This document shows positions 1 to 30,700 of a stretch of 30,700 nt of DNA, piece by piece. The stretch comes from an uncultured Pseudomonadales bacterium (GTDB lineage Bacteria; Patescibacteriota; Microgenomatia; UBA1400; MFAQ01): assembly GCA_964618885.1 (NCBI GenBank), contig CAZUFH010000002.1, positions 1-30,700 of the forward strand, read 5' to 3'. Position numbers and translations under genes: made by a program. The notes beneath the pieces were generated by a model. That model was not told the DNA's origin and made no database searches. It saw only the letters and a program-made list of their open reading frames with translations. Position 1 is the first letter of the stretch. Each line of letters begins with the position of its first letter.

Positions 1-2
1 AA

Positions 3-641
3 CCCTGTTCTCAGCCGTACTTAGAAGAAACAAAATTAAAAGATCAGTTAATCGGCTTTGTTTCTTCTGCCACACTTCCCCAAGCATGGAAGAAAAATTG
101 GCTCAATTGGCTCGAGCGAGACAAAATACTAGATCAGCAATCTTCGGAAACATTTTTGATAAAACTAAAGTTTGATATTCAAACGCTAGATGGCAAACTC
201 AACCTTCTCCTTGATAGCTATCTTGATGGGACCATCGACTCTCAAACTTACAAGCAAAAGAAAAACGAATTGTTTACTTCCAAGCAAAATCTTGAAAGCA
301 AGATAGCCAAAAATAAATCAGGTGGTTCAAGTTGGCTCGAACCCATGACCGAGTTCGTACATTGCGCCCTGCAGGCGCAAAAAGTCGCGCGACCGGATAC
401 CCCTAGCGAAGATTTGCGAATCTTCGCTAAAAACATCGGCTCGAACTACTTTTTGAAAGATAAACAACTTACTGGGGAATTAAAAAAGCCCTTCGCATCG
501 CTCCGTGCGTGGGCGGGCGCACGGGCGATATCCCAGAAATCTGGGCGAAACTTCTTTGAGGTGACCCCGGCGGGAATCGAACCCGCGATTTTCTGGATGA
601 GAACCAGACGTCCTGGACCGCTAGACGACGGGGCCATATAG
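3..641 (+). CDS. C-terminal part of a probable large serine (resolvase-family) recombinase, 5'-truncated by the window edge
   Basis: Frame is open from position 3 (PCSQPYLEETKLKDQL...). It has a Cys at the expected Zn-ribbon end, a coiled coil (LDGKLNLLLDSYLDGTIDSQTYKQKKNEL) and a WLEP motif typical of CPR recombinase tails, and it abuts a tRNA 3' end. The catalytic domain is not in the window. Confidence 0.55.
   Translation, partial: PCSQPYLEETKLKDQLIGFVSSATLPQAWKKNWLNWLERDKILDQQSSETFLIKLKFDIQTLDGKLNLLLDSYLDGTIDSQTYKQKKNELFTSKQNLESKIAKNKSGGSSWLEPMTEFVHCALQAQKVARPDTPSEDLRIFAKNIGSNYFLKDKQLTGELKKPFASLRAWAGARAISQKSGRNFFEVTPAGIEPAIFWMRTRRPGPLDDGAI
562..635 (-). tRNA. tRNA-Glu (anticodon CTC)
   Basis: Reverse complement is GGCCCCGTCGTCTAGCGGTCCAGGACGTCTGGTTCTCATCCAGAAAATCGCGGGTTCGATTCCCGCCGGGGTCA. 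Acceptor stem GGCCCCG/CGGGGTC, anticodon arm TCTGG-TTCTCAT-CCAGA, T-loop GTTCGATTC. It is followed by CCT, so CCA is not genomically encoded. Confidence 0.95.
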
Positions 642-738
642 CTACGCCTATATTTTATCAAACATTAGGCTCAAGCACCTGGCACTTATTTTGCTCTAGT
701 TTTGTGCCTAAAGTTATCCAATTACGTGCGTGCTTGAC

Positions 739-767
739 TTGACAAGCCAGTCAATTCGGGCTAAAAT
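739..767 (+). promoter_or_regulatory. sigma70-type promoter P1 upstream of the greA leader
   Basis: TTGACA (739-744), 17-nt spacer, TAAAAT (762-767). Confidence 0.75.
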
Positions 768-773
768 ACCACT

Positions 774-833
774 ACAGATATAAGGTTCGCGTCAACCGGC
801 TCCCGACAAGCAACAGGGACTGGTCTTTTTTTT
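774..833 (+). ncRNA. candidate ~60-nt leader/small RNA upstream of greA
   Basis: Bounded by promoter P1 and an intrinsic terminator, with no ORF; the start position is estimated. Confidence 0.4.
795..833 (+). terminator. intrinsic terminator in the greA upstream region
   Basis: Stem ACCGGCTCCC (795-804) / GGGACTGGT (816-824) with one bulge and a G-U pair, 11-nt loop, then T8 (826-833). Confidence 0.65.
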
Positions 834-847
834 GAGACTATACAGTC

Positions 848-875
848 TTGACAATGGAAAAGCAGGGCTTATATT
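848..875 (+). promoter_or_regulatory. sigma70-type promoter P2 for greA
   Basis: TTGACA (848-853), 16-nt spacer, TATATT (870-875). Confidence 0.6.
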
Positions 876-905
876 TATACGATAACCAATAACTATATAA
901 AGTAA

Positions 906-1379
906 ATGACTCAAATCACTCAACGAGTTCAAATGACACCGCTTGGCTACGGCCAGCTCGTGGAAGAGCTCAAAAAACTAGAAACCACCGGCCTAGCCGA
1001 AGGTATTGATCGCGTGGCTAAAGCCCGTGAATTTGGAGACCTCTCGGAGAACTCCGAGTATCATTCCGCGAGAGAAGATCTGGCTGCCCTTGAAGGACGC
1101 ATAGAAGAACTGAGAGACATAATTTCTCGAGTCACCGTGGTCGACATCAAGAGATCCGGCGAAGAAGAGGTCGGTATCGGTAGTGTCGTCATGGTCGGTA
1201 TCAACGGTAAAGAGCATGAATTCTCCATTGTGGGGGAATGGGAAGCCGACCCAGCTGCCAAAAAGATTTCTCACGAGTCGCCTTTGGGCAAAGCTTTGAT
1301 TGGCAAAAAAGTGGGTGAGAACGTCGAAGTCGAAGCCCCGGCCGGTAAAGTGACTTACTCTATCAAGTCGGTAAAGTAA
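906..1379 (+). CDS. greA: transcription elongation factor GreA
   Basis: AREFGDLSENSEYHSARE signature, IGSVV, ISHESPLGKALIGKKVGENVEVEAPAG. Confidence 0.97.
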   Translation: MTQITQRVQMTPLGYGQLVEELKKLETTGLAEGIDRVAKAREFGDLSENSEYHSAREDLAALEGRIEELRDIISRVTVVDIKRSGEEEVGIGSVVMVGINGKEHEFSIVGEWEADPAAKKISHESPLGKALIGKKVGENVEVEAPAGKVTYSIKSVK

Positions 1380-1381
1380 AA

Positions 1382-3154
1382 CTACCAGCTCCCTCCACCA
1401 CCGCCTCCACCTCCACCGCCGGAAGAACCTCCTGAGAATCCCGACCCTCCCGAGGAATTTGATGATGGGTTGTAGCTTAGTCCACTCGAAGCAGACTTAC
1501 TAAAGTCGTTCATAAAACCGGTCCAAGCCAGTGTATTGTGTCCAAAGCCACCTGACATATATCTAGGTGGTTCGATATTCAGTTTCTGCATATCCTTGGC
1601 TAGTTTTCCGATCACTCCAAACGCAATTGCAAAAGGTAATACCTCTTCGATAAAGAGGTGCTTCTCCTTGATTTCCTCCCGCCACTTTCCCAGGCGAATA
1701 GTCTCCCGCAAGCCTTTGGCCTGCAGCGAAAGGTTGGTCCCTACTGCTGTTTTCTGGGGCATTTTTATGGCGAAGATCAGCGAAACTACAAAGGAACCAA
1801 TCATTACCAGGACCGGCCACCCGGATTGTAAGAAAATAATGGTCGAAATCGTCGCCATAAAAACCGCAACATCCAGAAAAATTGCTAGTGCCACTCCTAT
1901 CCCGAGAGCATTCATCGGCTTGGATGTAAACATCTTTCTCTCGGTGAGACCTTCGTAAAGCAACTCTTTGACTTTAGCCATGTGGGTGTAAAAAGTTCCT
2001 TTTAGTTCACTCAGTTTGATCTCTGATTTGGAATTAAAGATATGCTTCATCAAATATTCCTGCTGGGACGGCAAGTTCCCCGGACCATCTTTGAATTTCG
2101 TCAATAAGTAATCATGACCAAACTTTAAGAATCCCTTATTTTCCACTCTTTCAATGCCAAGGTACTTCTTCCTGGCGAGATCAATAATCTCTGCGACGAC
2201 ATCTTGATTGTCCACTCTCTCATCCAGGAGAGTCCCGGCTTCTCCCGGGGTTAGTGCCTTTAGGGGTTCGTACACCATAGGAACATTTACCGGTTCAAAG
2301 ATAGGTTTCATCCCTTGAGGGGCGTTTGGATCCATGTCAAATACATTGGGAGAGATAAATCGGTAATCTCTACCTTTTTTGTACCAATACCCAAACATTA
2401 CAAGACCAGGCAAAAGCAATAGCAGTAGGGGAGAGTTATTTATAAAATTCTCCCAAAATATCCGGAATTTAGTTGGGAAAATCAAACTGTTTACCGGGTC
2501 CAGCTTGATCGCCACCGTAAAATTATCTCCATAATTAATGACCTCTTTGGTATCCAAAGATACCTCCTTGGTGTCCCCCTTTTTGCTACAGTCTGAGGAG
2601 ACGGCTCCGACCGGTCCGACAAAACAAATATATTCCTGAATCGGGGCAAAGGGAGACTTGATGGTAACTGCAGAGTTGATCACTGGGAATGTCCACCCTT
2701 CGCCCGTGATATCCCAATACAGTTCGTCAAACCCCTGTTGTCTCAGAATTGCATTGGCCACTCTATACGAAATCTTGTACGTCCGTTCACCGGAAAAAGT
2801 TATGTCTGGGTCCCCGATTTTTATCGTCAAATTGTTGCTGTCTCTGGAAAGGGTAAATGGCTGCGGATCTCCTGTCACGTCAGTCACCTTCACGTCAGAA
2901 ATTGTATTCTTGTACACTACACCTTCTCTCCTATACCTTTCCGGGATATAGCGGTAGATACCATGTTTTTCTTCCGGGGTGAAATACTCAATTGTTTCCT
3001 CAATCGTGATCGAGGTGTCTTGGTTGATAGTAATTCGGGAGGCAAATTGGGTGACTTCTTCCACCCTCTCAGCTGTGGGAAGAGTCGCGGCGTAAGTACT
3101 GCGAGTGAGCAATAGGTAACAGCCAAAAATTAGAAAAAATATATATCTCTTCAT
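1382..3154 (-). CDS. DUF2207-type predicted membrane protein with Gly/Ser-rich C-terminal tail
   Basis: Signal-like N-terminus, DELYWDITGEGW motif, several TM segments, LPFAIAFG and a C-terminal GFSGGSSGGGGGGGGGGSW. ATG 3154 is preferred over 3175 because TATAAT lies 6 nt upstream. Confidence 0.85.
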   Translation of the reverse strand: MKRYIFFLIFGCYLLLTRSTYAATLPTAERVEEVTQFASRITINQDTSITIEETIEYFTPEEKHGIYRYIPERYRREGVVYKNTISDVKVTDVTGDPQPFTLSRDSNNLTIKIGDPDITFSGERTYKISYRVANAILRQQGFDELYWDITGEGWTFPVINSAVTIKSPFAPIQEYICFVGPVGAVSSDCSKKGDTKEVSLDTKEVINYGDNFTVAIKLDPVNSLIFPTKFRIFWENFINNSPLLLLLLPGLVMFGYWYKKGRDYRFISPNVFDMDPNAPQGMKPIFEPVNVPMVYEPLKALTPGEAGTLLDERVDNQDVVAEIIDLARKKYLGIERVENKGFLKFGHDYLLTKFKDGPGNLPSQQEYLMKHIFNSKSEIKLSELKGTFYTHMAKVKELLYEGLTERKMFTSKPMNALGIGVALAIFLDVAVFMATISTIIFLQSGWPVLVMIGSFVVSLIFAIKMPQKTAVGTNLSLQAKGLRETIRLGKWREEIKEKHLFIEEVLPFAIAFGVIGKLAKDMQKLNIEPPRYMSGGFGHNTLAWTGFMNDFSKSASSGLSYNPSSNSSGGSGFSGGSSGGGGGGGGGGSW

Positions 3155-3239
3155 ATTATTATTATAATCAAGCATTGTAACGAAGTTACAAGCGATTATA
3201 AGAGGAAGCGCAGTCTGGATATTTCAATAATAATCGTTA

Positions 3240-3269
3240 TTGAAAAGAAGACGAGCAAGCTCTTATAAT
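3240..3269 (+). promoter_or_regulatory. sigma70-type promoter, near-leaderless for the HD gene
   Basis: TTGAAA (3240-3245), 18 nt, TATAAT (3264-3269), ATG 8 nt downstream. Confidence 0.55.
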
Positions 3270-3277
3270 TCACATAT

Positions 3278-3865
3278 ATGAACGATGAATACCGCCAAGC
3301 AGTCAAAACTCAATTAGACGAAAAGATCTACACTCATTCACTGGCGCTAGAAGCTTGTATGGGCGGGCTTTATGATTATTTTTCCGCCAATAACTTACTG
3401 GGTGAAAAAGAACCTCCCAAGGAGGACTGGCTTCTGGCAGGGCTAGTTCACGACATTGATTACTCCGATCCCTATAAAGCCGAGCATCCTGCCCACACCA
3501 AAGAAGCCCTCGCAAAATACAATCTTGATCTTTCCGATTCTGTCCATCACATTGTCCTCTCCCATGCTCGGGAACTAACCAATGTCCACCCTGTTTCCAA
3601 AGCCGATTGGTCAATTTTCTGTGCCGACTCTCTGACCGGTCTCATCATGGCCGTAGCCTTCGTCTACCCTTCTCGTAAGCTAGCCGATGTCAAAGTCTCC
3701 TCTGTCTTGAAGCGCTTTCTCAAAGAGCCCAAGTTCGCCGCCGGTACCCGCCGGGACGAAGTGGCTCTCTGCGCCAATCCAGATACACTCGATCTCCCTC
3801 TCGAAAAATTCATCGACATTTGCCTCACCTCCATGCAGAAAATCGCCTCCGATCTAGGACTCTGA
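3278..3865 (+). CDS. HD-superfamily predicted hydrolase (COG2316-like)
   Basis: HSL...GLVHDID HD motif; ADSLTGLIMAVAFVYPSRKLADVKVSSV...FAAG pattern. Confidence 0.85.
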   Translation: MNDEYRQAVKTQLDEKIYTHSLALEACMGGLYDYFSANNLLGEKEPPKEDWLLAGLVHDIDYSDPYKAEHPAHTKEALAKYNLDLSDSVHHIVLSHARELTNVHPVSKADWSIFCADSLTGLIMAVAFVYPSRKLADVKVSSVLKRFLKEPKFAAGTRRDEVALCANPDTLDLPLEKFIDICLTSMQKIASDLGL

Positions 3866-3919
3866 AGCCAAGCCTCTCACATCAATGTACAATATAAAAT
3901 ATAAATTGTTAAATTTCCC

Positions 3920-5179
3920 ATGCTAGACATCAACTACATCCGCGACAACCAAGAAAGTCTCAAGGCTGCGATCTCCAACAAGCAGTTCGATCCTGCCATG
4001 GTGGACAAACTTATCAAGATCGACGATGAGAGGCGAGGCCTAATCAAAGAAGTTGAAAATCTAAGACATCTGGCAAACGAAAATATTGCCGATCTCAAAG
4101 GCAAGCCGAGCGAAGAGCAAATTTCTACGGGCAGGGAAATCAAACAAAAACTACAGGAAGTAGAGCCAAGGCTAGCCGAAACCGAAAAGCAGTTTACTGA
4201 ACTAATGTATCAGATCCCCAATCCCTCGGCCGATGATGTCCCGGTGGGTAATGACGAGTCCGGTAATGTCGAGGTAAAAAAATGGGGAGATCTTCCAAAA
4301 TTCGATTTTCCGGTTCTCCCTCACGAAGATATAGCCGAAAATCTAGATTTACTGGACAACAAGCGGGCTGTCCGTATTGCCGGTAGCCGGGCTTTCTTTA
4401 CCAAGAATGATTTGGTTCTCTTGGAATACGCTCTCTTAATGTACGCGCTAAAAATGATGATCGGCGAAGGCTATACCCCCATGACCGTGCCTTGGATGGT
4501 CAATGATGAAGCCATGTGGGGTACCGGCTACTTTCCTTGGGGCCAAGAAGACCACTACAAGACTCAGGATGGCCAAAGTCTCATCGGCACTGCCGAAGTC
4601 TCACTCACCGCTTTCCACAAAGATGAAGTCCTAAACGAAAAAGATTTACCCGTCAGGATGGTGGGTATCTCTCCTTGCTATCGTCGGGAAGTGGGTTCCT
4701 ACGGCAAAGATACCAAGGGTATCTTTAGGGTCCACCAATTTAACAAGGTGGAGCAAGTGGTTTATACCGTAGCCGATGAAACTGAAACCCGTAAGATGCA
4801 TGACCAGATGCTTGGCCACACCGAAAAACTTTTACAAGACTTGAAACTTCCGTATCATATCCTTCTCATGTGTACAGGAGACATGGGTGCTGGTCAGCGC
4901 CGCAAGTACGACGTCGAAGTTTGGTTCCCCAGTCAAAATGCTTACCGCGAAACTCACTCCGACTCCTACTTCAACGACTTCCAAAGTCGTCGCCTGAACA
5001 TTCGTTACAAGGCGTCCGACGGCTCTCTCAAATATGTTTATACTCTAAACAACACTGTCGTGGCGACACCTCGGATACTGGGGGCAATACTTGAGAACTA
5101 TCAGCAATCAGACGGTTCTGTGAAGGTCCCGGAAATACTGATCCCTTTTGTCGGCAAAAGCATCATCCGGCGTGTCTAA
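3920..5179 (+). CDS. serS: serine--tRNA ligase
   Basis: MLDINYIR N-terminus with coiled-coil arm, GTAEV, CYRREVGSYGKDTKGIFRVHQFNKVE (motif 2), TLNNT. Confidence 0.98.
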   Translation: MLDINYIRDNQESLKAAISNKQFDPAMVDKLIKIDDERRGLIKEVENLRHLANENIADLKGKPSEEQISTGREIKQKLQEVEPRLAETEKQFTELMYQIPNPSADDVPVGNDESGNVEVKKWGDLPKFDFPVLPHEDIAENLDLLDNKRAVRIAGSRAFFTKNDLVLLEYALLMYALKMMIGEGYTPMTVPWMVNDEAMWGTGYFPWGQEDHYKTQDGQSLIGTAEVSLTAFHKDEVLNEKDLPVRMVGISPCYRREVGSYGKDTKGIFRVHQFNKVEQVVYTVADETETRKMHDQMLGHTEKLLQDLKLPYHILLMCTGDMGAGQRRKYDVEVWFPSQNAYRETHSDSYFNDFQSRRLNIRYKASDGSLKYVYTLNNTVVATPRILGAILENYQQSDGSVKVPEILIPFVGKSIIRRV

Positions 5180-6221
5180 AAAGCTTTTGTTCGCCCTCTT
5201 TATTTTGCTGGTCCTCGTGGGCTCTGGAGTCTATTTTTTTTCCTCCCAAAAAAACGGTTTACTGCTATCTCCCTTACTCTTAGGGCGGGATCAGAGCGAA
5301 AAAATTTCCAAAAAAATCTCCGATCTTCACTTGGACTTCACCAAGTCCAAAGAACTAGAGTCGCTCGCCTCTGTTCCTCGGTATCTAGTCTACAACTCCG
5401 ATAGTGGAGTGGTCTACTATAGTAAAGGTAGCTCTCTCAGAGCTTCGCCGGCTTCGTTTACCAAGCTCTTGTCTTCCCAGGTCGTCATAGATTTTATTCC
5501 CCTAGGCACTCAGATTACCGCCTCGGAAAATTCGATCAACAAGGTCCCCACTATTTTAGGTTTAAAAGCCGGAGAAATTTTTTCGGCCGAAGACCTTCTC
5601 CGGGGAGCCATCGCCACCAGTGGCAATGACGCCGCCCAAGCTCTGGCGGACGGAGCCACCTTGGCAGTGGATATTTACCCTTCGGAATTTATCTACTATA
5701 TGAATCAAAAAGCCGGTTTGTTGGGCATGTCCCACTCTCATTTTGTCAATCCAGATGGCTTAGATGATCAAAATCAGTACTCAACTTTGGAAGATGTCGC
5801 TCGACTTGTAAATAATGTACAAAAAAATTACCCGGAAATTCTGAAGGCTGCCCAGTCAGACAATCAGGACATTGCCACCTCCTCCTCCCACGGGTTCTAT
5901 TATTTACCAAACTGGAATGGTCTTCTCGGGGTCTATCCTGGTGTATCAGGTCTTAAGATTGCCTACACCGAAGAGGCCGGCTACTCCACCATTGTGACCG
6001 CTTCTCGAGAAAATATGTCGGTGGTTGCTATTGTTTCCGGCACCGATTCGTATCTTGAGCGAGATCGCGCTGCCGCCGACTTACTCGATGCCGCTTTTAT
6101 GACGAAGGGCGTGTTACCTGTGAGAGTGACCACCAATATGTTAAATCGCCGCTACAAAGCCTGGGGCGACTTGGCTCGGAAAATTAGAGCCGAGCTATCC
6201 TTAAAAGAAAGTAATAACTAA
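5172..6221 (+). CDS. membrane-anchored D-alanyl-D-alanine carboxypeptidase (peptidase S11 family)
   Basis: N-terminal TM, PASFTK (SxxK), SGNDAA (SxN), HFVNPDGL; third motif reads KIA instead of KTG. GTG 5172 overlapping the serS stop is the preferred start. Confidence 0.88.
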   Translation: MSKKLLFALFILLVLVGSGVYFFSSQKNGLLLSPLLLGRDQSEKISKKISDLHLDFTKSKELESLASVPRYLVYNSDSGVVYYSKGSSLRASPASFTKLLSSQVVIDFIPLGTQITASENSINKVPTILGLKAGEIFSAEDLLRGAIATSGNDAAQALADGATLAVDIYPSEFIYYMNQKAGLLGMSHSHFVNPDGLDDQNQYSTLEDVARLVNNVQKNYPEILKAAQSDNQDIATSSSHGFYYLPNWNGLLGVYPGVSGLKIAYTEEAGYSTIVTASRENMSVVAIVSGTDSYLERDRAAADLLDAAFMTKGVLPVRVTTNMLNRRYKAWGDLARKIRAELSLKESNN

Positions 6222-6222
6222 T

Positions 6223-6849
6223 ATGTCTCTAAGACACCTTTTTTTTCCTCAAATCATTAAGTTTCCCGACACTCCTTACAATCGTCATATCACTCTGCAC
6301 CAATATCTTCTCCAGCCTACTTTAATGGTCGATGGTCTAATCGAGTCCGGCGATATTTTGACCCATATTTGGAAAACGGGCCTCAAAAAATTAATTCCTC
6401 GCACTTTTGTCCCTCAAAATATTCTACTCCTCGGACTAGGGGGAGGGTCAAATACTTTACTGGTCCGCCGGCGATATCCCAAAGCCAAAATTACCGCTGT
6501 CGAGATAGATCCGCTCATGGCCAGTATCGGTAAAAAATACTTTGGGCTCAATAAAGTCAAAAATTTGGAAATAGTTATTGCGGACGCTCTCCCTTTTGCC
6601 CTTAATCTGACATCTGAGAAATATGATCTGATACTGGTTGACTGTTTTGAAGGCAAGTACATCCCCAAGAAGTTGGAAAATCTCGACTTTATCCAGGCTC
6701 TCAAAGATCATGCGCGCTACGTCTTGATCAATCGGATTTTTTGGTATGACTATCACCAGCCCACACTAGAGTTTATGCGGTCTCTCAGTACCCGCTTTTT
6801 CTATGTCACCGCCCACACTCGCTCCAACCTCCTCATTTCTCTCGTCTAA
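6223..6849 (+). CDS. spermidine-synthase-like class I SAM-dependent methyltransferase
   Basis: ILLLGLGGGS motif I, VEIDP, IADA, YDLILVD. Confidence 0.8.
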   Translation: MSLRHLFFPQIIKFPDTPYNRHITLHQYLLQPTLMVDGLIESGDILTHIWKTGLKKLIPRTFVPQNILLLGLGGGSNTLLVRRRYPKAKITAVEIDPLMASIGKKYFGLNKVKNLEIVIADALPFALNLTSEKYDLILVDCFEGKYIPKKLENLDFIQALKDHARYVLINRIFWYDYHQPTLEFMRSLSTRFFYVTAHTRSNLLISLV

Positions 6850-6853
6850 TTTC

Positions 6854-6882
6854 CGTCATCGCGAGTGCAGCGTGGCGATCCA
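6854..6882. repeat. CGTC-tagged short palindromic repeat (intergenic)
   Basis: CGTCATCGC-GAGTGCAGCGTG-GCGATCCA with an ATCGC/GCGAT stem; similar to the copy at 21931-21964. Confidence 0.6.
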
Positions 6883-6908
6883 AGCATTTAGCTATATAAT
6901 CAATTGAC

Positions 6909-9557
6909 ATGTTTTCTTTTTTAGACCCCATCCTTAATCCCAACAAAATCGAAGTTGAAAAGCTGAAGAAAATCGTGGCCTCCATCAACTCTCTGGAAGA
7001 CTCGGTGAAAGATATGAAAGACGACGAGTTCAAGCCGGAAATCGCTCAAATAAAAGAAGAGCTCAAAGGCGAGAAAACTCTGGACGATGTTCTGCCTCAA
7101 GTTTTTGCTCTGACTCGAGAGGCTGCCGCTAGGACCTTGGGTTTGAGACCTTTTGATGTTCAGCTCATGGCCGCCATCACTTTTCATCAGGGAAAAATCG
7201 CCGAACAAAAAACCGGTGAAGGTAAAACTCTCTCCGCCGTTCCTGCTATGGTGCTCAATGCGCTCACCGGCGAAGGGGCTCACCTAGTGACAGTAAACGA
7301 CTATCTGGCCCGACGTCATGCTGGCTGGATGGGTCAGGTTTATCACTTTTTAGGTCTTTCAGTTGGCTGTATCTTTTCCGGCCAAGGGGACCTACCCGCT
7401 GCCATTTATGATCCAGATTTTACCGATTCGAGTCACCCGGACATCCACCTCCAGCACATGCGACCAGCCACGAGGTCCGAAGCTTATCGCTGTGATATTA
7501 CCTACGGCACCAACAATGAATTTGGGTTTGATTATTTAAGAGACAATATGGCCAAGTCTCCGGAGAATCTATCTCAGCGCCCGCACCACTTTGCCATCGT
7601 TGATGAAGTAGACTCTATCCTGATAGATGAAGCTAGAACTCCCCTGATTATTTCTGCACCGGACTCGGAAGTTACCGACCAATATTTTCGTTTTGCGGGT
7701 CTCATCCAAGCCCTGTCTGCCGATACGGACTTTGAAGTAGATGAAAAACAGCGGACCGCCAATCTGACAGACCATGGCTTGCGCAAGCTGGAAAAAACTT
7801 TGAACGTCGAAAATCTATATCAGCAAGACTACCAAACTCTCCATCACTTGGAACAAGCTCTCAAGGCTCAAACTCTCTTCATGAAAGACAGAGACTACAT
7901 AGTGAAAGATGACGAAGTCATTATCGTAGACGATCATACGGGGCGGCTTATGTTTGGCCGTCGTTACTCGGATGGACTGCATCAGGCTATCGAGGCCAAG
8001 GAAGGTGTCAAAATACAGCAGGAGTCCAGAACCTTGGCCACTATCTCACTGCAAAACTACTTCCGTCTTTACAAAAAATTATCCGGCATGACCGGAACCG
8101 CCCATACGGAGGCAGAAGAGTTCAAAAAAATCTACAATCTGGATGTCATTATTATCCCTACAAATAGGCCTAATATTCGCGAAGATTATTCTGATATTGT
8201 CTACAAGACTCAGGGAGCCAAGTACACCGCCATTATGAGTGAGGTCCAGGAACTTCACGCCAAAGGTCAGCCCATTCTTATCGGTACCAAGTCCATCGAA
8301 CAAAACGACATCGTGGGGCAGTATCTCAAGAAAAAAAGAATTCCTCACCAAGTCTTAAATGCCAAAAATCATGAAAATGAGGCCATGATTATTTCCGAAG
8401 CCGGACGTCTCGGAGCTGTAACGGTGGCCACCAATATCGCCGGCCGAGGTGTCGACATCGTCTTGGGGGGAGATCCAAATGGAAGAGACTTGAAGGAGTG
8501 GGAAGAAGAGGCTGAAAAAGTCAAACAAGCCGGCGGACTCCATATCATCGGTGCTGTCCGACACGAGTCTCGGCGTATAGACAATCAACTTCGTGGGCGT
8601 TCCGGTCGTCAAGGAGATCCCGGCTCTTCCCGTTTTTATATTTCTCTCGAGGACGACATTATGCGCATCTTTGGCGGTGACCAAGTCAGCCGCCTCATGG
8701 ACTTCCTGAAGGTCCCGGACGATCAGCCCCTCGAAGCCGGCATGGTCGCCAAAGCTATCGAAACGGCTCAGTCCAAGGTCGAGTCCTTTTATTTTGATCA
8801 GCGGAAGCACCTGGTAGACTACGACGATGTGATGAATAGACAGCGTCAGATATTCTACGCCAGGCGCCGTAATATTCTGACCGGGGATGAAAAAATTTGT
8901 TCCCTCCAAGTAGATCAAGCCCTAGAAAAAGAAGTCAATTATCTGGCCAGTGTCTATTCTGCCTCGGGTATCAACAAAACCGAAGCCGATCAAATAGTGA
9001 AAGACTTCCAAAGTATTCTCCCGCTCGACCCTGCCTCGGCCAATTCAGTGGAAAAAAGTTTACCTGGCCGCACCGATGAGGAAGTCAAAGAAATGCTCAG
9101 TAAAATAATTTTTCAGGCCAGAACTTCTCAGAAACAGCACTTTGGCGATGATGTCGTTACCCAAGTCGAGAGATTCGTCGCTCTCGATAGTTATGATGAG
9201 CTCTGGATGAATCACCTGGATGCGATCGACAATCTGCGCGATGGTATTGGTCTTCGAGGTTACGCCCAGAAAGACCCCTTGGTCGAGTACAAGCAAGAGT
9301 CCTTCTCCATGTTTGAGAGTCTCCTGTCCCGCATCGACTCCACCATTGCCCATCGCATCTTCCGGGTCCAGGTGAATATTCCTCAGCCGGTCCAGCGACG
9401 CACCATCGAAACCTCTTCTGACCCTTCTTCATCTGTCATTCCGGGCTCGACCCGGAATCCATCCCAAGTTGGTACTGCCAAAATCGGCCGCAACGACCCT
9501 TGCTGGTGTGGGAGCGGCAAAAAGTGGAAAGCGTGCCACTACCCCAACTTAGGTTAA
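6909..9557 (+). CDS. secA: preprotein translocase subunit SecA
   Basis: KTGEGKT, VTVNDYLA, DEVDSILIDEARTPLIIS, ATNIAGRGVDI, RIDNQLRGRSGRQGDPG and C-terminal SEC-C GRNDPCWCGSGKKWKACH. Confidence 0.98.
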   Translation: MFSFLDPILNPNKIEVEKLKKIVASINSLEDSVKDMKDDEFKPEIAQIKEELKGEKTLDDVLPQVFALTREAAARTLGLRPFDVQLMAAITFHQGKIAEQKTGEGKTLSAVPAMVLNALTGEGAHLVTVNDYLARRHAGWMGQVYHFLGLSVGCIFSGQGDLPAAIYDPDFTDSSHPDIHLQHMRPATRSEAYRCDITYGTNNEFGFDYLRDNMAKSPENLSQRPHHFAIVDEVDSILIDEARTPLIISAPDSEVTDQYFRFAGLIQALSADTDFEVDEKQRTANLTDHGLRKLEKTLNVENLYQQDYQTLHHLEQALKAQTLFMKDRDYIVKDDEVIIVDDHTGRLMFGRRYSDGLHQAIEAKEGVKIQQESRTLATISLQNYFRLYKKLSGMTGTAHTEAEEFKKIYNLDVIIIPTNRPNIREDYSDIVYKTQGAKYTAIMSEVQELHAKGQPILIGTKSIEQNDIVGQYLKKKRIPHQVLNAKNHENEAMIISEAGRLGAVTVATNIAGRGVDIVLGGDPNGRDLKEWEEEAEKVKQAGGLHIIGAVRHESRRIDNQLRGRSGRQGDPGSSRFYISLEDDIMRIFGGDQVSRLMDFLKVPDDQPLEAGMVAKAIETAQSKVESFYFDQRKHLVDYDDVMNRQRQIFYARRRNILTGDEKICSLQVDQALEKEVNYLASVYSASGINKTEADQIVKDFQSILPLDPASANSVEKSLPGRTDEEVKEMLSKIIFQARTSQKQHFGDDVVTQVERFVALDSYDELWMNHLDAIDNLRDGIGLRGYAQKDPLVEYKQESFSMFESLLSRIDSTIAHRIFRVQVNIPQPVQRRTIETSSDPSSSVIPGSTRNPSQVGTAKIGRNDPCWCGSGKKWKACHYPNLG
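9435..9461. repeat. palindromic repeat inserted in frame in the secA C-terminal linker
   Basis: GTC-ATTCCGGG-CTCGA-CCCGGAAT-CCA, perfect 8-bp stem, encodes VIPGSTRNP. Confidence 0.75.
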
Positions 9558-9659
9558 AGTAATTCTGGCCCATAACGTCGTATTGGAGACAAGCTTAAAT
9601 CATCTCTATGTGATCCAGGGTCAGATTGGTTCGATCGAGATATCCTCGAATCAACACTT

Positions 9660-10001
9660 GTGAGAGTTCAATCGCTTCTAAAGGGGGATTACGATCTCCA
9701 GAATCTAGCCTCGGCCACCGTTTTAGTTACCGGCTACTACTCCCTCTGTCGTTCCAATATCGATATCTATCTAGGTATCATTGGTGACATGAAAAATCAA
9801 ATTCGGAAGTATAGAAAGAACTTAAGTCTCTTGGAAAGGGAAAAACACGAGCCGGAAACTCTCGAGGAAATTGCCGAAGAGCTAGCCAGCGTTTCAACGC
9901 TTGTCCGTGTAGAAGACGAATCAAATCAAATCCTCATTCATGAAATCGATATGGCAAAAAGAGCTCTCCAGGCTCTCTACTATATTTCTTCGCTCAGCTG
10001 A
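9660..10001 (+). CDS. hypothetical helical protein (start uncertain)
   Basis: 113-aa ORF from GTG; the frame is open back to 9576; protein-like amphipathic composition. Confidence 0.45.
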   Translation: MRVQSLLKGDYDLQNLASATVLVTGYYSLCRSNIDIYLGIIGDMKNQIRKYRKNLSLLEREKHEPETLEEIAEELASVSTLVRVEDESNQILIHEIDMAKRALQALYYISSLS

Positions 10002-10014
10002 TAAGATTGTTCTT

Positions 10015-10287
10015 ATGCGAAGAATTACTTGGGTTTTGGTTACTATCACCGTCATACTTTGGGTAGCGATCGCTATCTACTGGACCGGTACCGGAGCCAG
10101 CCAGCCAAAGGAATCTGACCCTCTTTTATTTCCTGTACCTTCCGAAACGCCTACTCCCTCATCTGGTACCCAACTTTCTCCTAGAGCCACGGAATCGGCG
10201 CTGCTTGCCACTCCTTCGGCCACACCTACTCTCACTCCCGCCGTCAGAATAATTTCACCTACCGTCGGCCTAAATTTCAAATACTGA
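10015..10287 (+). CDS. small membrane-anchored Pro/Thr/Ser-rich protein
   Basis: MRRITWVLVTITVILWVAIAIYW TM followed by a PSETPTP...ATPSATPTLTP low-complexity tail. Confidence 0.6.
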   Translation: MRRITWVLVTITVILWVAIAIYWTGTGASQPKESDPLLFPVPSETPTPSSGTQLSPRATESALLATPSATPTLTPAVRIISPTVGLNFKY

Positions 10288-10301
10288 AGTATACTTAATT
10301 T

Positions 10302-12197
10302 ATGAATCTTCGGAAGGGTTTAGTAGGTTTGTTTATTTTATTTTTTCTTGTCTCTGGTATCGGCCTTGGGCTCCTAGTCCTCGATGATCAAAACGATCTT
10401 TCAAGTCGGGCGGCTACTGGAGTCACGAGCTCTCTTAGACCGGCTCTACCTGAAGAAAAAATACTAGAAGATGGCTCCGTTTGGGATGGTGGTCCTTCTG
10501 GTTTACCCCTTCAAGTCACCTTCGATAAATTATTATGGATCCCTCCCGCCAAAAAAGAGACCGTCTTTCTGCATTTACTATCTCCAGTGACAGTCCGGAT
10601 CACTCAAGAAAAAATCGATTTAGTGGCTCTCAGAAAAATTTTGGGAGACAGCTTTACCGCTCCAAAACCGGTTAGTACTCCTTCGTCTTATCTTCCCGGC
10701 TGGGAGACCAAAAGCTACTTATTTTCTTTTTATGGCACATCCAAAACTGTCGATGTCTGGACCAATAGCTCGGGAGTTTCTCTGATTGCTGTCATGACAA
10801 GTGAAGCTTCTCGAAGTGATATAGCCGACCTGGCTAGAGGTATTTCAGGTCTTAGTCAAGTCAAAGGCATTTCCAGTCCGGATGACTCAGCTCGCTTGGC
10901 TGCCATAGTTCGTCCCTCCGTCGTCATGATTCTAAACAATTATTGTGCCCAGGCAAATTTTACCGAGTCATCTGGCCCTCTTTTGGCTGGAAAGTCTTAC
11001 CCTTTTTGTTTGGCCCAAGCGGGTAGTGGCTTTTTTGTGAATAAAGATGGCTATATCGCCACCAACGGTCATGTGGTTACCAATCTTCCTGAAAGCTCTC
11101 TGATCTTTGGGGTCTTAGGAGGCTCACTTGATAATTTACTCGTCGATTTCTTTCAGGTGTTTCTTTCTTCACAGTCTAGCTTTCCGATCGAAAAAACTCT
11201 GGTCGAAGCACAAGTTAAAGATGCTCATCAAAAGAAAGAGACTCTCTACCAAATGGCGAGTGTCGTCGATGAACTTTTCAAAAAGAATTTTGTCAAAATT
11301 ATTAATCCAATCAACAAATACTTTGTTCAGCTTGGCAATACTCCCATTCAACTTACTAAAGAAGGAGTCAAAACCGGCAATGATATCATCGAAGCGACTT
11401 TTATCGACGCAGATTATAATCTTCCGGACAAGCTCACCGGCTTTTCCAGCTCAGATGTAGCCTTGATCAAAGTTGAAGGTACCAATTACCCGGCTCTCCC
11501 TTTGGGAAAGGTCGAAGAAGTTGGTGTGGGTTCAAGTATTTTGGTCGTCGGCTTTCCCGGCATTGCCATGGGTAGTCAGAGTGATCTCTTAGATACTTCA
11601 GCCAACGCCGAGCCCACTTTTACCGGAGGAGTAGTCAGTGCTTTTAAACAAGCCAAGGGTGACAAGAAAAATTTAATTCAAACAGATGCTTCAATCAATC
11701 ACGGTAATAGTGGTGGACCGGCGGTCTCTTCTCAGGGTAATGTCATCGGTATTGCTACTTACGGGTTAGTTCCCGAAGAAGGTGGTGGTAACTACAATTT
11801 TCTCCGTGATGTTGCCGATCTCAAAGCTTTGATGGTCAAAAACAACGTCGCCGAAGAAATTGGCAATACCTACCCTGCCTGGAAGGGTGGCTTGGAAAAC
11901 TACTGGATTTCATACTTGAAGCCAGCCAAAGCCGACTTTGACAAAGTGCTTAGTCTATATTCCAATCACCCCACAGTCAATAAATATCTAGCCGAAACAG
12001 AATCCAAGCTGGGATCTCCGGAAGACAAGACTCCGAGATTTACCCGGGTCGAAAGAAAGCTATACATGAATCTTGCCGGTGGTGTCATGGCCTTTTCACT
12101 TGTGGCTATCACCGTGCTCACCATTTCTGATTTTATCGATACTAAGCGCAGAAGTCGACCCACCCTGCTTCCACCTCAACCGATTCAAACATTCTAA
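10302..12197 (+). CDS. trypsin-like (S1C) serine protease with N- and C-terminal TM segments, no PDZ seen
   Basis: ATNGHVV (His), SSDVALIKV (Asp), IQTDASINHGNSGGP (Ser). Confidence 0.88.
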   Translation: MNLRKGLVGLFILFFLVSGIGLGLLVLDDQNDLSSRAATGVTSSLRPALPEEKILEDGSVWDGGPSGLPLQVTFDKLLWIPPAKKETVFLHLLSPVTVRITQEKIDLVALRKILGDSFTAPKPVSTPSSYLPGWETKSYLFSFYGTSKTVDVWTNSSGVSLIAVMTSEASRSDIADLARGISGLSQVKGISSPDDSARLAAIVRPSVVMILNNYCAQANFTESSGPLLAGKSYPFCLAQAGSGFFVNKDGYIATNGHVVTNLPESSLIFGVLGGSLDNLLVDFFQVFLSSQSSFPIEKTLVEAQVKDAHQKKETLYQMASVVDELFKKNFVKIINPINKYFVQLGNTPIQLTKEGVKTGNDIIEATFIDADYNLPDKLTGFSSSDVALIKVEGTNYPALPLGKVEEVGVGSSILVVGFPGIAMGSQSDLLDTSANAEPTFTGGVVSAFKQAKGDKKNLIQTDASINHGNSGGPAVSSQGNVIGIATYGLVPEEGGGNYNFLRDVADLKALMVKNNVAEEIGNTYPAWKGGLENYWISYLKPAKADFDKVLSLYSNHPTVNKYLAETESKLGSPEDKTPRFTRVERKLYMNLAGGVMAFSLVAITVLTISDFIDTKRRSRPTLLPPQPIQTF

Positions 12198-12220
12198 ATT
12201 ACCAAACGCAAAAATATAAA

Positions 12221-13480
12221 ATGTCAACTATTTTGATCTCCGGCGGTAGCGATGGACTAGGTAAAGCTTTGGCCGCCAAGCTATCTCCAAACCATCAAGT
12301 AATTATTCTTTCTCATAACGAGGAAAAGTTAAAACAAGTTTCGCTGGAAATCAACTGCGACTATGTTAGTTCGGACGTCACCGACTATCCCTCCTTGGAA
12401 CAGGCCGTAGGCCAGGTAATCAAAAAATATCAAAGAATTGATGTGCTAATAAACTGCGCCGGCACTTGGATTGAGGGTCCTTTGGAACAGGTCAATCCCG
12501 AGAAGGTAAAGGATGTGGTGCTTGTTAATACCCTCGGGACTATATTTCTCACCAAGCTAGTGATTCCGACGATGAAAGGCCAGGGCGGCGGCCGAATTAT
12601 TAATATTATTTCTCAAGATGGGCTACAAGCCAAGAAAGAACGTTCGGTTTATTGTGCATCCAAATGGGCCATCACGGGGTTTACCAAGTGTCTCCAGCTA
12701 GATTTATCATCGCACAAAATCGGAGTCACCGGTCTCTATCCAGGACTAATGAAAACCTCACTTTTTGAAAAGCAAGGAGTAGAGAGAGACCTCTCCCACT
12801 CTCTGGAGTTATCAGAGGTGTGTTCTTTAGTAGAATTTGTTATAAACTTATCTCCGGAAATACTTCTGCCGGAAATCGGCATAAAAAATATAAACAACCC
12901 AACAAATATGGACGACTCTGGCACTCCCCCAATTGGTCTCGATATCAATCCGGATATGATCACCACCCAAACAAGTATTCCGACAGCCTCTCCTCTGTCG
13001 TCACCTCCTTCCGCCACCTTCTCAAGAGAGCCCATTGACATTACTCCCGGGGCCGTCTCGACACCCTTACAGCCAGCCTTACATACCCCGGTCAGTACGC
13101 CCGGCATAAAGCTTCCGGTAGATCAGGGTGTAATCGACATTACGCCTGGAGAAAACGTCCTGCCCGACATCCAGGAACAGCCTGGCTCGACTCACCTTGC
13201 CGATCTCTTGCCTCAAACTTCGACCGCAACAACTACCGTCACCGAAACAGCCCCGGAGACTATTACACCCGCCCCGGTTACCGAAACTGTACCTGTTACA
13301 GAAACCACCACCGTTACATTCAGCCCCAGTCTGGCCGATCCTTCTTCTCCTACTCCTGTGGTAGAAACTGTCACTTCGTCGGCAGCAACTTCGGTCGACA
13401 GTCCTGTAGTCGCCGAGCCAGTCGTCACCCCTCCGAGCCCGCTCTACGAGGATCCAAATACAGTCAAACTGGTAAAGTAA
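12221..13480 (+). CDS. SDR-family oxidoreductase fused to a Pro/Thr-rich C-terminal extension
   Basis: ISGGSDGLG, DVLINCAG, YCASK motifs in the first ~228 aa; ~190-aa low-complexity tail. Confidence 0.8.
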   Translation: MSTILISGGSDGLGKALAAKLSPNHQVIILSHNEEKLKQVSLEINCDYVSSDVTDYPSLEQAVGQVIKKYQRIDVLINCAGTWIEGPLEQVNPEKVKDVVLVNTLGTIFLTKLVIPTMKGQGGGRIINIISQDGLQAKKERSVYCASKWAITGFTKCLQLDLSSHKIGVTGLYPGLMKTSLFEKQGVERDLSHSLELSEVCSLVEFVINLSPEILLPEIGIKNINNPTNMDDSGTPPIGLDINPDMITTQTSIPTASPLSSPPSATFSREPIDITPGAVSTPLQPALHTPVSTPGIKLPVDQGVIDITPGENVLPDIQEQPGSTHLADLLPQTSTATTTVTETAPETITPAPVTETVPVTETTTVTFSPSLADPSSPTPVVETVTSSAATSVDSPVVAEPVVTPPSPLYEDPNTVKLVK

Positions 13481-13803
13481 TGGGAAAAGTTATTTGGACT
13501 ACGCATCTGAGAGAGAGAATCCAGCAGAGAGGACTAAGCCCTGATTGGGTCGACACTGCCGTTCGATTTCCTGATGAAGTTCAAAACAGCTCCACAACCA
13601 ATTCTCAAAAACACATTAAGGTCATCAATGGTTACAAAATTGTCGCCGCTGTCAAGAGACAGGGGAGTGACTGGATCATTACTTCTGCTTGGTGGAATCC
13701 TGTTTACGGTACGCCTCCTAGTCGTAAAGACAATCGTTTCTTCTTGGAAAAATGGATCGACAGTGCTCTCCGCTCCCTCGAAAAATTTCTCAAAAAAAAG
13801 TAA
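13480..13803 (+). CDS. DUF4258-like small protein
   Basis: VIWTTHLRERIQQRGLS...AVRFPD...IITSAW pattern; TAATG overlap with the upstream stop. Confidence 0.65.
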   Translation: MGKVIWTTHLRERIQQRGLSPDWVDTAVRFPDEVQNSSTTNSQKHIKVINGYKIVAAVKRQGSDWIITSAWWNPVYGTPPSRKDNRFFLEKWIDSALRSLEKFLKKK

Positions 13804-13823
13804 AATATTTTCAATCAAACTCC

Positions 13824-14162
13824 TTATTTTGCGTTTTCGAGTTTTTGAGTTTTACTGTCATCGTTAAATATCTTCTCCGTCCCCGCTTTTATTTTCAGAT
13901 ATTCGTCACACCTTAATCTCGCAAAAACTCCTTCTCTCACTTGATTCGGACACTCAGTGATTAATGCCATTCCCCAAAAAGTAGAGCTGATTATTATCAT
14001 GGACAGCATCGAGACTCCCGCTATCCGATACCTAAAATACCTATCATCAATTATTATTCCTCCCCAGCCCTCCACCAGGTGATAAAACCATTCAGAGAAA
14101 GCCACTAGGAAGATTATTGCAAGCATAATCCCAACTATCACAGGCATCTGCATATCTCTCAT
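13824..14162 (-). CDS. hypothetical membrane protein
   Basis: 112-aa ORF with two hydrophobic segments filling the gap between + strand genes. Confidence 0.5.
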   Translation of the reverse strand: MRDMQMPVIVGIMLAIIFLVAFSEWFYHLVEGWGGIIIDDRYFRYRIAGVSMLSMIIISSTFWGMALITECPNQVREGVFARLRCDEYLKIKAGTEKIFNDDSKTQKLENAK

Positions 14163-14176
14163 GTTAACATAAGTGT

Positions 14177-14878
14177 ATGAAAAAACTTATTCCCTTAATT
14201 TTCGCCGTCTTCTTGGCCGGCTGCCAGCTTTTCCCCACCGCCAAACCGGCCGGATCTTACAAATTGACCGATCCCAATATTTCCATTATCACTCCGTCTC
14301 CAACTATTATTAATACTCCCGTTATAACCCCAACCATTATGTCCACTCCTTCCGCCGCTACCACTCAAGCCACCGCCGTTATCAAAACAAGTAAGGGTGA
14401 TATTACCATTGAGCTTTTTCCACAGTCCGCTCCCAAGACGGTAGCCAACTTTATTGGACTTTCCAAAGGCACCATCGACTGGACCGATCCCAAAACCGGT
14501 CAAAAAATTTCCGGCAAGTCTCTCTATCAGGGTACCATCTTTCATCGGGTGATCCAGGACTTTATGATTCAAGGTGGAGATCCTCAGGGTACTGGCACAG
14601 GAGGTCCGGGCTACAAATTCGCCGATGAATTTGATACATCTCTGAGCTTCAGTGAGCCTTATATGTTGGCCATGGCCAACTCCGGACCCAATACCAATGG
14701 CTCCCAGTTCTTCATTACCACCGTTCCAACTCCATGGTTAAATAACAAGCACACCATATTTGGTAAGGTGGTTAAGGGCAAAGAAGTCGTCGACGCTATC
14801 ATCAGCGCCCCCACTTCTGCAGGAGATAAGCCAGTGACCGATATCAAGATCGTCGACGTCGAAATAGTCGAGAAGTAA
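14177..14878 (+). CDS. cyclophilin-type peptidyl-prolyl isomerase, predicted lipoprotein
   Basis: Lipobox-like FLAGC; [48 protein letters not shown]. Confidence 0.93.
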
Positions 14879-14879
14879 T

Positions 14880-15716
14880 ATGCGTCATATTGGCGCCCAT
14901 GTCTCCATCGCGGGAGGTTTGCCCAAATCGATTGAGAATATCTTAAAGATCGAGGGAAATTGCCTGCAGATATTTGCCGGCTCACCCCGGCTGTGGTTCC
15001 GGAAGCCTTTCCCGGAGGATGAAATCAAAAGTTTTCTTGCCGGGGTCGAGAGAAATAATCTCGGACCCGTCTTTATTCACGCGCTCTACTTGGTAAATTT
15101 GGCCACCCAAAATCCAGACATGTTTGAGAAGTCTGTTAGCTCTTTGGTCATGGATCTTCAAAACGGCACCCGCATCCATTCTTCCGGTGTGATAATTCAT
15201 ATCGGATCCCACCTAGGAGCCGGTTTTGAGACAGTCAGGGATCAGCTCGTGGCGGCCCTCCACAGAATCTTAGCTGAGACAGATGGCTGTGACTTGGTCT
15301 TGGAAAACGCGGCCGGCCAAAAAGGCAAAATCGGCTCACTTAGCGAGCTTGCCTATTTGATCGACAAAGTTGATGATCCCCGACTCAAAATATGTCTCGA
15401 TACTGCTCATCTATTTGCCTCAGGTATCGATCTGAGAAATTCGTCGGTCATTGAAAAACTCGTCTCCGACCTAAAAAACTTTAATTTATTGAAGAGACTT
15501 ATCTGCCTTCATCTCAATGATTGCGCTTCAGACCTCGGATCCCACCGCGATCTTCACGCCAATATCGGTGAAGGCAAAATCGGCCTTGCGGGTCTAAAAA
15601 TGTTTGTTAACCAAAAAGAATTATCTCATCTTCCCCTCATCCTCGAAGTTCCAGGAGAAAACAAACAAGGCCCAAATCTAGCTAACATCACTCTCGTCAA
15701 AGGATTGAGTTTTTGA
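14880..15716 (+). CDS. nfo: endonuclease IV (deoxyribonuclease IV)
   Basis: IGAHVSIAGG, HALYLVNLA, LENAAG, CLDTAHLF, HLNDC...DLHANIGEG. Confidence 0.93.
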   Translation: MRHIGAHVSIAGGLPKSIENILKIEGNCLQIFAGSPRLWFRKPFPEDEIKSFLAGVERNNLGPVFIHALYLVNLATQNPDMFEKSVSSLVMDLQNGTRIHSSGVIIHIGSHLGAGFETVRDQLVAALHRILAETDGCDLVLENAAGQKGKIGSLSELAYLIDKVDDPRLKICLDTAHLFASGIDLRNSSVIEKLVSDLKNFNLLKRLICLHLNDCASDLGSHRDLHANIGEGKIGLAGLKMFVNQKELSHLPLILEVPGENKQGPNLANITLVKGLSF

Positions 15717-15729
15717 TTTTTAGAGTTTT

Positions 15730-16926
15730 TTATTCGTATCTTATAGCTTCCATGGGGGAGAGGTCTGCCGCTTTTTTGGCCGGGAAGACACCAAAGAAAA
15801 TTCCAATACCGCTTGAGACTCCAATGGCGAGAACAACCGCAAATAAGTTGATAGCCACTGGAAACCAGTTTCGTATTAGTAGCACAATCACAATCGCGAG
15901 TATGAGACCTACAATTCCTCCAAAAAGCGAAAGCATGGTTGACTCCGTCAAAAACTGAAGCAAAATATCTTTTCTGGTTGCCCCTAAAGCTCGGCGAATA
16001 CCCACCTCTCTAGTTCTCTCCGTTACGGTGGCATACATGATATTCATAATTCCGACACCTCCCACAATCAAAGAAATTGAGCCAATGGCAATCAAAAATA
16101 GATTTAGAATTGCGAAAATCTGATTGATTGAAGAAAGAATCTCTGATTGTTCGGTCACTGAAAATTTATCTTTATCATATCGTCTGAGTAAAGTTTTTTC
16201 GACATTGGCTTTGACACCACTCACTACATTCTGATTGGCAATCCCGAGGTAGATGGCAAAAAAAGTTTTCTTGGTATTGATTGAGTCAAAGGTGGTAGTG
16301 TAGGGCACAAAAGCAGCCCCGTCTCGTTCTTGGTTACCAACTTTTTTAGCCACACCAATTACTTTTAGCCTAAGTCCTTCTATACGGACTGTCTTTCCCA
16401 GAGCGTCACTTGGTTTTACGAACAGGTTCTCAGCCACAGTATAGCCCAAGACAGCCACTTTTGATTTTTTATCTACATCCGATTTCTTCCAAAGTTCACC
16501 TGCATAAACTTTCAAATTCAGAAGAGAGAACATGTCCTCATTTGCTCCCATTACGTTTACCTTCTTTTCCTCATTCGCAGAGCTCACCGTGGAAGAATGA
16601 ATATATATTGGCACGACATATTTAATATTCGATAATTTTTTAATACTGGACACATCTTTTTCATCAAACTCAGCTCCACCAGTCAAGCTAGCAGGGTTTC
16701 CTCCTCCAGAAAATCCGGCTCCGGGGAGAATCATGACTAAGTTTGCTCCCAGACTTTCAAATTGATCTCTGATGTAGTTTTTTAGTCCAAGTCCAAGGGC
16801 AATAAGGAGAACTACCGACAGCACTCCAATCATAATACCCAAAGAAGTTAAACCGGTCCGGACCTTATCTCTCTTAAAGTCTGCGAAGGCCGAGGAAAGT
16901 AATTGATATGAGCCATTTAACTTCAT
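15730..16926 (-). CDS. MacB/FtsX-family ABC exporter permease
   Basis: RTGLTSLGIMIGV, SISLIVGGVGIMNIMYATVTERTREVGIRRALGA, PAKKAADLSPMEAIRYE. Confidence 0.92.
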   Translation of the reverse strand: MKLNGSYQLLSSAFADFKRDKVRTGLTSLGIMIGVLSVVLLIALGLGLKNYIRDQFESLGANLVMILPGAGFSGGGNPASLTGGAEFDEKDVSSIKKLSNIKYVVPIYIHSSTVSSANEEKKVNVMGANEDMFSLLNLKVYAGELWKKSDVDKKSKVAVLGYTVAENLFVKPSDALGKTVRIEGLRLKVIGVAKKVGNQERDGAAFVPYTTTFDSINTKKTFFAIYLGIANQNVVSGVKANVEKTLLRRYDKDKFSVTEQSEILSSINQIFAILNLFLIAIGSISLIVGGVGIMNIMYATVTERTREVGIRRALGATRKDILLQFLTESTMLSLFGGIVGLILAIVIVLLIRNWFPVAINLFAVVLAIGVSSGIGIFFGVFPAKKAADLSPMEAIRYE

Positions 16927-17624
16927 TTTTTCTTGTCGCTAATTACTTGGCCATCAAGGACCCGGATTTGCCTCCTTGTTCTCTCAGCAATTTCCATTTC
17001 GTGTGTCACCATGACGATGGTGATACCTTCGGTCTTATTAAGTTCCTCAAACAAATCAATGATTTCATTCCCGGTTTTATGGTCAAGATTTCCTGTCGGT
17101 TCATCCGCCAGTATCAGCTGAGGTTTCATGATCAGTGCCCTAGCCACTGCCACTCGTTGCTGTTGGCCTCCTGAGATCCGATTTGGAAATGAATCTTTTT
17201 TTGAAAGAATACCAAACTTTTCCATGAGCATTTCCGCTCTCGCTTCCGCATCAAACTCCAGCTTGCGTCTAGAATAGGTAGCCGGCAACAATACATTTTC
17301 TTTGATTGTCAGTTTGTTTAATAAATTAAACTGCTGAAAAACAAATCCGACATAAGAATTCCTGAGTGTCGACGTCTGATTATCATCCAGTTTTGAAACG
17401 TTTTTTCCATTCACAATTATTTCTCCGCGACTTGGTTTGTCAAGTAGACCTATCATATGCATGAGAGTCGATTTGCCGGATCCCGAAGGTCCAATGATGG
17501 CCGAGAACTCACCCTCATGTATATCAAGATTTATATCCTTGAGAGCGACGAAGATTGAGCCATCTCCCAGAAGATACTCTTTATTGACTTCTTTAAGGCT
17601 GATTATAGATGACGTCGTTTTCAT
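16923..17624 (-). CDS. ABC transporter ATP-binding protein (LolD/MacB-like)
   Basis: GPSGSGKST, ISGGQQQRVAVARAL, ILADEPTGNLD, VTHE. Confidence 0.95.
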   Translation of the reverse strand: MKTTSSIISLKEVNKEYLLGDGSIFVALKDINLDIHEGEFSAIIGPSGSGKSTLMHMIGLLDKPSRGEIIVNGKNVSKLDDNQTSTLRNSYVGFVFQQFNLLNKLTIKENVLLPATYSRRKLEFDAEARAEMLMEKFGILSKKDSFPNRISGGQQQRVAVARALIMKPQLILADEPTGNLDHKTGNEIIDLFEELNKTEGITIVMVTHEMEIAERTRRQIRVLDGQVISDKKK

Positions 17625-18621
17625 TTAGCCCTTCCTTTATTTCTACCATCCCTTCAATAATCTCGCCTTGGCTTACCTCGACCGGTTTTAGCTGGCCATC
17701 CACCATCATCTCTACATAGTACTTGCCATTCTCTTTTTTGATGTAGGCTTCAGGTACTGCCAAGACATCTTTGTTTTCTTTCAAAGTGAAGTTCACGTCG
17801 CCGGTCATTCCCATTTTTATTCCTTCACCAAGTTCTTCTGGGTCAAAAAGAATCTTTATTTCATACACCGTTCCCGACTCTCCCGCTTTAGGTACGAAAC
17901 CAATTTTGTCCACCGTGGCCATAAGCTCTTTTTCGGGGAAAGAGTCCAGTATCACCTTGCCGGTCATTCCTTCTTCTAGGGAGGGGACCTCTGTTTGATC
18001 GGCTGTAGCCGAAAGAAACAAAGTCTTTGGATTGACAATGCTAAATACCGCACTCGCGGGGGTAATATTGGTACCAGGGACCGGGACATCGACTTTGGTC
18101 ACGATGCCTTCAAAGGGGGAGAAAATCGTAGCAAACTTCAGAGCCAGGTTCTTTGCCTCAAAGGCTAGCACGGCATTATTCAAGTCATACTGGTTCTTGT
18201 CCAAAGTTCTTTTGACAATGTCTCTGGCGGCGTCTGTCATCCCTCTTGTCTGCCAATCCTTATTGTCATCCACTCCTTGCTCAAAGTCCCACCTTTCTTT
18301 AAGATATGAGTTCATATATTGATTGAGACTATTAGTGAGCTCTCGCTTATCTAAGGAAGCTATGGCCTGGTATTTCTTGACGACATCGCCTTCCTTAACT
18401 CCCACCCAAGTCAGTAAACCCGAGGTTTGAAACTTGATGTCTGCCTTTTCCCAGGCATCGATTTCTCCGGAGAGGGACAGTTTCTCGGTTAGATCCTGTT
18501 TCTTTACTGTATACGTCTTAGACTTAAGTTCACTTGCCTGGACATTTTTCCAAATAACAAAACCACCACCGGCCAGCAAAACCAGCAAAATAATCCACCA
18601 AAAACGTTTAATCAGTCTCAC
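17593..18621 (-). CDS. efflux periplasmic adaptor subunit (MacA/HlyD-like)
   Basis: N-terminal TM, VKEGDVVKK lipoyl half, hairpin, IFSPFEGIV, GMTGDV, LAVPE; co-oriented with the ABC ATPase and permease. Confidence 0.9.
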   Translation of the reverse strand: MRLIKRFWWIILLVLLAGGGFVIWKNVQASELKSKTYTVKKQDLTEKLSLSGEIDAWEKADIKFQTSGLLTWVGVKEGDVVKKYQAIASLDKRELTNSLNQYMNSYLKERWDFEQGVDDNKDWQTRGMTDAARDIVKRTLDKNQYDLNNAVLAFEAKNLALKFATIFSPFEGIVTKVDVPVPGTNITPASAVFSIVNPKTLFLSATADQTEVPSLEEGMTGKVILDSFPEKELMATVDKIGFVPKAGESGTVYEIKILFDPEELGEGIKMGMTGDVNFTLKENKDVLAVPEAYIKKENGKYYVEMMVDGQLKPVEVSQGEIIEGMVEIKEGLNENDVIYNQP

Positions 18622-18740
18622 AGGTTCATTTTATACAATCAAAGATCCATTTGCCACTATTTATCATTCGTCCGAGATAAACATCTAAATTACTTTTAAT
18701 GTCAGGTGGCAAGCTTTGACAATTAGGATAAAATTCAACC

Positions 18741-19841
18741 ATGGCCCTAGAGAATCAAATAAATATCGTCGATCTCAAAAAGCGGATAAATGATATTGCC
18801 GAAAAGCTGGATCTGCCTTCACTTCGCCTGGAAATGAACCGGTTAACTTTGGAGTCCGGTGAGCCGGGCTTGTGGGCGGACGAAGATCATGCCAAAGCCG
18901 TCATGTCTGGCATGGCAGCTGCGAGAGATACCATTACTTCTACCGAAAAACTTCTCTCAGATGTTCAGTCTCTTGAGGAACTTCTCCAGATGTCAAAGTC
19001 TTCCGGAGACGATAGCTTGGACCAAGAAGTTAGGGTACTTTACGAAACCTTGTCCAAAAACGTCGAAAGAGTTGAGCTGGTAACTTTTTTGTCAGGGGAC
19101 TACGATGCTTCCGACGCCATCGTCACCATCAAAGCCGGGCAAGGCGGAACCGAAGCTATGGACTGGGCCGGTATGCTTAGCCGCATGTACACACGCTACT
19201 TTGAGAAACGCAGCTGGCCTTACGAAACTATCGAATATGCCCCCGGTGAGGAGACCGGCATCAAGTCGGTGACTTACTTGGTCCATGGTCGTTTTGCCTA
19301 TGGCTACCTCAAAAACGAAAAAGGGACTCACCGTCTTGTTCGCCTCTCACCCTTTAATGCCGACAAATTACGGCAAACTTCTTTTGCCGGTGTCGAGGTG
19401 ATGCCTCTGCTACCCGAAGAAGCAGAAATCGAGATCCGTGAAGAAGACCTAGAGTTTGAAGCGAGCCGAGCCAGTGGCGCTGGTGGCCAAAACGTGAACA
19501 AAGTCAGTACTGCCGTCCGAATTAAACATCTTCCCACTGGCATTGTGGTCGAGTGTCAGACCCAGAGATACCAAGATGCGAACCGCAAGATCGCTATGCA
19601 GGTTCTCAAGTCCAAGCTCTGGGAAATTAAAGAAGCCAAGCGCCAAGAAGAGCTCAGCCGGATCAAAGGCGGAGCTACTATTGCCAGTTGGGGTCATCAG
19701 ATCAGATCTTACGTTCTTCATCCTTATAAACTAGTTAAAGACCTACGGACCGAATACGAAGAAACCAATCCGGACTCCGTCTTGGACGGCAACTTGGATG
19801 GCTTTATCGAGTCTGAGCTAAAGTTTTTTACCTCGCCATAG
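18741..19841 (+). CDS. prfB: peptide chain release factor 2
   Basis: [18 protein letters not shown] (SPF motif), [10 protein letters not shown] (GGQ), [10 protein letters not shown]; uninterrupted ORF. Confidence 0.97.
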
Positions 19842-19879
19842 TCTTTCCAAAGGCGGGCTTCGCCTCCTAGAAATATCAC

Positions 19880-19902
19880 AAAAAACCCGCCATTGGCGGG
19901 TT
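19880..19902 (-). terminator. intrinsic terminator for the minus-strand Zn-ribbon gene
   Basis: AACCCGCC-ATT-GGCGGGTT hairpin (19884-19902) with an A-tract on its left (U-tract on the minus strand). Confidence 0.65.
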
Positions 19903-20329
19903 ACGTAGTCAGGCTAGCATAAATTGCTTCCAGTCTTTTATAGACATCCAAATATGTTTGCCGTTTGTCTTGGCTATCTTCCATGCAAATAGATCGAAAA
20001 TGGCCAATTAACATAAAAAGATCGAGGATATAGTCTCTGAATTGGTACTGGTGGTCCCTAAGAATCCTGAGGGATGCAATCAGGTCATCGACGTTATCCG
20101 GATAAAAGTCATCAAGGTCGGCAAACTTGTCAATATGATACTTCAAAAGAACAGCATCTTTTGCCGCATACTGGCTTCGTTTTGCACTTGGGAGTCGGCT
20201 TGGATCTTTTTCTAACGGTTCAAATTGAGATCCACAATATACGCACTCCTCGTCATTTAATCCAACTTGCGCTCCGCAAGCTTCGCAAACGACGGTTCTC
20301 CTTACTAGGACTTGCCTTTTGAGTGACAC
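19901..20329 (-). CDS. hypothetical protein with an N-terminal CxxC-x10-CxxC zinc ribbon
   Basis: CEACGAQVGLNDEECVYCG; AGGAGG RBS (20335-20340) 5 nt before GTG 20329. Confidence 0.7.
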   Translation of the reverse strand: MSLKRQVLVRRTVVCEACGAQVGLNDEECVYCGSQFEPLEKDPSRLPSAKRSQYAAKDAVLLKYHIDKFADLDDFYPDNVDDLIASLRILRDHQYQFRDYILDLFMLIGHFRSICMEDSQDKRQTYLDVYKRLEAIYASLTT

Positions 20330-20478
20330 AGTCACCTCCTTCTTCCCTGTAGGACATTATTAATTTACTCATTGATTATAGGCCATGGTCCTTTAATTGT
20401 CCACCCGGCCTTTCGCCACTGACTGTATCCTTGAGTTCTATGTATAACATTCTGCAATTAATTTGGTAAACTAGTTAC

Positions 20479-21018
20479 ATGGAAATAAAGACGATCGACC
20501 TAGACAAAGTAGATCCAAGTAAGGATTCATCCCGGGTGAGCTCCGTCCCCCCACTAGTAAATACCAATCAAAAAATGTCCAACAAATCAAGTATTGTGAC
20601 CGTTATTTTATTTTTAGTCACCGCTATTGCCGGTTTCTACTCTGGGGCCACTTTAAAGAACAGATTATCAGGTAAGCTGGCCGGAGGTATAGATGCCAAA
20701 AACATTCAGGCCGAAGTTCCGACCACTGGGGTGAAGATTGGCGATATCTATGGTTCGGCAGACGAGAAAGCTTTTCGGGATAGTGCAACTGGCGTTCTAG
20801 ATAAGGGAGGCCTAAATGGCGAAGGGACTCACAAAATCGTTCGTCCCGGGGGTGCTTCACAAACAGTCTATGTCACCAGTTCGGTAATAGATCTAGATAC
20901 TCTAGTAGGCCATCAGATTACAGCTTGGGGAGAGACCTTCAAAGGTCAGAAAGTCAGCTGGCTGATGGACATCGGCCGTGTCAAGGTCGAGAACTTAAAC
21001 ATGCCTTTACCTAAGTAA
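20479..21018 (+). CDS. membrane-anchored hypothetical protein
   Basis: Single TM (IVTVILFLVTAIAGFYSG) followed by a beta-rich domain; extended -10 TGGTAAACT 6 nt before ATG. Confidence 0.75.
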   Translation: MEIKTIDLDKVDPSKDSSRVSSVPPLVNTNQKMSNKSSIVTVILFLVTAIAGFYSGATLKNRLSGKLAGGIDAKNIQAEVPTTGVKIGDIYGSADEKAFRDSATGVLDKGGLNGEGTHKIVRPGGASQTVYVTSSVIDLDTLVGHQITAWGETFKGQKVSWLMDIGRVKVENLNMPLPK

Positions 21019-21045
21019 TGATGCTTCTTTACAATTACAAATTCG

Positions 21046-21132
21046 CGTCATTCCCGCGGAGGCGGGAATCCATCCAATTGGTACAAAATTAGGTATTTAT
21101 TTTATGGATTCCTGGTCAAGCCAGGAATGACG
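21046..21132. repeat. 87-bp composite palindromic element (MITE/REP-like) with 9-bp terminal inverted repeats
   Basis: CGTCATTCC...GGAATGACG termini. Left unit ATTCCC-N8-GGGAAT (21050-21069); right unit ATTCCTGG-TCAAG-CCAGGAAT; AT-rich spacer between them. Confidence 0.85.
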
Positions 21133-21167
21133 AGGGTTGTGAAATATTAAAAATTTAACTCGATAAA

Positions 21168-21992
21168 TTGATTGATTTTTCTCATGTCACCAAGGCATAT
21201 CCAAATGGTGACGTCGTTCTAGACGATGTAAACTTCTCCGTCTCACCCGGTGAATTTGTGATCATTACCGGAGCTTCCGGTGCCGGCAAAACGACTCTGG
21301 GCCGCCTCCTTATCCGCGACTTAATCCCTACCAAAGGCAAGATCGTTATCGATGGAGAAGATCTCTCCAAAATTAAGACCAAAAATATTCCTCTCATCCG
21401 TCGCAAAATTGGTTTTATTTTTCAAGATTACAAAATAATTCCAGATAAAACGGTGGGGGAAAACATCTCTCTTTCTCTGGAGATCGGTGGTTATACCTCC
21501 AAAAAAATTCCCGAAAAAATCTCGTCCCTACTTGAGCTAGTTGGGATTCCAAAAAAAGAGAATCTCTTTCCGGGGCAGCTTTCCGGTGGAGAAGTTCAGC
21601 GTGCAGCTATCGCCCGGGCCATCGCCTGCGACTCACCCATCCTTTTTGCCGATGAGCCGACCGGAAACCTAGACAAAGAAACTTCTATTGAAATCTTCAA
21701 TCTTCTCCAAAAAATTAACTCCGTCGGTACGACCGTCATTATGGCTACACACGACGTGACACTCATCGATCTTAGTTCTGCTCGACGTCTTCGGCTAGAA
21801 AAAGGTAAGATAATTTCAGACACCGAAAAAAAACCCACCAAATCTACTGAACAACCCGGTACAACTACTGTCATTCCTGCGAAGGCAGGAATCCATCAAG
21901 ATGATACTATAAAAACAAGACACAGCAATTCGTCATTGCGAGGAGCAAAGCGACGTGGCAATCTCACTCCATCAACCAAAAAATCTTCATGA
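21168..21992 (+). CDS. ftsE: cell division ATP-binding protein FtsE with a repeat-derived C-terminal extension
   Basis: GASGAGKTT, IGFIFQDYK, LSGGEVQRAAIARA, ADEPTGNLD, ATHD; directly upstream of ftsX; TTG start. Confidence 0.9.
   Translation: MIDFSHVTKAYPNGDVVLDDVNFSVSPGEFVIITGASGAGKTTLGRLLIRDLIPTKGKIVIDGEDLSKIKTKNIPLIRRKIGFIFQDYKIIPDKTVGENISLSLEIGGYTSKKIPEKISSLLELVGIPKKENLFPGQLSGGEVQRAAIARAIACDSPILFADEPTGNLDKETSIEIFNLLQKINSVGTTVIMATHDVTLIDLSSARRLRLEKGKIISDTEKKPTKSTEQPGTTTVIPAKAGIHQDDTIKTRHSNSSLRGAKRRGNLTPSTKKSS
21870..21895. repeat. palindromic repeat in frame in ftsE (encodes VIPAKAGIH)
   Basis: GTC-ATTCCTGC-GAAG-GCAGGAAT-CCA, perfect 8-bp stem. Confidence 0.8.
21931..21964. repeat. second palindromic repeat in frame in ftsE (encodes SLRGAKRRGNL)
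   Basis: CGTC-ATTGC-GAGGAGCAAAGCGACGTG-GCAAT-CT. Confidence 0.7.
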
Positions 21993-22894
21993 ACTCTGCC
22001 CTCAAAAACATTCGCCGCACTCCATTCCAAGCCCTCTCCGCTGTTTTTGTTGTTTCCATTACTCTCTACGTCGTGGGCATTTTTACTCTCGTTACCCTAG
22101 CTTCCCACTCCATTCTCTTAAACTTCGAAACCAAGCCCCAAATCATCGCCTATCTGAAGGATGGTCACACCACCGACCAGGTTGCTGGCCTCATCAGCAC
22201 TCTTACTTCCACCCAAGGAGTAAAAAATGCCAGCTATATTAGTAAGCAAGATGCCCTGGAACTTTACAAAAAAAGTGTCGGCAACGATCCCGTCTTACTT
22301 GGCACCGTCACCGACTGGGGTATTGTCACCGCCGACATTCTTCCTGCGAGTGTAGAGATCACTGCGAGCAACCCCAAGTCATTCCAAACCATCGCCTCTA
22401 TCTTGGAAAAATCCGAAGTAGTCAGTGAGACTCCGGCGGGCAAAAAAGAAATCGATTTTCCTCAGGATGTCATTTCCGAGCTTACCAAGTGGACCAACGC
22501 CATCCGCATGGCCGGCTTTCTCCTCATTATTGCCCTCACTATCGTATGTATCCTAACTATCATGATCATTATCTCTATGAAAATTTCTTCCCGGCGCATC
22601 GAGATTGGGACTTTGAAACTCCTGGGAGCCCAAAACTTTTACATCATCAAACCCTACATTACCGAGTCGGTTATTTACGGTTTGGTCGGGGCTCTCTTTG
22701 GCTGGGTGATGACTTACATCACTCTTCTCTATTCCACACCCTTCCTGGCACCTCGTCTCAGTGGAGTCATTCCCTTTCCCGTTCGTTTAGAAATAGTTTT
22801 GGGTCTTCTTCTCGCTCTCTTGGTTTTTGGTCTGGTTCTCTCATTTGTTTCCAGCCTCTTCGCTACCGCTAGGTTCGTCAAGAGGTCCAAATGA
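21989..22894 (+). CDS. ftsX: cell division permease FtsX
   Basis: Four-TM FtsX layout, YISKQDALELYK, RRIEIGTLKLLGAQNFYIIKPYITE; ATGA overlap with ftsE. Confidence 0.9.
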   Translation: MNSALKNIRRTPFQALSAVFVVSITLYVVGIFTLVTLASHSILLNFETKPQIIAYLKDGHTTDQVAGLISTLTSTQGVKNASYISKQDALELYKKSVGNDPVLLGTVTDWGIVTADILPASVEITASNPKSFQTIASILEKSEVVSETPAGKKEIDFPQDVISELTKWTNAIRMAGFLLIIALTIVCILTIMIIISMKISSRRIEIGTLKLLGAQNFYIIKPYITESVIYGLVGALFGWVMTYITLLYSTPFLAPRLSGVIPFPVRLEIVLGLLLALLVFGLVLSFVSSLFATARFVKRSK

Positions 22895-24030
22895 AAAAAA
22901 AATTTCTAGTTTTTACCATAACATTTCTTTTTCTATGGCAAAGTCCCATTAAAGCTGCAACAGAGTGTGATGGTACAGCCTCATCCATTGACGCCTGTAT
23001 TCAGATACTTGATACTCTTAACAAAGAAGAAACTTCTAGTAAGCAAGCTATAGCTGTTTATAATACGAAAATTAATCTGATTCAGGGACAGATAAATAAG
23101 ACAAATACCGAAATTGCAGCCTTAGAAAAGGAAATCATGGTTTTAGGAGGAGTTTTGGAAAACGTCAATAAATCAATGGATGATCTTACGGTCATTTATC
23201 TGGCGAGAGTCCGAGAAAGCTATCGCCGTTCCCGCGTCACCCCGATTGATATGATTTTTTCAACAGATTCCTTCGGCGATTTTCTGGAGAAGCTAAAGTA
23301 TTTAAACACCGTCAAAGCCAAAGATCAGCTCATACTTACAGAGCTGGAGAAATCTAGACAAGACTATGACCAAAGAAAAAATGAAAAAGTAAATAAGCAG
23401 CAGGAAGTGGAAAAACTAAAAGAAAGGTTAGAAGTACAAAAAAAGTCACAAAATCAACTACTAAAAGAAAAAAAAGCAATGCTCCTTGATACTCAAAATA
23501 ATGAAAAAAAGTACAAACAACTATTAGATCAAGCACTTGCAGAAAAGGCCGCTATCGAAAAGGCATTGGTTTCAGGTGTCAAAGTTGGTCCCATTAAAAA
23601 AGGTGATCCGATTGCTCTTACGGGAAATTCGGGATATCCAGGTTGTTCTACTGGCAAACACCTTCACTTCGAAATCAGAAAAGATGGAAAGTGGGTGGAT
23701 CCCAGCCCATATCTTTCTTCAAAAACAGTTAAAGATGAACAAGATAATCGAGGAGATGTAAATATTGGTTCTGGCAATTGGTCGTGGCCACTTAGTGATA
23801 CTATAAGGCTAACTCAGTTATTTGGTCATACTCCATATTCATGGAGATACAAATATTCCGGTGGAATTCACACTGGTTTCGACATGGTTTCGTCCTCTGG
23901 CGATGTCATCTACGCCCCGGCCGACGGAACACTATTCAAATCATCTCAGTCATGTGGTTCAAGTACAATCAATATTGTCTATATCGAACATCCAGATAAC
24001 CTTGTCAGTCTCTATCTGCACGTACAATAA
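22891..24030 (+). CDS. FtsEX-associated coiled-coil peptidoglycan hydrolase with a circularly permuted M23 domain
   Basis: Signal peptide, PcsB/EnvC-like coiled coil (TDSFGDFLEKLKYL); HLH precedes WP...HTGFD...APADG...YLHV. Confidence 0.85.
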   Translation: MKKKFLVFTITFLFLWQSPIKAATECDGTASSIDACIQILDTLNKEETSSKQAIAVYNTKINLIQGQINKTNTEIAALEKEIMVLGGVLENVNKSMDDLTVIYLARVRESYRRSRVTPIDMIFSTDSFGDFLEKLKYLNTVKAKDQLILTELEKSRQDYDQRKNEKVNKQQEVEKLKERLEVQKKSQNQLLKEKKAMLLDTQNNEKKYKQLLDQALAEKAAIEKALVSGVKVGPIKKGDPIALTGNSGYPGCSTGKHLHFEIRKDGKWVDPSPYLSSKTVKDEQDNRGDVNIGSGNWSWPLSDTIRLTQLFGHTPYSWRYKYSGGIHTGFDMVSSSGDVIYAPADGTLFKSSQSCGSSTINIVYIEHPDNLVSLYLHVQ

Positions 24031-24119
24031 CACGAATATACCTTACTTATTGGGCAAAGACACCTTCTTCCTCCACGTCAACTACTATTAAATTTATCGT
24101 CCCTCCACCAAAATTTTCC

Positions 24120-24150
24120 AAAAAATAACCCTGTCTTTTGACGGGGCTAT
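24120..24150 (-). terminator. hairpin with A-tract; terminator for a minus-strand transcript
   Basis: ATAACCCTGTC-TTTT-GACGGGGCTAT (10 of 11 pairs including G-U) preceded by AAAAAA. Confidence 0.55.
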
Positions 24151-24265
24151 AGCTAACTTAAGAAGTGAGCTCTCCAGTGGAGGGAACCTTTCTCAGATTG
24201 CGTTTTACTCTGAAAACGGGTACTCCCGCTCTCGATTACTCGATGGCTTTTTGTGTGCTTGTCTC

Positions 24266-24299
24266 TGGTATACTTTGTCCATCCTGTACTTTAAGGAGG
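24266..24299 (+). promoter_or_regulatory. extended -10 promoter plus RBS of cassette 1
   Basis: TGGTATACT (24266-24274) and AGGAGG (24294-24299). Confidence 0.65.
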
Positions 24300-24306
24300 T
24301 AAAATT

Positions 24307-24660
24307 TTGTCTCAATGCTGCGGAAAAATTCCGACTATTGATGATGTAGATAGGATCATAATTTCCGTTTTTCTAGGTCTGCTTGACCAGGTGGTATCAG
24401 AGCCGGATCTTTCAATTAGTGACAGCACGGATCCCTTCAAAGATCCAATTCAGACTATTAAAAATAGTCATGAATGGATAACTACAAAGGGAAATCTGAT
24501 CAAGGTGTTCGAGAGTGCCAACGGGCAAATTAATTACGAAATTTTTAGCGGCCCGGACAGAGGGGTACATCGGTTTATCGATCCAAATACCGGAAGAGAG
24601 GGTCAGACAGGAGTAGAGAATCCGAGAACCGGTGAGCGGCGCCACGAAAGTAAAAAGTAA
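24307..24660 (+). CDS. small CC-KIPT-leader protein 1 (putative toxin/effector)
   Basis: TTG start 7 nt after AGGAGG; MSQCCGKIPTIDDV leader; beta-rich His-containing C-terminus. Confidence 0.7.
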   Translation: MSQCCGKIPTIDDVDRIIISVFLGLLDQVVSEPDLSISDSTDPFKDPIQTIKNSHEWITTKGNLIKVFESANGQINYEIFSGPDRGVHRFIDPNTGREGQTGVENPRTGERRHESKK

Positions 24661-24702
24661 GTTCTGGGTGTTAAAATTAATCATATTTTAACACCCATTT
24701 TT

Positions 24703-25140
24703 ATGTCATTTCCAATTCCAAAAATAATTCCAATCAAATGTGATTTAGACAATTCCGAATATGTCATGATGATTCGTTATTTGTTGGACTTTATAAATTC
24801 TGAGTTAGAAAAAATCGATTCAATAAATACAATCTCTGTGGATCAGATAAATGAAGCCGGTAGTGCTTGTCAAACAATTTTACTTTCAAAATTCGACAAA
24901 GAGTGTGTTTTTTTGGATTCTGACAAATATTCCGAGAAATTTATCGGAACATATGCTCAGGAAACTTCAGACCTATTCAAGACCTTACAAGACATCTGTC
25001 AACTTTCATGGAGCTTTGATGCTTATCCGACCTTGGAACTTATCGATTTTGGAGTGAGGCAAGATGATGCTCAAAACTTCTACTCTTATCTAAAGTATCA
25101 GTCTGGAATTTTGTCCAATATTCTCAATCAAATATCCTAA
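24703..25140 (+). CDS. hypothetical acidic helical protein (putative immunity partner of 24307-24660)
   Basis: 145-aa ATG ORF immediately downstream and before a terminator. Confidence 0.7.
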   Translation: MSFPIPKIIPIKCDLDNSEYVMMIRYLLDFINSELEKIDSINTISVDQINEAGSACQTILLSKFDKECVFLDSDKYSEKFIGTYAQETSDLFKTLQDICQLSWSFDAYPTLELIDFGVRQDDAQNFYSYLKYQSGILSNILNQIS

Positions 25141-25148
25141 TTTTTCCC

Positions 25149-25179
25149 AAAAAATAGCCACCCCAGGGGGTGGCTTTTT
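25149..25179. terminator. bidirectional intrinsic terminator
   Basis: AGCCACCC-CAGG-GGGTGGCT perfect 8-bp stem (25156-25175), flanked by an A6 tract on the left and a T tract on the right. Confidence 0.8.
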
Positions 25180-25426
25180 CGTTCTACCTCTAGAAGTAGA
25201 ACTCGAGCTATGCTCGGGCTCGGTGTAGTAACGAGCACTAGTTGCTAATATGCAGCCCCTCAGGAGGGTTAACTTTTTCTCGTTTCCCGGCACACTTCTT
25301 GGCCTGGAGAAAAAGCGCATACTGCAACCCAAAGGCAAATTTTAAAGTGAGAGTTGATTTGGTTTTCGGCAGACTTGCCGAGCCTCTTCACCGATAAAAT
25401 CTCTCACTCCCTACCCGCCCTTAACT
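25150..25426 (-). ncRNA. candidate ~275-nt structured non-coding RNA
   Basis: Consensus promoter at one end, intrinsic terminator at the other, six or more hairpins between, no convincing ORF; ends estimated. Confidence 0.6.
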
Positions 25427-25432
25427 ATGAGT

Positions 25433-25461
25433 ATTATAAGCCATAAGCCCACTCGTGTCAA
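25433..25461 (-). promoter_or_regulatory. perfect consensus sigma70 promoter overlapping the helicase stop codon
   Basis: Minus strand TTGACA (25461-25456), CGAGTGGGCTTATGGCT (17 nt), TATAAT (25438-25433). Confidence 0.85.
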
Positions 25462-28043
25462 GACCTTTGAATCACCGATTTTAGCCTCAGGCCTATCTTT
25501 ATCTTGCCTTGGTCCTCCCTAAGGCTCAGGATCCAAACCTCAACTGTGTCCCCTACACTGAGCAGATCGCTGACTTTCTTCACGTTTCTTCCCATATTGG
25601 TGATATGAATCAGACCCGTTCCTCCCCGAGGAAGCTTTACAAAGGCGCCAAAATCGGCAAGAGAGGCCACTTTTGCCTCCAAAACTTGTCCGACGGAATA
25701 TGCTTTGATCGTTTTTGCTCTTTCCTCGCTCTCAAGCAGTTCGATTGCGTCTTCCAGCGAGATTTGGGAGTTTGCAAATAGACGAGCCTTGATATCATCA
25801 TCAGCTTCGTTAGGGTCAATGTCCATCAGATCTCTGGCAAGAGAAAATAGTGTTTTGGTGTTATCTAGGTTTTCATCCACTACTTTTTTCATTTTTTCCG
25901 GAATCTTCAATTGATATGTGGCACTTGCACCGACGGCAGTTTGAAGATTGGTCTTGTAGGCATACACTGCTTCCGGAACCACTCCGAACGGCACACAATA
26001 AGCCAGGATCACCCGAGTTCTATTCACCAATTTAAAATTGATTTCGCGAGTGTTCCTATCATGTTTGTGACCGTTTAAGAGCCGCAGAATCTGAGATCGT
26101 TCCGTTTCAATGTCCTTGAAGATTTCATGATTTATGTAGAATTCTTTGGCCCACTTCTCACCACGCTCGGACCATAAGCTGTAAAGCTTGAGGATAAACT
26201 CCACATCATCCTTACAGTTTTTCCACAAAATCTGATGGGCGGTATTGGCTTTTTGTTGCTCCTTTTTGTCCCACTCATCATTTCTTGCCAAGAGACGCTT
26301 ATGTCCTCCGTTTTTTATTACCGGCAACAATGTCGCTACTTCCACAGCGCAGCCAAATCTGTCCGACATAACAATTAGATCTGTGAGTGCGGCAGTGTAG
26401 GCAAATTCCCTCAGTATAGAGCCGTATTCGGTAAGCATGTCGTCTTCGTCAATAGCTCCGCTCTTGTGGAGTGAGGCCATTGACCTGGTCAGCTCCGTGC
26501 TATCGGGTCCATCGATCCACCCATTATCAATGTCATCCACTCCGAGTTTCTTCAGGAGAAGGATAATATCTTCCATTGATGATCGCTGTATCGCGGGGAT
26601 GGGATAGTCCCGCATGGATTTAAACTGCGCTTCGGTATAAAGGCAGTACACTTCGCCAGGAGCTGTCCTTCCTGAGCGGCCCCAGCGTTGTTTTGCATTT
26701 GCCTGACTAATTAGGGTGAGTCCGACTTTTGTTTCCAAGGTGTCTGACTTCCAGTTCGCCTGGTTTTCTACACCGCTTTCCACTACATATACAATCCCGT
26801 CTACCGTCACCGAAGCTTCGGCTACGTTGGTGCTTACAATGACTCGAATTTTTCCTGACCCGGATCCCTTTAGGGCTAGGTCCTTCTTCTTTATGTCCAG
26901 GTCGCTATATAGAGGGTATACCTCCACTTTATCTTTCAGTATCGGGCTAGAAGTAATTGCTTTATTCAGCTCAATCACTGCTTCCTCAATCGGCTTTACT
27001 CCCTGAAGAAAAGCCAGAATATTTCCTTTTGTCTTCCCCTTGATCTGTTCATTCAAAAGCCAGACTACCTTTTTCACCAGCGCCGGTACTAGCTTGTTCC
27101 GTAGCTGACGAGGATCATCATAAGGCAATTTTTCTTCTTCTTTGGCAAAGAATCTTTTATACTCAAATTTTCTCTTTGCCTCAAACTCAATCACTTTGGC
27201 CGTGTCCTCTCCGAAGTACTTCAAGAATGACTCTCTATTGATAGTCGCGCTTACAATAAGCACCTTGAGGTGAGGGTAAAGTGGAAGTTGATCTTTCAAG
27301 AGCCGAAGTATGATATCGATGTTTTCTGACCGCTCATGAGCTTCGTCAATCATGATTACGCCAAGGTCAGCCAGCTGGCCTTTCATAATCATGTTTATTA
27401 AACTTCCGTCAGTCGCAAGAAAAGCTGCGTTGAAGCGATCATTATTTCGATCTTTACTGTAGCGGTAGCCAATATCAAAGCCCTTACCCACCGATGACCC
27501 TAGTAATACTCCCATGTACTCTGCTATAGAAGTGGTTGCTACGATTCTTGGTTGGGTAATTAGGATCTGTCCGTCACGGATAAAGAAATCCTTGGGCACT
27601 CCTTCCGGCGGATAAATTAGCCAGTAGGGGAGCGCGGTGGATTTCCCTGAACCAGTCTCGCCAATGATAATGGCCACTTGGTGGTTTTTATCTTTTAGCC
27701 ACTTATAAACGTCCACAATCTTATCCGGGGTGGCGCCAAATTTGGAGGCATCAAAGGTTGATGGTTTTTCTACCTTCACATGCGGCCTTTGAGGATGGTA
27801 AACCATCCCCAATTCACCCGGGATCGCAATCGTCAAGTCTTCGCCTGGCAAAGTTCGCACCGAGAAATACGCGGCACCCATTGTCATTTTTTCCAAGAGA
27901 AGGGCTTTGCGACAGTCCTCACAATACTCAGGTCGGGACTGGCCGTACTCTTTCATCTTTTCATACATCATTCCGGAATAGCCAATTTCTACTGCATTAC
28001 ACCGTTTGCACATCACTTTGAACTCGGTTGTCGTTTTTGGCAT
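25458..28043 (-). CDS. DEAH/RHA-family (HrpA-like) SF2 helicase with an N-terminal Zn ribbon and a C-terminal S1 RNA-binding domain
   Basis: GETGSGKST, TQPR, TDG, IDEAHERS, SAT, STNVAEASVT, QRWGRSGR; N-terminal CKRC...PEYCEDCR; C-terminal S1 VGQVLEAKVASLADFGAFVKLPRGGTGLIHIT. ATG 28043 is preferred for AAGGAG spacing. Confidence 0.9.
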   Translation of the reverse strand: MPKTTTEFKVMCKRCNAVEIGYSGMMYEKMKEYGQSRPEYCEDCRKALLLEKMTMGAAYFSVRTLPGEDLTIAIPGELGMVYHPQRPHVKVEKPSTFDASKFGATPDKIVDVYKWLKDKNHQVAIIIGETGSGKSTALPYWLIYPPEGVPKDFFIRDGQILITQPRIVATTSIAEYMGVLLGSSVGKGFDIGYRYSKDRNNDRFNAAFLATDGSLINMIMKGQLADLGVIMIDEAHERSENIDIILRLLKDQLPLYPHLKVLIVSATINRESFLKYFGEDTAKVIEFEAKRKFEYKRFFAKEEEKLPYDDPRQLRNKLVPALVKKVVWLLNEQIKGKTKGNILAFLQGVKPIEEAVIELNKAITSSPILKDKVEVYPLYSDLDIKKKDLALKGSGSGKIRVIVSTNVAEASVTVDGIVYVVESGVENQANWKSDTLETKVGLTLISQANAKQRWGRSGRTAPGEVYCLYTEAQFKSMRDYPIPAIQRSSMEDIILLLKKLGVDDIDNGWIDGPDSTELTRSMASLHKSGAIDEDDMLTEYGSILREFAYTAALTDLIVMSDRFGCAVEVATLLPVIKNGGHKRLLARNDEWDKKEQQKANTAHQILWKNCKDDVEFILKLYSLWSERGEKWAKEFYINHEIFKDIETERSQILRLLNGHKHDRNTREINFKLVNRTRVILAYCVPFGVVPEAVYAYKTNLQTAVGASATYQLKIPEKMKKVVDENLDNTKTLFSLARDLMDIDPNEADDDIKARLFANSQISLEDAIELLESEERAKTIKAYSVGQVLEAKVASLADFGAFVKLPRGGTGLIHITNMGRNVKKVSDLLSVGDTVEVWILSLREDQGKIKIGLRLKSVIQRS

Positions 28044-28106
28044 GCGCATCTCCTTTAGTTTTCAAAGTTCACTCACGATTCTACGCTCATACTCCCAAAA
28101 GTGAAA

Positions 28107-28140
28107 TGGTACAATTTACTAAATTCGCACTTTAAGGAGG
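28107..28140 (+). promoter_or_regulatory. extended -10 promoter plus RBS of cassette 2
   Basis: TGGTACAAT (28107-28115) and AGGAGG (28135-28140); same spacing as cassette 1. Confidence 0.65.
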
Positions 28141-28145
28141 TTTTT

Positions 28146-28535
28146 GTGGCTCAGGCATGTTGCAAAATTCCCACGGTCGAAGACGTTGTGGCAATACGAG
28201 AGTCTATTCTGAGATATCAGGAAGAGCAGGCTGAAGCCGATGCTATTAGAGAATATATCAAGAAGCAGGCAGGGGAAGCTGTAAATTCCGGCAGTGCTTC
28301 TTCCGGCCAGACTATAGTATCGGATGACGGAAAGGTCAAAAACATTTCTCCGTATAATCCGGGAGACGTAATTCAAGTCGAAACCTTTAACAAAGACGGC
28401 AGTATTCACTACACCACAGTTAATACCGCCACCAATCAACGCCACTCATATACAGTCACTAGCGAAGGAAGGGTAGTAAAGGACCATTCAACAAATCAGA
28501 ACCTCTCAAAAGGGAGCAAAAATAGGCATAAGTAG
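28146..28535 (+). CDS. small CC-KIPT-leader protein 2 (putative toxin/effector)
   Basis: GTG start 5 nt after AGGAGG; MAQACCKIPTVEDV leader; His-rich beta C-terminus (IHY...RHSY...DHST). Confidence 0.72.
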   Translation: MAQACCKIPTVEDVVAIRESILRYQEEQAEADAIREYIKKQAGEAVNSGSASSGQTIVSDDGKVKNISPYNPGDVIQVETFNKDGSIHYTTVNTATNQRHSYTVTSEGRVVKDHSTNQNLSKGSKNRHK

Positions 28536-28581
28536 AGCGAGTAATCATAGACTAAGGTGTAAAATAGCCTTAGTCTTTTTT

Positions 28582-28983
28582 ATGCATAAAAATATTACAT
28601 ATCCCTCCGGGAAAAAAACTATTGAGATATCATTTGATCCAAAAGAAATTGATCAATATCTTTGTCTTTATGGTCCTGTGCAAATCACAACATCTGAGTA
28701 CGCAAAGTATATTTTTTTGTGCGCAACAGACGATTATCTAAAAAAGAAAATCGACGCGACTCTATTGTCCGGAATAGCCAATCGAATCCTCTATGTAGAT
28801 GGATTCCATAATTCTCTAGATTTTGGCAGCGACCTCAACTTCATGCTGGACGATACCGCTGAGCTTGAGTACAACCTCGCAATAAATGACCAGGAGACAG
28901 TCGAAAAATATCTGGGCGAACTTAAAGATTACTTTTCTAAGAATAAAAAGCTAATCAAACCACAAAAAACCGAGGGTGAATAA
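28582..28983 (+). CDS. hypothetical helical protein (putative immunity partner of 28146-28535)
   Basis: 133-aa ATG ORF directly downstream. Confidence 0.7.
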   Translation: MHKNITYPSGKKTIEISFDPKEIDQYLCLYGPVQITTSEYAKYIFLCATDDYLKKKIDATLLSGIANRILYVDGFHNSLDFGSDLNFMLDDTAELEYNLAINDQETVEKYLGELKDYFSKNKKLIKPQKTEGE

Positions 28984-28995
28984 ATCACTCTCGGT
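28964..28995 (-). terminator. intrinsic terminator ending the minus-strand operon at the right edge
   Basis: ACCGAGGGTGA-ATAAA-TCACTCTCGGT 11-bp stem with an A6 tract on the left. Confidence 0.7.
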
Positions 28996-29004
28996 AGTCA
29001 TAGC

Positions 29005-30153
29005 TTAGATCCAGATCTTCCCCTTTTCATAGTGGCCAAAGAAATAGTAGGGGATTACTTCCAGGGTGGGAGCTGATTTTCCCTTTTTCAGAAGTGTTTC
29101 GGTGAGAGCCCGATAAAACCCCACCACCGCCGGCTGAAAACCGGTTTGATAATAGGCAATTCGGAATATTCCTTCTTTCCGCAGGCGGGCAAAGATTTCC
29201 TTCGCTTTCTGATATGCGATCTCATCTATTTCTCCGGCTGTTTTGCCGGTAGAAATCTCCTGGTTCCGAAAGAAGTAAATATTTATCTTCTCATCCATCT
29301 CTTGATGCCTTCCACTCATCTGACCTACATTTAAGACAGGTCCGGGCAAAACAACGGGCTGATCTATTTTGGGTAGTTTCAAGCAATGAATGGGGAATGG
29401 ACTTGCTTTTGAACCATCATCGTAAGTCACAGGCAGGTACATTGGTGTTCCTGAACCATATACAAACTCATGTAGAGTTTCTGTAATCGTGTTGTGTGGC
29501 AGGTCACTAAAGTTTACGGACGTCGGAATCTTTTTCTTCTGGTCTGCAATTACTTGATATATCTGATTTCGTAAAGTTGAAAGTGAGCTGATATCTCGAG
29601 CCGAAGTTATGTTGTCGCTCATCGGGATAGATAAAAACTTGTCTTTCAATCCCGGTTCGACCGTTATCTCACCGGCTTCTTCGCCGGTAGTCATCTCTTG
29701 TATTTCCAAAATATGACATTTTTTCTTTGCGGCCGAGCGGTAGAATTTACTCTTCTTGCCGATTTCCACCCGGCTGATTATTCCCGCTCGCATCGCCAGA
29801 TCTTCAAATAGGCCAATTTGTTTTTCTACCATCTCGGCAGGGCAAAAATTAGCCATAATTCGACCTGTCTTGTAATCATCCGGATTTTTCTTTTGCATGA
29901 GAAGCAGCAGTTCCAGATAATCCTCTCCGAGGTCAATCGACTCAAATTTTTTGGAAGAAGTCATCAAGTTACCCAGGTACTCCATACGATCACAGAGAAT
30001 CTGGTAGCGCCGTTGTTCGTCCTCCAGGTTCACCCCCTTCTTCATTCTTTCTTCTATTTTTAGGGCTCTGTTCATCAATACCCGGAGATCCAATCGTTCG
30101 AGAACACATTCTGTTTCGGGAATGGCTATCAAAATTACATGAGTGATCATCAT
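29005..30153 (-). CDS. uncharacterised 382-aa protein with a C-terminal alpha/beta domain
   Basis: Long ORF, AAGGAGG RBS (30162-30168), ATGA overlap with the upstream gene; C-terminal SGRH and YYQTGFQPAVVGFYRAL segments. Confidence 0.8.
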   Translation of the reverse strand: MMITHVILIAIPETECVLERLDLRVLMNRALKIEERMKKGVNLEDEQRRYQILCDRMEYLGNLMTSSKKFESIDLGEDYLELLLLMQKKNPDDYKTGRIMANFCPAEMVEKQIGLFEDLAMRAGIISRVEIGKKSKFYRSAAKKKCHILEIQEMTTGEEAGEITVEPGLKDKFLSIPMSDNITSARDISSLSTLRNQIYQVIADQKKKIPTSVNFSDLPHNTITETLHEFVYGSGTPMYLPVTYDDGSKASPFPIHCLKLPKIDQPVVLPGPVLNVGQMSGRHQEMDEKINIYFFRNQEISTGKTAGEIDEIAYQKAKEIFARLRKEGIFRIAYYQTGFQPAVVGFYRALTETLLKKGKSAPTLEVIPYYFFGHYEKGKIWI

Positions 30154-30698
30154 TGACGTGTCCTCCTTCCGGTTTCCAGGCGTCGAATCGCTTCTTTGGT
30201 GAGACTAGCCATATTATCCGGAGATATCATTAGAAATACTCCCTCTTTTTTCAATTGACCAAGAATTTGTGATTGAGCAGTCAGGGGGACATCTTCAAAA
30301 TCCCTCGGAAGTAGATAGAAGATTATAGTTTTTGAGTCTTTTTGGTATTTGGACACCAAGCTTTTTAGGCTTGCCAAATCTTTCGGAAAATGTCTTTGGA
30401 TCTCACTGTCGGATCTGGCCCGTACCATTACTACCATTTTTTGTTCGGAAGACAAAACTTTATTTTTGTCCAGCCAGGGGACGATCAGGTCTGTTTCTGA
30501 GCTGTAAACCTTAGCAAAAAATACAGCATCAAAGCCGATGGTAATTGGAGATTCTTCATCCTCGGACTCTACGATCTGTCCGCCCTCGACGAGCTCTGTC
30601 CTCAGTAGTTTTCGGTCTAGAACCCCACCCAGAACAGAGTTACTCGCTACCACCAGGTCATTGAGATAAAGGTGTCTCTCGTCCGGTTCCGAAGTAGA
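30150..30698 (-). CDS. uncharacterised protein, 5' part outside the window
   Basis: Frame is open to the window edge (...STSEPDERHLYLNDLVVASN...); translationally coupled to the 382-aa gene. Confidence 0.75.
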   Translation of the reverse strand, partial: STSEPDERHLYLNDLVVASNSVLGGVLDRKLLRTELVEGGQIVESEDEESPITIGFDAVFFAKVYSSETDLIVPWLDKNKVLSSEQKMVVMVRARSDSEIQRHFPKDLASLKSLVSKYQKDSKTIIFYLLPRDFEDVPLTAQSQILGQLKKEGVFLMISPDNMASLTKEAIRRLETGRRTRQ

Positions 30699-30700
30699 TT

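Follow-up and report, generated by a model that had tools for sequence, protein, structure and literature searches.

A putative structured noncoding RNA gene at the 3' end of a DEAH helicase gene, a candidate partner of an accessory helicase cassette in Collierbacteria-type genomes

What is made from a perfect sigma-70 promoter that overlaps the stop codon of a helicase gene? This question is raised by a stretch of 30,700 nt, referred to here as the window (positions 1 to 30,700 of contig CAZUFH010000002.1, assembly GCA_964618885.1), which belongs to a 78%-complete assembly of about 1.07 Mb from an uncultured groundwater bacterium whose nearest relatives among public genomes are Candidatus Collierbacteria MAGs (CPR/Patescibacteria, OP11). 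On the minus strand the helicase stop codon TGA (25460-25458) falls within the -35 hexamer TTGACA (25456-25461), which is followed after a 17-nt spacer by the -10 hexamer TATAAT (25433-25438), exactly as stated in a preliminary description of this DNA; the match to the sigma-70 consensus is 12 out of 12, and this site (25461-25433, minus strand) is the sole 12/12 match within 24000-29000. The transcript is predicted to start near position 25426, as placed solely by the spacing to the -10 hexamer, and to end at an intrinsic terminator (25149-25179, minus strand) consisting of AGCCACCC-CCUG-GGGUGGCU, whose 8-bp stem contains 6 GC pairs, and a subsequent U tract. This terminator (25179-25149) is bidirectional and also ends a convergent gene for a 145-aa protein. 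The terminator-bounded unit of about 275 nt proposed earlier is thus recovered, with its terminator located at 25175-25149 and a predicted length of about 278 nt (from ~25426 to 25149). No terminator was found between the helicase stop codon and the RNA, that is, before the one at 25175-25149, and the helicase operon transcript must therefore extend across the RNA as far as the shared terminator. An own promoter at the end of a coding sequence combined with a terminator shared with the mRNA fits the gene organization of type I 3'-UTR-derived small RNAs. The three SOLiD metatranscriptomes of the source study (2-3 Mb each) contain 0 reads at the locus, a data volume too tiny to indicate absence.

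The RNA does not correspond to a catalogued family. With all 4227 models of Rfam 15, nothing in the RNA reached a gathering score, and the sole match in the window was a tRNA at 562-635; a search of 25050-25560 at E<=10 yielded nothing but terminator look-alikes (Phe_leader, 28 bits with a cut-off at 55; RNAI, 21 bits with a cut-off at 47), and seven homologous loci searched at E<=1 yielded nothing relevant. This was the Rfam search suggested in the preliminary description, and its outcome supports the view that the RNA is undescribed. The lack of tmRNA, RNase P, SRP and tRNA hallmarks noted there is borne out by Rfam and by ARAGORN, which detected no tRNA or tmRNA in 24000-25600, and Tandem Repeats Finder detected no repeat array in 25149-25461. 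No description of this RNA was found in Rfam 15, PMC or bioRxiv; a 2026 preprint on nuclease/helicase-associated ncRNAs concerns a different, PhoH2-linked RNA (10.64898/2026.10.21.760802).

Several known RNAs were considered as candidates and rejected. The tmRNA model matches elsewhere in the genome (G000:C37:4884-5280), and RNase P RNA was found at other loci in four relatives (G002, G005, G003 and G013); both are essential and encoded once per genome. The SRP RNA models (RF00169/RF01854) gave no match in the region or the genome, and the locus is present in only a minority of family genomes (9/44), whereas SRP RNA occurs in essentially all genomes; the 6S RNA model (RF00013) gave no match either, and the RNA described here is a multi-domain molecule with a three-way junction and an accessory distribution, unlike 6S RNA, a housekeeping RNA that forms a long hairpin of ~185 nt with a central bubble. 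A retron msr/msd, a CRISPR RNA or tracrRNA and an omega RNA were dismissed because no reverse transcriptase, Cas, TnpB or IscB protein is encoded nearby according to Pfam, NCBIfam and PADLOC, and because repeats are lacking.

The RNA is predicted to be densely folded. Its minimum free energy is -105.8 kcal/mol compared to -82.4 +/- 5.1 kcal/mol for 200 dinucleotide shuffles (z = -4.6), and none of the shuffles (0/200) folded as stably. From the 5' to the 3' end, the RNA comprises a 5' domain, a 3' domain, three short hairpins and the terminator. The 5' domain (25331-25426, minus strand) is a long irregular hairpin that is supported by the minimum free energy fold, by nhmmer homology and by compensatory pairs in the clade-A alignment; its stems are P1 (UUAAGGGCGGG/UUUGCCUUU), P2 (AGGGAGUGAGAG/CUCUCACUUU) and the P3 hairpin CUCGGCA-AGUC-UGCCGA (25382-25366). 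The 3' domain (25240-25329, minus strand), the conserved core of the family, forms a three-way junction according to the minimum free energy of the segment, the architecture of 15 other RNAs and a partner-swap test (see below). In the window its outer stem consists of GGUUGC/GCAAC plus AGUAUGC/GCAUAUU, and the junction carries a hairpin 1 (25316-25272) of CUUUUUCUC/GAGAAAAAG capped by CCAGGCC..GCCGGG, and a hairpin 2 (25267-25256) of CCUC-CUGA-GGGG. The three additional hairpins (25181-25238, minus strand; GCUCG..CGAGC, CGAGC-AUA-GCUCG and GUUCUAC..GUAGAAC) are private to the RNA of this genome and have no counterpart in the other 16 RNAs. Most of the pairings listed in the preliminary description recur in this fold (GTGAGAG/CTCTCAC, TCGGCA/TGCCGA, CTTTTTCTC/GAGAAAAAG, CCCT/AGGG, GCTCG/CGAGC twice and GTTCTAC/GTAGAAC), with the exception of GTTGC/GCAGC: the actual partner of GTTGC is GCAAC, in the outer stem of the 3' domain.

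As the same description had suggested, the regions downstream of homologous helicases were collected and compared. Helicase orthologs with 52-81% protein identity were gathered from species-representative genomes, metagenome contigs and assemblies. At all other loci for which downstream sequence was available (16/16), a promoter, a structured RNA of 180-300 nt and a terminator directly follow the helicase gene, and the helices show compensatory changes. A promoter of the form TTGAC(A/G)-16/17-TAnAAT, matching the consensus at 10 to 12 of 12 positions, is located at or next to the helicase stop codon in 17 out of 17 loci; in many of them it overlaps the stop codon and is under coding constraint. 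At all 17 loci the RNA is encoded on the helicase strand and directly 3' of the helicase gene. The genes beyond the terminator vary by locus and include ftsX/M23 peptidase, glycosyltransferase, NUDIX and other genes, which indicates that the conserved unit is the helicase-RNA pair and not the wider region. At the level of primary sequence the RNA diverges very fast, and entire domains are gained or lost. BLAST of the window RNA against 40 relatives gave no match and missed true homologues as well, this method being too insensitive for the RNA. With nhmmer, the 5' domain of the window RNA matches the RNAs following the helicase genes of G003 (L014, E 8e-9) and G005 (L011, E 7e-6). Sequence homology between the 3' domain of the window and those of the other RNAs is undetectable, and their likeness is one of architecture and position.

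The 17 RNAs share a modular plan: a 5' domain of 14-99 nt, an optional module M, an optional variable hairpin, the 3' domain, optional extra hairpins and the terminator. Module M (UUGUGU-hairpin-AUCC-hairpin-GAGA) occurs in 12 or 13 of the RNAs and is missing in 4 or 5, among them the RNAs of the window, G003 and L133; for the window, model R2 run with filters off detected no module M within 25149-25461. The 3' domain is found in all RNAs with the possible exception of the atypical one at L135, and the same three-way junction is predicted for 16 of these domains, i.e. for the window and 15 other RNAs. Its closing stem is typically GUUAAC/GUUAAC, of which GGUUGC/GCAAC in the window is a variant. 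The second stem, of 5-8 bp, has a different sequence in almost every genome. The junction carries hairpin 1, of which clade B retains just a CC..GG pairing, an AGGA-like purine linker and hairpin 2. When MAFFT was applied to the complete set of RNAs or of 3' domains, the sequences did not align in register, and helices were therefore analyzed per clade and per module; a covariance model of the clade-B 3' domain (R1, filters off) recognized its own clade plus L138 only and is too narrow for a family-wide survey of the junction.

Evidence that base pairing is maintained comes from alignments that are small and partly fitted to models, and the resulting numbers are supportive and not a formal R-scape result: in module M (11 Infernal-aligned sequences) 98% of the cells are paired and changes on both sides are seen in 8 out of 11 pairs, a level reached by 0/500 shuffles, and pairing falls to 18-44% when the partners are slid against each other; in the clade-B 3' domain (6 sequences) 89.6% are paired, with a covariation score likewise reached by 0/500 shuffles; and RNAalifold reports compensatory changes for 21 of 48 predicted pairs in clade A and for 15 of 59 in clade B. 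In addition, the 5' strands of the inner junction stem form a mean of 6 consecutive base pairs with their own partners compared to 3.8 +/- 1.2 with swapped partners, with a mutual identity of the 5' windows of just 37%. The fast sequence turnover and the gain and loss of domains argue for a loose constraint outside the junction. Module M, like the 5' hairpin and the extra hairpins, is probably a lineage-specific decoration.

The helicase gene (25458-28049, minus strand) encodes an 863-aa RNA helicase with matches to the Pfam families DEAD, Helicase_C and S1. The protein combines an N-terminal Zn-ribbon (CxxC...CxxC), an HrpA/HrpB-like DEAH core, whose NCBIfam HrpA/HrpB matches are partial and far below cut-off, and one C-terminal S1 domain. 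Its gene is the last of a conserved four-gene cassette: in relatives, genes for proteins of about 160, 385 and 382 aa are located upstream of the helicase gene on the same strand, and in the window we found the gene of the 382-aa protein (29005-30153, minus strand) and the part encoding the C-terminus of the ~385-aa protein (30150-30698, minus strand), which is cut by the contig end. The three non-helicase proteins have no match in Pfam, NCBIfam, PADLOC or among PDB sequences (HMM search). The ~160-aa protein of the relatives begins with MSQCCGKIPT, contains a D...ExK-like motif and is nuclease-like. The AlphaFold model of the 382-aa protein (pLDDT 77) suggests a SAVED/CARF-like fold, with consistent but weak matches to SAVED-CHAT, Cap5, Cap4 and Csm6 (E ~0.01, TM ~0.27); that of the 385-aa protein is of low confidence (pLDDT 65) and gives weak restriction-endonuclease-like matches. 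Small two-gene cassettes whose first product carries the same cysteine leader as the ~160-aa protein are also present, one divergent beside the helicase gene (28101-28983) and a second at 24307-25140. Among the neighbouring proteins PADLOC recognized no catalogued defence system, including Hachiman, and only weak matches to Cas3 helicase cores were obtained.

A core of three proteins (the 385-aa and 382-aa homologues and the helicase) is also encoded in other phyla, as seen at several non-CPR loci. The helicases are longer there (1470-1590 aa) and contain several S1 or KH domains, and the homologue of the second gene product carries fused SUKH- or TsiV-type immunity-like domains. Neither the promoter nor the RNA was found after these helicase genes, which are followed by only 106-137 nt. 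The RNA thus seems to have been added in the Collierbacteria-type version with the short helicase, and the cassettes of other phyla either work without an RNA or keep one elsewhere.

Within the family and the order, the distribution of the locus is patchy. Of 44 family genomes, 9 encode the 382-aa protein, and these are precisely the ones that also encode a helicase ortholog; across the order, 10 of 201 sampled genomes carry its gene. The module M model R3, applied to the same 44 family genomes, matched G021, G057, G045, G002, G006 and G000, all six of which encode a helicase ortholog, and gave two further, marginal matches (E ~0.005); in genus g2 it matched exactly the two of 10 genomes that have a helicase ortholog. 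A patchy cassette and a module confined, apart from the marginal matches, to helicase-positive genomes indicate that the RNA is accessory and not a divergent SRP or 6S RNA.

Taken together, the lack of an Rfam match, the promoter and terminator of its own in 17 loci and the compensatory changes in its helices bear out the earlier proposal of an undescribed structured ncRNA, and we consider it probable, judging from these comparative data, that the locus is a real, separately transcribed structured ncRNA gene of an uncatalogued family and the RNA component of the accessory four-gene helicase cassette. We propose the name Collierbacteria helicase-associated RNA.

The most serious competitor would be a cis-acting 3' UTR element that serves the helicase operon mRNA by protecting its 3' end or by regulation; the promoter-like site would then be secondary and the RNA would not be a partner acting in trans. 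The operon transcript must include the RNA, as no terminator follows the helicase stop codon, and the RNA is invariably located on the helicase strand directly 3' of the helicase gene, both as expected for such an element. However, 10 to 12 of the 12 promoter positions are kept in 17/17 loci, although often under coding constraint due to the overlap with the stop codon, protection of a 3' end does not require 180-300 nt with a compensatorily maintained three-way junction, and the non-CPR cassettes manage with a plain tail of 106-137 nt; we therefore regard a 3' UTR element as unlikely. Still less probable is a base-pairing guide, one of the functions suggested in the preliminary description, or a regulatory sRNA that works like type I 3'-UTR-derived sRNAs and whose variable parts pair with mRNAs or with invader nucleic acids. 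The layout does match that of 3'-UTR sRNAs with an own promoter inside the upstream gene, and the 5' parts differ strongly among close relatives. Yet the variable parts are themselves engaged in conserved helices, so that little single-stranded sequence is available as a seed, and the best complementarity found with blastn-short was 15 nt at chance level (E 0.23), a weak test given the 1.07-Mb, 78%-complete assembly, outside which foreign targets would lie.

That the RNA is a very divergent housekeeping SRP or 6S RNA, located near the helicase gene by coincidence, seems very improbable to us. It is true that the Rfam models gave no match either here or in four relatives (including two single-contig genomes), which leaves both RNAs unaccounted for, and that about 270 nt resembles the length of a large SRP RNA. 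A locus that is accessory in both family and order (9/44 and 10/201 genomes), a module M found, marginal matches aside, only in helicase-positive genomes (2/10 in genus g2), a sequence turnover far faster than that of SRP RNA and the lack of any SRP domain IV or 6S-like match even at E<=10 all contradict a housekeeping role. A gene for a small protein is hardly credible at all: two open reading frames do exist in the window, one of 21 codons (25342-25407) and one of 40 codons (25269-25391), but TAG and TAA stops break the frame of the former at the aligned positions of G003 and G005, no peptide is common to the 17 RNAs, two of which have no reading frame of at least 15 codons, and substitutions keep base pairs rather than codons. 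The view that no credible gene lies within the RNA, already expressed in the preliminary description, thus agrees with reading frames that are not conserved among the homologues.

The best reading of the locus is accordingly that of a candidate RNA partner dedicated to a helicase/toxin-leader conflict cassette. The promoter embedded at the end of the helicase gene would allow synthesis of the RNA uncoupled from that of the operon transcript, presumably at a higher level, and the conserved 3' three-way junction might serve as the platform recognized by the cassette proteins. Likely contacts would be the invariant single-stranded AGGA-like purine linker and the GUUAAC-type closing stem, with the helicase and its S1 domain(s) as the most plausible binding partner. 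DEAH helicases act with 3'-to-5' polarity. The 3' end of the RNA consists of the terminator hairpin and a short U tail and thus offers little for loading of a 3'-to-5' helicase, which makes it more likely that the RNA is a bound cofactor or regulator of the helicase than a substrate for unwinding. One could speculate further that the RNA, abundant and constantly transcribed, gates a so far undescribed RNA-helicase conflict system, occupying the DEAH/S1 helicase, possibly along with the SAVED-like protein, and thereby silencing nuclease toxins with cysteine leaders, which would be freed upon loss or displacement of the RNA; this is a doubtful but conceivable extension. Such a loss or displacement might result from a shut-off of transcription, from the RNA of an invader or from damage to RNA; in the CPR lineage, the RNA would replace the long S1/KH tail of the helicases of other phyla. 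Such a speculative guard, read by a helicase, would differ from type III antitoxins, retron ncRNAs and CRISPR guides.

Among known systems, the bacterial Y RNAs (YrlA/YrlB), which are encoded beside rsr (Ro60) and often with rtcB/rtcA, offer a parallel: an RNA of 100-300 nt with its own promoter adjoins the gene of an RNA-binding protein in a patchy, accessory RNA-handling operon, and its sequence changes rapidly except in a conserved core that binds the protein. In contrast to Y RNAs, there is no Ro60/TROVE protein nearby, no tRNA-like module and no match to the Rfam Y RNA families, and the candidate partner is a DEAH helicase with an S1 domain. In the type I 3'-UTR-derived sRNAs of enterobacteria, such as DapZ and MicL, the promoter overlaps the end or stop codon of the upstream coding sequence and the terminator is shared with the mRNA; these sRNAs are short, depend on Hfq and pair with their targets via an exposed seed. 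Unlike DapZ and MicL, the RNA described here is 180-300 nt long and almost wholly paired, contains a conserved three-way junction and has no detected target in the 78%-complete assembly. The preliminary description had also considered an RNA antitoxin. ToxI of the type III system ToxIN is likewise an abundant RNA beside conflict-system genes including nuclease-like toxins, and its logic, a constantly made RNA that restrains a toxin, would fit the very strong promoter predicted here. However, ToxI antitoxins consist of tandem repeats of about 34-36 nt located upstream of the toxin gene and processed by the toxin, whereas here no tandem repeat is present and the RNA follows the helicase gene and does not adjoin the toxin-like genes. 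OLE RNA (with OapA/B/C) and 6S RNA (with RNA polymerase) are comparable as large, ornate and lineage-restricted RNAs that presumably act as RNPs, but there is no similarity in sequence or model, and neither is the 3' neighbour of a helicase gene in a toxin cassette. Finally, Hachiman, composed of the PD-(D/E)xK nuclease HamA and the SF2 helicase HamB, resembles the cassette in its proteins only, as a nuclease-like protein and an SF2 helicase in an accessory island; Hachiman has no ncRNA, and the helicase described here is an HrpA-like DEAH RNA helicase with an S1 domain.

To our knowledge, almost no ncRNAs besides the universal ones have been described for CPR/Patescibacteria, which are uncultured and have genomes of about 1 Mb, and for bacterial DEAH/RHA helicases we know of few physiological RNA partners. 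If the RNA is indeed the ligand of the helicase, the two would represent a natural, defined pair of RNA and protein for this helicase class, and an entry point into a conflict system found in several phyla. The finding of the RNA only where the helicase has lost the long S1/KH tail also raises the question whether an RNA can replace RNA-binding domains of a protein.

A truncated second copy of the RNA is located 0.9 kb away (24112-24260, minus strand) and, like the four-gene context of the helicase, had been missed in the preliminary description. It is recognized by the module M models R2 (filters off) and R3 (35 bits, E 3e-8 for R3) and by its similarity to the RNA of G006, sharing 78% identity over 77 nt with the 3' end of the latter (E 7e-11). 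The copy consists of module M (24236-24189), the segment AAAGG-hairpin-CACUUCUUAAGUUAGCU, in which the junction stems are represented by their 3' strands only, and a terminator. It adjoins the M23/ftsX genes, the site at which the intact RNA is found in G002, G003, G005 and G006. Judging from this gene order, it looks like an ancestral RNA gene was split when an insertion introduced a leader-toxin cassette together with a terminator and a new 3' domain.

A second, truncated copy of the helicase-associated RNA lies at positions 24112-24260 on the minus strand, in which module M, the optional two-hairpin part of this RNA, is followed by the 3' halves of the stems of the conserved three-way junction and by a terminator. 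This copy shares 78% identity over 77 nt with the 3' end of the RNA of the relative G006, and it adjoins M23/ftsX, the same neighbours that flank the intact RNA in relatives. The gene order suggests that an ancestral RNA gene received an insertion comprising a leader-toxin cassette (24307-25140) and a new 3' part of the RNA. Two marginal matches to the module-M model (E ~0.005, ~20 bits; G059:C23:11257-11285, locus L147, and G050:C4:44868-44918, locus L148), in two genomes that lack the helicase ortholog, are probably due to chance.

The first small protein of each of the two plus-strand units in the window (24307-25140 and 28101-28983) and the first gene product of the conserved helicase cassette (L131:11-487, L133:75-563 and L135:210-689 at the loci compared) have the N-terminal leader M(S/A)QCCGKIPTxxDV in common; the C-termini of the small proteins are unrelated. 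In the cassette protein the leader is combined with a D...ExK nuclease-like motif. None of these proteins matched Pfam; in the plus-strand units each leader-bearing protein is followed by an unrelated small protein, and the pairs resemble toxin/immunity modules.

The two larger cassette proteins, of 382 aa (29005-30153, minus strand) and ~385 aa (its C-terminal part at 30150-30698, minus strand), are both without a family match. The structural model of the 382-aa protein shows a weak likeness to SAVED/CARF folds. Homologues of the 385-aa protein from other phyla carry SUKH- or TsiV-type immunity-like domains as fusions (L156:634-2247, L157:175-2217). The 382-aa homologue likewise occurs as a fusion, within an 845-aa ORF (4685-7222) of locus L155 (G078:C13), which comes from a different family within the order; next to this ORF lie genes for FtsK and RNase J, and the stretch examined around it contained no helicase.

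Whole-genome searches of G000 and its relatives G002, G003, G005, G006 and G013, a set that included two single-contig genomes, gave no match to the Rfam models of 6S RNA or of the small and large bacterial SRP RNAs, unlike RNase P RNA and tmRNA, which were recovered in the Collierbacteria family. In this lineage, SRP RNA either has diverged strongly or is absent.

Across loci, helicase orthologs fall into length classes: those of ~865 aa have one S1 domain and those of ~950 aa have two, a further class measures ~1200 aa, and the longest, of 1300-1590 aa, carry S1/KH arrays and are found outside CPR. Among the loci compared, the helicase-associated RNA accompanies only the three shorter classes.
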